Below are positions 1 to 64,000 of a stretch of 64,000 nt of DNA, in pieces. How positions within the stretch are numbered: the first letter of the stretch is position 1; every line of letters begins with the position of its first letter. Made by a program: the position numbers and the translations under genes. The stretch lies in IMG/VR virus record IMGVR_UViG_3300043823_000114, positions 1-64,000 of that record; one strand, written 5' to 3'. Origin of the DNA: a virus. Under the pieces are notes generated by a model. It had not been told where the DNA came from. It did not search any database and saw nothing but the letters and a program-made list of their open reading frames with translations.

Positions 1-1272
1 ATCGAACTCATAGTAATCACATAGACTGCTTAGAATCCAAACATTATCTGTTGTTGCAGTTGCAATGATTCGCTTAAAAGTATCAAGATAGTTATCCACA
101 AATCGAGTAGTGCGAATGTTTGGAAATTTTTGTTTCAATGATACTAGTTGAGCATTATCATAATTGCCGTGATCGACAAAATACATAGCACTACTATCTT
201 CACCAGTGCTCACGAGTTGATTAGTGACAAAGTTTAGATTGGGGAATTGTTCTAGCCCAGTAGCCCATTGAGAGTGTCGTTCAAACTCATGCTTGTTAAT
301 TAAGAATGTATCAGTCCATTTGTTCCATTTACTACCAAATACATGAGTCATATATCGTTGCCATGGCTCAGGTTGCCAGTTAAAATCAAACTCTGTATAA
401 TCATTCTCACTGCTGATAACCCAAAACAAGTTTGTTTTACTCTTGTTGGCACAACGACGAATAGTATCCATCATACTATTCACATAACGGGTAGATTTTA
501 CTTCAATACCCAAATCGTTCAATCCAGCAAGGCGTGATGGTGCTAGCGGGTTATTTTTGTCGATGTAAAATATTTGTAGTTCACCGAGTTCTGCCAATAT
601 ATCTTCAACAAATTTGTGAGTAGTTGCTCCGGGTACACGATACTCTACAGTGGCACTACGATGACCCTCCCAATGCTGATTACCAAATACATAGATAAAT
701 GGAGGGTCAAATGGATCTGGGCACCAACTATAATCAAATTTAATATCAGTATCTGCATTAGTAACCCAGTTATCAGTTGTCGGGGCTAAAGTTGCGTGTA
801 TATTATGCATATACTTGCGCTCCGTTGCACCTTCTACATGATATTCTATTGTGGGCATCCGTTCAGCCCCATGCCATTGGTTACCAAATACATAGATATA
901 GGGTGGGTCAAATGGGTGAGGACACCATGAATAATCAAACTCTGAAATCTCATGTAATGTAATCCAGTTTTTCATTACAGGCATTGATTTAACTATGTTG
1001 CTATGATGATGCCATCTTCTTTCGTCAACATGATTTTTGTTTGCAAGATACACTCCGCCAAACTCACACCATTGATTTGGCCAAGTATGAAGGTGATCAC
1101 TTTCCCACGGAACTGGGGTGTAATCAAAATTAAACCCAGTGTAATCATTGCCTCCATAAATATACCAGAAGTGGCTTGTTTTTGCCTTAGATGCGGCATC
1201 TTCTAAGCTATCAGCTTGTTTTTCAAACGCAAATAAGTTTGGCTTTGGGCCATAATAAAATAAATCAAACAT
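1..1272 (-). CDS. Repeat-containing glycosyltransferase-like protein, 3'-partial (runs off the left edge; absent from the ORF track)
   Basis: Manual translation from ATG at 1272: MFDLFYYGPKPNLFAFEKQADSLEDAASKAKTSHFWYIYGGNDY...; no stop in the stretches checked down to base 1; recurring FD(Y/F)xWxPxP(F/W)...VFGxQW units. Confidence 0.75.
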   Translation of the reverse strand, partial: MFDLFYYGPKPNLFAFEKQADSLEDAASKAKTSHFWYIYGGNDYTGFNFDYTPVPWESDHLHTWPNQWCEFGGVYLANKNHVDERRWHHHSNIVKSMPVMKNWITLHEISEFDYSWCPHPFDPPYIYVFGNQWHGAERMPTIEYHVEGATERKYMHNIHATLAPTTDNWVTNADTDIKFDYSWCPDPFDPPFIYVFGNQHWEGHRSATVEYRVPGATTHKFVEDILAELGELQIFYIDKNNPLAPSRLAGLNDLGIEVKSTRYVNSMMDTIRRCANKSKTNLFWVISSENDYTEFDFNWQPEPWQRYMTHVFGSKWNKWTDTFLINKHEFERHSQWATGLEQFPNLNFVTNQLVSTGEDSSAMYFVDHGNYDNAQLVSLKQKFPNIRTTRFVDNYLDTFKRIIATATTDNVWILSSLCDYYEFD

Positions 1273-2392
1273 GTATAATATCCATAGTCATTACGAGACT
1301 ATCTTTCACAGACTCTCTGACATTGTAACATACCGCAGACTCCTTTATCTACTACCTTACGGATCAACTCAACCAGAAAATCTCGAAAGAATTGCCGATG
1401 ATATTGGTCACACAAATGGAGTTGTAAAAGATGGACCCATGTTTATCTCTTACGATCAAGAACCAATACTAGGGGAGTTCAACTACCCATTATTTGACTA
1501 TATAAAGAACAACTGCCAAGCACCATTTATCTTAATCACAACCGAAAAAGATAGTGATCCATTAGATCAAGTACAAGAACGATATAGTTGGCCCATTGTT
1601 TATTATTTTCATCATGCATTTGCCGCACACGATTGGTTTAGGGGATACCGTTATGATTCAAGATTGATACCAGTCAATCAGCGAACAATCAAAAAGAAGT
1701 TCATCACATTTAATCGTTTAACAAGCAATGCCAGGGTATATCGCAGTCTACTAATAAATGAACTTGTTGAACGAAATATATTAGATCAAGGTTATGTTAG
1801 TTATAGCACAATCAGTCCAGATGATAATGCAGATTACAATCAAGCATTGATGGAATCAATAAACCGATACAATGTACCAGAATATTTAGCAAGACAGGCT
1901 ATAACGAATATCTCAAAACTGCCCCCATTGCGAATTGATAACGACGGGCCTATTCCAAATGGTAGTATGCAACTCAGTGCAGTTCCACAATCACAAGAAT
2001 CATTTTTACAAATAGTGACTGAGACTTGTTATTGGGAGCGAAAGAAACATTTGACTGAAAAGATTTTCAAACCAATCATAAGCAGAATGCCATTTGTTTT
2101 AGTGGGCCCCGCACACAATCTAAAATATCTACGAGAATATGGGTTTAAAACTTTTGATCGTTGGATCGATGAAAGTTACGATGATATAGAAGATCCTATA
2201 CTGCGCATGAAAGCTATCGGTCTTACTATGAGCAAGATATGTAGTCACAGCGAATCAGAGTTATACGATATGCTACAAGAGATGGCGCTAGTTCTCGAAC
2301 ACAATTACAATCATTTCTACAGCAATGAATTTTTAGATTATTGTTGGACAGAACTAATCACAAATATCAAACAAGCAGTCAGCGAAGTTTGA
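1271..2392 (+). CDS. Putative glycosyltransferase (GT10/fucosyltransferase-like TEK motif)
   Basis: 373 aa; IVTET..W...HLTEKIFKPI...PFVLVG...L+YLRxxGFKTF..W.DESYD block shared with 13976-14932. Confidence 0.55.
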   Translation: MYNIHSHYETIFHRLSDIVTYRRLLYLLPYGSTQPENLERIADDIGHTNGVVKDGPMFISYDQEPILGEFNYPLFDYIKNNCQAPFILITTEKDSDPLDQVQERYSWPIVYYFHHAFAAHDWFRGYRYDSRLIPVNQRTIKKKFITFNRLTSNARVYRSLLINELVERNILDQGYVSYSTISPDDNADYNQALMESINRYNVPEYLARQAITNISKLPPLRIDNDGPIPNGSMQLSAVPQSQESFLQIVTETCYWERKKHLTEKIFKPIISRMPFVLVGPAHNLKYLREYGFKTFDRWIDESYDDIEDPILRMKAIGLTMSKICSHSESELYDMLQEMALVLEHNYNHFYSNEFLDYCWTELITNIKQAVSEV

Positions 2393-2999
2393 TATTTGTC
2401 CACACTCGCTCATGTAGATAAAATAATGCAATTTTAGTAAATATTTCAACTCCACCAATAGCAGCCGCAAGATCAACTCTACCAGTAATAATCCAACTTA
2501 GCACAAATGTATCTATAGTTCCCAGTGTACGCCAACTAATTGCTTTTAATATACTTCGTCTATGTGTGTCTGTTTTGTGATACGCCGCAACAATATTGTC
2601 TATGATATCTGTGTTTTGTGACCAATCAGTAATAGCATAACTAAAAAATTTAGGATTTTCAAATATCTTATTTGTATCTTCAAAGCGACCTTGCTCTATT
2701 GTATTCATCCAAATTATAATATCAGCATCAAACCATTGTTGATATTCGTTTGTAGGACACACGAAGTCACATACTACAAAATCTTCCGTAGAATTGTCCG
2801 ACATTTGTTTCATTCGTTTAAGCTGACGCAATCTACCTTCTGCACTAAAATCCCAATCACCGTGCTCTGCTCGAACTGCATCAGCATTTAGCCATCTAAC
2901 AGTATGTGCAAGCATTAGTCTCTTAACTAGCTCTTGGCTAAATGTTGTCTTGCCAGATCCAGGCAATCCCATCACTAAAATTTTCTTCGTCATGAGCAA
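2379..2999 (-). CDS. Adenylylsulfate-kinase-like P-loop kinase fused to a DUF2061-like membrane domain
   Basis: GLPGSGKTT, LNADAVR, DFSAEGR, DFVCPT motifs; C-terminal RSILKAISWR...LFYLHERVW. Confidence 0.75.
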   Translation of the reverse strand: MLMTKKILVMGLPGSGKTTFSQELVKRLMLAHTVRWLNADAVRAEHGDWDFSAEGRLRQLKRMKQMSDNSTEDFVVCDFVCPTNEYQQWFDADIIIWMNTIEQGRFEDTNKIFENPKFFSYAITDWSQNTDIIDNIVAAYHKTDTHRRSILKAISWRTLGTIDTFVLSWIITGRVDLAAAIGGVEIFTKIALFYLHERVWTNIKLR

Positions 3000-4477
3000 A
3001 CCTTTACATTATATAACTGTTCAAATCTATCTGCATCTTTGCGGTCATTGACCATTGGCTCACCACGAATGTTTAAACTAGTGTTTAATAACATGGGGCA
3101 ATCAGTCATCACAAACCATTTCTCTAAGAGTTCTCGGATTCCTGATCCGTCTTGGGGGACTGTTTGTACCCTACTAGTATTATCGTAATGCGCAATAGCA
3201 GGAAATAAATCAGGACGCCGGCAAGTAGCCACTGACTGCATATAAGGGCTAGTGGCAAAGCCCCAAGGCATATCAAAATACTCTTAGGCATGTTCTTCAA
3301 GAATGATCGGCGCGAAAGGCCTAAATTTTTGTCTGCGTTTGATTTCATTTACTCGATCCTTTATATCTGTACCACGGGGGTCTGCTAATAAACTTCTATT
3401 GCCTAATGCTCTTGGTCCGAATTCCGCTCTGCCACTAGCCACACCAACAATGCGATCAGACAAAAGAGCATCCAGGGCATCGTTAACAGGGTAAGCACCA
3501 GGTATATTGTGGCCCAGAAAAGCAGTTGTCCAATTAATACGCTGACCGTAAGCAAGGGCGGCAGCCCCCATACTGCAACCAGCATCGCCAGGATTAGGCA
3601 TAATCCAAATGTTGTCAAAATATGCTCCTATATGTCTATTTGCACTACAGTTAAGCGCAACACCGCCCATGTAGACTAAGTTATTGCTCCAACCTAGTTT
3701 CTTTGCACGATATATTACATTCAGTACCAATGTCTCTACGATGCTTTGTGCACTATGAGCCATTTCTTCTACGCCAGCTCCTTTAAAGAAATTTTCAGTA
3801 AAGCCTAGGTGTAGGTTTTGTTTTAGTCTAATCTCGTATTCGTCGTCAATCACGGCATTTTGTACAAGGTCATTGTATACATCAGTGCCATAAGCAGCCA
3901 TGCCCATTGTAATGTATTCTTCTTCATTGGGCTTTAGTCCACACCTCTGTGTCATAGCACTATAAAACAATCCAATGCTATGCGGATACTTTTGTCCCCA
4001 TAGCTTTTTGTATTTGGCTTTGCCACCAACATACTCTGCGCCCCAGATACTGATAGTATCAAACTCACCAATGGCATCAATAACAACTACCGTGGCACGA
4101 TCAAATGGGCTTGTTTGAAACCCTGCGGCTGCATGACTTAGGTGATGACTATAACATTTTGTGGTTCGCACATTTGTCATAATACAAGTGTTCTTTAACT
4201 GCTCGTTTAGTGCACGGTTTAAAGTTATCTTATCCCACTCAACGCCTTGACCCGAGTATAATTGTCTCAGTTGTTTCTTCCAGGGAGTTTCGTAGTAAGC
4301 AATAGTATCTATTACACCATAGTCATATAAGTCTGCGATTAACTCGGGACTTATGTTTGCATCATTCTTGATCTTGCTATAGCGTTCGCTATGACCGGCG
4401 AATAAGATATCACCGTGTCTATTGATTACTGTTGCGGCGGCATCATGAAAGCCAGCCGAGATTCCTAATATGTTCAT
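2990..4477 (-). pseudogene. NodU/CmcH-family carbamoyltransferase interrupted by one in-frame TAA (track ORFs 3284-4477 and 2990-3271)
   Basis: HDAAA, ERYS, HHLSHAA, GGVALNC, GDAG, EFGPRALGNRSLLADP, FRPFAP in the first ORF; SRVQTV and LLNTSLN..GEP in the second; junction reads LEEHA-TAA-EYFDMPW in one frame. Confidence 0.85.
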
Positions 4478-5105
4478 ACAATTTTGCGGTCACCTTTCTA
4501 TGACCATCTTCTAAGAAATGCTCTCTAGGGCCACGCTTACATCCATTAGTCCATTCAGCCATCCCTTCTGATGGCCATCCTAGAAAGTTAGATGCGTCAA
4601 TCATTTTTGGTAACTTAGCATCATCATTATAAAATGTTTTATGATAATATTCATTAGATACCACTGACATCATAATATATTTGATGTTTCTTTGTTTAAG
4701 AAAGTCTTGCAACAGTATAACATCATATAAAAACTTTGTATATAGATATTTTGGATCATGATATTGATTGGTATAATTCAATAGTTCCAATCTCCAATCT
4801 TGACCATCTCGCCTAAACAAGTCCCCGCCATATCCAGGCCAAATGTCAAACACTCCATTGGCATCGGCGAATTCCATACGACCCGGACTCGTCCACCCAA
4901 TAATAACTAAATCTAAAGGTTCACCGCTGACTACATAGTCAATTACTTTTCTAATCATCTGAGTGTTACCACCGCTAGGCTGACCCAAATTGACGATATT
5001 GGCTTTTAGTCCTTTGGCGAGATGGTATGGGTACGCATGATCTCTATTATCAAGTTCTTCCCCGTAAGTGAAACTATCACCAACAGCTAAAATATTTTTA
5101 ATCAT
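4443..5105 (-). CDS. SGNH/GDSL-like hydrolase or acyltransferase
   Basis: AVGDSFTYG block I, NLGQPSGGN block II, C-terminal EHFLEDGH. Confidence 0.65.
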   Translation of the reverse strand: MIKNILAVGDSFTYGEELDNRDHAYPYHLAKGLKANIVNLGQPSGGNTQMIRKVIDYVVSGEPLDLVIIGWTSPGRMEFADANGVFDIWPGYGGDLFRRDGQDWRLELLNYTNQYHDPKYLYTKFLYDVILLQDFLKQRNIKYIMMSVVSNEYYHKTFYNDDAKLPKMIDASNFLGWPSEGMAEWTNGCKRGPREHFLEDGHRKVTAKLYEHIRNLGWLS

Positions 5106-5203
5106 TTGTAGATAAATGGATCTCGTTTGCGTAATTCTTTTAGTTTTTTACGGTAGCGAATTTCTAATACGATTCGATTATACAGATTTTTTAACCAGTT
5201 CAT
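5102..5203 (-). CDS. 33-aa basic micro-protein MNWLKNLYNRIVLEIRYRKKLKELRKRDPFIYK
   Basis: Fills the gap between the two SGNH genes; its TGA overlaps the next ATG (ATGA coupling at 5102-5105). Confidence 0.7.
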   Translation of the reverse strand: MNWLKNLYNRIVLEIRYRKKLKELRKRDPFIYK

Positions 5204-5993
5204 TGAATTTATCTTTCATTAATTTGGCAGCATCAACATGTGCCTCTTCTAATGGGTGAGTAGTACCCACTGGGTATTTATTCTCAATGGCCCACTGATA
5301 AAACCCTCTCGGTCTTTCGATCTGATTGAACCCCACACCGGGTGGGAACATATATGTATTAGACCAATCAATCTGGGATCTCAGTGCCCACATGTCTATG
5401 CCTTGGAATCTAGTTTCTTGAAATTTTTCATTATCCGGATGAATGTGATTCTCTGCAAATGTAAAAAGATATGGGATATTTTTTATTTTTAAATATTGTT
5501 GCAAAAAAACTACCTCTTTAATAGTAGAGTATGTATCGTATATGTCACTGTCGCCTACGTGTTTATAAAACATTTTACTAAAATCACCTAATCCAGTACT
5601 TTTACTAAAGTTAAAATGATTGATATGATTTTGTAGGACACCAGAATCACCATGTACAATCTGTGTTATTTCGTTCATATCATCGTAATTGTCCCATGGA
5701 TTTATACTATACCAATTAGATTTGCTAATTTCATAGTTAAATCTAAACTCGTATCTACAGGCAAATGTCCATTGAACAATAACAAACATATCTCGGTTAA
5801 AGCGGTTTTGACATTCATTTATCACTAATCTAGAGATTGCATTATTTGCACTTCCACTTTTTGCCGCACACGAATATTCAAACCCAGCATCTTTGGCTAG
5901 TAATGCCGGATAAGTGCTCCGACTGGGTCCATTAACTTGATCGGCCAGTTCTGCACCATATATGAAACTATCACCGCCCGCTACTATAATCAT
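5178..5993 (-). CDS. SGNH/GDSL-like protein, paralogue of 4443-5105
   Basis: AGGDSFIYG, AKSGSAN, WTFACRYEF, THPLEEAH. Confidence 0.65.
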   Translation of the reverse strand: MIIVAGGDSFIYGAELADQVNGPSRSTYPALLAKDAGFEYSCAAKSGSANNAISRLVINECQNRFNRDMFVIVQWTFACRYEFRFNYEISKSNWYSINPWDNYDDMNEITQIVHGDSGVLQNHINHFNFSKSTGLGDFSKMFYKHVGDSDIYDTYSTIKEVVFLQQYLKIKNIPYLFTFAENHIHPDNEKFQETRFQGIDMWALRSQIDWSNTYMFPPGVGFNQIERPRGFYQWAIENKYPVGTTHPLEEAHVDAAKLMKDKFNELVKKSV

Positions 5994-7062
5994 ATCCTGG
6001 CTTCAATCTTGCTATTTGTTGTTCGTAGTAGTCTGAGTCTGTATAACTGTAGGGGTATACGGAGCGTAGAATACCGCCTCCATCATCGTCACACGAGATC
6101 GATACAATATCGAGGTACTGGGCCAGCCTGGGCCAAATCTCACGGTAGTCGGTGGTGCCAAAACTCGTTTGCAAATCGACTTGGCCGACTGCATGGTATC
6201 CAAAGTTATATGATGTCTCGTCCAGAGCAAATCCGTTGCGAGTAAGCCAATCTTTAAATCCCGCCATTTCTTCGGTGTGCCACGGATGCGGCCCATTATA
6301 TACCACACTCTGCGCCCATTCGATATCAAACTCTCCACTATAGTAGCGTAGATGAGTAATAGCATCACATACGCTGGCGTCAATATCGACACCTTGCTCA
6401 TCTCTATATACTTCATACAGCGTCTTACCAATCTGCGTCCAATGTAAGTAAACTTCCCCGAATTTTCTATCGTATCTAGTTTCGTCAAAAGTTGTTTTAA
6501 GTTCTGTTGGGAATTCATATCGTGGTGCATTTAAAAATGTCGTAATCTGGCTTGGGCGAACCCACTCGGGCTGTGTCGCTTTCTTACGCTGACTAAGCAT
6601 TAAACTCTCTGCCTCGTGGCACAGATTGTTTAACTGTCTAATTGCAAACTTAGCTGTATCGTCTGCCCGTTTATAGTAATCACTCAATCCCCACACAGTA
6701 CCTTGAAGTATTTCAAAGTGATTGTGTAGCAAGTTCATTGCTGTTTGATTGGGACTTAAATCTGTTTGTTGTATAAACGCAGGAGTGTATACTTCGTTTA
6801 TTTGATATTCCTTACCAAAGAAATGATTGATACTATCGCAGGCCCAGTTAAGTTCATCACAGATAAAGTTTATATCTCTTGGTGTATCAGGGAAGCCAAG
6901 AAAGCAAAAGTTCTTTTCAAGGTATAGATTGCGTCTGAGAACATCCTGTAGAGCCAGATACCAATTATTACCCATCGGGGTATCATACACATCGATAATA
7001 TAATCTAGTGTATCAGTTTTATCTAAGGGGTTTTGTAGTGTAACTGTTACTTTATTCGCCAT
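5971..7062 (-). CDS. Hypothetical protein, possibly metal-binding
   Basis: 363-aa ORF overlapping both neighbours; LHNHFE and LNNLCHEAE helices. Confidence 0.6.
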   Translation of the reverse strand: MANKVTVTLQNPLDKTDTLDYIIDVYDTPMGNNWYLALQDVLRRNLYLEKNFCFLGFPDTPRDINFICDELNWACDSINHFFGKEYQINEVYTPAFIQQTDLSPNQTAMNLLHNHFEILQGTVWGLSDYYKRADDTAKFAIRQLNNLCHEAESLMLSQRKKATQPEWVRPSQITTFLNAPRYEFPTELKTTFDETRYDRKFGEVYLHWTQIGKTLYEVYRDEQGVDIDASVCDAITHLRYYSGEFDIEWAQSVVYNGPHPWHTEEMAGFKDWLTRNGFALDETSYNFGYHAVGQVDLQTSFGTTDYREIWPRLAQYLDIVSISCDDDGGGILRSVYPYSYTDSDYYEQQIARLKPGYDYSSGR

Positions 7063-7261
7063 ATTTTAAAATAAAATACATTAGTTGTGATTCTTCTTCT
7101 TCAGTGACATCCAAGCAAAGCGTGACATCCGTATTGAAATAACTGCTAAGCCCCATTATATCTTCATGAACCCACCAGCGCACATTTTCAGTGCCTAAAT
7201 TTTCTTTGCACCATTCTTTGATTTCTGACTTGTTGGTTTGTTTGATTCTATATTTCTTCAA
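7052..7261 (-). CDS. Hypothetical protein
   Basis: 69 aa, overlaps both flanking genes in the operon. Confidence 0.6.
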   Translation of the reverse strand: MKKYRIKQTNKSEIKEWCKENLGTENVRWWVHEDIMGLSSYFNTDVTLCLDVTEEEESQLMYFILKYGE

Positions 7262-8552
7262 TTGAGTCCCACCATTCTAATACTTGGGGTCTCGCACTCA
7301 ATATTTCACGCATAGTGATTGGTTGTGTGCGAATACTTTCTAATTTTAGCACACGAGCTTTGCCTTTTGCAATAGCTTTGGGGTATTCATTGGGCCATTG
7401 TTCTTGAAAGGTGGTTCTAGATTTTAGCTCGACCAAGATATCCTTTAACGGGCACTCACCAGTTATGTTATGTGTTGTTTCATCTATCCAGGGTTCTAAA
7501 AGTTCTCTGGGTAGGGCTAAAGGTGACATAACTATGTCCGGGCTAAAACTAAAAACTACTTTCGCTAATATATTTACATCTAACTCTCGTGACAGTCGCA
7601 AAATGTTAAGGGTTTCGAACATACCTGGCAATGTGAGTGTGAAGTCAATTCGCATCTGGCGTCTGTTAGTTGCGATCTCAACTCCTCTACGGAAGTTCTC
7701 AAGCCACTGATTGTAGTCAAGGCCTGTTCTAATATACTCGCCAATCGCTCCTGTTCCGTCAAGGCTGGCACAGATCTGCCAATCACGCACTTTCGAAAGA
7801 ATGTCTTTGTAAAGATCAGTGCCACGATAACTAACACGGGAGAGGTTAGTATTATATCTAGCATAAACATTTGGTCCGTCCCCTAAATCAACTATTCGTT
7901 TCATATACCGCCAATGCTGTTCATACATCAACGGTTCACCGCCAACCCAGTAGACTTCTTCCACTCTATGTTCTTCTACTGCTTGTGCAAACTCTGCTTC
8001 TACTTGACTTAGTTGAAACTCCTCTATTTGTTTTTTGATTTCAGGTTTCATCCAATTATTCTTTGGGTCATGCCAGTTGATCATATCGTGCTGTCTTTGC
8101 TCACTTTCCCAACTACTAGACAACATATCGCCGCACATACGGCATTTAAAGTTACAAAGATTACTAAATCTATAATCCCACGATACGGGCTTCATTGTTG
8201 TATAACCAGTATCGTCAGTACTTTCCATTACTTCTGAATACTTATGCTGAAATAACTGATTGAAATAGTCTCTGTAAACAGAGGTATTCAAGAGTTTATC
8301 ATTACATACTTCGCACTCCGGTAATGTTTCGCCTGCAATCATGCGTTTTCTAACAGAGCGCATATGCTCCCCGTTCCAATGTTCATCTAAAGTGATAGGT
8401 ATATACTTACCAGAACCAGCGCTTGTGTCGATATATTGTTGAAAGTTTTGTGCAGGCTCTCTACTGGCACAGCACATTCTGCGTTCTGTTTGCGGACTCA
8501 AATATGTATGAGTCCAAGGTGCCATGCAAAGTGTATCTGGTTTAACGACCAT
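7248..8552 (-). CDS. Radical SAM protein with N-terminal twitch/SPASM-like domain
   Basis: CMAPW...CC...CEVC, CNFKCRMC, GGEP. Confidence 0.9.
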   Translation of the reverse strand: MVVKPDTLCMAPWTHTYLSPQTERRMCCASREPAQNFQQYIDTSAGSGKYIPITLDEHWNGEHMRSVRKRMIAGETLPECEVCNDKLLNTSVYRDYFNQLFQHKYSEVMESTDDTGYTTMKPVSWDYRFSNLCNFKCRMCGDMLSSSWESEQRQHDMINWHDPKNNWMKPEIKKQIEEFQLSQVEAEFAQAVEEHRVEEVYWVGGEPLMYEQHWRYMKRIVDLGDGPNVYARYNTNLSRVSYRGTDLYKDILSKVRDWQICASLDGTGAIGEYIRTGLDYNQWLENFRRGVEIATNRRQMRIDFTLTLPGMFETLNILRLSRELDVNILAKVVFSFSPDIVMSPLALPRELLEPWIDETTHNITGECPLKDILVELKSRTTFQEQWPNEYPKAIAKGKARVLKLESIRTQPITMREILSARPQVLEWWDSIEEI

Positions 8553-8757
8553 ATTTGTTATTGATTATTTTTAATGTTTCTTTTGCGTATTGACCAGACG
8601 GATGATCTTTGTGCATCCGTGCGATATCGTCTAACGCTGTCCACATAAGTTCGTGTTCATTTTGAATTTCGAAAACTCTATTACGGAGGTTGGCACTGTC
8701 CACAATACTCAAACAAGCACCGATAAACTTAACAAGTAACCGTACCCATAATTCCAT
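8542..8757 (-). CDS. Hypothetical protein
   Basis: 71 aa, coupled to both neighbours. Confidence 0.55.
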   Translation of the reverse strand: MELWVRLLVKFIGACLSIVDSANLRNRVFEIQNEHELMWTALDDIARMHKDHPSGQYAKETLKIINNKYGR

Positions 8758-9965
8758 TAATATCCCATAGCCTGTGCTATTTCTGGATGTGTGAGCATAA
8801 AGTTTTGTTTACGGTACTCATCTGTTTGTTTCATCTGTCTGCAAAATTCTTTACCATCACTACCAGCTCCGTTTTCAATAAACTTGATTACATTGACAAT
8901 TTCTTGTTGATGTTTGGTTGACTTCCAGAATGTTGTTTTGAGTTTGTTTAATACTAATTCCCGTGCTTCGGGTGTCATATGTTGAATACTCATACGCTCT
9001 GGACTATGAAGCATATTAAAATAGATGCTACCGAAATGTTTAGTATCTGCCCAGTCAAGTAGTTCATCAAGATAATAAACATTTTGAATGTTGATTGTAA
9101 AGCAAAGTTGGGTAGTGATATTGGGATACATTATTTGTAATACATGTGTGGCATCAATGATTGCATTTGCTTCTGTCCAATTGGCCCCAAATCGTTCGTA
9201 CTCAAAACGATCTCCCACATTGTCAATGCTATAAGCAATATCTACTCTGCCAAGTTTGCTCAGTAACGGAACTAATCTCGATGGGGGTTGCGTGCCATTT
9301 GTGTTGTAATGTATATCTATATTTTTGCCATAGCCCTCTTGCACTGCAAACTCTAGCAAATCCCAGTGTTCTTCAATAAGCCAAGGTTCGCCACCAGTGA
9401 ATTCAAAATACTTTATCTGTGGCAGCAATGCTTTTAGATTCTCCCAGAAGTCTGGACTTTCTTCTGGCCACTTACCTTGTTTAAGCCAAGTGTATGCGAT
9501 ATGCTGTTTCTTATTCGCGCCTTTTGGTAAGTAATCCATTTCTTCGCTTGCCCATTTACTGCTTGACCACGAACCGCATATCCTACACTTAAGGTTGCAA
9601 ATGTTTCCAAGTTTGAGGTCAACGAACCAGAGTTGATCAGGGTTATCATTATTCCAATCGACCTGTGTATATAATTCTTTGAGCCTAACACGGGAATGAA
9701 TTCGTTTACTATCACGCCCCGCGGCTTCTTCTTCCCAACAACGATTGCAAGTTGACGGTTGTTCACCCCTACGAAACTGTTGTCGTAAAGATTGCATATA
9801 ATTGCTACGGTAGATGACTTCGAGTGTGGTGCTACGTAACGAGTACGGGTTGTTATTCTCATCTTTAATTTCCTCTTGTGCAAGACAACATGGTCTTGCT
9901 GTGGCCATTGGACTAGCCTCAATGCTAATCCATGGCAGCATACAAATAGTATTAGGTAGATCCAT
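8757..9965 (-). CDS. Radical SAM protein with N-terminal twitch domain
   Basis: CMLPW...PCC...CNRC, CNLKCRIC, TGGEP. Confidence 0.9.
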   Translation of the reverse strand: MDLPNTICMLPWISIEASPMATARPCCLAQEEIKDENNNPYSLRSTTLEVIYRSNYMQSLRQQFRRGEQPSTCNRCWEEEAAGRDSKRIHSRVRLKELYTQVDWNNDNPDQLWFVDLKLGNICNLKCRICGSWSSSKWASEEMDYLPKGANKKQHIAYTWLKQGKWPEESPDFWENLKALLPQIKYFEFTGGEPWLIEEHWDLLEFAVQEGYGKNIDIHYNTNGTQPPSRLVPLLSKLGRVDIAYSIDNVGDRFEYERFGANWTEANAIIDATHVLQIMYPNITTQLCFTINIQNVYYLDELLDWADTKHFGSIYFNMLHSPERMSIQHMTPEARELVLNKLKTTFWKSTKHQQEIVNVIKFIENGAGSDGKEFCRQMKQTDEYRKQNFMLTHPEIAQAMGY

Positions 9966-11268
9966 ATTTCTTCAAATCCTCTAGTTCTGGGAACACTGCA
10001 AAAAAATCTTCTTTGCGAACATCGTCAATAAGATCGTTGTACTTAAAGAACTCTGGAATCAAGTTAGTGCTTTCTTGTTGCATCATAAAGTTAATGACAC
10101 CTTCATAACCACTTGTTGCTCGTTGAAGACTATCTTGTGGGCGTAACCAGTCAAGATGTGCTAGAATCTTTTCCTTTGCTTGTTCTTTCAAGTGCTGTGG
10201 GAGTACATCAACACGGTAACGATGTGGATGTTGTAAAATATTAATGTTCCAATCCATTGGGCGAATCAGTCCAAGATCACTCCATTCACGGTGAAAGTCT
10301 GTAACATGCAATACATTCATCATACTCACAGTACTACTAACATAGAAGTCTACATTAGGACATACTTCAATCATACGCTCACGGTTTTCGACTGTTTGCT
10401 TCCAGTCTTGACCTTTACGAATGTACTCACCGCGAGCATAGCTACCATCAAGACTTGCACCAATACTAACACAGTCAAATAGCTTCCACATTTCAAACAC
10501 TTCACGGTTCTTGAATTTCATTTCACTGAAGTTAGTGTTATAGATTAGACGGACATGGAACATTTCCCGTTTAACAAGTTCATCAAGCACTTTCCAATGC
10601 TCTTTCATTATAAGTGGCTCACCACCTGCCCAGTAGATTTGTTCCAAGTGTGGTATATGTTCTTGCATTTGCTCCCACATATCATCTTCGTTACGACCCG
10701 CATACATAATGACCGGGTGTTTAGGGTCCCACCCAGCACGCTTCTCGTCAGCATGCCAATTGGATGAAAATATACTACCGCAGGTTCTACAAGCAAAGTT
10801 GCAAAGATTGCTAAAGCGTATGTCGTAATATCGAAGTTTAAAATCATCAAACGAACCATCTGGCTTCGTTTCATCAACCAAGCCAATATGATGTCCAAAG
10901 TTCTTATTGGAACTCTCACGCATACTAAAAAGTTTCGATTGTTCTTGCTCGTAGCACTTGGTGCATTCTTTACAACTTGTCTCAGAAAGCATATTTCGGC
11001 GCATGTTCTTGAGCGGATCGTCATTCCAAACTTCCTTCATTGATTGTTGATTTAAGTTACCGATTGGATGCTGTGGTTCACTTAAACAGCAAGGGTATGC
11101 ACGACCATCAGGGAAGGCATGCATGTGAATCCATGGGATGATACAGAATACATCACTCTTGATCAATCTATCAAGTTGATCTGTGCGTAGTTCTTCTTCT
11201 TTGATATAGATGGGTTTGCGTCCACCGTAGTTGTAGTCTTTGTAGTAATCGTTTAAATCGTTTGCCAT
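9952..11268 (-). CDS. Radical SAM protein with N-terminal twitch domain
   Basis: CIIPW...PCC...CTKC, CNFACRTC, AGGEP. Confidence 0.9.
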   Translation of the reverse strand: MANDLNDYYKDYNYGGRKPIYIKEEELRTDQLDRLIKSDVFCIIPWIHMHAFPDGRAYPCCLSEPQHPIGNLNQQSMKEVWNDDPLKNMRRNMLSETSCKECTKCYEQEQSKLFSMRESSNKNFGHHIGLVDETKPDGSFDDFKLRYYDIRFSNLCNFACRTCGSIFSSNWHADEKRAGWDPKHPVIMYAGRNEDDMWEQMQEHIPHLEQIYWAGGEPLIMKEHWKVLDELVKREMFHVRLIYNTNFSEMKFKNREVFEMWKLFDCVSIGASLDGSYARGEYIRKGQDWKQTVENRERMIEVCPNVDFYVSSTVSMMNVLHVTDFHREWSDLGLIRPMDWNINILQHPHRYRVDVLPQHLKEQAKEKILAHLDWLRPQDSLQRATSGYEGVINFMMQQESTNLIPEFFKYNDLIDDVRKEDFFAVFPELEDLKKYGST

Positions 11269-12632
11269 TATAGTGTATTATACCAGTCTGCTAATTCGGG
11301 AAATGTTTCTGCAAAGTTCTTGTCTCTGCGTTGGTCATACTGTGAGTAAAACTTTTTGAAATCTTGTTGTAGCACTGATTGATCAGCCGCGCCGGCATGT
11401 GGAGTTTTCACTATATCTAGATAATCGATTAATCGTTTTAGCTGATTTAGTTCGTACTCGTGGAGTGTTTCTGCCCCTAAATGTTCGTCATGCCATTGTT
11501 GCAATCTGTCTTTGAATATTGTGCGAATCTCGTCGGGTAAGACAAGACTACTTTGAAAACTAGGGAATCTAAGAATATTTAGTGAAAAGTTGATAGCATC
11601 TTTGCCATACTCAAGTTTCCAGTTATGGACCATTTCAAGAAAGCTATCAAGACTACTAAAACACAATGCATTAATAGTACACATCACATGAAGTCCACGA
11701 AACTTACCACTATCCAATAACCGTTCTACATTGTTTGCCCAATCATCGAATACAAGACCATCACGGATATATTCTGATTGTAAGCTCATAGACTCATTGC
11801 TCGTATACAAATCAACCTCAACCCCATCAATGGAATCTAGTAAACGATCTATATCTACATCAGGACCCAAGTTACTATTGATGGCTAGCCTTGTCTTCGA
11901 CTTACCTTTGTTGTTCTTAAACCACTCGATAAGTTTCCACGTCTCGCCTGACATAAGCGGCTCTCCACCCGTAATACGGAGTTCTTGAAGTGTCTTATGT
12001 AGATCTGATTCCCACCACTTGTGGAATGCGGTAACATATGGATTTGATTCACCAAATTTGTATAGTTGCGATGCTCTGTGATTATGAGTGAAATGGTTAC
12101 GGCCATCACTGACAAGATCAGTATAAGGCCCATTACGATCAATATCACGGACCCAGGTGGAGCTAAAAGCAGGGTTGCAATAAGAGCAAGCCAGCTGACA
12201 AGTGCGGTCGAAGGCGATCTCAAGAGTTTGTAAATTAAAGTCAGTACTTGCTGGAGTGCGGAAAGCATAGTTTAAATCCTCGTCGTTGTATATCACTGTT
12301 TTGTATACTCTGTCACTGATATTATCTCTGCCGATGTCTTCTATCTTCCAGCAATATTCACACCCACTAGGCCTTTCGCCCTTTTGCATCTGTTCACGCT
12401 CCATCTTTTTCTTGGTAGTGTTATGTAATGCTGATGGGTTTTTAGCAAGATCATCGACATCAATTGAATGTGGTAATGGGTGATGGCAACTTGTAGTCTG
12501 TCCACTACCTAACCAGATAGTGGCGTTGTACCACTTTGCTCCACAGAATGATTCGCTCTTAATGTCAATCACTCTGCGTTTATATTCTAAATCTGTTTCA
12601 TTATTAATTCTGGGCATAATATCTGCATTCAT
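11268..12632 (-). CDS. Radical SAM protein with N-terminal twitch-like domain (CHHP subtype)
   Basis: CGAKW...SCHHP...CEYCW, CQLACSYC, TGGEP. Confidence 0.9.
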   Translation of the reverse strand: MNADIMPRINNETDLEYKRRVIDIKSESFCGAKWYNATIWLGSGQTTSCHHPLPHSIDVDDLAKNPSALHNTTKKKMEREQMQKGERPSGCEYCWKIEDIGRDNISDRVYKTVIYNDEDLNYAFRTPASTDFNLQTLEIAFDRTCQLACSYCNPAFSSTWVRDIDRNGPYTDLVSDGRNHFTHNHRASQLYKFGESNPYVTAFHKWWESDLHKTLQELRITGGEPLMSGETWKLIEWFKNNKGKSKTRLAINSNLGPDVDIDRLLDSIDGVEVDLYTSNESMSLQSEYIRDGLVFDDWANNVERLLDSGKFRGLHVMCTINALCFSSLDSFLEMVHNWKLEYGKDAINFSLNILRFPSFQSSLVLPDEIRTIFKDRLQQWHDEHLGAETLHEYELNQLKRLIDYLDIVKTPHAGAADQSVLQQDFKKFYSQYDQRRDKNFAETFPELADWYNTL

Positions 12633-13986
12633 CCCAGAACTCTTTCATCATGGGGAATGTCTTTAAAAAATCTGTTTGTCGGCGTTTATCGTGTTCGTTG
12701 AAGAACCGATAAAAGTCTGCTCTTTGCATTGTAACATATTCAGGATCAAGATTGCTACCTTCTCTCATCCAATCTATGTTTCTGCGCATACGCTGAACTT
12801 CATAGTCTTTAAATCCTTGGAATGGCTTGTCTGGTGTTTCCAAGTTTGCTTCCATCCAATCCGCCACACGCTCTAAACGATCTGCATAAACAGGAGGAAG
12901 AATTTGCAAGCTCTGCCAAGAGGGACTTCTTAACAATGGAGTATCAAACCAAACACGCTGATATGTTTTGCTATACAGTTTACGCAAACTCAGAATCCAG
13001 TCTAATAGTCGCTCAATGCCCAATACACTGAGATTATTCATTGTAACAATAAATGTTAAACTATTACGGTTACGAATATGATCTAAGAAGCGATGAACAT
13101 TTTCATGCATTCGAAAATAGTGTAAGCCATGACGAATATATTCTGCGTGTTCGCTAATACCGCTGTCCAAACTTACATACTGCATGAAGTGTTCAATTTG
13201 TGTATTACACAACTGCTTTACATAATCGTGATACTTGTCATAGAGTTTAGGTTCGACACAGAAGTTGCTTGTTACATTCAAATGAAGATCGGGTTTAGGA
13301 AATGCTAATACATAGTCAAACACTTTGTATGTGTTCTTATCCATCAGTGGCTCACCACCCGTCATTCTAAAATGCTTTAGTTTAGGATACAGTTCCGGGA
13401 ACCATTCCCAAAATGCGTCAACGTAAGGATTATCTTCACTAGCGGGGATGGGTCGTCGGTTACCCGTGAAATGAGCAGGGTCATTATGAGGATTACTTGT
13501 GGGATACGCTCCGTACCGAGCAACTTCGTCAGCCCAACTGCTACTAAACTGAGGGCTACAATAACTACACTTAAGGTTACAAGCGTGATTAAAATTGACC
13601 TCCACATAACTTGGTATTGGGTTGTCTGATTGTCCATTTTTGATCTCCTCAAAGTGTTCTGCCGCCCAGGGTTCGCCTGAACGATAATGTCTGTCGCTTA
13701 GATTACCTAAGTCTTCTTGAGTCCAGCAATAGCTACACTCTGATGGGCGCTCGTTCTTGAGCATAATAACTCGTTGCTCTTTTTTATGAGGGGTATTGTG
13801 TAGTGCGCTTGGGTCATCTTTTAAAAGACTTGCATCAATCTGATGCAGTGGCGGATGATAGCAACTATTAGTCAGCCCTGTAGGTAGATGCAAACTTAAT
13901 TGTTGCCACTTAGCCAAGCAAAGGCTAGGACCAAGATTGTCCTTCATAAACTCTGCACTTGCCATAAAATCACTCTTATTCGACAT
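12604..13986 (-). CDS. Radical SAM protein with N-terminal twitch-like domain (CYHP subtype)
   Basis: CLAKW...SCYHP...CSYCW, CNLKCSYC, TGGEP. Confidence 0.9.
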   Translation of the reverse strand: MSNKSDFMASAEFMKDNLGPSLCLAKWQQLSLHLPTGLTNSCYHPPLHQIDASLLKDDPSALHNTPHKKEQRVIMLKNERPSECSYCWTQEDLGNLSDRHYRSGEPWAAEHFEEIKNGQSDNPIPSYVEVNFNHACNLKCSYCSPQFSSSWADEVARYGAYPTSNPHNDPAHFTGNRRPIPASEDNPYVDAFWEWFPELYPKLKHFRMTGGEPLMDKNTYKVFDYVLAFPKPDLHLNVTSNFCVEPKLYDKYHDYVKQLCNTQIEHFMQYVSLDSGISEHAEYIRHGLHYFRMHENVHRFLDHIRNRNSLTFIVTMNNLSVLGIERLLDWILSLRKLYSKTYQRVWFDTPLLRSPSWQSLQILPPVYADRLERVADWMEANLETPDKPFQGFKDYEVQRMRRNIDWMREGSNLDPEYVTMQRADFYRFFNEHDKRRQTDFLKTFPMMKEFWDECRYYAQN

Positions 13987-14932
13987 AGGTTATTTTTTTA
14001 TTAAACTGTTTATCCATGATTAAATCATGGTTATGATCCAATATTTTTTGCATTTGATCATACATACTCCCCAACTCATCCAATGACTTGTGTGAGATAG
14101 TCGTTATCAAATCTAGAATTTTTTCGTACCGTTGTTTCTCATCAAATACATCATAACTTTCATCCCAGAAATCATGGAATGTCTTGAATCCCATTTGTCT
14201 AAGGTATGTCAGAAAATGCTTTGAGCCCATCACAATAAAGGGTTTCTTCATTAACATTGGTCTTGTTGTTTTTTCTGTTGGAAAGAATGTACGACCAGTG
14301 GTAAAAGTTTCAGCAACGATATCAATCAAGAACTCTGTATAGAACTGTTTAAACTGATTTGCAAGTCGTTGCGTTGTTAATCCAAGAGTAAATTCTTCAA
14401 GATCAGTTAGTAGCATTGGTAGTTGCGGCATAACATTTAAAAATTTAGTCACCGAAGATGGCGAAAATTCAAAAAGTCGTTGCATCTCGAATAACGCTCT
14501 GCTATCTTCATCGTGCGGGTTCGATCTGAAATGTATTAAACTATTTTCTCTACACTCAGTCTGCAACTCACCGACAAGACCTATTCTGTGCCAAATCGCA
14601 CGGTTATATAATGCACCAAAAATGTATTGTTTATCCCAATGATGATATTGAGAGAAGTCTCCCTCAGCTTCAAAAAAGTAAGGGACAATGTTACATTTAT
14701 TATTTCTTATTTGATATTTTTCATTGTATTCGATTGGGTTTTTTGTGTAGATGATAACTTGTTCGAATTTAAAGTTGTCCAATAAATCATATAGCCCCAC
14801 AGCATTTAGACAACATCCTTCATTGTTAGTTGTTAAAATGATCGACGCACCTTGATTATCAACTAAAAACTTTATAAGTTCGTTTCTATTCCATATAAAA
14901 TTATCTGCGGGTATGATTACAAAGTTATTCAT
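13976..14932 (-). CDS. Putative glycosyltransferase (GT10-like), paralogue of 1271-2392
   Basis: IVAET...FPTEKTTRP...KPFIVMG...GFKTFHDFWDESYD. Confidence 0.55.
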   Translation of the reverse strand: MNNFVIIPADNFIWNRNELIKFLVDNQGASIILTTNNEGCCLNAVGLYDLLDNFKFEQVIIYTKNPIEYNEKYQIRNNKCNIVPYFFEAEGDFSQYHHWDKQYIFGALYNRAIWHRIGLVGELQTECRENSLIHFRSNPHDEDSRALFEMQRLFEFSPSSVTKFLNVMPQLPMLLTDLEEFTLGLTTQRLANQFKQFYTEFLIDIVAETFTTGRTFFPTEKTTRPMLMKKPFIVMGSKHFLTYLRQMGFKTFHDFWDESYDVFDEKQRYEKILDLITTISHKSLDELGSMYDQMQKILDHNHDLIMDKQFNKKITYVE

Positions 14933-15293
14933 CTTGACTGATATGATCGATTTTTATTTCTTTTATATTTGATTGACCCAGCTTATCGGCAATAATGTTT
15001 TTTAATGACACTCGTTTATTATTCCAGTTTCTTATCTCAATTGCCCGTCTACCTATTTCAGTCAAGTCCAACAAGTGTTCTTTTCCAGATTTCAATTCAG
15101 ATTCAAGATTCCAAATATTTTTATGTATTTCATATAGATTATCAATCTCAGATTGCACAATGGATAAATCATAACTTGATAATTGTTCTAGATAAAAATT
15201 GTATTCATCTGTTATTGTATGAAATTTTTCATTTTTTAGTTTAGAAATGGTAAATCTATCAACTAACTCTATGACAGGGAAGAATGGTTTCAT
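14925..15293 (-). CDS. DUF6165-like helical protein
   Basis: PVIELVDRFTI..LK...IWNLESEL...IRNWNNKRVSLK pattern. Confidence 0.5.
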   Translation of the reverse strand: MKPFFPVIELVDRFTISKLKNEKFHTITDEYNFYLEQLSSYDLSIVQSEIDNLYEIHKNIWNLESELKSGKEHLLDLTEIGRRAIEIRNWNNKRVSLKNIIADKLGQSNIKEIKIDHISQDE

Positions 15294-16324
15294 ATATAAA
15301 GTGCCTCTAGATACTCTGTGTTGTCCATAATATTTTGTATTTTAATGTTACTTAAATTTGCTCTGCATGGTTGACAGAAATGGGTATTGATCGAGTCATA
15401 CAGTTTTTTATGATGATCGCTGAGCCAAACATCTGATCTAAAATCGCCCTCATCCCATCTACCCAACTTGAATCGTTCATTACCCTTATTGTCACAGCAG
15501 GCATACATATAGCCATCTGCGCAAAAAACGGGAAACTGAAACATTTGGTGACATCTTGAATAAGTTCTTTCAAGATACTTTGATTGATTTATTTTTAACT
15601 TTACATTATACTTTTCAGACAAAGTATTCATAGTATCAATCATACTGGGAGTTATCATATATGCAACTGAATTCAGTATAGCTGGTCTTATATACAACAT
15701 CCGCACACCAACTTCTTGGCTTTTTTGAAATATATTTTCTAATGCGTCTTTTGTCGAATTCAAATCACTCAACAGAACCTTAAAATCAACATTGGCCCCA
15801 ATCTTGACTAGATCAGAGGCGTTTTTCATAACTCTATTGAAAATACTTTTTTTCGATAGAGTCTTTCTTATTCTTTCATATAGCACTTCTTCACCAGCAT
15901 CGATGTCTATCCCTATCCATGCCATTTTTTGAATCTTTTCTACTGATACTGAGTTTATCAACTTATCTAACTTATAACCATTAGTCGTAATACTAGACAA
16001 AAACCCTAGATCAATGCAATGTTCTACTACCTTTTCATAGCCCTTGAGTAGTGTCGGTTCTCCCCCGCCAGGGAAAGTAATAGAATGTAACGATCCATAA
16101 CTATTGGGACTGTGTGCTCTCCAAGATGCTAGTTTATTCAGTAGTTCAATGTATTCACGGTAATCTTTTTGTACAGGTGCATTTTTTCTATGCTCTGCAC
16201 TATTGCAATAAAAACAATCTTGGTTGCATATATTGGTGAGATCAATATCTACTTGCATTGGGAGAATAGACATAGTATCTCTATTCTTCATCCAGTGTAC
16301 TATTTCTGCCGACGGATAACTCAT
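15290..16324 (-). CDS. Radical SAM protein with C-terminal SPASM/twitch domain
   Basis: CNQDCFYC, GGGEP, TNG; C-terminal C...DG.MYACC...CQPC. Confidence 0.9.
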   Translation of the reverse strand: MSYPSAEIVHWMKNRDTMSILPMQVDIDLTNICNQDCFYCNSAEHRKNAPVQKDYREYIELLNKLASWRAHSPNSYGSLHSITFPGGGEPTLLKGYEKVVEHCIDLGFLSSITTNGYKLDKLINSVSVEKIQKMAWIGIDIDAGEEVLYERIRKTLSKKSIFNRVMKNASDLVKIGANVDFKVLLSDLNSTKDALENIFQKSQEVGVRMLYIRPAILNSVAYMITPSMIDTMNTLSEKYNVKLKINQSKYLERTYSRCHQMFQFPVFCADGYMYACCDNKGNERFKLGRWDEGDFRSDVWLSDHHKKLYDSINTHFCQPCRANLSNIKIQNIMDNTEYLEALYI

Positions 16325-17235
16325 TCTCTTACCATGATCCCTTTATTTTTAAACTGACTTTGATAGTGATGTTTAAACCAACTACTATATTCTGCATTCA
16401 TATCAACTATGGGCAAGCCCAATTGTGTTTTGAGTATATTGCATAATTTAGGTAATTCAGTAGTCAAGTCTGTATCTTTGTACCTGTCCCAGAGTTCTGC
16501 GAGCTTGTTAAAGTCTTGGACTTCTGTATAGTCCCACTCAGGTTCAGAGAGTGTAAGGTGGGTACCGAGGCGTGCACCGTATATTGCCCAATCACCATGT
16601 TCTGCATCACTCCCAACGCTTTGCCATATGCAGAGATTGTCATAATTGCGGTCATAATTTCGAGATGTCGCTCGGGATTTAAAATCACTTGCCGTGGGCC
16701 TTGCTCCCCTATCAAGACACATTTTAACACCTTCACGAAACCCAGCACGCCAAGCAGTGTACGGTGATCCGTTGGGGTAAGTCGTGGAGTAGCAGTCCAC
16801 CATAGCCCAGTACTTCTCATGAAAGCAAAATTCCACAAGCGTTTCATTCGTCCCGTCGGTTGATTCATGAGTCCGCATATTACGAACAAAATCCTTAGTC
16901 CAGCTTGAAATTCCTCCATTACCATATTGTAGTCCATTTATAATGTTACGTGCTCGCCATCTAAAAACACAATCACGAGAATTCTCATCCAAACGCAACT
17001 GCTGATTAAAGAAGCCTGGATCTGGGAGGTTATCTCCGTCGATAAGAATAAATCTGTCCGTATCACTTGTCTCAGCGGCCGCTTTGTGCGCCGCGTCAGA
17101 GCCCAATACACCATCAACTCTTTTGGCCCAAGGAACAATATTTTGAATTGCCACCCAGAATTCTTCTTTTTTTGGTTCGTCATACGTTAAAAATATTACA
17201 TCTAAATCTGCTACATCAACTATTTCTGTGCTCAT
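16321..17235 (-). CDS. Glycosyltransferase-like (GT-A) protein
   Basis: DVIFLTYDEP, RVDGVLGSDAAHKAAA, IDGDN (DxD), AWRAGFREGVK. Confidence 0.6.
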   Translation of the reverse strand: MSTEIVDVADLDVIFLTYDEPKKEEFWVAIQNIVPWAKRVDGVLGSDAAHKAAAETSDTDRFILIDGDNLPDPGFFNQQLRLDENSRDCVFRWRARNIINGLQYGNGGISSWTKDFVRNMRTHESTDGTNETLVEFCFHEKYWAMVDCYSTTYPNGSPYTAWRAGFREGVKMCLDRGARPTASDFKSRATSRNYDRNYDNLCIWQSVGSDAEHGDWAIYGARLGTHLTLSEPEWDYTEVQDFNKLAELWDRYKDTDLTTELPKLCNILKTQLGLPIVDMNAEYSSWFKHHYQSQFKNKGIMVRE

Positions 17236-17575
17236 AATATTCTACTTCTGGATAATCTTCTGTTTCTAATAAGACTCCGGCGTGCCCTTTCACTGTCCTA
17301 AATCCTTGATCACTTCTCTTTAAACGACGGTAATGTAATGTTGTGTCGTTTGGTATCCGTTCCAACTTACCATCAGTGACTCTATACTTTGTGTAGTTGT
17401 CATATTCATACCGTGTTACAACAATATACTTTGTGTTATCGGGATGATCTTGCATTGTACAAGCATAGATATCACCTTGCTCATTATAGTGCATGCGGTA
17501 TTCTAACTTAGTTGGTGGCCGTTTGTCAAGTAACTGCTCAAACTCTTGCCAAAACTCTTTGCTCATAGTATTCAA
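17216..17575 (-). CDS. Hypothetical protein
   Basis: 119 aa, overlaps neighbours. Confidence 0.6.
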   Translation of the reverse strand: MNTMSKEFWQEFEQLLDKRPPTKLEYRMHYNEQGDIYACTMQDHPDNTKYIVVTRYEYDNYTKYRVTDGKLERIPNDTTLHYRRLKRSDQGFRTVKGHAGVLLETEDYPEVEYYEHRNS

Positions 17576-18392
17576 TCAATTCATCTGTTGCATAGTTCTT
17601 ATCGTGATAGTGTACTGGACTGTATTGATTTAAGTTGTTGATGCGAATAACATCACCATCTTGCTCATTCATCACTGTATCAATCCAACTTACTTGATCA
17701 CTCCACCCATTAAACCCCGATTTCATATGGACAAAGTTGATAAAGTCCATACTTGGCATAGTGACTGTTTCTTCACCCAACATCAATGCAGATAGTGCGT
17801 ATAACACATCTGTGCTAGGGCTATCTTCTATACAATTCTTCAAACCAGTTTTTACATACTCCCATTTATTACTAATATATCTTGCGGCATCGAAAAATTC
17901 TTTTGCTGGCCTGCTATATCTAAAGTACATCAATCCGTTATATACATTAGGCAAGTTGTTAGCATCAAAAAACTCACGGTACTTTTTAATCGTACGGTTT
18001 ATACCCATATAGTTTTTTGCATCGTAACTTAGACAAACATCCCGTAGTCTAAATGCAGTCCACCAGTGATCGATACTGCGAGTAAATAACAAGTCTGCTT
18101 CAAGTTTAATAGTCTCTTTAAACGGTGTAAAATACAGTGCATAGGCTTCTGCATCAAACGCAGATTGCCACTTCGACTCTGGATCATATCTGATATGATT
18201 GATATGATCAAATACCGCTTTATATTTGTCGGGAATATCAATTGGGCACACATTAGTCACCACAGCATACTTGGCATCAGTTTGTGTTGCTTTAACATTC
18301 AATGCTTGTAAGTAAGCTAAGCGAAGGTAATCTACTTCGCCCAAGTTTATAGCAAAAGTTAAAAATCCCTGTCCTGTTTTATCCTGTGACAT
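17538..18392 (-). CDS. Putative glycosyltransferase (GT8/GT-A-like)
   Basis: TPFKETIKLEADLLF, NVYNGLMYF, FVHMK; paralogue of 18379-19197. Confidence 0.6.
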   Translation of the reverse strand: MSQDKTGQGFLTFAINLGEVDYLRLAYLQALNVKATQTDAKYAVVTNVCPIDIPDKYKAVFDHINHIRYDPESKWQSAFDAEAYALYFTPFKETIKLEADLLFTRSIDHWWTAFRLRDVCLSYDAKNYMGINRTIKKYREFFDANNLPNVYNGLMYFRYSRPAKEFFDAARYISNKWEYVKTGLKNCIEDSPSTDVLYALSALMLGEETVTMPSMDFINFVHMKSGFNGWSDQVSWIDTVMNEQDGDVIRINNLNQYSPVHYHDKNYATDELIEYYEQRVLARV

Positions 18393-19197
18393 CAGTTACA
18401 AAATCCTTAAATTGTGTTGATTGTAAGTAGGCCTTATCCATAACGTGAATGTTCTGCTGTGGCATCAATATGGGTTTTTTATTTGTAAAGTAAGCACGGA
18501 TGTTTTTGCTGTCTACTATTAATCTATCAACCTTATCTGTAATTGTAAACATCTTCCATGGAATATTATGTCCAGGATCTATATGATAACCGTTTAATAT
18601 AATATTGGCTATAGCAAATGCGTAATCGTTTCTGAAATTCCGTTCTCGGATGTTGTATAGTTTGCAATAGTAATCATAGTTGTCTTGTATTCTTTTGACA
18701 AGATCAAACAACATCTTTGTCTTATCTGATTTGTTGAATACAATAACAGTGGCCCAAATGAATGGCAAGCTGTAAGGACCCATCGATGAATATAAATCAC
18801 CATTGGATGAACTACTATAATAATGAAACGCATAATCTTTATTCAAGTCTATTAGTTTCAATAAACTATCATCTAACACAAGATAATCTACATCAAGTAA
18901 CACAGTGCTATCATATGGGCTAAGTTCATAGGCCAAGTAACGCCCAAAGTTCTTCCATTCAACTTGTTGATAAGAGACATCTAGTTTGATATTACCCGAT
19001 GCAACATCAACTCGGATCACTTGATCATATTCAAACTGTGGTTCAGCATCGTGATCTGTAATCAAAGTGATGGGTAGTTTCAAGTTTCGTTCAATAAGTT
19101 TGCTAGTATTATCTGCTATAGCAACATAATCTACACTTGTATTGAAAGCAAAAACTACAACACCCTTAGATTTTTCTGATTTTCTTGAGTTCTGCAT
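18379..19197 (-). CDS. Putative glycosyltransferase (GT8/GT-A-like)
   Basis: SPYDSTVLLDVDYLV (DxD), FRNDYAFAIA, HVMDK. Confidence 0.65.
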   Translation of the reverse strand: MQNSRKSEKSKGVVVFAFNTSVDYVAIADNTSKLIERNLKLPITLITDHDAEPQFEYDQVIRVDVASGNIKLDVSYQQVEWKNFGRYLAYELSPYDSTVLLDVDYLVLDDSLLKLIDLNKDYAFHYYSSSSNGDLYSSMGPYSLPFIWATVIVFNKSDKTKMLFDLVKRIQDNYDYYCKLYNIRERNFRNDYAFAIANIILNGYHIDPGHNIPWKMFTITDKVDRLIVDSKNIRAYFTNKKPILMPQQNIHVMDKAYLQSTQFKDFVTDVTG

Positions 19198-19483
19198 GTT
19201 CTTGATGCCAACGGTTCATAACTTTTTGATAATGCTCAGTTGATAGATCCAGAAATTCTTTTTGGTTGATCTTTATCGGATTACCATAAGTATCTTCCAA
19301 AAACAATGCGTCTGCATCGCCTTGCCACATCATTACGAATGTATATTGGGCAGGATCTGCTTTGAACAATCCACCATTGTAGGCAAAATGTAAGTCTGTT
19401 TGGATTTTTTCCCGCAGAATACTACGATTAATTTGGTAATCTGTGGCTTGTTTGATTTGTTTTACAATATCTTCAGCATTCAT
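19166..19483 (-). CDS. Hypothetical protein, first gene of the modification operon
   Basis: 105 aa; starts 6 nt below a sigma70 -10 box. Confidence 0.65.
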   Translation of the reverse strand: MNAEDIVKQIKQATDYQINRSILREKIQTDLHFAYNGGLFKADPAQYTFVMMWQGDADALFLEDTYGNPIKINQKEFLDLSTEHYQKVMNRWHQEHAELKKIRKI

Positions 19484-19489
19484 CTATAT

Positions 19490-19518
19490 AGTATAAACGA
19501 ATGCTGTGTTATTGTCAA
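19490..19518 (-). promoter_or_regulatory. Sigma70-type promoter TTGACA-N17-TATACT
   Basis: -35 at 19513-19518, -10 at 19490-19495, 17-nt spacer, ATG 6 nt downstream. Confidence 0.75.
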
Positions 19519-19522
19519 GAAA

Positions 19523-28634: not shown

Positions 28635-31600
28635 TTAACTGAGCCCCTTAATATACTGTGCTTCCACAGTATTAGAACCTTCTAATCCAAGACCATCAGT
28701 AACAGCACCAACATTTGCCCCAGTAGTAGCCAGTATATTACCAAAGTTATCTGTGACTAAGTCGCTCAAGTTATCTACAAAGTCTTGTGGAGCCCCAGAT
28801 GATTGATTCAACCAAGTAGTGGTATGTACTAAATTTCCACCTGGAATCAAGAAATTGATGTTTGTATCAACTACCTGTGTTCCCACAGTATAAACATTGG
28901 CTGCACCAGTACCATCAACAGCACGACGAATGTTAGTTAAAACATTGTTTACCATGTCGATGCCCCAGAATACGATCTTTTCACCGTTGATAAACACTAC
29001 CCCCGGGATAAGTTTGCTCACATTTGGTGAACTGATTGCTTGTGCATTGGCGATATGAATATTACTATCTGTGATATTCAAGTTTGCTGTCAAAGTAGTA
29101 ATGTGACTTTCACTGATACCATAGTATTGTGGCCAAATTGCTGTATTTGTACCGGAAGCATTACCGTTCATGTTCTGAACAATTCTGTATCCAATGTTGG
29201 CAGTAAAACCTTGTGCTATCAAATTGGCGCTCAGTGGCAATCCAACATTTGCAGCCAATCCATTCATACCAGTATAAACAGTCATATTGAGATTGTCATA
29301 AGTTACCCCTGGAACGAATTCTTCAGGCGCATGACTACTTGCAGTATCATAATATGCACCACCATCTATAATGCTATAAACATTAGAGTTGGTGTAAGTA
29401 TTCTGAATTGTAGTATCTAGATATGTTGGATTATTAAAATCATAATACTTTAGGACCAGATTAGCACCGATACTTGTGGTTGGTAGAGAACCGCTTACAA
29501 TAATCTGCCATGGGTCAACTTCTGTAATATTCAACTCATAACTTTGACTCGTATCTGTATCAACTAATACAATGGGTTGTCCACTAGCATAGTTATATTG
29601 AGTAAAGTCTACTAAATTCTCTGTGGTAATTTGATTAAACGAAGAAGAACTTGCTACTGTAACACCCAAGTTGGCAGTGTTTGCAGATATCCAGTGAGTT
29701 GCATTGTTATCAAATGTCCCAACAACATCAACTAGAGTAACTAGATTACCCACTGATGTATTATAAACAACACCAGATGCACCACTAACTGCTTGTGTAA
29801 TAACATTACCTGTATATACTACCGCAGAGTTTGTTAAGTCCAATGTAACTGTTGGAATTTGTACATTGGCGCTATAAATCGCCCGTGTATTTGCCCAAGT
29901 ATAGATGAGATTGCTACTAAACACTGAAGTATTTGCTTCGTAAGTAACACCAGTTACATTAACTCCTGGATACTCTATTCCAGTCATTAGCTGTGCAAGA
30001 TCGTTTCCTGGCATACCCGCAGTTGGTTGATAATATGCAGTGATACGGTCACTGGCATTACTAAACGAATTGGCATTGAGTAAGTTATACTTCGTATAGT
30101 CAAACACATTGCTTATTGCGATAGGATTAACGTTACTATCTGTACCATTTACTAATATATTGCCGTCTCTACGGACAAAGTTAGTCGTTAAGTTACCAAC
30201 AGTGATCGTTTGCTTAGTAGAATTTACAGACAGTACTCTCGCATTGGCAGTAGTATTTTTCTGAGTAATGTAATCTCCAATGTTAGCTTGTATATTACCA
30301 CTAGTTGTCAAAATCGCACTACTATAAACATTTGCTGTAGCTTGATATGCTTGCCCGTTATAACTTACAATACTGCTATTTGCCACAGTGATGTTTGGCA
30401 TCCAAGCAATAATATTACTATTGTATGTAATTCTGTCAAACGCAATAGTTGTAGCAAAGTTACGAACAGTGTTGTAGCTATTGTTGATAAACTGAGTGAA
30501 ACTTGAAATGCTTGTTACATTCGAATGCAAGTTGGCTGCATCACTGAAGATGTAATCCGTTGTATTGAATGATCCAACCGTATCAACTAGTGTCACAACA
30601 TTACTATTTGTAATAGTAGTATACACTGTACCATAAGCACCTGTATTTTGCTGAGTAATAATGTTACCAACATAAACTGTGACATTGCTGTATGTAGCAA
30701 GTTGTGTTGTGGGTAAGCTATCTACTTGATAATGATTTACTAATTTAGCATACCCGAACGCACCAGAACCAGTTCCGTTAATAAAGATAGTTGGCTGACT
30801 TGTGTAGCCCGACCCTGGATTGATAACTTCGAAAGATTCAATTCCGCCAGTAGAGAAGTTAACAATGGCCTGTATGTTTGCACCAGTACCACCGCCACCA
30901 ACAACAGTAACAGAGGGCGTTACTACATACCCAGATCCTGCATTAGAAACGAATACACTACCGATACCATAAGTGTGATTGTTATACCATTGACTATACT
31001 GAGGTAATGTGCTTAATAAAGTGCTGTCTCTTGGATCAGACCCATTGGGACTACGGTAAGCACCAAACGCATCAATGTATGTACTTGGGATATCAAAGTC
31101 TGTAGTATCACCGTAATATTCGTCGTTACCTTGATAATCAAGTTTATATTCACGGATACTTGTTCTATAAGGTTTGACTTCGTTGATGTAATCTTCGTAA
31201 TATGTTTGATTGTCTGGGCTATAACTTGCAGGTTGTCCCAGAGTCTTGAACTTATGTAAGATACTGATGAAACTTGTCTTGAATACCCAATCAACTGCTG
31301 GCTGTTCTGTTAGAACATAGTTTATCAATGTAAAGAACATTTGATTAAAATATACAGCCAAAGTGTCAATGAAAATATTATTCTGAATAGCATTGAAAAT
31401 AATGCGGATTTCATTACCAGTCACATTTGATGTATACAGTGTACTACTCAACTGTATTGTGCCGTTTTGAATACCAACAACATTTGTAGTAAGATCAGAA
31501 TTTACACGGTATACTGCAAACTCACCGTTACCATTGTTTAGGACTTTCACGGTGTCCCCTGCAACTAGAGTTAGAGTTGAGATGTCTGCGGCAGTTGCCA

Positions 31601-34600
31601 CAACATAAGTTGCTAGCACTGTACTGTCGTAAGTACTATCATACCAATCTGTCTTACTCCAATAGAACGGAGTATAGTAGCTTTGTTCGCTAGTCAATAC
31701 CCAAGTAGTACCAGACCATTCATAAGTCGTCCATATGCCAGATTTAGTTTCGTCTGCCAACACTAGTACAGTATAACCAGCAGCCAATACACCAGTGTCG
31801 ATATACCCAAGTTCCTCGTATGTCGCAACTTGAATATCGTATGTTGTATAGTCTGGTAATGGAGCAGATGCATACAATGGATTGATATTGAATTCTTCTA
31901 CCACTGGATACTGTATTAATATGCCGTTAACAAATTCTACCCAGTTTTGTAAAGCAGTTGTACGATTTACAAATAGAGTTTGATTTGGGGCATTGTTAAG
32001 ACCAATACTTTCTTGTACAGATAAACTTGCATCAGGAACTGCAAATCCGTTAGCATCAATACCACTCAAACTGTCAATGATTTTTTCAACAATGCGTGTT
32101 GGGATTGTACTGCTCGGATTACCTTCTTGAACTAGTTGATATTCACTGTGAATGACATGACTATTACGGATAGTATCGTAATCAACGTGTAGAACGGTAC
32201 TGTTACCAGACAAATAGTTACTGATACCATGCAAACTTACTGTATCATCTTGAATAACTGTTGCATAAGGAATCGATTGTGATTGTGGATTTTCGATAAT
32301 GTCTTGAATCGTGCTCACAGTATTTCTATGAACACTAGATTGTTCAAGACTATTCTTACCATATACCCAATAATAGTATGTGCTCTTTGGCAACTTAGTA
32401 GTTGGGTTAATAGTTGTTTCCACAACATAAGCACTGTTATCTGCGTACAATGGAGTTCCTAGTCCGTCGTAAGCACTCGGGGGCAGATCGCTAGACACCC
32501 ACTCACAAACTTGAACTTGACTTCCAGGGAACATCATACCCCAGTTGTTTGCACGGTAAGTCAGATTACCTTGTTCATAATCGATATAACGAAGAACACC
32601 AGTATTCCACCAAGTTTTAGTAGTTTGATCTGGACCCCAATGATAGTCTAAACTATATGCTAGATTTGGAATACTATCTACGCTACCAACGCTGTTATAA
32701 ACTGCTGGATCGTATGCTGTGATGAAATCTAAATCTTCTTGTGCCGCACCAAGAACTTTACCCTTAGCAGGATCAATGTAGTCTAAGTTAGTAGAGATAA
32801 CGCTATTATTAACGTTATACAAATACATTCTGCTGATACTATCAATATCAACTTTTTCAGTTTCTTGATTGACAATATCCCAACCAATATTACCATTGAA
32901 GTTGTTGTAAGTGTAAAATGTTCCAGCATTACTGATTGGCATAGGAGCGCCAGTAGTAGCATTGTAAACTATCCAAGTATTGCTTGGATCAAACGCTGTA
33001 GAGTTGCTATCACCAGGAGCACCAACGATCATAGTATTGCCATTCATAGCAACACTGTATCCGAATTGATCATGTGGGCTTAGACTATTGTTTTGTAGTC
33101 GTTGAACGAGAACATATTGGTCTTGTACATTACCAGATAGACTGCTGTTTACTAATCCATAAATGTATACAACACCTGAACCCTCAATAGTGTCAATAAA
33201 GATACTATTGTTAAGATCAAAAGTCGTTGTGTCTGTATCAAATGAAGTTGTATTCTCTGTGCTACCACCATTTGCAGAAACTACAAGAGTTTCGCTGTTG
33301 GGACTAGAAAGAATCTGTGATCCGTATTGTGCGACATCTTCCGTTCCAGGATGTTTCAATGTTTGTGCAATACTGAATACGCTTAGCCCCAAGTTAGCCA
33401 TAGCGTTACCATTACCAGGACCAATGATCAGTTTCTGATATGGAGTTGTTACATTGCTCGTAATAGTCAGAGCACCATAGCCCTGAGCAATAGCAGTAAC
33501 ACCGGCGATGTTTGCGCTGTTAATATTCTGTGCCGCTGTAATAGTATTACCAGCAGTAAATGCTACATTAATACCATTAATGCGAATACTATCACCTAGA
33601 CTGACATTACCATTGTAAGTTGTTCCTGTGATTGAGCCATAGCTTGCGCCTTGATTTACATAACGATAAACGATACCGCTGAAATATCCTGGTGCACTGT
33701 ATCCTGGGCTTGCAATATAAACATCTGCGTCATTACCAGAGATGCTTGTAGTAGTACCAAAAGCACCACCGCTAGTTGGATTTGGACTTGTGATCGTTTC
33801 TAATAGATTGAACTTGTTAGTCTCAACATTGATCAAGCTACCGATTACGGGAGCAGTAGTAAATGTTAGAGTTGTTCCAGTAAATGTATATCCGCTAGTA
33901 GCAAGATTACCATTGACTGTTACACGACTTTGGCTGTTTACATTAGAATAAGTTGTTGTATAAGTTGTACCGTTGGCAACAAATGATTCGATACTACGAT
34001 CAAATACATACACAGTTCCAGCGGCTGTAACGCCGTTGACTGCTTGATATGGGGCACTGATTGCTACTTGATTACCTGTACTAGTTGTTTTAACATTGTA
34101 CCCAAACTGTGACGATGAACTACTACCAACGCTGATAGTATTAGCGTATGAATAAGATGTGTAGAAACCAACAGTATTTGCTTGATACACATAAACATTT
34201 CCAGCATTTGGTGCCGATACATACAACCATAGACCGTCAGCGCTTGCGCTGATACTTGATCCAAACAAATCCCCCACGTTACTCAAACTTGGGCTAGTCA
34301 ATGTTTGTTGCCATAGGAAACTTGCATTGCCATTGAATTCATAGATATGAACTCGTCCATATTGCGTAGATCCGTTGCCCGGATTACCGATATATAAAAA
34401 GTTTCCAGAAGTATCTAAACTCGCGCCGAATTTAGTGCCACCACTGTATTGTCCAATATTTGCAACCAATGTAAGTGTGTTGTTATTTGTGACATTAGAA
34501 ACGAATGCATAGACATTACCATTGTTTAATAATGAACTACTTGCCGCCGCAAATGCACCACTTGCGCTGATAGTTGATACCGTACCAAAACCAACATTAC

Positions 34601-37600
34601 TAATGTAGCTGTTAGCATCTAGCTTCATGCTTGGGTTGAAGATGCTAGTGTTACCAGACCATGGGGTTGATTTGTTATAAACTACCCATCCGCCAGTTTC
34701 TGCATCTGTATCAACCCAAAGTTTATCATTGTCCAACCAATCATGTAGCGGAGCAATGCTGTTCAAATCTGTTGGACTATCAAGACGAACACTTTGTAGT
34801 CTGTATAAAGAACCAGTACCAGCTATCTTGATTGCTTGTTTAATCTGATCTGCGGCCTGTGCTTGGAATACTACGCTGAAGTTATAAGCATCAACAACCC
34901 CGTATACACGGTAGAACGCATTAACTCTAACATCAAAGTTTGACAACACAACGATATCGCCATAAGCCACATTATGTGGGCTACTTGTTGTTATAACACC
35001 GATGTTATCAACGCTATATGAAACTTGAGTTACATTAACATCTGTTTCATTAATACGGAATACATTCCAGTTACCTGTCAAATCTCTCGCTGTCCATACA
35101 GTTGAAGCAATACCGTATTGATCTATGTTAGCACTTAAATCATTGAGATTTGCATTGATATCAAATACTGTAGTTGTAATATCATTGATATTGACATATC
35201 CAGCTGTTTGTACATCGTTTTTGTAGTTGCTAGATGCATCACGGTTCACATAGATTGAAGGAGTATAACTTCCTTCAGTTTTGTATAATTGACTAGGTTG
35301 TACACCAATGATTCCACTGATACTTGAACCATTATTAGGTAGAAGTTGTAATGTTACTGGATCACCGTTGAATGTGCCTTCAGTTAAAATCAAGTCAACA
35401 CTACGATTATTGTCTAAAGCACCGTATTCACCGACACGCATAGCCCATTCTTCATAGACATCAATTTCACTTGTCGTACCATTGACACCGGTTGCAGTAA
35501 ATGCAGTGATAGCATTCATTGTACCCTTTTGACGAATATAACCCTGATAGAATTTTGCTTGGGTAACTTCGTCTAGGCCGAAGTTTGTCAAATAATCTCG
35601 TGGTTGGAATCCGATAGCACTATCACTATATAAGTGGAAGTCACCCAATACTTCTGGGTTATCGACATCATTAAATCTATTGAACTTCTCAGCATTGTAG
35701 CTGAAGTTTGGTAGTAGACCGGTCTTGAGTTCATCACTAGACAAACGAGCCCACAGCGTATTATCAAATGTTGTTGCGGCAGGAATGTCTTGTAGCGCAG
35801 TGTAATTAAAACTCTTGTAACTTACGATAGCACCCAATAGATAATCTTTGCCCTGTTGCCAAGCATCCACTGTTGTGTTATTGAACACAAATCCAGGAGG
35901 ATTCATAGCACCAGTCCAAGAACCTGTTTTCTTACCAACAAGTTTTAAACGGTATTGTCTATTGCCAAGTTCTGGAACATAGATGATGTCATTAAAAATA
36001 TCTTTATTGTCAAATAACATTACGTGTTCGTATTCGACAACATCTAGTTTTATCAGAGCAATAGTTTGTCCACCATTGACTGTTATATCACAAGTATTAC
36101 CAGTAGCACTATTTTGTCTATTGACACTCATCTGGCTATATTTGACAAAATTATAACTAGTATCTAGAACACAGCTAGAACCCGGTTGATTGTCAATCTT
36201 ATCAACAACACCCAGCGGAGTGAATAACGTTGTATGATTCAGTATTGGGCTCAATACCAATATGCTACTTGCATTCCATCCTTGTTGTGCCCAAGTTAAA
36301 AATTCTTTAGCACTGAGTAAGAAGTCTCGTTGAACTCCCAAATCAGGGTCAGAATCAATAAACTTAAACCCAACACCCTGTAGATATCTTTGATAACTCA
36401 CTAAGAAATCAACAACTTGTTGTCTTGTAGTGAACTCATATCCGTAAGGAATAGTTATCTTGTATTTCTGATAATCTTGGTAAACTACAGCGGCGTCTTG
36501 TAATACAGGAATAGAATAACTTCTACCATTTACTAGACTGGGGATAATAGTGAAGTACGGAGTGGTTGTATCATATCCGCTTACTGTGAATCCAGATGCT
36601 GTCTTTTCGACAATAACTGCACTGTAAGTTACAGAGTTAGTCGGTGTAGAAGATTGTAATAGAATTCTATAACTCTCATTGGGGATTACTACACCGTTAT
36701 TAGTACTAGTCGGACTACTCTGTTCTGCAATTACTTGTATGAAACTTGAATCCGTGAATCCAGCCATCTTGTAAGAAAGTATTACATTAATAATACTTAA
36801 ATTGATGTACGAGTTAGGGTTAATCCCCAAGTATCTCAAGTTATCTGCCATCCAGTTTAGATAGCTAGCACTACGCTGAATAGTATTTGTATCACTAATA
36901 TTACCGTTAATAGCAGTAGATGCAGGAGTAATGCGTTGTAGTGTAGACGCACAAATAAACTGATTTAGTTCAGTATTTTTGTAATAGTCATTTACATTAA
37001 CTAGTGTTCCAAAATAGAAAGCAGGTTTTGCCATAGCCATAGCTCGTTGGAAAGCATATGGGAAATCACTGCTACGACGCCATGCTGTTTCTACGGGGCC
37101 TTGATCACCGATTCTCCAGTCTGCACTAGCATCTCTACTGTTGAAACTCTTGACGATAAAATCTGCTGGAGCTAACAATACCCCAGTTGCGTCTACTGGA
37201 ATAATTGTTTGTAATCCTGTACGGACGAATCTGCTATCAACATATGGGTTGCCGTTGTTCCAAACAATACCAGCAGCCATGTCGTCCCAAAGAACCATGT
37301 TGCCACCAGTATATGGAGCAGGACCATATCGTGTTTCCCACCAGCTTGGCATTGTTGTGAAGCCAATCATTTCCCAAGGATTAGTATGGGGACGATCTGT
37401 ATCAAAGTAGTATTTGAAAATAGCGCGCCAGTTTCCTGGAAGTGGTGCACCGTTGATTACATCAACAAATCTATCGTAGTTGTAAGTAAATTCGTTGCTG
37501 GCAACAAAAGTTGTATTAGTAATATAATCTATGCGATTATCACCCGCCCATTTTAAGAAGCTAGTTGTAAGCAGTTGTGTAAATTCACTGTTGCTGTAAT

Positions 37601-40600
37601 CTGTTGTTCTAAACTTTCCTGGCAAGAAATCATAGACGCTAAAGACTTGATTTGTGGGATTTACTTTAATATTGTTATAGATGCGTTTTTCAAACTCTAA
37701 CAACAAATCATCACGGTAATCACCAAACGCAGGAGTGATGCTGCCATCGTGCCCTTGTATCACATTCGTTGGAGTAATGTAAGTTGTATCGTAATATTTT
37801 TCAGGAGCAAACTTTGGATACAATCCCAACTTAGTTGGAGTTTCTGGAATATAGCACCCATCAGTACTACTATATTCATTGATAGTGATAGTATCACCAA
37901 TAGTTAATGGTGTGGTAATAGTTATACCAGCAACATTAGCATCAAAAGTATAATCTTGATCCTTGACCAACTGCGCATTATTCAAATACACCAACACAGC
38001 TTGATTACTTAAAGTTGTGTCGCTGAAAATATTACTGATTTCATATCCAGTAATCTCTGCGCTTTCTACTGTGTATGTGATAGTATTCTTAATATCGCCG
38101 TATGGCACCATATCACTATAGTACCATGGGAAGCTACTACTTTTTACAGCATTGATAGTTTTAAGTAGCGTATCAAGTAGTACTGGGATGTTTGTGAAAT
38201 CAAGCCCAGCTGTTCTAGCGCTTAGTTCTAAAATTTTATTTTTAAACTTGCTGTATTCTCTACGGGCTAAATCTAAACCATCAACAAAGTTGAAGTATGG
38301 ATCTACTAACGCAATAGGAACTGCTAATGCAGGACTTGCGTGTTGAAGAATACTACCACCCTGCGGTTTGATATTCAAGTCTCGAAGATTGCTACTACCA
38401 GGGAAACTACCAACAACTTGATTGCTGTTTGCAACCATAGTAGATAAGTGATTACGCAATTGCCCAAGAGTTAATGTTGTAAAGTTGGCATTCTTACTAT
38501 TGAAGTCTAGATTCTTTGGAACTTCGTAATACCCAAGTTGACTCACAGCACTGCTGTTGTAAATCAAAATATCAATTTGATCACCAGTAGTCAAATCAGG
38601 ATCAGTAATGTGTACATAGTTCAAAACGCCCACAGTAATCGTTTCCCAATCAGTTGTCTGAATCGAGTTACGGTATACTCTGAAATAAGGAACTGTGGCT
38701 TCTGTACTATTAGTAATATCTATTTGGAAATAACTATTATTTCCATCATAGACTCCACTAATAATTTGAAACTGCTTTTCTTGTTCAGTATTTGTTGTCC
38801 AACTATTTCTAATAGTAGAATTTGTTAAATCAGAGTTTTGTTGTAGCCAACCAACAGAGTTGATGTTTACGTCAGATTGTGCTGTACCAGCACCATCAGT
38901 AAAGTTGAATGTGTCTGAATCAAAATTGTTGGTGAACTGAATGTCCCCAATTTGATTAAAATTACGGTAGCTTAGTGGGAATCCCAATACTGGATCATTT
39001 ACTCCAGTACCAATAGCGTAGCTGAAAATTTGAGTTCCAGCAAATGTGCTATTAGTGTATGTGCTGATACTTGTACCTGTATCATCGAAAATGTCAAATA
39101 AAGGTGATTGATTAATGCCATTCTTCTGTTGTCCCTGAACCCAAGAACTACCAGTATAGTAGTATTGTAATCCCTTGTATGGACCAGACATTATAACAAG
39201 ATTGTTATTAGCATAAATGTTTTCGTCTGTTGCTGGTGCAAGATTTATTACTAAGTTACTGGAAATATCCACAACATTCACAACAAAGACTTTATCACGC
39301 ACAGTAGGATCAAAGTCGTTGGCGAAAATAACTCGCATACCTTGCTCTAATGTCACACCGTCAAGTGTTGTACCGTAGGGTTGTAATTCTACTGTACTTC
39401 TACTATCAGAGTTTGTAAAGTCAATCAAATCAACTGGAGCCACACCTACATGCCCATAGTTAAAGAGTTGGATATCAGCTTCAAACTCAATGATAGGACG
39501 ATTAGCACGAGTTGATTGGTCTAGAACAGGGGTAACACCGTTGTAAGCGGCACTAGCATTGATAATGTCAATGTGAAACCAACGGTTACTACGAGTCCAT
39601 GGATTCAAGTCAATGCTAGCTCTATTGATTGTAATATAATCAGCAGTACCCAGACCATTCACTGCAAATGGTTCTGGATTGATAAATTTAGAAACATCGA
39701 TAAGTTTTATACCAGTACCCACACCCTCAACATAATAAGTATTACCTTGATATGCCGCAGGAGTTGCAGTTGCATCAAAAGTGACTGCAAGACCGTTAGT
39801 GAATACAACCCCATTTGGGCTTTTATATCCAGTTGATCCCAAAATAGTATTTTCAACATCTACGACCCCTTGATCGGCAAAAAGCATACTGAACTGCCCA
39901 ACCATACCAGAAACAGCGGCGTCTTGATAATACAGCGCAGTCAACGGGGCTGTAATATCTGGCATTAGATTAAACAAGTTTAAACTTAAATAATCATTGG
40001 CTAGAAAATAAGAATATTCTGCTCGTGTTAACCCACTTCGAACAAATACCCGTTGTTGTGCACCGATAGTAAATGCTTGCAACAATGGATTTAAAGTGAC
40101 TATTGGATCTGCATCACTACTTAAACTGATTTGCCATGCATTACGACGAGATGCTACTGGTACTGTTTGACTGTTAACAGTCCATTTACTATCATCCAAA
40201 TCTGTATTAATAAAAATCAATGATTTTAAATTCAGTTGATTGATTGCGTTGACACCATCGAATCCATTTTCGCCGGCAGCAACAATTGCGCTTAGTCTTT
40301 GACCTTGAACTTGAGTATAACTCAATGCTGTACTCAAATCTGCTGTTCCAGCAAGAGTTAGCCGAACATAAAAGTCTTGTGCAGTTGGTTGTGGTACATT
40401 GAATGTGATAGTACCAACATCTGCACCGTTATTTGTTACTCCCAATACATCACGACTAGACAAGCTAGTTTGATTATTTTTTGTTCCGCTAGTTCCAGGA
40501 TTTGTTTGAATCCAGAATGAGTATCCGGGTTGATTTACTATGAATTGATATGTACCACCGTAGGCAAGTTGAATATTTGGATTTTCAACCCCTGATGCAG

Positions 40601-41111
40601 TACTAAATGTATAACTGCCAGTAGCAGGGTTTCTAGTAACTGTAAACGTCTCTAGAATCGGCACTGTGCTAGCGAACACTGAAACTGCTTGTGGGCCGTT
40701 CTCTAACCAATAATACTGATTAAAGTTTACAAATTTATCAAAGTCAAAAAGACCATCATAGCTGTAACTTTCCCCACTGTACAGCCTACTTTGATTATCA
40801 GTCAAACCACCGTAGTGGTTAATCTGATTCAATGTATCAATGTAACTAGCGTAAAACTGATTTTCCCCAGTTACTGGATTATCTATAACAACACTAGGCT
40901 CAAGCTGATAGTTTTGTCGTTGCGCAGTGGGTTCAGGTACATAGTTGTCAGTACTCTTGAACGTTGGTGCAAATTTTCTACCCACATAGCCGTTGATATT
41001 ACGCAAATCCGGTTGCGTAACTAATTGATCTAAGGTTGCATTTAAGAACTTTTTATTTGCGTCGGTTCTATATGTTTCTGGTAAAAAGTTTGTTGTTTTA
41101 ATTTGTGCCAT
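28635..41111 (-). CDS. Giant (4158 aa) baseplate wedge/structural protein with beta-propeller (FG-GAP-like) repeats
   Basis: Directly downstream of gp6-like gene; FG.S......VGAP-type repeats; YINEVKPYRT; GSGY...P.V repeats. Confidence 0.7.
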   Translation of the reverse strand: MAQIKTTNFLPETYRTDANKKFLNATLDQLVTQPDLRNINGYVGRKFAPTFKSTDNYVPEPTAQRQNYQLEPSVVIDNPVTGENQFYASYIDTLNQINHYGGLTDNQSRLYSGESYSYDGLFDFDKFVNFNQYYWLENGPQAVSVFASTVPILETFTVTRNPATGSYTFSTASGVENPNIQLAYGGTYQFIVNQPGYSFWIQTNPGTSGTKNNQTSLSSRDVLGVTNNGADVGTITFNVPQPTAQDFYVRLTLAGTADLSTALSYTQVQGQRLSAIVAAGENGFDGVNAINQLNLKSLIFINTDLDDSKWTVNSQTVPVASRRNAWQISLSSDADPIVTLNPLLQAFTIGAQQRVFVRSGLTRAEYSYFLANDYLSLNLFNLMPDITAPLTALYYQDAAVSGMVGQFSMLFADQGVVDVENTILGSTGYKSPNGVVFTNGLAVTFDATATPAAYQGNTYYVEGVGTGIKLIDVSKFINPEPFAVNGLGTADYITINRASIDLNPWTRSNRWFHIDIINASAAYNGVTPVLDQSTRANRPIIEFEADIQLFNYGHVGVAPVDLIDFTNSDSRSTVELQPYGTTLDGVTLEQGMRVIFANDFDPTVRDKVFVVNVVDISSNLVINLAPATDENIYANNNLVIMSGPYKGLQYYYTGSSWVQGQQKNGINQSPLFDIFDDTGTSISTYTNSTFAGTQIFSYAIGTGVNDPVLGFPLSYRNFNQIGDIQFTNNFDSDTFNFTDGAGTAQSDVNINSVGWLQQNSDLTNSTIRNSWTTNTEQEKQFQIISGVYDGNNSYFQIDITNSTEATVPYFRVYRNSIQTTDWETITVGVLNYVHITDPDLTTGDQIDILIYNSSAVSQLGYYEVPKNLDFNSKNANFTTLTLGQLRNHLSTMVANSNQVVGSFPGSSNLRDLNIKPQGGSILQHASPALAVPIALVDPYFNFVDGLDLARREYSKFKNKILELSARTAGLDFTNIPVLLDTLLKTINAVKSSSFPWYYSDMVPYGDIKNTITYTVESAEITGYEISNIFSDTTLSNQAVLVYLNNAQLVKDQDYTFDANVAGITITTPLTIGDTITINEYSSTDGCYIPETPTKLGLYPKFAPEKYYDTTYITPTNVIQGHDGSITPAFGDYRDDLLLEFEKRIYNNIKVNPTNQVFSVYDFLPGKFRTTDYSNSEFTQLLTTSFLKWAGDNRIDYITNTTFVASNEFTYNYDRFVDVINGAPLPGNWRAIFKYYFDTDRPHTNPWEMIGFTTMPSWWETRYGPAPYTGGNMVLWDDMAAGIVWNNGNPYVDSRFVRTGLQTIIPVDATGVLLAPADFIVKSFNSRDASADWRIGDQGPVETAWRRSSDFPYAFQRAMAMAKPAFYFGTLVNVNDYYKNTELNQFICASTLQRITPASTAINGNISDTNTIQRSASYLNWMADNLRYLGINPNSYINLSIINVILSYKMAGFTDSSFIQVIAEQSSPTSTNNGVVIPNESYRILLQSSTPTNSVTYSAVIVEKTASGFTVSGYDTTTPYFTIIPSLVNGRSYSIPVLQDAAVVYQDYQKYKITIPYGYEFTTRQQVVDFLVSYQRYLQGVGFKFIDSDPDLGVQRDFLLSAKEFLTWAQQGWNASSILVLSPILNHTTLFTPLGVVDKIDNQPGSSCVLDTSYNFVKYSQMSVNRQNSATGNTCDITVNGGQTIALIKLDVVEYEHVMLFDNKDIFNDIIYVPELGNRQYRLKLVGKKTGSWTGAMNPPGFVFNNTTVDAWQQGKDYLLGAIVSYKSFNYTALQDIPAATTFDNTLWARLSSDELKTGLLPNFSYNAEKFNRFNDVDNPEVLGDFHLYSDSAIGFQPRDYLTNFGLDEVTQAKFYQGYIRQKGTMNAITAFTATGVNGTTSEIDVYEEWAMRVGEYGALDNNRSVDLILTEGTFNGDPVTLQLLPNNGSSISGIIGVQPSQLYKTEGSYTPSIYVNRDASSNYKNDVQTAGYVNINDITTTVFDINANLNDLSANIDQYGIASTVWTARDLTGNWNVFRINETDVNVTQVSYSVDNIGVITTSSPHNVAYGDIVVLSNFDVRVNAFYRVYGVVDAYNFSVVFQAQAADQIKQAIKIAGTGSLYRLQSVRLDSPTDLNSIAPLHDWLDNDKLWVDTDAETGGWVVYNKSTPWSGNTSIFNPSMKLDANSYISNVGFGTVSTISASGAFAAASSSLLNNGNVYAFVSNVTNNNTLTLVANIGQYSGGTKFGASLDTSGNFLYIGNPGNGSTQYGRVHIYEFNGNASFLWQQTLTSPSLSNVGDLFGSSISASADGLWLYVSAPNAGNVYVYQANTVGFYTSYSYANTISVGSSSSSQFGYNVKTTSTGNQVAISAPYQAVNGVTAAGTVYVFDRSIESFVANGTTYTTTYSNVNSQSRVTVNGNLATSGYTFTGTTLTFTTAPVIGSLINVETNKFNLLETITSPNPTSGGAFGTTTSISGNDADVYIASPGYSAPGYFSGIVYRYVNQGASYGSITGTTYNGNVSLGDSIRINGINVAFTAGNTITAAQNINSANIAGVTAIAQGYGALTITSNVTTPYQKLIIGPGNGNAMANLGLSVFSIAQTLKHPGTEDVAQYGSQILSSPNSETLVVSANGGSTENTTSFDTDTTTFDLNNSIFIDTIEGSGVVYIYGLVNSSLSGNVQDQYVLVQRLQNNSLSPHDQFGYSVAMNGNTMIVGAPGDSNSTAFDPSNTWIVYNATTGAPMPISNAGTFYTYNNFNGNIGWDIVNQETEKVDIDSISRMYLYNVNNSVISTNLDYIDPAKGKVLGAAQEDLDFITAYDPAVYNSVGSVDSIPNLAYSLDYHWGPDQTTKTWWNTGVLRYIDYEQGNLTYRANNWGMMFPGSQVQVCEWVSSDLPPSAYDGLGTPLYADNSAYVVETTINPTTKLPKSTYYYWVYGKNSLEQSSVHRNTVSTIQDIIENPQSQSIPYATVIQDDTVSLHGISNYLSGNSTVLHVDYDTIRNSHVIHSEYQLVQEGNPSSTIPTRIVEKIIDSLSGIDANGFAVPDASLSVQESIGLNNAPNQTLFVNRTTALQNWVEFVNGILIQYPVVEEFNINPLYASAPLPDYTTYDIQVATYEELGYIDTGVLAAGYTVLVLADETKSGIWTTYEWSGTTWVLTSEQSYYTPFYWSKTDWYDSTYDSTVLATYVVATAADISTLTLVAGDTVKVLNNGNGEFAVYRVNSDLTTNVVGIQNGTIQLSSTLYTSNVTGNEIRIIFNAIQNNIFIDTLAVYFNQMFFTLINYVLTEQPAVDWVFKTSFISILHKFKTLGQPASYSPDNQTYYEDYINEVKPYRTSIREYKLDYQGNDEYYGDTTDFDIPSTYIDAFGAYRSPNGSDPRDSTLLSTLPQYSQWYNNHTYGIGSVFVSNAGSGYVVTPSVTVVGGGGTGANIQAIVNFSTGGIESFEVINPGSGYTSQPTIFINGTGSGAFGYAKLVNHYQVDSLPTTQLATYSNVTVYVGNIITQQNTGAYGTVYTTITNSNVVTLVDTVGSFNTTDYIFSDAANLHSNVTSISSFTQFINNSYNTVRNFATTIAFDRITYNSNIIAWMPNITVANSSIVSYNGQAYQATANVYSSAILTTSGNIQANIGDYITQKNTTANARVLSVNSTKQTITVGNLTTNFVRRDGNILVNGTDSNVNPIAISNVFDYTKYNLLNANSFSNASDRITAYYQPTAGMPGNDLAQLMTGIEYPGVNVTGVTYEANTSVFSSNLIYTWANTRAIYSANVQIPTVTLDLTNSAVVYTGNVITQAVSGASGVVYNTSVGNLVTLVDVVGTFDNNATHWISANTANLGVTVASSSSFNQITTENLVDFTQYNYASGQPIVLVDTDTSQSYELNITEVDPWQIIVSGSLPTTSIGANLVLKYYDFNNPTYLDTTIQNTYTNSNVYSIIDGGAYYDTASSHAPEEFVPGVTYDNLNMTVYTGMNGLAANVGLPLSANLIAQGFTANIGYRIVQNMNGNASGTNTAIWPQYYGISESHITTLTANLNITDSNIHIANAQAISSPNVSKLIPGVVFINGEKIVFWGIDMVNNVLTNIRRAVDGTGAANVYTVGTQVVDTNINFLIPGGNLVHTTTWLNQSSGAPQDFVDNLSDLVTDNFGNILATTGANVGAVTDGLGLEGSNTVEAQYIKGLS

Positions 41112-41112
41112 A

Positions 41113-44100
41113 TTAAACTACTATTCCCAATCCTGCTAGTGTTTGGTTAATTTGTGCCGCTGTGATTGCGCTGATGATTTGCACATTGTCTGCTGTTGCC
41201 GCGCTGACCATGATTTCGTCTGGATTGCTATTGATTTGCAATAGTCCCCCGAAAGCAACATCTGTGCTTGTTGGTACAATAATAATACTTGCTACATTAG
41301 GAGCCAAAGCATTGTGTAGATACGTGCTTAGTTCACTAAAATAGAAAGTATCACCAAAGTCCCAGTTAGCTGTATCAAAATAAGTATTGATGGCAGCAAT
41401 AGTGCTACTGATAACATCATTGTCGCTGACATTCACATTTGGATTCTTAACGATCTTAAATGTTGCTTGCAAGTTTGTGTCAGCTTTTGCCCCGAACAAT
41501 GGTTTATATTTACCAGCATTGTATACTAGTGTGTCACTGATAGCTTTGTAGTTTTCTAAACTACTTGTACCAGTACCATACTCTGTCTTTAAATCATCGT
41601 TTGTGGGCAGAGTTGGTTGAGTAACGACTCCCGAAGTGTCTTGTATCCATGCAAGATAATCGGCACTATAAGCTGTCGTTAGGATATACAAATCAATCAT
41701 GTTATTTGGAGCAGGATCGATACGACGATCATTTGGACTACTATGGCGATATTGGAATTGTAAGTTTTGACGACCCACTTCTGCTACATAATTTGTCAAT
41801 AGTGATAAGCTACGAACATTTGTGCTACTGATAGATAACTGATAGAAGTTATTTTCGCTAGTAGCATAGAATACCTGCCCACTCAAATATAAATTCCAGT
41901 TTGCAGTTATTGCACTCTGTGTAGCATAGACGCTAACAACTGTTGAGTTATCTACTGGGGCACTTGTTAAGAAGTTATCAGTTCCAAGAATTTCTTGGAA
42001 GAACACATACTTGTATTGTGGATTCACTGTTGGATTTACTGTATTTGTAAATAAATCTGGATCATCTGGAACGCCATCGTTATTAGTTTGTGGGAATGTA
42101 ACTTTAATCTGTGTGTTGTCTACATATCCGTCTTGATCTATCACTTGATCATATATGTACCACAGTTGATCTTGTCCAATCGGACTAGAATTGTCTGGTT
42201 GTGTATTTGTTTTTAATACTGTGATTTGATCATTGATTGTTAAACCAGTTGTACTATCAAATGTTTTAACATCTGGATCGAAATAAAATCGTGTCTCTCT
42301 GGCACTTTGAAAAACATATTCAAGTCCACGTTGAGCGATATCGTAAATTACCCCGTTATAAGTAAATGCTAATAGCCAACTACTATCTAGACCCATACCA
42401 GTAGTATCACCTTGATTTGTTAAACTAAACGAACCTAAATTTAAGTTCTGTGGCAAAATAATTTGCCAAGACTGAGTTGCATTGTTATAACTTAAGCCAA
42501 TATTTTGATAGCTCTGTAATAATCTAACCAAAGTAGCAATAAATGATCCAGTGGGTAGAGAATTATTGAATACTGGTATAACACTAGAAACTACCGCCCC
42601 TGATGGGATATTTTGACTCAATTGTACTTGGAATCCAGTATTGGCACTAACTACACTGGCCCACAAATAAGTGTGTTGATTTGGATATTGTGGTGTGCCC
42701 ACTTGAATATTATTTTGTGCATCGAAATAATTTCCTGCACCAGCAGTGAACTTAATCAATGAACCAGTAGTGATGTATTGTAGACTACTGCTTACTCCCA
42801 TGCCAATTTGTTGTACTACATTACTACCATTTACAAAATATCCAGTACTGCTATTGCCAGTGGCACTGCTTTGTGACCATACTGTATTAGTGGGAGCAGT
42901 GTATCTTGGGAAGTTAGCGTAATAGTATTGCAACATAGGGGTGCCAGCTACTATCGGAGCAACTGTATTGTAGATTGCTTGATACACATCCTGTGCTGTT
43001 GTGAAACTAAATGCTGTAGTTTCTGTTGGAGTTTGTTCGTATAATATTCCATCAGCACAGAAGATATTTGTACTAGAATATTTACCAGTTACATCTAGAA
43101 CATCCAAGAAACGACTAGTCCCACTACTTGTGCGATTGACTGCTTTAGCTTTTAGAATACTACTGAAATTAGTATATGGCAGAAGATTATAATCTTCACC
43201 AGTAATCATACGATTTTGTGTGTAGTATTGTGCGGGCGCCTTAGCACGGATATCATCAATACTTTCACGGGTCTGTGCATTAGCAACTGTATATTGCAAA
43301 CTTGCAGTAATAGTTACAGTTTCTATAGAATTATTTCTACTTACGTATGGGAAACTAAATGAAATGCTTTGCATCTCATCTGGGGTAATCTTATATTGCA
43401 GACCATTACTAGTTCTGTAATAGAGTCTGAATATACCCTGTGGAATGTTGGCAAAACTACCGTCACCGAATACTAAATCAACTTGATCGTTGGTTCTACT
43501 ATTAACTTGGTAAAGATTTCTATCAGTACTTTGATTGTAAATGACATTAATACCAGCGACAGCGGGAACTTGTGCCCAAGCAGTCGCAGGATTACCGTTA
43601 ACATCCAATTGATATAACCACACATCGTCATTGTTAATATTGTTGAAATTAACATTGACTACACGATTTGGTAAGCTCTGCGTTAAGTTAAAATCTTGTG
43701 TGCTTAATGTACCCTGTTTAAAATATAAGAAATATCCAGTGTTTACACTATTATTACCCAAGTTATCATTTCGATAAAGAAAGTTAAACTTACCAGTAGG
43801 AATTGGATCTGGTTCATAAACATATGTTTGATTTGCAGATGATGCACCAACAGCTTCAAAAGCCATGTTTGTATTTTCTACAATAGCATTGAAACTCTGT
43901 CTAGGCAATGTGCCGGGAGTTAAGTTTATACTATATTCGTCAGTCTGTATCCCAGCAATGCTTTGACTATTGGCTGGTTTACCGATAACTTGATTGTTGA
44001 TTAAGGCTGCATTTAATACTGTAATAAACTGCTCTTGCCAGTCTTGATTAGCAGTATCGTTCCAGTTAATCTGAATATTGCTTAGATTTAACCCGTTGCT

Positions 44101-44493
44101 GTCAAATACATTTTCTGTTGTGCTAACGCTGTCGAACTTCAAATAACCGCTGGCTTCGATATTACGCTTTGGATTATAGCTAATCAAACGAGCAAGTTTA
44201 AGAATACTGTCTCTGCGTTCTGCTGTGTCAAAGAAGTTTTCACGGGCATTCATGTCCGTTCTGAACGCTAAACTTTGACCCAAGAATGCGATTAAATCAA
44301 TAAGTGCGATATATTCACTTGATTCTGTAAAGTCGTTGAAATCTTCTGGATAATAATTACGCAAGTAATCAATCATGGTCTTGCGTAGTGTCTCAAAGTC
44401 GTAACTTTGGAAGTCAGCTTGTTTAAATGTTTGGTAAACCGTTGTCCAGTCTTGGTTTACTAATAAGTTGGTCTGACGAGTTGTGATTGACAT
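41113..44493 (-). CDS. Baseplate wedge protein, T4 gp6-like
   Basis: DFETLR...DFNDF.ESS...ENFFDTAERRDSIL.LA..ISY.P; FGDG; ESIDDIR..AP..YYTQNRMIT.EDY. Confidence 0.85.
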   Translation of the reverse strand: MSITTRQTNLLVNQDWTTVYQTFKQADFQSYDFETLRKTMIDYLRNYYPEDFNDFTESSEYIALIDLIAFLGQSLAFRTDMNARENFFDTAERRDSILKLARLISYNPKRNIEASGYLKFDSVSTTENVFDSNGLNLSNIQINWNDTANQDWQEQFITVLNAALINNQVIGKPANSQSIAGIQTDEYSINLTPGTLPRQSFNAIVENTNMAFEAVGASSANQTYVYEPDPIPTGKFNFLYRNDNLGNNSVNTGYFLYFKQGTLSTQDFNLTQSLPNRVVNVNFNNINNDDVWLYQLDVNGNPATAWAQVPAVAGINVIYNQSTDRNLYQVNSRTNDQVDLVFGDGSFANIPQGIFRLYYRTSNGLQYKITPDEMQSISFSFPYVSRNNSIETVTITASLQYTVANAQTRESIDDIRAKAPAQYYTQNRMITGEDYNLLPYTNFSSILKAKAVNRTSSGTSRFLDVLDVTGKYSSTNIFCADGILYEQTPTETTAFSFTTAQDVYQAIYNTVAPIVAGTPMLQYYYANFPRYTAPTNTVWSQSSATGNSSTGYFVNGSNVVQQIGMGVSSSLQYITTGSLIKFTAGAGNYFDAQNNIQVGTPQYPNQHTYLWASVVSANTGFQVQLSQNIPSGAVVSSVIPVFNNSLPTGSFIATLVRLLQSYQNIGLSYNNATQSWQIILPQNLNLGSFSLTNQGDTTGMGLDSSWLLAFTYNGVIYDIAQRGLEYVFQSARETRFYFDPDVKTFDSTTGLTINDQITVLKTNTQPDNSSPIGQDQLWYIYDQVIDQDGYVDNTQIKVTFPQTNNDGVPDDPDLFTNTVNPTVNPQYKYVFFQEILGTDNFLTSAPVDNSTVVSVYATQSAITANWNLYLSGQVFYATSENNFYQLSISSTNVRSLSLLTNYVAEVGRQNLQFQYRHSSPNDRRIDPAPNNMIDLYILTTAYSADYLAWIQDTSGVVTQPTLPTNDDLKTEYGTGTSSLENYKAISDTLVYNAGKYKPLFGAKADTNLQATFKIVKNPNVNVSDNDVISSTIAAINTYFDTANWDFGDTFYFSELSTYLHNALAPNVASIIIVPTSTDVAFGGLLQINSNPDEIMVSAATADNVQIISAITAAQINQTLAGLGIVV

Positions 44494-44543
44494 TTAAAAT
44501 ACATCCGTTATCGTGTATTTATTACTTGTCAATATGTGCGTAG

Positions 44544-44930
44544 TTAATATGGACCGTTTGTAGTCAGCGTTTGTGAGTTAGAATCGAACTGTAAACTCAT
44601 GGAAGTCGCTTGATTTGTGGGTATATAAGTCAAATCTAGTTCGATTTGCATACCATAATCTTGCTCTGTTATCGTGATATTAGTAAGTGTGACTCTTGGG
44701 TCATAGTTAACAATAGTAGTAACGTCATCTATCACAAACTGTCTAGTCTGATCATCAAACGGTTCAAATAACAAACCCCAAATGATAGACCCGTAGTTTG
44801 GGTTCATCAATCTCTCACCTTTACGGGTACTAAAATGATTTAATAAATCTTGTTTAACCAAGTCAATGTCCGTAACACGAAATTTCTTGCTACGGTTGAT
44901 TGTACTGAATCCACGATATAGTATTGGCAT
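44544..44930 (-). CDS. Baseplate wedge subunit, T4 gp25-like
   Basis: LVKQDLLN...TRKGER.M.P.YGS...LLFEP...YDPRV. Confidence 0.85.
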   Translation of the reverse strand: MPILYRGFSTINRSKKFRVTDIDLVKQDLLNHFSTRKGERLMNPNYGSIIWGLLFEPFDDQTRQFVIDDVTTIVNYDPRVTLTNITITEQDYGMQIELDLTYIPTNQATSMSLQFDSNSQTLTTNGPY

Positions 44931-44940
44931 AGTCTAGTAT

Positions 44941-47900
44941 TTATTGCGATGCATTTGCTAGTTGGATGTGTACTGCATCAGGTTTACTGAATGTTCCACC
45001 CCAGCGTAACCCATAACTTGGAAGATCAACAGTTCTAGCAATTAATGGACATTGACTGCTATCAATGGCGACACCACTGTTGTGTGGACTACCTTTACCA
45101 CCCTGACTTAACGGTACCGCAGGGGTAGTGATACCACCAGCAGTAGGATTGTTTGGTCCACCACCTGCGGCTAGCCATTTTGAATAGATTGCATCTTGAT
45201 CTGCTGGACTGCGATAAGCACTAGTAATAGTAATCTTGCTACCAGCTTTTGATTTGAAATCTTGTGCCATCTTCAGAATCGCATCTTTAAATGTGCCATT
45301 TAGTTGATCAAAGTTTGCTCTTGTTCCGCTTGCCCCGCTGAATATAAACACATCATCGGGGTTGATACCTGTAGTATTATCACCACTTAGTCCAGAAGTC
45401 TGAGCAACACTTGCTACGGCGCCCCCAGCAGCCAGAATATCAACTGAGTATCTACCTTGATTATACATGGTAGCACCAGTTAGTGATGAATCCATTTGAT
45501 TGCTTGCGCTCATACCATCAGAACGCCATTGTTTTGCGGCATCTGCTGTTCTATATTCGTGAACAACAAACATCATACCAGCAGCCGTACAAACATCATC
45601 ATCTGACTTGATGCCACCATTGGCTATCAATGCTGAATAACTTGCAGTAAACTCATTAAACTGAATAGTTTCTTGAATACTTGGGCTATTGAAGAAATCA
45701 TCTTGACTCTGAATATTGTCACGACCAGTCCAGCTGTTGCTATTAGACAATGCACTGCTACCGTACTGAGTGATAGCGTCGGGCTTGATATAACCCGCAG
45801 TGGCTAAGTATTGAGCATCCACTGCGTATTTACCGATACGCTGACTATCACTAGAAACAAAACTATAGTTAAACTGACTCAAGAAATAACCCAACTCTGC
45901 CATCATGGCTTTAGCTTGAATTTGACTCAAGTTAGGAGTCGTTGCTCCGAAATTGTTTGCTGGACTGTATGTGGTAGTCTTGGCTAAGTATTCTGCCGGG
46001 CAAGTTGGTTCAGCAACTGGCTGACCACTGGCTTGTGTTATTCCAGCATCTGCTGAACTACTACCAGTGAGTACTGGATTGCCACTGCTATCTGTAACTG
46101 CTGAGCCTGACCCAGAAGCTAGAGCACCAGAAGGTGCCGCAGGACTCTGAGCACCCGCATTTGCAAGTGCTTGCTGAACTGTCGGTAACCACTTGGCCGC
46201 AGCCGCACCAACACTGGCTGCTGTAATGCTACCATCTGCGGCGTTCAATGATTTATTTTGTATTGCAACTTTACTGCCAGCAGGGGCAATGATATAGCTA
46301 CCTGGCTTACCAACAGCGGCTGGCCAGAAGATACAGTTGTATAAGTCTTGCAATGCCGGAGTAGGAGCTTTAGTATTAAGCCTAGTATATTGGAAGAATT
46401 TCAATACCCAGTCCATTTGATCTACACGACTCAATGATTTTAGTGTAGAAGTGCTTGTACCGATACCCGTTGCAGTTGTTGGCATAAACTGAATAAGACC
46501 AGTTGCACCGATACTATTCACTAATCCAGGATCAAATGTCGCCCCAGTTTCATTGGCCATACAAGCAAGAAGATCGATATAGTTACAGTTTAATGAGCTT
46601 GCAACGCTTTGAACTTTTGCGATAAATGCGCTATCAGTACTCCATGGAGTAGGAACTCCATTGACTTTACCGTTATCTGATTTGTTACCATTAGCCGCAG
46701 GCAGTGTATAGCTACCAGGTTGTCCCGCTGTTTTCGGAGCACAAATACTACTACTCACTGATTTTGTCAGAGGAGCTGGGGTACCTGTTCTTGTCCATGG
46801 TTCGTGACTTGGTAAAATCGTTACTATACTGTCAACGCTTTGTGGAACGCTGTACCACAACTTTGTCTTTTGATCGTCGAATGTAGTATCTGCAAGTTTA
46901 TTCTTTTGTAGAGTTGGCATGCTAATAGAATTGCCACCACTGCCACCATTGATATCAATAGTTGACCCTGATATGGTCATTGCACCACCGGAACTAACAT
47001 TTAATGTACCGTCTGCGCTCATTGTGAGTTGTCCAGCACCGATGTTAGTTTTTGCCCCGTAGATCAAGAAACTTTCACTGCCACCTAGATTTACTTGTGC
47101 TGAGTTCACAGTAAAACTAGTATCACTGACCATGTTTATATTTCCACCGCTTTGAAAATTGATGTCTTCGTCTGCATGAAAGTTAAATGTACCTTCACTA
47201 CGCACACTAAAATCACCCGCTGTGTATATTTTTATACCCGTTGCATCAATCTCTACCCAACTCGTCCCATCCATATGACTGACATACATTGTTTTTTGTT
47301 CGTCATTTAGCAATATTTGATGCCCAAATGCTGTGCGCAATCGAATCAGTTGATCTCTACCATTCACATCACCGTCATCCATAACGAATGTGTGACCACC
47401 TTTGCGAGTGGGAACGCTGTATTGATCTTCTGGGACTGTACCAGAGTTTACTTTGGCTGCGTAATCTGGATCATCTGCTGGATCTTTTGTCAGTGGACGA
47501 CCAGGAGTAGATATACCAAATACATGACTAGGAGTTTCTCTTTGTGCACTACTGCTAATAGCTCCACGAGTAGCATCACGATCTAGACCTTGTTTGAATA
47601 AGATGTTTGCCTGAAACTCATGCACTGGCTTTTTGTTAGTGTAAAAGGTCCCGTTGATATTGCTTTCTATATTTTCATTAAACTCTGCTACTGGCAATAC
47701 TTGCGGAGGCACATTGCTTTCGGGCAATATGCTTACCTTTATGTCATCACTAACAGTCGAAGTATCGACATTAGTACTGCTACCAACAGCGGGCAACATC
47801 CAGTTACTCAGATTTCCAGGAACACAAGCAAACCAGAACCCTTTGTCTGGATCACCGTTAACAAATGTACATAGAACTTGACTCCCGATATCAGGAGTAA

Positions 47901-48195
47901 CCATCCACATACCATAAGTGTGTTGCACTCCAGTAAAGCTATTGTTCTTACTGCTTTGTGGTTGATATGTAGTGCCTAAATATGGGCTAGCATAACTCAC
48001 TGTACGCCAGAATACTGGGTTCTGCTGATCGCCACCGAACTCTGGAATCCACACACGCAAACGCCCGTCTCGTGCTGGACTTAGATTGTCCATGACGAGG
48101 CCAAGCTGTGAGGCTGTTTCATATCTATAACCTGGAACAGCGTCTCTGTTATAGAATTTCGATGTCCGTCTACCTTGCGTTTTATCTTGTGCCAT
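44941..48195 (-). CDS. gp5/VgrG-like baseplate spike with lytic-transglycosylase-like and M15 peptidase domains
   Basis: GRLRVWIP OB fold, GHTFVMDD/GHQILLND beta-helix, ANETG...GATGLIQF, SAYRS...SPH..G.AID...D.VH. Confidence 0.8.
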   Translation of the reverse strand: MAQDKTQGRRTSKFYNRDAVPGYRYETASQLGLVMDNLSPARDGRLRVWIPEFGGDQQNPVFWRTVSYASPYLGTTYQPQSSKNNSFTGVQHTYGMWMVTPDIGSQVLCTFVNGDPDKGFWFACVPGNLSNWMLPAVGSSTNVDTSTVSDDIKVSILPESNVPPQVLPVAEFNENIESNINGTFYTNKKPVHEFQANILFKQGLDRDATRGAISSSAQRETPSHVFGISTPGRPLTKDPADDPDYAAKVNSGTVPEDQYSVPTRKGGHTFVMDDGDVNGRDQLIRLRTAFGHQILLNDEQKTMYVSHMDGTSWVEIDATGIKIYTAGDFSVRSEGTFNFHADEDINFQSGGNINMVSDTSFTVNSAQVNLGGSESFLIYGAKTNIGAGQLTMSADGTLNVSSGGAMTISGSTIDINGGSGGNSISMPTLQKNKLADTTFDDQKTKLWYSVPQSVDSIVTILPSHEPWTRTGTPAPLTKSVSSSICAPKTAGQPGSYTLPAANGNKSDNGKVNGVPTPWSTDSAFIAKVQSVASSLNCNYIDLLACMANETGATFDPGLVNSIGATGLIQFMPTTATGIGTSTSTLKSLSRVDQMDWVLKFFQYTRLNTKAPTPALQDLYNCIFWPAAVGKPGSYIIAPAGSKVAIQNKSLNAADGSITAASVGAAAAKWLPTVQQALANAGAQSPAAPSGALASGSGSAVTDSSGNPVLTGSSSADAGITQASGQPVAEPTCPAEYLAKTTTYSPANNFGATTPNLSQIQAKAMMAELGYFLSQFNYSFVSSDSQRIGKYAVDAQYLATAGYIKPDAITQYGSSALSNSNSWTGRDNIQSQDDFFNSPSIQETIQFNEFTASYSALIANGGIKSDDDVCTAAGMMFVVHEYRTADAAKQWRSDGMSASNQMDSSLTGATMYNQGRYSVDILAAGGAVASVAQTSGLSGDNTTGINPDDVFIFSGASGTRANFDQLNGTFKDAILKMAQDFKSKAGSKITITSAYRSPADQDAIYSKWLAAGGGPNNPTAGGITTPAVPLSQGGKGSPHNSGVAIDSSQCPLIARTVDLPSYGLRWGGTFSKPDAVHIQLANASQ

Positions 48196-48198
48196 ATA

Positions 48199-50994
48199 TT
48201 ATGCTATTAAACTTTGTGGGTAATTTGTTTCTGCCAATGCTTGACTGCTAGCCAAATCTGCGATATCAACGGTAGGGGCATTATTTGCCACATTAGCCAA
48301 AGCATCTTCAGCTGGAGTTGGTTGGCTATCAGTCTGTGTTACTGCGTTTTGATCCGGGGCTTGCTCTGTACTAGATGCGGCGTCGTTGTCTGCCCCAGCA
48401 TTAGCATTGGGAGCTGCCTGAGCAGGGGTGTCAGCATTAGTTGTGGCGTTTGCAGAGTTATCACTCGGGGTTGTCGGGGCAGTTGCTTTATCGTTCCTAT
48501 TAGCATCAAGTCCCACTGGATTTTGCGCAGGGTTTGTGTTTGGACTGTCTTGCATGGGATAACGGATCATATTAAGAGTTTGAGTAAATTTGCCACCCTT
48601 AAATTCACTATCAACTTGTATTACCCTATAATATCCACTAAATTCACTTGTATGAAACTTGTTTGCACCGTTTAAATTGTACATGCCTGTAGTGTCATTA
48701 AAATCTGTCGGAGTTTTAAATGTTACATAACAATAAATCTCACCATCATCCATGTTTAAACTTTGAACATTGCTTGCAACAAATACACTGCTGGCATCTG
48801 AAGCAAGGGGAGGGGTAACATCTGGAACTATGAACAAGTCGTCTTGCTTTATAAAATGTGGATCACCTATGATCTGCATTTTCAAATTAAGCATATCACC
48901 TGCCGCACTAGTATAAATGCTTTCTAGCGCACTTTTGGCATTCTGTGTGGCACTACGGTTATTTGAGCCACCAGTACCAGTTTGCATCTGTGATCCTGTA
49001 TTGACTTTTTGTTCTGCGGCGTTGAGTCCAGATTTGCCACCTACTGTAGTTGTTCCATCCTTGTTTGTATCTTCAGGTTTGGCTGTTGTTCCAGCAGTCG
49101 ATTCAGTATTACTACGATCAATTTGTACTGCTGTAAAATACAATGCATTAAAGTCGATATCAAAATTTATTACGGCACTATTATGCCCAGTATAAAAATA
49201 ATCGTATCGTTTAACTGGCTTCGGTGGGGGACTTTTTGGGAGTCTAGGGTCCCGTTGTTGATATGCTTTGTATTTTTTAATGTTGAATTCGATAGTTTTA
49301 CCCCAAACATTCCGTTCTGTATCAAACTCTGTTAGTTTTATTTTTGGAATCACCTTCCACATGTACACAGGTGTTGCCTGTGCTTGTACTGTAGCATCAT
49401 CTGCGGCGTTTGCATTTACTGGGGTTTTGCTATCTGTATTGGAATCTTTTATTTGACTTAAAAAGAATTGACTATTTGGAATAATAGCATTGATGATTTC
49501 ATTCACTGATGTACCAGCTTCGAAACTATGAACAACAGACCCAAGATCCAATGTATTTGAATCTTGTCCTTGCTGTGCCTGCGATTCTTTTTTAACAGAT
49601 GTTTCCCCTGTTCGTTTGGCTGTATTTGTTTTGGGATCTACTATTTTAGAACCACCTATGTCTGGATCTATATTAAAAGAAATTTGATCTGCAAATTTTA
49701 CATCATTGGTGTTTTTAGATGATTTGTTCCAAGCATTGTATGCTGATGTAAAACTTTGCAGTTTAAGAGACACCTGTGCAGAATCTGATGCCGCAACTTG
49801 ACCCAATATTCGTGGGTCACGAGCCTGCCCACGAAGACTTCCGCCACCAGCTTGCCCAGAACTATATGCTTGGCTTTCTGCTTGTGTGTCCCTAAAACTG
49901 TCTACATCTTGTTGTACAGATGGTTCAGATGCTGGAGCAAAAAAATCACTCACTGTTGACGCTGTGATTTCCATTCGTGTTTTTATAGCCTGTACACTTT
50001 CGAGATTTGCGGTGTGATTGAATGGTACGGCTTGCACAGTATATTCGCTTCCCTTAACACTGGCCTTGATTTTAAAATTTATTAGCTTGATAGGGAAGTT
50101 TTTTGTTTGATTTTGAATTTTTACAGCTTTTCCACTATCATCATACCCAAAGAACTCTAGTCTCAGCAAATAAGGAATATCTAGATAGTTTTTTGCTGCC
50201 AGATTATTCAAAGACACATTCATGATACGGTCCAGTAGCGTCATACCATAAGGTTCAATGATTGTAAAATCCAGTGCAATAGCGTTTGACCCACGAGCAT
50301 TGGCATTCATGCCGATAATTGTACTGACTTTAAAACTATCAAAGTAAAAATCTTCAGTGAAGTTTGGATCACGAATATCTTTATATCTACCTGCACTACT
50401 GATCAATGCCACATTCGGTGTAAATGATGTTGGTGTATCTACTAGAGTATTGTAATCTGTCTTAGATAATGCAAATAGCGTTAACCCGTAAGTATAGCTT
50501 GTATAAGCGTCTAGCGGGTTAGACGACACCCCCGCAGTATTAGAAGACTGATTTCCACCAACGCTGACATTTGCCGCAGGAGTCGCATTATCTGCTGCCG
50601 AAGGAGTGTAGGTATTTGTTACTGTTGTCGTTGCAACAGCATCACCAGTCGATGATGCATTGGCGATGTTTTGTTGTTCTTGATCTGTTGTAGCTTCTGG
50701 TTCATCACCTGTGGGAGTTGTCGCAGGATCTGGTGCTGGCGGAACTGGAAGTGGTGCTGTTGTCAATTCACCAGTTTGAATATCATAGTATGAATTGTCA
50801 GGATCGGATCCAGGATGCACAGACTCCCACAGAGATGTTTGTGCTTCTGTAGGCTCATTCGGGCTCTTTAGTAATTCTTTATTGCCGTTGGCATCGTATC
50901 CGGTTATATATACATTGAGACCAGTCACTGAGTCTTTACCCACATAACCATAGCTAGATGTATTGGCAGTAGAGATTTTTACACTATCAGCCAT
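48199..50994 (-). CDS. Baseplate hub / tail protein (gp27-like position)
   Basis: FTIIEPYG, YDYFYTG.N..VINFDI, IIGDP, SGYYRVI.V...F..G.FTQ.L. Confidence 0.55.
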   Translation of the reverse strand: MADSVKISTANTSSYGYVGKDSVTGLNVYITGYDANGNKELLKSPNEPTEAQTSLWESVHPGSDPDNSYYDIQTGELTTAPLPVPPAPDPATTPTGDEPEATTDQEQQNIANASSTGDAVATTTVTNTYTPSAADNATPAANVSVGGNQSSNTAGVSSNPLDAYTSYTYGLTLFALSKTDYNTLVDTPTSFTPNVALISSAGRYKDIRDPNFTEDFYFDSFKVSTIIGMNANARGSNAIALDFTIIEPYGMTLLDRIMNVSLNNLAAKNYLDIPYLLRLEFFGYDDSGKAVKIQNQTKNFPIKLINFKIKASVKGSEYTVQAVPFNHTANLESVQAIKTRMEITASTVSDFFAPASEPSVQQDVDSFRDTQAESQAYSSGQAGGGSLRGQARDPRILGQVAASDSAQVSLKLQSFTSAYNAWNKSSKNTNDVKFADQISFNIDPDIGGSKIVDPKTNTAKRTGETSVKKESQAQQGQDSNTLDLGSVVHSFEAGTSVNEIINAIIPNSQFFLSQIKDSNTDSKTPVNANAADDATVQAQATPVYMWKVIPKIKLTEFDTERNVWGKTIEFNIKKYKAYQQRDPRLPKSPPPKPVKRYDYFYTGHNSAVINFDIDFNALYFTAVQIDRSNTESTAGTTAKPEDTNKDGTTTVGGKSGLNAAEQKVNTGSQMQTGTGGSNNRSATQNAKSALESIYTSAAGDMLNLKMQIIGDPHFIKQDDLFIVPDVTPPLASDASSVFVASNVQSLNMDDGEIYCYVTFKTPTDFNDTTGMYNLNGANKFHTSEFSGYYRVIQVDSEFKGGKFTQTLNMIRYPMQDSPNTNPAQNPVGLDANRNDKATAPTTPSDNSANATTNADTPAQAAPNANAGADNDAASSTEQAPDQNAVTQTDSQPTPAEDALANVANNAPTVDIADLASSQALAETNYPQSLIA

Positions 50995-50997
50995 AGA

Positions 50998-51303
50998 TTA
51001 TAGTCCCAAGTTGCTGGCCAAAGTAGTTTTCTTTGGTATCATAATAGTGACTCCAGATTGAAAATCAAAAATAGGATCATCAATGACATTTGGATTTCTG
51101 GCACGGAATACCCACCACAAAGCACTATCACCGTATAAGTCAAACGCCAGTAAATCTGGGCGAAGACTATAAGTGTTGTTTATAGTGAAACTAACATCAT
51201 CCACTTGCTTGTCTATAGGGGTATAAACTAACACATCCAAAAACTTATTACCAAATAATGGAGTATTGAAATACGGGCTAGTTTTGCTGTATTGTACTGT
51301 CAT
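50998..51303 (-). CDS. Baseplate wedge protein, gp53/LysM-like
   Basis: RPDLLAFDLYGD..LWWVF...N. Confidence 0.75.
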   Translation of the reverse strand: MTVQYSKTSPYFNTPLFGNKFLDVLVYTPIDKQVDDVSFTINNTYSLRPDLLAFDLYGDSALWWVFRARNPNVIDDPIFDFQSGVTIMIPKKTTLASNLGL

Positions 51304-52190
51304 AGGAATCCACCTTTATTTGCCAGCAACTGCCCTTGACTAAACTGCGTAAGTGACATATTCGTGGCAATATTCTGTCTGCTGTATACAGGTTGTAATG
51401 TTACATTGAACGAACTTGTTGTTGGTACTCTGGCAGTTTGTTTACCGCTGTTAGCATAATAACTAGTCGCAACGGCTTTTGAATCATTGCCCTGTGAATA
51501 TGCAATTTCCATATAGTCCACTTCTGCTGGCATAGTATGCTGAAAACTCGTCACAACACAAGTAACATTTGGGAAATAGTAATCCCCGTAGCCATTTAAG
51601 TAAACGATCGGCGGAGGATTACCTGCATCTGCATCACTACCAAAGAACATTTTTGTACAGCTTCGGAAGAAATACACTGCCGCTAGTACATAAAGAGCTT
51701 CGTCTTTGTTCTGAACTGTGAAATCACCAACAATGTTGATAGCGGCAACATCACTGCCTTCATAGAAATAATTTTTATAGTTATTATGAGTTAATGCTTG
51801 TTCTTGATATCTTGCATTATGTGTAACTGTGATACTGGGGGTATATGGAAATACTACCCCATTTGTTCTAGACAAGATGTTCAAGAATGGGTTCGATGTG
51901 TCATAATGTAAGCTACTTTTTGTGGGCAAGCTAATCTTTACTCGCCAATCTTTTATCTGTGACGCCCCAGCCCCACCATTACTATTTCCGCCCAATGGGT
52001 TGATGTTAACTGTGGGTGCTTTGCCAGTTATAAAACTAGATATACCACCAGACATTAATCCTGATAGTTGAGTTCGTATTTTTCCCGGGTCAAGCAAACT
52101 TGCGGCAGTGTCTAACACTCCACCCGTAGTGTCACCGGCAGATGGACCTTGCTGTGATGAACTTCCTAAAATATTGTCAAAAATCGACAT
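51300..52190 (-). CDS. Baseplate tail-tube initiator/cap (gp48/gp54-like)
   Basis: FPYTP.I, GNPPP.V.L.GYG, VVTSF motifs; position next to gp53-like gene. Confidence 0.55.
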   Translation of the reverse strand: MSIFDNILGSSSQQGPSAGDTTGGVLDTAASLLDPGKIRTQLSGLMSGGISSFITGKAPTVNINPLGGNSNGGAGASQIKDWRVKISLPTKSSLHYDTSNPFLNILSRTNGVVFPYTPSITVTHNARYQEQALTHNNYKNYFYEGSDVAAINIVGDFTVQNKDEALYVLAAVYFFRSCTKMFFGSDADAGNPPPIVYLNGYGDYYFPNVTCVVTSFQHTMPAEVDYMEIAYSQGNDSKAVATSYYANSGKQTARVPTTSSFNVTLQPVYSRQNIATNMSLTQFSQGQLLANKGGFL

Positions 52191-52211
52191 AAGTAACTAT
52201 ACCCTTTCATA

Positions 52212-52219
52212 TATTTATT
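52212..52219 (-). promoter_or_regulatory. T4-like late promoter AATAAATA heading the baseplate/tail genes
   Basis: Same box on the minus strand at 44938-44945, 44516-44523, 28627-28634, 27557-27564 and 21715-21722 (CATAAATA), each just above a late gene start. Confidence 0.65.
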
Positions 52220-52252
52220 ATTAAGCATTAAGTGCTAATATAATAAAAAGCC

Positions 52253-52281
52253 TTGACAAATATGTAATACTTTGCTATTAT
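52253..52281 (+). promoter_or_regulatory. Sigma70-type promoter TTGACA-N17-TATTAT with extended -10 TG
   Basis: Directly upstream of the gp55-like gene. Confidence 0.7.
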
Positions 52282-52304
52282 TGTCACAGTTTTAGGAAAC
52301 TACA

Positions 52305-53186
52305 TTGAAAACAAATTACTTAAACAACAAGGATATTCTCAAAGAAATCCACAAAAGCAAAACAACCTACTGCAAATACACAGACCAAGTTTATGCTGAT
52401 TACGATATGATTTTACCCGATTTTAGTAAAATCAACAAGAAAAATACATTGGAAGCTAGAAAACTTCGAGCAGAACGATTGGCAAAAGTCGCACACGAAG
52501 CGGCAACTGCTGATGGAACTAAACGAAAACTAGACGAATTTGAAGTGAAACTCAAAGATGTCAAAGATACCGATGTAGTATTTCGAGTTATGACTTGGGA
52601 ACATATACCGTTAGACGATGTAAAAACCCGTAAAGCGAGAATGGCTGCTCTTGATATTGAGGACGAAAACGATCCATTATTGGACGGATTCGATGAAAAT
52701 GATACAGAGCACAACAAATATGTCAAAGTCAACTTTCCCCCGTTTCAACATTATAAACTAGATGAAAATGGGGAACCTTATTGCGTGGGTAAAAGTCATT
52801 GGAAAGGATCTTTGGAAGATGGTGAGTTCAACAAAGATCACGGGAAGATGACCAATAAGCTCGCTAATATGTATATCAAGTTATGCGAGCGTTATGCTAC
52901 CCGTAGTAACTGGCGTGGATACACTTACAACGATGAAATGAGAGCACAGGCATTGCTTCAACTAACTTACATTGGTCTACGATTTGATGAAGCCAAATCA
53001 CAGAATCCATTTGCTTATTACACTGCCGCTGTTACTAATAGCTTTACCCGTGTTCTAAACATTGAGAAGCGTAACCAGAATATCCGTGATGACATTTTAG
53101 AGATGAATGGTCTGAACCCAAGTTATACTCGTCAGGGTATGAGTGGCGGATATGTTCATTACGAGGGTGGTAACCATGATGATTGA
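52305..53186 (+). CDS. Late-transcription sigma factor, T4 gp55-like
   Basis: YLNNKD...NWRGYTYNDEM...FD..KS.NPFAYYT....NSF.R; TTG start after AGGA; late boxes throughout the window. Confidence 0.8.
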   Translation: MKTNYLNNKDILKEIHKSKTTYCKYTDQVYADYDMILPDFSKINKKNTLEARKLRAERLAKVAHEAATADGTKRKLDEFEVKLKDVKDTDVVFRVMTWEHIPLDDVKTRKARMAALDIEDENDPLLDGFDENDTEHNKYVKVNFPPFQHYKLDENGEPYCVGKSHWKGSLEDGEFNKDHGKMTNKLANMYIKLCERYATRSNWRGYTYNDEMRAQALLQLTYIGLRFDEAKSQNPFAYYTAAVTNSFTRVLNIEKRNQNIRDDILEMNGLNPSYTRQGMSGGYVHYEGGNHDD

Positions 53187-53212
53187 CTTTAGTCTATCAT
53201 TTTTGTTACACT
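53183..53212 (+). promoter_or_regulatory. Sigma70-type promoter TTGACT-N18-TACACT
   Basis: -10 box ends 6 nt before the gp47-like ATG. Confidence 0.5.
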
Positions 53213-53218
53213 CATTGA

Positions 53219-54235
53219 ATGAGTAATCTATTTAAAAAAGCCGCCCTGATAACGGACATACATTTTGGCCTAAAGTCAAACAGTTCTCTACACAATGAGG
53301 ATTGTTTGGCTTTTGTCAAATGGGCCACTGCCAAAGCACGAGAAGAAGGTTGCGAAACTTGTTTCTTTTTGGGTGATTGGCACAATAACCGTGCTAGTAT
53401 CAACATCTTAACACTACAGTATAGTTTACAAGCACTAGAGCATTTGAATGATAATTTTTCAAATGTTTATTTTATTCCTGGCAATCACGATCTCTATTAT
53501 CGGGATAAGCGTGATGTGCAAAGTGTCGAATGGGCAAAGCATCTCTCTAATATACAGATTTGCAACGATTGGTTTGACAGCGGCGATGTTGTTATTGCTC
53601 CTTGGCTATGTGGTGATGATCATAAACATCTACGCAAGTTAAAGGGCAAGTATCTATTTGGGCATCTTGAACTTCCAGGTTACTTGATGAACGCAATGGT
53701 AGCGATGCCAGAGCATGGGGAATTCAGAACCGATGACTTGAATCATTTCGAGCATTGTTTCACTGGACATTTTCACAAGAGACAGACTAGAAAGAATGTT
53801 ACTTACATTGGTAACTGTTTCCCACACAACTACGCAGATGCAGGGGATGATGACAGAGGATTATCTATATTAGAATGGGGCAAAGATCCAGAATACCATG
53901 CTTGGCCCGATCAACCCCGGTATCGTGTATTTCAGTTAAGCGATGTTCTAAAGAATACAGAATCTATGCTTCTGCCCAATATGCATGTCAGAGTAAATCT
54001 TGACATAGATATCAGCTATGAAGAAGCCGCATTTATCAAAGAAACATTCATTGATACATATAAGCTCCGTGAGATTACCTTAATTCCAGCTAAAGTCACC
54101 GATTTAACTGACTATGAGTTGCAGGGTAATATAGAATTTGAGAGTGTTGATCAGATTGTTACTGGTCAACTCACAAATATCGAAAGCGACAAGTTTAACA
54201 AAACTCTACTACTAGACATCTACAGAAATCTTTAA
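53219..54235 (+). CDS. Recombination nuclease subunit, T4 gp47 / Mre11-SbcD-like
   Basis: DIHFG, LGDW, GNHD, GHLE, GHFH phosphoesterase motifs. Confidence 0.9.
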   Translation: MSNLFKKAALITDIHFGLKSNSSLHNEDCLAFVKWATAKAREEGCETCFFLGDWHNNRASINILTLQYSLQALEHLNDNFSNVYFIPGNHDLYYRDKRDVQSVEWAKHLSNIQICNDWFDSGDVVIAPWLCGDDHKHLRKLKGKYLFGHLELPGYLMNAMVAMPEHGEFRTDDLNHFEHCFTGHFHKRQTRKNVTYIGNCFPHNYADAGDDDRGLSILEWGKDPEYHAWPDQPRYRVFQLSDVLKNTESMLLPNMHVRVNLDIDISYEEAAFIKETFIDTYKLREITLIPAKVTDLTDYELQGNIEFESVDQIVTGQLTNIESDKFNKTLLLDIYRNL

Positions 54236-56007
54236 TGACATTTAAAATACGAGACCTCGCAGTTAAAAACTTTATGAGTGTGGGTAATGCCACACAAGCA
54301 ATCAACTTTGATCGTCGTGACCTAACACTTGTTCTGGGTGAGAACTTAGACTTGGGTGGGGACGATAGTGGTGCAAGAAATGGTACAGGTAAGACTACTA
54401 TCATCAATGCACTGAGTTATGCGTTATACGGTAATGCTCTAACAAACATCAAGAAAGACAATCTTATCAACAAGACCAATGGTAAGAATATGATTGTGAC
54501 TATTGATTTTGAGTGCAATGGTATTGACTATCGCATCGAGCGTGGTCGTAAACCTGGCATTATGAAGTTCTTTGTCTCTGGTACAGAGCGAGAAATTACA
54601 GACGAAGCGCAAGGTGATAGCAGAGAAACACAAGCAGAAATAGAGCGTATGTTGGGCATGAGTCACGAAATGTTTAAACACATCGTTGCTCTAAACACAT
54701 ACACAGAACCATTTTTAAGTTTAAAAGCTAACGATCAACGACAGATGATCGAACAGTTATTGGGTATTACTTTGCTCAGTGAAAAAGCAGATAAGCTAAA
54801 AGAACAGATTAAAGAAACCAAAGACTTGATTACTAAAGAAGAATTTAGAATCAAGGCTGTGGGTGATGCAAACAAACGAATACAGGATCAAATCGATGCT
54901 TTACTTAGACGCCAGAATTTATGGACCACTAAGATACATGACGATGTTACAGCGTTGCAGTCTGCTTATGATCAACTTGCTAAACTTGATATCGAGTCCG
55001 AACTCAGGGCACATCAGAGTCTGGCAATATTCAATGCTAAGTCAAAGCGCATCAACGAACTCAACAACTGGATTAGGCGTTGTGAACTTGATGAACAGCG
55101 TGAGCAGAAAAATATTGACAAACTCAAGAAGGATATTGAAAGTCTAGAGAATCATACTTGCCACAGTTGTGGGCAAGCATTTCACGATGACAAGCAAGAA
55201 AAGCTATTAGAAGAAAAACGCACTGCACTACAGGAAGCCGCATTACAAGCATTGTCAACAAACACTCAGTGGATGGAACACACTGATGCCCTTAAAGAAC
55301 TGGGTGAGTTGGGTACAGTTCCAAAAGTATATTACGATAGTGAAAGTGATGCGTTTGAACATCGAAGTAGTATGGGTGCATTGTTGGCTCAAATGAGTGC
55401 TAAACAAGCAGAACAAGATCCATATACTGATCAAATTGCAGAGATGAGAGAACAGGCTCTAGAAGAAATCAGTTTTGATACAATGAACGCACTGGATGAC
55501 TTAAAGAATCACCAAGAGTTCTTGCATAAGTTATTGACTAACAAAGATAGCTTTATCCGTAAACGAATCATTGATCAAAACTTGAGCTACTTAAATGGTC
55601 GTTTAGGTCAGTATCTTGATCGCATTGGATTACCGCACACAGTTAAGTTTAACAATGACTTGACTGTAAGTATCACTGAACTAGGTAGAGATTTAGACTT
55701 TGACAACTTGAGTAGGGGCGAGCGTAATCGTTTGATTCTTAGCTTGAGTTGGGCATTCCGTGATGTATGGGAATCATTATATCAACCCATCAACTTGTTG
55801 TTTATTGATGAGCTTGTTGACAGTGGTATGGATAGTTCGGGCGTTGAAAATGCTCTTGCTATTCTCAAGAAGATGAGCAGAGATCACAATAAGAGTATTT
55901 GGCTAGTCAGTCACAAAGACGAACTAGCAGGACGGGTAAATAACACCTTAAAAGTTGTTAAGGAAAACGGCTACACAAGTTATAATACAGATGTAGAAAT
56001 AGTTTAA
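54235..56007 (+). CDS. Recombination ATPase, T4 gp46 / Rad50-SbcC-like
   Basis: KNFMSVG, NGTGKTT, CHSC zinc hook, LSRGE, LLFIDE, SHK. Confidence 0.92.
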   Translation: MTFKIRDLAVKNFMSVGNATQAINFDRRDLTLVLGENLDLGGDDSGARNGTGKTTIINALSYALYGNALTNIKKDNLINKTNGKNMIVTIDFECNGIDYRIERGRKPGIMKFFVSGTEREITDEAQGDSRETQAEIERMLGMSHEMFKHIVALNTYTEPFLSLKANDQRQMIEQLLGITLLSEKADKLKEQIKETKDLITKEEFRIKAVGDANKRIQDQIDALLRRQNLWTTKIHDDVTALQSAYDQLAKLDIESELRAHQSLAIFNAKSKRINELNNWIRRCELDEQREQKNIDKLKKDIESLENHTCHSCGQAFHDDKQEKLLEEKRTALQEAALQALSTNTQWMEHTDALKELGELGTVPKVYYDSESDAFEHRSSMGALLAQMSAKQAEQDPYTDQIAEMREQALEEISFDTMNALDDLKNHQEFLHKLLTNKDSFIRKRIIDQNLSYLNGRLGQYLDRIGLPHTVKFNNDLTVSITELGRDLDFDNLSRGERNRLILSLSWAFRDVWESLYQPINLLFIDELVDSGMDSSGVENALAILKKMSRDHNKSIWLVSHKDELAGRVNNTLKVVKENGYTSYNTDVEIV

Positions 56008-56048
56008 TATATTTTTAATCAGGGCACATTTAGGCATAACTATAGTTG

Positions 56049-56489
56049 ATGACATGGATATTTCAAGGAAACCCTGTAGAAGTTTTACCCGATGACTGCG
56101 TGGGCTTCGTATATCTCATCACCAATTGTATATCAGGGCGCAAATACATAGGCAAAAAACTCTCAAAATTTTCTAAAACAACATATAAAACAGTCAAACT
56201 CAAAAACGGCAATAAGAAACGCAAGAAAATTAAATCAAAGATAGATAGCGACTGGCTCACATATTATGGCTCAAATCTCGAACTCAGTAAAGATGTAATA
56301 GCATTGGGTGCTGAAAATTTTACAAGGGAAATACTATACCTTTGTAAAAGTAAAGCAGAATGTAGTTATATTGAGGCACGAGAACAATTCACAAACAAAG
56401 TTTTAGAAAGCTCAGACTGGTACAATGGACAGATATCAGTCAGAGTACATGGCTCCCACATTCTCAATAAAATTCAGTTAAACGGTTAA
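56049..56489 (+). CDS. Small GIY-YIG endonuclease (catalytic domain only)
   Basis: GFVYLITN...RKYIGKK, YYGS, F.REIL, YIE, WYN. Confidence 0.85.
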   Translation: MTWIFQGNPVEVLPDDCVGFVYLITNCISGRKYIGKKLSKFSKTTYKTVKLKNGNKKRKKIKSKIDSDWLTYYGSNLELSKDVIALGAENFTREILYLCKSKAECSYIEAREQFTNKVLESSDWYNGQISVRVHGSHILNKIQLNG

Positions 56490-56926
56490 GGCTCACACAG
56501 GCCAATTTCTTGTGTATATGATAAGAGGACCCAGGGTCGCTCGGACATAAATCTCTGCCGTTAAGAGTGCTCAACCACTACCCATTTGGATGAAGACAGC
56601 TAATGCCGCTGTTTGGTTGCTTGAATAGGAATAATTATGGCTAAAAAGACGACACAGCGATGTGTCACGGTTATTATGTAAGTTAGCGTTTATATAATAA
56701 CTCGCCGTTGAAAAAGACGGGGATGGAGGTACCGGTCAACCGCCTCTGCTAAACACCCCAACGCTAAGTGATGTGCTACTCGGATGAAGGCAACTTCAAA
56801 CTTTTTGCCCGGGAAACCGGGCAAAGTGTGACGATTAATCTGGATGAATAGCCCATCGCTCCGCGAGAATACCGATGATAAATGTTGTTGAGCGATAGCG
56901 AAAACAACAGATGTGCTTTGCACATC
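56490..56926 (+). ncRNA. Candidate large structured RNA
   Basis: Longest non-coding gap in the window; about ten stems; GNRA-capped hairpins at 56651-56666 (GCGA), 56785-56798 (GCAA) and 56804-56825 (GAAA); 8-nt loop complement 56683-56690/56760-56767. Confidence 0.65.
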
Positions 56927-57145
56927 TCAAAAGAATGGAAGCCCAGACTTCTTAGTTGTTTCTAAATGACCCTTGACGATATCTGAAATAATAGTTCTTT
57001 CTTCAAGACTTAGTATCATTGCTTCGTCATAGGTGATACTTCCCCGCATATACCAACACAGTGATAAGATTTCATGTTTGAGGGCTTTTGCTGATTCCTC
57101 AATCTTATTAATCTCCTCTAAGATTTCGGAGTCAGACATCCGCAA
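56927..57145 (-). CDS. gp51-like / tail assembly chaperone C-terminal part
   Basis: LCWYMRGSITYDEAM.LS.EER; lies in the -1 frame of the upstream gene. Confidence 0.65.
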   Translation of the reverse strand: MRMSDSEILEEINKIEESAKALKHEILSLCWYMRGSITYDEAMILSLEERTIISDIVKGHLETTKKSGLPFF

Positions 57146-57150
57146 AAGCC

Positions 57151-57993
57151 TTATCCGAAAAAACTGCTCTGATCAAATGTGAGATTAGTTTTGAACTCTT
57201 TCTGGCATTCTTCATTTGCACAGGTCAATGTCAGTGGTGGAATTTTATAGAAATTCGTTAGTTCTTCCATAGAGTCTTTGACACTAGAGTATACAGCACG
57301 ACTACAGCTTTCTAGAAACTCTGCAATCATTTCTCTATCTTTTACTTCAATACCATCTTCGGTAGTAACGCTATAAATCCCATCAATAACTAGATTTAGA
57401 TTCAACTCACGGATCTTGTTAAAACTAAAATTGAAGTTTGCCAGTTTCTGCTCTTCGGTTAGTTCTTCATTTTTAATAATGTTTTGAATCAGCTTCTCTT
57501 GTTCAAAGTTAATCATATTGGCATTGTTCATATTCTTATACATTTGTGGTCTGAACTTAAAAGTTAGTCCGTCAAAGTTGTATGATTTAGAATAATCTGC
57601 TTTACCAACACTGTCTAGTACAGCATTTAAGTCTACGCTGTATTCGTCGGACTGATTGCAATGTGGGCAAGTACTATTGAAATCCATCGCTTTACCATAA
57701 CTTGCCAATCTCATTGCAATGAATATTGGGTCTAGGTCCACTGCTGGGATTTCCCATGGATCTTTGATTGCTGGACAGCAACTCTTAATCACATCTGCAA
57801 TAGCTTGCCCACTGAGTAATGCGTCTGGAGTTTTTAGTGATAGTTCATCTCGGACTGTCATTGGGTACACTGGAATAGTACCGTTTGCAGCCAGTTCTAA
57901 TCCGTTTTCGCTGTAAAAGCGCCCTTTACTGGGTAAGCTGAGATAAAGTGCAGGCTGTCTGAAATGTTTTGCCAATGGATTAGCGGTAACCAT
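57151..57993 (-). CDS. Baseplate hub assembly protein, gp26-like
   Basis: LPSKG..Y, YPMT..DE, D.D.IFIA.R.AS.G, CPHC, C..EEC, ends SFF. Confidence 0.75.
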   Translation of the reverse strand: MVTANPLAKHFRQPALYLSLPSKGRFYSENGLELAANGTIPVYPMTVRDELSLKTPDALLSGQAIADVIKSCCPAIKDPWEIPAVDLDPIFIAMRLASYGKAMDFNSTCPHCNQSDEYSVDLNAVLDSVGKADYSKSYNFDGLTFKFRPQMYKNMNNANMINFEQEKLIQNIIKNEELTEEQKLANFNFSFNKIRELNLNLVIDGIYSVTTEDGIEVKDREMIAEFLESCSRAVYSSVKDSMEELTNFYKIPPLTLTCANEECQKEFKTNLTFDQSSFFG

Positions 57994-58005
57994 AGTTTGA
58001 ACTCC

Positions 58006-58032
58006 AATAAATATATGTATTGAATATTTATA
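58006..58032. promoter_or_regulatory. Face-to-face late promoters: AATAAATA (+, 58006-58013) and TATAAATA (-, 58025-58032)
   Basis: Both lie in the 48-bp gap between divergent genes. Confidence 0.6.
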
Positions 58033-58041
58033 GGGTAGAAT

Positions 58042-60357
58042 ATGGCCAGTCCAGTAAAAATTAACATCCCCGGTGTGGGTCTCATAGAAGCTACTAATGC
58101 TGCCTCGGAAGACACTCTACTCAAAATTCTTGAAGCTACTAAGAAAAGCGAATCTACTAAGAAAAAAGAAGAAAAAGAAGCCGAGAAACAGCGCAAGCAG
58201 ATTGATGAAACTACTGATAGTTTAAAAGGTTGGCAAAAAGGTCTAATAGGGAATTCTTCCAAAGCTAGCAAATTGATGGACGAGCATGTGGCCAGTGGCA
58301 ATGCCGCAAATGCCAGTGTCAATAAACTTGCCGCCGGAGCATCAATGGCCGCCGGTGCGATTGGTCAAGAACTATTGCAAATGATTGGTTCTTTGGCTCA
58401 GAGTGCCGCTAGTCTGACATCTGCATTCATGACCAGTTATGATCAAATGGCTGAAAACCCAATCAGCGCTGGGCTAACAGTGTTACAAACAGAAGTTGAT
58501 GCAACTGCCACAATGTACAAAACTGCCGCTACAGCATTGCTAACTGGTATAGGTGCAATTTTTGGTCCAATTGGTATGTTAGTGGGGGCTGGCATTGGGG
58601 AATTGGTCGGCACTCTGATTGGTGGTGCCGCAGAAATACAAAAGCAGTATAATCAGAAAATGGCTGACGAGATGCAGAAATCAGTCAAAGTGCAAGGCGA
58701 ATACACCAAGATGGGTGCAAGTTTTGCTGGTGGTATGATGGAGATGCGAAATGTAGCCAATGACGCTGGCATAAGCATGTCCTTACTCAGCAAAGCCGCA
58801 TCTAAGTCTGCCGCAGATTTAACTGCTACTGGCCTGTCACACGGTGAAGCCATTAAAGTCATGGCAGACGGTATGAAAGGTCTTGCTAAGACAACTGGTA
58901 AGAGTGGTGCATCACTACGAGATGAAATGTTATCATTGGGCTATAGTTACGAAGAACAGGGCGAAGTCATGGCTTCGTATATGGCTCAGCAACGCAGTGC
59001 GGGTATAAATTTAAAAAATCTTGCCCCAGAAGAACTTGCTCGTGGTGCCCGTGAATACGCCACAAACTTAAAAGTCATCAGTGACATCACCGGGGAAGAT
59101 GCTAAAAAGCTAATGGAAAAAGCCAAAGCTGAGTCGTTGCAGGCTGGAGTATTTTCCGAAGTTATGAGAAAAGGTGGTCCAGAAGCTGTTAAGAAACTAC
59201 AGAATCAACTAGCCACAATGCCAGAAGGTTTGAAGAAAGCATACATAGAGAAATTAAGTCTAGGCAAAGTAGTCGATGCCGCGTCAAACATCTACATGAA
59301 TGCTAATGAAAAAGCCGCAGATCAATTAACTAACATGAGTGATGACTTGTACAATGCTGGTGTTAGTGCCGCAGACGCAACAAGAAGGACTGGCGAGTAT
59401 AGTGAACAAACTGGTAAGTATGCATTAGAACATGCAGATAAAATGGCTGAAATTGGTAAAGCAAGTATTGCGGGTGTGGTTGGTCCAGCAAAAGATACTT
59501 CCGATCTTGCTAACAAGATAACCATGGATGCTATAAAGCGACAAGAAGGTGCGACAGACGCCAGTGTTGACGCCGCTAAAAAGCAAGCCGAACTTGCAGG
59601 TAAAGCTGAAAGTGTGGAAGCAGGATTTGCAAAAGTAACCAGTGCAACGCAAGACTTTGCCAAAAATATGGAGCAATTGACTGGTAAAGAGCTTGGTACA
59701 TACGCTAAGAATTTAGCAGATGGATTCAGCACTGCCAAAGATGCGATACAAGATTTTGCTAAAACAATAGATAGTGTGCATAGCAGTATTGCCAGTAAAG
59801 CACCAAATGCCAGAGAAATAGGTTCAGCAGTTAAATCTGGTGGTTCTTCTTTTCTAGACTTTTTAGGGAAAGTTGGGTCTGCCTACTCTGAGTCTCCTGG
59901 GCTTGCTGAAGGTGGTTGGGCTAACGGAGATCCAGCTGGATTTTTGCAAAAACTTCATGGGACAGAGCTAGTTATCCCCACTAGTGGGGGGATGCTAGAC
60001 ACTAGCAGTAAGGGATTCTCAGAGTTAATAAAAGCTATGACTGGTACTGATTTGCCCAGTGGTAATATATCAGATACTATTAGTAAAGGTTTTTCAGAGC
60101 TAGCTAAATCTGGGGATGATCTAGCTTCTTCTACTTTAAATAATGATCAATTACTGAAAAAAATAGACGATCTAATATCAGTTATTGGTGAAAAGTTTAA
60201 TAGTACAAGCACTAACAGTGCTGGTGATATTATTACTAATGCTTTCAATGGTATGACTGATATCCTAACTAAACAATTGGGGTTCCACGAAGAAATTGCA
60301 GATCATGCCAAAGACAACAAAGATTTACTAGACAAACTTCTTAAAGTGTCCATGTAA
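58042..60357 (+). CDS. Tape-measure-like protein
   Basis: 771 aa, Ala/Gly/Lys-rich and helical, hydrophobic GAIFGPIGMLVGAGIG segment, AEGG...HGTELVIP motif. Confidence 0.65.
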   Translation: MASPVKINIPGVGLIEATNAASEDTLLKILEATKKSESTKKKEEKEAEKQRKQIDETTDSLKGWQKGLIGNSSKASKLMDEHVASGNAANASVNKLAAGASMAAGAIGQELLQMIGSLAQSAASLTSAFMTSYDQMAENPISAGLTVLQTEVDATATMYKTAATALLTGIGAIFGPIGMLVGAGIGELVGTLIGGAAEIQKQYNQKMADEMQKSVKVQGEYTKMGASFAGGMMEMRNVANDAGISMSLLSKAASKSAADLTATGLSHGEAIKVMADGMKGLAKTTGKSGASLRDEMLSLGYSYEEQGEVMASYMAQQRSAGINLKNLAPEELARGAREYATNLKVISDITGEDAKKLMEKAKAESLQAGVFSEVMRKGGPEAVKKLQNQLATMPEGLKKAYIEKLSLGKVVDAASNIYMNANEKAADQLTNMSDDLYNAGVSAADATRRTGEYSEQTGKYALEHADKMAEIGKASIAGVVGPAKDTSDLANKITMDAIKRQEGATDASVDAAKKQAELAGKAESVEAGFAKVTSATQDFAKNMEQLTGKELGTYAKNLADGFSTAKDAIQDFAKTIDSVHSSIASKAPNAREIGSAVKSGGSSFLDFLGKVGSAYSESPGLAEGGWANGDPAGFLQKLHGTELVIPTSGGMLDTSSKGFSELIKAMTGTDLPSGNISDTISKGFSELAKSGDDLASSTLNNDQLLKKIDDLISVIGEKFNSTSTNSAGDIITNAFNGMTDILTKQLGFHEEIADHAKDNKDLLDKLLKVSM

Positions 60358-60363
60358 TAGTCT

Positions 60364-60371
60364 AATAAATA
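60364..60371 (+). promoter_or_regulatory. Late promoter AATAAATA upstream of the portal gene
   Basis: Followed by AGGA and the ATG at 60391. Confidence 0.6.
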
Positions 60372-60390
60372 TAGCATTACAGGAACAAAT

Positions 60391-62109
60391 ATGGCTGGGT
60401 GGAAAAAATATTTTAAGACCGGAAACTTTCAGGGTTCAGTGAGTCCAATTGGTAGCGCTACCGGCTCGCAATCAGTAAATCCCGCATACCGTGCTACAGC
60501 AAGCACATTACCAGAAGTCTATATCGGTCATCCAAATCGTATTGAGCGTTATAATCAATACGAGCAAATGGACATGGACAGTGAAGTTAATGCCGCTCTA
60601 GATATTCTTGCTGAGTTCAGCACACAAAAGAACACAGAGAATCTAAGCCCATTTGATTTACATTTTCACGAAAAACCAACAGATAACGAAGTTAAAATCA
60701 TTAAAGAGCAACTGCAACAATGGGTGCAGATGAATGAATTAAACAAACGTATCTTCAAGATTTTTCGAAACACTATCAAGTATGGTGATCAAGTTTTCAT
60801 CCGTGATCCAGAAACATTCAAATTATTCTGGGTTGAGATGTCCAAAGTTGTTAAAGTTATTGTTAACGAAAGTGATGGTAAAAAGCCAGAACAATACGTT
60901 GTCAAAGACATTAACCCAAACTTTCAAAATCTTACAGTCACAGCAGTAAGTACAAGCGATACATTCACTAATCACCCCCAAGTTGGTGGCGCAAGCGGTG
61001 CTTATGTTCAGCCACGAAGCCCATATAGTGGTGGAAGTCGTTTCAGTCATGCACAAAACGAAGCAGTTGTTAATGCTGAACACGTTGTTCATTTGAGTTT
61101 AACTGAGGGTCTAGATATATTCTGGCCTTTTGGTAATAGTGTATTAGAGAATGTTTTCAAAGTATTCAAACAAAAAGAACTACTTGAAGACAGTATCATT
61201 ATCTACCGTGTTCAGCGTGCCCCAGAGCGTAGAATGTTCAAAATCGATGTGGGTAACATGCCAACACACATGGCTATGGCCTTTATTGAGCGTGTTAAAA
61301 ATGAGATTAATCAACGAAGAATTCCAACACAAAGTGCCAGTGGTCAGAATATGATGGATGCCACATACAATCCATTGCAGACTAACGAAGACTTTTTCTT
61401 CCCACAAACTGCTGATGGTCGTGGTAGTAGCGTTGAAATTCTTCCTGGTGGACAGAATTTGGGTGAAATCACTGACTTGAAGTTCTTTACTAATAAGCTA
61501 TTCCGTGGTCTACGAATTCCAGCAAGTTATTTGCCAACAGGTATTGATGACGGTACTCAAGCAATCAGTGATGGCAAAGTGGGCACTGCCCTGATTCAAG
61601 AATGGCGTTTCAATCAATATTGTAAGCGTCTACAAGGTATGGTTATCGATAAACTCGATCAAGAGTTCAAGATGTTCATGCGTTGGAGAGGTATTAATAT
61701 TGATGGGCAAATCTTTGATTTAACTTTCAATGAACCACAAAACTTTGCTCAATACCGTCAAGCAGATATTGATAGCGCAAAGATTGCTACATTCACACAG
61801 CTAGAAGCATTTCCTTACTTTAGTAAGCGTTTCTTAATGAAGCGTTATCTGGGTCTGAGCGAGATGGAGATGGCAGAAAACGAAATTCAATGGGCAGAAG
61901 AAAAAGGCAAAGGCGAAAGTTCTGAAGCTGGTCAAGCCAATCTGCGTAATGTTGGTATCACTCCTGGTGGTCTTGCCAGCGATCTTGAGAATGTCACTCC
62001 TCCTGCTGGTCCAGCAGGTGGTGGCGGTGCACTTGATGGTATGGGTGGTGCAGAAGCTGGAGCCCCAGCAGCCGGTGCTGCCCCAGCAAGTCCTCCAGGT
62101 GTAATGTAA
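60391..62109 (+). CDS. Portal protein, T4 gp20-like
   Basis: LLEDSIIIYRVQRAPERRMFKIDVGNMP, EDFFFP...GRGS.VE.LPGGQNLGEI.D. Confidence 0.95.
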   Translation: MAGWKKYFKTGNFQGSVSPIGSATGSQSVNPAYRATASTLPEVYIGHPNRIERYNQYEQMDMDSEVNAALDILAEFSTQKNTENLSPFDLHFHEKPTDNEVKIIKEQLQQWVQMNELNKRIFKIFRNTIKYGDQVFIRDPETFKLFWVEMSKVVKVIVNESDGKKPEQYVVKDINPNFQNLTVTAVSTSDTFTNHPQVGGASGAYVQPRSPYSGGSRFSHAQNEAVVNAEHVVHLSLTEGLDIFWPFGNSVLENVFKVFKQKELLEDSIIIYRVQRAPERRMFKIDVGNMPTHMAMAFIERVKNEINQRRIPTQSASGQNMMDATYNPLQTNEDFFFPQTADGRGSSVEILPGGQNLGEITDLKFFTNKLFRGLRIPASYLPTGIDDGTQAISDGKVGTALIQEWRFNQYCKRLQGMVIDKLDQEFKMFMRWRGINIDGQIFDLTFNEPQNFAQYRQADIDSAKIATFTQLEAFPYFSKRFLMKRYLGLSEMEMAENEIQWAEEKGKGESSEAGQANLRNVGITPGGLASDLENVTPPAGPAGGGGALDGMGGAEAGAPAAGAAPASPPGVM

Positions 62110-62117
62110 CCAAATAA

Positions 62118-62125
62118 TATAAATA
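62118..62125 (+). promoter_or_regulatory. Late promoter TATAAATA
   Basis: Exact T4 late box, 5 nt before the ATG at 62131. Confidence 0.7.
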
Positions 62126-62130
62126 ACACT

Positions 62131-62373
62131 ATGTTTGTATTAGATTTATTTGAATCACCTGAATCTGCTAAGCCAGGTTATCAGAGTGAACAAGATGACA
62201 ACTCAGTCATGAAGTTAAGCGACCTACGCAAAACTCGTTTAACACTAGCACATCTAAATCGTCTACGGATGGCGAATGATGTGCGTAAATTTGAATTCGA
62301 AACCAAGATGAAAGATATCCAAAGTCAGTACGGTGCAAGTGCTGAAGCTGCCGCGGGGCCAGGTGGAATCTAA
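62131..62373 (+). CDS. Small head-assembly protein
   Basis: 80 aa between portal and prohead core genes; RKTRLTL..LN.LR. Confidence 0.65.
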   Translation: MFVLDLFESPESAKPGYQSEQDDNSVMKLSDLRKTRLTLAHLNRLRMANDVRKFEFETKMKDIQSQYGASAEAAAGPGGI

Positions 62374-62478
62374 TTATTCTGAAAAAACATCAAAAAAACA
62401 CGCATAAAACCCCCAAAACTGCGTAGTTTTCTAAATAATAATACAAAGCTACAAACAAATTTTACAGGAGTTCCTTAA

Positions 62479-63753
62479 ATGAACAAATATGAACAACTTA
62501 TTGAGAGCATTCTCAATGAAGACGAAGCAACAGCGAAATCTTTGTTCCACGACATCGTGGTAGCAAAATCTCGTGAAATTTATGAAAGTCTAATGGACGA
62601 AGAAATGGGTGGTAATCCTGCTCAAGGTTTCGTTTCTGACATCACTAATCAAGATCAATCTGCTCAAGACATGGGTCTTGGTGAAGACGACATGGAAGGT
62701 GGCGATATTGAATTAGGTGGTGACGACATGGATGACGGCTTCGGTGACGAAGAAACATTCGGTGGTGACGACGAAATGGGTATGGGCGGTGAAGAAGGCG
62801 ATCACGCTGAAATCATCGGCAAAATGGATGACCTAGAAGCACAACTAGCTGAACTAAAAGCTATGTTGGGCGATGAGGGTGGCGAAGACTTTGGTGGTGA
62901 AGAACCAGCTGGCGACATGGGCGGTGACGACTTCGGTGGTGAAGAAGGCGAAAACGACTTTGACATGGACGGTGGCGAAGAAGGTTCTGGTACATCTGGT
63001 AGCGGTAAATCTAGCTCTGGATTTGGTACAAGCGGTTCTGGCAAATCAGGATCAGGTTCTTCTGACTTCGGTGGCGAAGAACTAGAAGAAGCATTCGGTA
63101 TGAGTGGTTCTGGTGCATCTGGATCAGGTAAGTCTGGTTCTGGTAAATCAGGTTCTGGTAAAATGGAAAGCGCTAACCCATTCGCTAAGAGTGGTTCTGG
63201 CAAGTCAGGCAGCGGTGCTTCTGGATCAGGTAAGTCTGGTTCTGGCAAATCAGGTTCTGGCAAGACAGAAAGCTATGTTCGTAAGACAGAAGCTGAAATC
63301 ATGAAAGAATACGTTGACAAGATCGGCGAAATCTACAAAGTAAATAGTCCAAACAACGAAACTGGTAAAACAGTTGGTACTGGTGGTGATGAGCCTAGCG
63401 TAAATCACAATTCTATAAGTCTAGACAAAGGTCCTGACTTCGGTGGAACAAACGAAAACATTCTAAGCGGTAAAGGTAACGAAGTTGCTGCCGATGGTAA
63501 GCAATTCAAAGCTCCGAAGAATGAATATAGCAAAGGTCAAACAGAACAACCTTTAGCTAATAAAAACGGCGGTTATAAAAACAAAGTTGGTGGTAACACT
63601 CCTTGGAATCAGAAAGCTCCTAGCGAAGGTCACGGAGCAGAGAAGAAATCTAGTCGTGAAGGTGGTAACGTAGGTGCTAAAGACACTATCGGTACTAACA
63701 TCAACAAAAAAGGTGAGTTGGGCGGCGCAGGTCAACCAACAGGTAAGAAGTAA
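62479..63753 (+). CDS. Prohead core/scaffold-like protein, acidic with SGSGK repeats
   Basis: N-terminal A..LFH.IVV.KSR.IYE; D/E/G-rich; lies between portal and protease; AGGAG Shine-Dalgarno. Confidence 0.7.
   Translation: MNKYEQLIESILNEDEATAKSLFHDIVVAKSREIYESLMDEEMGGNPAQGFVSDITNQDQSAQDMGLGEDDMEGGDIELGGDDMDDGFGDEETFGGDDEMGMGGEEGDHAEIIGKMDDLEAQLAELKAMLGDEGGEDFGGEEPAGDMGGDDFGGEEGENDFDMDGGEEGSGTSGSGKSSSGFGTSGSGKSGSGSSDFGGEELEEAFGMSGSGASGSGKSGSGKSGSGKMESANPFAKSGSGKSGSGASGSGKSGSGKSGSGKTESYVRKTEAEIMKEYVDKIGEIYKVNSPNNETGKTVGTGGDEPSVNHNSISLDKGPDFGGTNENILSGKGNEVAADGKQFKAPKNEYSKGQTEQPLANKNGGYKNKVGGNTPWNQKAPSEGHGAEKKSSREGGNVGAKDTIGTNINKKGELGGAGQPTGKK
62983..63263 (+). repeat. Imperfect 15-bp tandem repeats encoding SGSG(K/A)
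   Basis: Repeated tc(t/a)ggttctgg(t/c)aa(a/g) units in three blocks. Confidence 0.85.
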
Positions 63754-63766
63754 TTAGGGACGTAAA

Positions 63767-64000
63767 ATGGCTTTGTACCTAAAAGAGACGCTTACTTTTA
63801 ATCATGCAGGGATTCAAATTCTCGAAGAGGATTCCCACGATGGTAAAGGTAAGAGTCTTAAAATGAAAGGGATATTCATCGAGGGAGGTGTGAAGAACGC
63901 TAACCAACGTGTTTATCCTGTTCAGGAAATCTCAAAGGCCGTTAATACAATCAATGAACAGATCAAGAGTGGTTATTCAGTTCTTGGTGAGTTAGATCAC
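63767..64000 (+). CDS. Prohead protease, T4 gp21-like, 3'-partial
   Basis: MALYLKE...MKGIFIEGGVKNANQRVYP...VLGELDH running off the window. Confidence 0.9.
   Translation, partial: MALYLKETLTFNHAGIQILEEDSHDGKGKSLKMKGIFIEGGVKNANQRVYPVQEISKAVNTINEQIKSGYSVLGELDH

What the first reader, a model, noticed from the sequence alone, without database searches (positions are those of the whole stretch)
56049..56926. Minimal GIY-YIG nuclease followed directly by a ~435-nt densely structured RNA: candidate ribonucleoprotein system
Seen: in a genome with almost no intergenic space, the stretch after the nuclease stop is packed with stems. These are ACACAGG/CTTGTGT (~56495-56515), CAACCA/TGGTTG enclosing GACAGC/GCTGTT (56572-56619), GACACA-GCGA-TGTGTC, a 13-bp stem at 56670-56701, CCGTT/GACGG, GGAGG/CCTCT, TGAAG-GCAA-CTTCA, TTTGCCCGG-GAAA-CCGGGCAAA and terminal hairpins at 56883-56926. 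Three GNRA loops and G-U pairs favour the + strand, co-oriented with the nuclease. The nuclease has no separate DNA-binding domain but has a very basic insert (KTVKLKNGNKKRKKIKSK). Knowledge: HEARO/omega-type RNAs partner small nucleases, but T4 EndoII is a stand-alone small GIY-YIG. Inference: an undescribed nuclease-RNA complex, ribozyme or replication/recombination RNA placed after gp47-gp46.
Basis: partly seen in the sequence, partly recalled or inferred. Interest (0 to 1): 0.85.

Follow-up and report, generated by a model that had tools for sequence, protein, structure and literature searches.

The report
Full-length Polynucleobacter-1 twin-box phage RNA
The gene-free 440 bases behind a small nuclease gene of this uncultured T4-like phage encode a real, knotted non-coding RNA whose first third is an already catalogued orphan motif. 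The nuclease is a habitual neighbour rather than its partner, and the RNA's job is still unknown.

Summary
Window 56490-56927 (+) is a single-copy, about 440-nt structured RNA gene. On 71 homologues, 92% of cells pair and 70 of 91 pairs show compensatory changes. Two pseudoknots covary, and G·U outnumbers A·C 516 to 136, which fixes the + strand.

It is not undescribed. Positions 56490-56622 match Rfam RF01718 (Polynucleobacter-1, 86 bits against a cut-off of 37), an orphan motif from 2010. The remaining 300 nt are an uncatalogued but conserved extension. They carry two identical 7-nt boxes (56782-88 and 56842-48) that are the same in 71 of 71 RNAs across nine variants.

The nuclease-RNA complex reading is not supported:
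- Full-length homologues sit in Burkholderiales genomic islands, between a DUF6641 gene and a catalytic-domain-only tyrosine recombinase. Those genomes have no SegE-type GIY-YIG.
- Nuclease homologues are widespread in T4-like phages without the RNA.
- Accessory genes are inserted between nuclease and RNA in 22 loci.
- Nucleases that are 96-100% identical sit beside different RNA classes.
- Two loci carry a PD-(D/E)XK nuclease in the nuclease slot instead.

Best reading: an autonomous trans-acting RNA of mobile elements with an unknown bivalent reader. This scan has met the family on many other genomes. Interest is moderate.

The parts
56049..56489 (+). Small stand-alone GIY-YIG nuclease gene (146-147 aa; SegE-type domain only). 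It neighbours the RNA and is not shown to be part of it.
   Evidence: PF19835, E 8e-32, residues 4-130. Full-length match to phrog_447. Single copy in the record.
56490..56622 (+). 5' domain of the RNA, which is the Rfam Polynucleobacter-1 motif (helices P1-P5)
   Evidence: RF01718, 86 bits against a gathering score of 37, model positions 1-141 of 141. Helices 1-7 are 88-100% paired with compensatory changes, apart from one isolated single-pair helix at 73%.
56651..56666 (+). P6 hairpin with a GCGA (GNRA) loop
   Evidence: 6 of 6 pairs show changes on both sides (helix 8).
56669..56702 (+). P7, a 14-bp hairpin. Its loop (56683-88) forms pseudoknot PK1 with 56762-67.
   Evidence: Helix 9: 13 of 14 pairs compensatory, 93.9% paired. 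Helix 10 (PK1): 6 of 6 pairs compensatory, 94.2% paired.
56707..56759 (+). Core: pseudoknot PK2 (56707-11 with 56736-40), P8 (56719-22 / 56756-59), and P9 (56726-29 / 56743-46), which closes the nearly invariant loop UACCGGNCAACCG
   Evidence: Helices 11-13. The fifth PK2 pair is U-A in 61 sequences, A-U in 5 and G-C in 1. The 17-nt pattern retrieved 118 viral loci.
56782..56788 (+). Twin box 1 (GGAUGAA)
   Evidence: Identical to box 2 in 71 of 71 RNAs, across nine variants.
56803..56826 (+). P10 hairpin with a GAAA loop, lying between the two boxes
   Evidence: Helix 14, 94% paired.
56842..56848 (+). Twin box 2 (GGAUGAA)
   Evidence: Mutual information with box 1 is 0.94-1.18 bit at the variable positions. 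No complementary partner was found inside the RNA.
56884..56927 (+). 3' end module: P12 (with an inner GAGCG-AUA-GCGAA hairpin) and P13
   Evidence: Helices 15-17 all show compensatory changes. The same module ends the bacterial homologues. P13 also scores as terminator-like for the minus strand.
56927..57145 (-). Convergent 72-aa ORF that bounds the RNA gene, followed by the baseplate-hub gene at 57151-57993
   Evidence: ORF list. PF12322. phrog_150, baseplate hub.

Best explanation
Window 56490-56927 (+) is a stand-alone, single-copy gene for a compact, doubly pseudoknotted non-coding RNA of about 440 nt. It is the full-length form of the orphan Rfam family Polynucleobacter-1.

Shown:
- It folds as RNA on the + strand.
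- It has a swappable 5' domain and a conserved 3' core and end module.
- It displays two identical 7-nt boxes on duplicated arms.
- It is shared by freshwater T4-like (jumbo) phages and by genomic islands of Burkholderiales.

Inferred:
- It is made by read-through of the gp47-gp46-nuclease transcription unit.
- Its 3' end is defined and protected by the P12/P13 hairpins.
- It acts in trans as a folded scaffold, and its twin boxes are read twice by one bivalent or dimeric partner. That partner is not the neighbouring GIY-YIG nuclease.
- It serves a function common to mobile elements, such as DNA transactions or phage-host-island conflict.

The GIY-YIG gene is a widespread T4-like small nuclease. 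It is probably a structure-specific DNA endonuclease working alongside gp46/gp47, and the RNA gene merely lies next to it.
For: - RNA and strand.
- Known family for the 5' third.
- One copy per genome, including two complete 345-kb phage genomes.
- Same synteny in about 150 contigs, with variable inserts on both sides of the RNA and 22 loci with an accessory gene between nuclease and RNA.
- Modular 5' domain (types A, B and C) on a shared 3' half.
- Full-length homologues in bacteria, with the same end module.
- Sporadic in bacteria (13 of 121 genomes of one genus, 1-2 copies, near tRNA-Phe), so island-borne.
- Bacterial genomes with the RNA lack a SegE-type GIY-YIG (0 of 5).
- Phage genomes with the RNA lack the recombinase and DUF6641.
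- Nucleases 96-100% identical sit beside different boxes and RNA classes. RNA type changes 12 times and the box 47 times on the nuclease tree.
- Twin boxes are identical in 71 of 71 RNAs. They have no internal complement and no enrichment in the flanks.
- The nuclease family is widespread without the RNA.
- The nuclease slot is filled by a PD-(D/E)XK nuclease in L101 and L161.
Against: - There are no expression data.
- The RNA starts at the first base after the nuclease stop codon, with no room for a promoter of its own. It is therefore at least physically part of the nuclease mRNA here.
- In every context the RNA has a small DNA-cutting or DNA-joining enzyme close by (GIY-YIG, PD-(D/E)XK, or tyrosine recombinase). 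This could be more than coincidence.
- The conserved core could still bind such enzymes, even though the variable parts do not track them.
Confidence: 0.6

Rival explanations
1. The RNA forms a ribonucleoprotein with the adjacent small DNA enzyme. It supplies the nucleic-acid recognition that these single-domain enzymes lack. The enzymes are GIY-YIG or PD-(D/E)XK in phages and a catalytic-domain-only tyrosine recombinase in islands. The twin boxes would read two half-sites.
For: - A small DNA enzyme without a separate DNA-binding domain lies next to the RNA in nearly all contexts.
- The two identical boxes suit a two-fold symmetric target or a dimeric enzyme.
Against: - The three enzyme families are unrelated.
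- The GIY-YIG family is common without the RNA.
- Genes are inserted between enzyme and RNA.
- Identical nucleases sit beside different RNA classes and boxes.
- The RNA's own box sequence is not enriched in the surrounding DNA.
- There is no similarity to HEARO/omega RNAs.
Confidence: 0.1
2. The RNA is an origin or primer RNA, or another replication-recombination RNA. Its transcript stays on or returns to the DNA (an R-loop) next to the recombination genes gp46/gp47 and starts DNA synthesis.
For: - It sits at the end of the gp47-gp46 unit, at a convergent junction.
- There is one copy per genome.
- Mobile islands could also need a replication start.
Against: - GNRA loops, two covarying pseudoknots and 92% paired helices point to a free, compactly folded RNA rather than an RNA-DNA hybrid.
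- No AT-rich unwinding tract was noticed when reading the region.
- The 5' domain can be swapped between unrelated types.
Confidence: 0.1
3. The element acts in cis. It is a long structured 3' UTR that stabilises or terminates the gp46-nuclease transcript and serves as a bidirectional terminator against the converging baseplate operon.
For: - It starts at the nuclease stop codon.
- P13 is terminator-like on the minus strand.
- It sits between convergent genes.
Against: - 440 nt with pseudoknots and twin boxes is far more than a terminator needs.
- The module keeps its end hairpins when 1-3 kb of other genes separate it from the converging operon or from the nuclease.
- In bacteria it lies upstream of, or apart from, genes in other orientations.
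Confidence: 0.08
4. The phage copy is a decoy or mimic of the island RNA. The island module (DUF6641, RNA, mini-recombinase) acts against or exploits the phage, and the phage carries the RNA alone to titrate its protein partners.
For: - Phages carry only the RNA and none of the island proteins.
- The boxes and 5' domains turn over fast.
- The RNA-bearing bacterial genomes include freshwater Burkholderiales such as Polynucleobacter and Limnohabitans (record titles). Whether these are the phages' hosts was not tested.
Against: - The island proteins gave no specific match to known defence families; only the island's AAA ATPase gave weak generic matches.
- The RNA is fixed in synteny across a very large phage group, which suits a core phage function better than an arms-race accessory.
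- There are no host assignments.
Confidence: 0.07

Closest known systems
Polynucleobacter-1 RNA motif (Rfam RF01718; Weinberg et al. 2010, Genome Biol 11:R31, PMC2864571)
   Same: - Window 56490-56622 matches the whole 141-position model at 86 bits.
- The gene-context remark is the same: downstream of a phage-like gene family.
- The same bacterial carrier genus is involved.
- The function is unknown in both.
   Different: - The Rfam model covers only the first third.
- Here the RNA continues for about 300 nt, with two pseudoknots, twin boxes and a conserved two-hairpin end.
- The 2010 work found no copy in any purified phage. Here the RNA is a syntenic gene of T4-like phage contigs, and it also exists with other 5' domains that RF01718 does not detect.
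HEARO / omega RNAs of IscB and TnpB (RNA partners of small nucleases)
   Same: It is a large structured RNA directly abutting a small nuclease gene on a mobile element.
   Different: - There was no Rfam match.
- The nuclease is a GIY-YIG, not a RuvC/HNH enzyme.
- Nuclease and RNA are separable and do not co-vary.
- No terminal guide segment was seen. I did not test for one directly.
Large orphan RNAs of phages and mobile elements (GOLLD, ROOL). This comparison rests on my own knowledge.
   Same: It is hundreds of nucleotides long, intricately folded, carried by phages or prophages and other mobile DNA, and of unknown function.
   Different: - No sequence or structure match was found in Rfam.
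- It is smaller.
- The twin identical boxes are a feature of its own.
Free-standing Seg-type GIY-YIG homing endonucleases of T4 (SegA-G), and T4 EndoII. This concerns the nuclease only.
   Same: The GIY-YIG catalytic domain is of the SegE type.
   Different: - It has only the catalytic domain (147 aa).
- It is conserved in fixed synteny and across hundreds of T4-like phages (phrog_447, 'T4-like GC 213') rather than sporadic like a homing gene.
- It can be replaced at the same slot by a PD-(D/E)XK nuclease.

Membership tests
Rfam RF01718 Polynucleobacter-1 | Covariance-model score at or above the curated gathering score, over the whole model | tested here: met
   86 bits against 37, model positions 1-141 of 141, E 7e-17.
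Rfam RF01718 Polynucleobacter-1 | The model's helices are kept by compensatory changes in relatives | tested here: met
   The main 5'-domain helices (1, 2, 3, 5, 6, 7) are 88-100% paired, each with pairs changed on both sides. An isolated single pair (helix 4) is 73% paired.
Rfam RF01718 Polynucleobacter-1 | Context as described by its authors (downstream of the GOS11034 / PSSM2_218-like gene) | tested here: inconclusive
   The upstream gene here has cyanophage homologues. I could not check whether it is GOS11034 or PSSM2_218.
HEARO / omega-RNA nuclease systems | RNA matches the family model | tested here: not met
   No HEARO hit, even at E up to 10.
HEARO / omega-RNA nuclease systems | Obligate pairing of RNA and nuclease gene | tested here: not met
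   The RNA occurs without the nuclease. The nuclease occurs without the RNA. Genes are inserted between them.
Group I intron carrying a GIY-YIG homing gene | Matches an intron model and interrupts a host gene | tested here: not met
   There is no Intron_gpI hit. gp46 ends complete at 56007, and no + strand exon follows 56927.
Free-standing homing endonuclease (Seg type) | Sporadic presence among close relatives, with a DNA-binding domain added to the catalytic domain | tested here: not met
   It is present in nearly all syntenic loci and has only the catalytic domain.
Intrinsic terminator / 3' UTR element | A G+C-rich hairpin followed by a U run on the transcribed strand, and little else conserved | tested here: not met
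   There is no terminator-like site on the + strand. P13 qualifies only on the minus strand. 440 nt are conserved with covariation.

The most novel reading that the evidence does not exclude
The RNA is the shared nucleic-acid subunit of a set of minimal DNA-junction enzymes. These are GIY-YIG or PD-(D/E)XK nucleases in phages and a catalytic-domain-only tyrosine recombinase in bacterial islands. The twin identical 7-nt boxes would read the two half-sites of a symmetric DNA target, giving an RNA-directed cutting or recombination system of a new kind.
Probability: 0.05. Interest if true: 0.9.

Novelty: new member of a known kind. Interest (0 to 1): 0.5.

Why it matters
A 2010 orphan motif turns out to be the head of a much larger, knotted RNA. 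That RNA is a fixed gene of a very abundant group of uncultured freshwater T4-like and jumbo phages, and it is shared with bacterial genomic islands.

Its twin boxes change often but always together.

The result also removes a tempting but unsupported reading, that of an RNA-guided GIY-YIG nuclease. It further suggests that the small nuclease after gp46 is a replaceable DNA-structure endonuclease of the recombination module.

Tried and rejected
- **Rfam at permissive thresholds**: only RF01718 is significant. Faint hits to alpha_tmRNA, RsmV, snoU61 and others are chance. ARAGORN found no tRNA or tmRNA.
- **Small ORF** starting AUGGCUAAAAAG at 56638: the AUG and the frame are not conserved in the alignment, so it is not coding.
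- **DNA search of isolated phages** with the 1.1-kb region: no match.
- **Group I intron idea:** rejected. gp46 is complete, there is no downstream exon, and bacterial copies have no upstream ORF on the RNA strand.
- **CsrA-type sponge idea** (three GGA sites): rejected. The bacterial boxes lack GGA, and the 5'-domain copy of GGAUGAA does not co-vary with the twin boxes (5 of 71).
- **Internal partner of the boxes:** none found.
- **DNA target nearby:** the RNA's own box and its complement are no more frequent in the ±6 kb flanks than other boxes.
- **Defence-system models** on the island proteins: nothing specific.
- **Folding energy** does not separate the strands.
- It was meant to tabulate DUF6641 and the recombinase across all bacterial loci. 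I dropped that step, so that association rests on ORF positions in 18 loci and on Pfam for representatives.
- **RNAalifold on the raw MAFFT alignment** missed many helices. The structure was assembled by hand from covariation.

Full report
**Setting.** The window comes from a 90-kb fragment of an uncultured virus, estimated 26% complete. Around the finding, the + strand carries:
- a gp55-like ORF;
- gp47 (53219-54235, metallophosphatase);
- gp46 (54235-56007, SMC/AAA);
- a 147-aa ORF (56046-56489).

The minus strand carries a 72-aa ORF (56927-57145) and a baseplate-hub gene (57151-57993). The 437 nt in between hold no + strand ORF of 60 aa or more.

**Is the structure real?** Yes.
- The + strand folds at -136.5 kcal/mol (z -3.3). 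The minus strand folds almost as well (z -3.1), so energy alone does not decide the strand.
- Homologues decide it. The nuclease protein retrieved more than 571 viral contigs. Of the 80 kept, 58 have a homologue of the 441-nt stretch on the same strand downstream.
- The nearly invariant 17-mer GGTACCGGNCAACCGCC (56728-44) independently retrieved 118 more loci.
- On 71 non-redundant full-length sequences (alignment A1) I assembled a model of 91 pairs in 17 helices, two of them pseudoknots.
- The counting tool gives 92.3% paired cells, against 76.3% in shuffles and 33-43% when the 3' partners are slid. It also gives 70 pairs with changes on both sides, and a covariation score of 0.447 against 0.165, with 0 of 500 shuffles as high.
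- Pseudoknot PK1 joins the loop of the long hairpin (56683-88) to 56762-67. All six of its pairs change on both sides, with loop and partner changing together in three distinct forms.
- Pseudoknot PK2 joins 56707-11 to the CAAC of the conserved 13-nt loop. Its last pair is U-A, A-U or G-C.
- G·U cells outnumber A·C cells 516 to 136, so the + strand is the folded one.
CCGTT/GACGG and TGAAG/CTTCA are not conserved.

**It is partly known.**
- Rfam's gathering scan gives one hit in the whole window: RF01718, Polynucleobacter-1 RNA, at 56490-56622 (+), 86 bits against a cut-off of 37, covering the full model.
- The permissive scan adds nothing significant.
- The motif was published in 2010 as an orphan. 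The authors wrote that it is found in environmental samples and in one Polynucleobacter genome, mostly downstream of a gene family with possible homology to a cyanophage P-SSM2 locus. They also wrote that it was not detected in any purified phage, and that its 3' half is not always detected (PMC2864571 supplement).
- Their raw alignment already shows flanking sequence that resembles the window's continuation.
- This scan has met the same RNA on many other genomes. I treated those notes as leads and tested what I reuse.

**Anatomy beyond the Rfam motif.** After the 5' domain come:
- an A-rich linker;
- a GNRA hairpin (P6);
- the long hairpin P7;
- the pseudoknotted core (PK1, PK2, P8, P9);
- two similar arms, AAGUGAC...CUC-GGAUGAA and AAGUGUGAC...UCU-GGAUGAA, separated by the GAAA-capped hairpin P10;
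- a variable linker;
- a two-hairpin end, P12/P13.

The two 7-nt boxes (56782-88 and 56842-48) are identical to each other in 71 of 71 RNAs, although nine different 7-mers occur. Shuffled partners match 13.7 times on average and at most 26 times. Exact twins are found in 81 of 81 type-A RNAs, 54 of 57 RNAs of other types, and 11 of 16 bacterial RNAs; the other five that I read differ at one position. More than a dozen different box sequences occur in all.

The variable box positions share 0.94-1.18 bit of mutual information with their twin. Inside the RNA they share nothing beyond background with any possible pairing partner. The third GGAUGAA, in the 5' domain, does not follow them (5 of 71). 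The RNA's own box and its complement are not enriched in the ±6 kb of flanking DNA compared with other boxes. So something outside the RNA reads the same word twice, or an unusual like-with-like contact forms. I cannot say which.

**The RNA is modular.**
- 89 loci have the RF01718-type 5' domain.
- 71 loci keep only the 3' half and carry a different 5' domain. Rfam does not recognise it in the representatives I scanned.
- A third, longer form also exists.

**Is the nuclease its partner?** The evidence says no.

1. The synteny gp55-gp47-gp46-nuclease-RNA-(72-aa ORF)-baseplate holds in almost all loci. However, 0-4 kb of other genes can lie between gp46 and the nuclease, and 0-3 kb between the RNA and the baseplate genes. 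In 22 loci one or two accessory genes sit exactly between nuclease and RNA. By eye these look SGNH-like, methyltransferase-like, sulfotransferase-like and radical-SAM-like; they were not run against Pfam.
2. The nuclease family (phrog_447, often mislabelled 'NAD synthetase') occurs in 507 isolated phage records. Three were examined: Methylophilales phage Melnitz, Acidovorax phage ACP17 and Prochlorococcus phage P-RSM4. All have other neighbours and no large gap after the gene. Two contigs carry nucleases 74-77% identical in another context, followed directly by a membrane-protein gene.
3. On a tree of 126 distinct nuclease sequences, the RNA type changes at least 12 times and the box at least 47 times. 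Nucleases that are 96-100% identical sit beside different boxes and even different RNA classes (L075 and L076 are 100% identical).
4. In the two syntenic loci that lack the GIY-YIG (L101, L161), its place is taken by a 167-176-aa PD-(D/E)XK nuclease, PF24608.
5. The bacterial evidence, set out next.

**Bacterial copies.**
- The pattern GGAGAYAGCGAAACCGCCC is the bacterial form of the core hairpin seen in the 2010 alignment. It found 45 genomic stretches, mostly Burkholderiales and relatives such as Polynucleobacter and Limnohabitans.
- In all 19 loci scanned, RF01718 lies about 100-280 nt upstream of the pattern on the same strand.
- The bacterial RNA is co-linear with the phage RNA up to the same UGAGCG-N-GCGAAA hairpin and final hairpin. 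It is about 560-600 nt long.
- It is single-copy in five genomes. It is present in only 13 of 121 genomes of one genus, at different places, and in 0 of 150 other genomes sampled from the class.
- In one complete genome it lies in a region next to tRNA-Phe. That region also holds an integrase-like gene, an AAA ATPase and a patatin-like gene.
- The local context is constant: a divergent 145-aa DUF6641 gene, about 1 kb of RNA region, sometimes one extra ORF on either strand, then a 188-226-aa ORF. In the representative tested, that last ORF is a catalytic-domain-only tyrosine recombinase (PF00589, residues 6-176 of 188).
- None of five RNA-bearing bacterial genomes has a SegE-type GIY-YIG. The same model does find the window's gene.
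- Conversely, the window's record and five larger phage records have neither the recombinase nor DUF6641. Two of those records are complete, at 345-347 kb.
- Of the four larger records also scanned with the RNA core pattern, three carry one copy of the RNA and one (63% complete) gave no match.

**What it most likely is and does.**
- The RNA is an autonomous gene that travels on mobile DNA.
- In this phage it has no room for a promoter of its own, since it begins at the base after the nuclease stop codon. I therefore infer read-through transcription from the gp47-gp46-nuclease unit, and a 3' end set by P12/P13.
- P13 also looks like a terminator for the converging minus-strand genes. It nevertheless stays with the RNA when those genes are kilobases away.
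- The compact fold, the GNRA loops and the twin boxes argue for a trans-acting scaffold with a bivalent reader.
- Steps shown: the fold, the strand, the modularity, the distribution, and independence from the nuclease.
- Steps inferred: the transcript ends, trans action, and any role in DNA transactions or phage-island conflict.
- The nuclease is best read as a small structure-specific endonuclease of the recombination module. It sits after the Mre11/Rad50-like gp47/gp46, and it can be replaced by a PD-(D/E)XK nuclease whose Pfam family name is 'phage putative PDDEXK endonuclease' (with a sub-threshold Hjc hit). The two complete genomes also lack an endonuclease VII homologue. This reading is inference only.

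**Rivals.**
- *RNP with the neighbouring small DNA enzyme.* This keeps some appeal, because three unrelated single-domain DNA enzymes neighbour the RNA in three settings. The separability and the lack of co-variation weigh against it.
- *Origin or primer RNA.* Not excluded, but it fits the compact tertiary fold poorly.
- *Pure cis 3' UTR or terminator.* Too small a role for 440 conserved, knotted nucleotides.
- *Phage decoy of an island RNA.* Compatible with the phages carrying the RNA alone, but it has no direct support.

**Verdict.** The object is a new member, and the full-length form, of a catalogued but unexplained RNA family. The nuclease-RNA system is not supported. The twin boxes and the tie to the bacterial mini-recombinase are the parts that remain truly unexplained.

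Noticed in passing
L101:3893-4423 (-) and L161:9422-9925 (-): In two loci with the same synteny, the small GIY-YIG gene after gp46 is replaced by a 167-176-aa PD-(D/E)XK nuclease (PF24608). This is a non-orthologous swap at one slot.
   Followed up: partly
L236, L253 and 16 other bacterial loci (for example L253:9138-11826): Conserved island module in Burkholderiales: DUF6641 (divergent), the full-length RNA, then a 188-226-aa ORF. In the representative tested this ORF is a tyrosine recombinase with only the catalytic domain. The module is sporadic within a genus and lies near tRNA-Phe.
   Followed up: partly
22 viral loci, for example L007:3307-4274, L078:4427-6260, L091: The junction between nuclease and RNA is a hot spot for insertion of single accessory genes. 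By eye they look SGNH-like, methyltransferase-like, sulfotransferase-like and radical-SAM-like. None looks like a homing endonuclease.
   Followed up: partly
L048, L053, L056 (type B); L042:1974-2560, L047:4680-5190 (type C): Alternative 5' domains of the same RNA have no Rfam match. Type C is longer and uses the box ACAUGAA.
   Followed up: partly
L193:6700-7250: Extra fragments of gp46 (residues 3-93) and gp47 (residues 207-338) lie between the full gp47 and gp46 genes. This suggests a duplication or an inserted element in the recombination module.
   Followed up: no
L202:4366-4591 (Prochlorococcus phage P-RSM4): In this cyanophage the homologous small GIY-YIG gene ('NAD synthetase', T4-like GC 213) is followed within about 150 nt by a tRNA-Arg gene rather than by the large RNA.
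   Followed up: no
window 57145-57170 (-): Other readers of this scan flagged a possible -1 frameshift site (T TTT TTC) joining the baseplate-hub-like ORF to the 72-aa ORF. I did not examine it.
   Followed up: no
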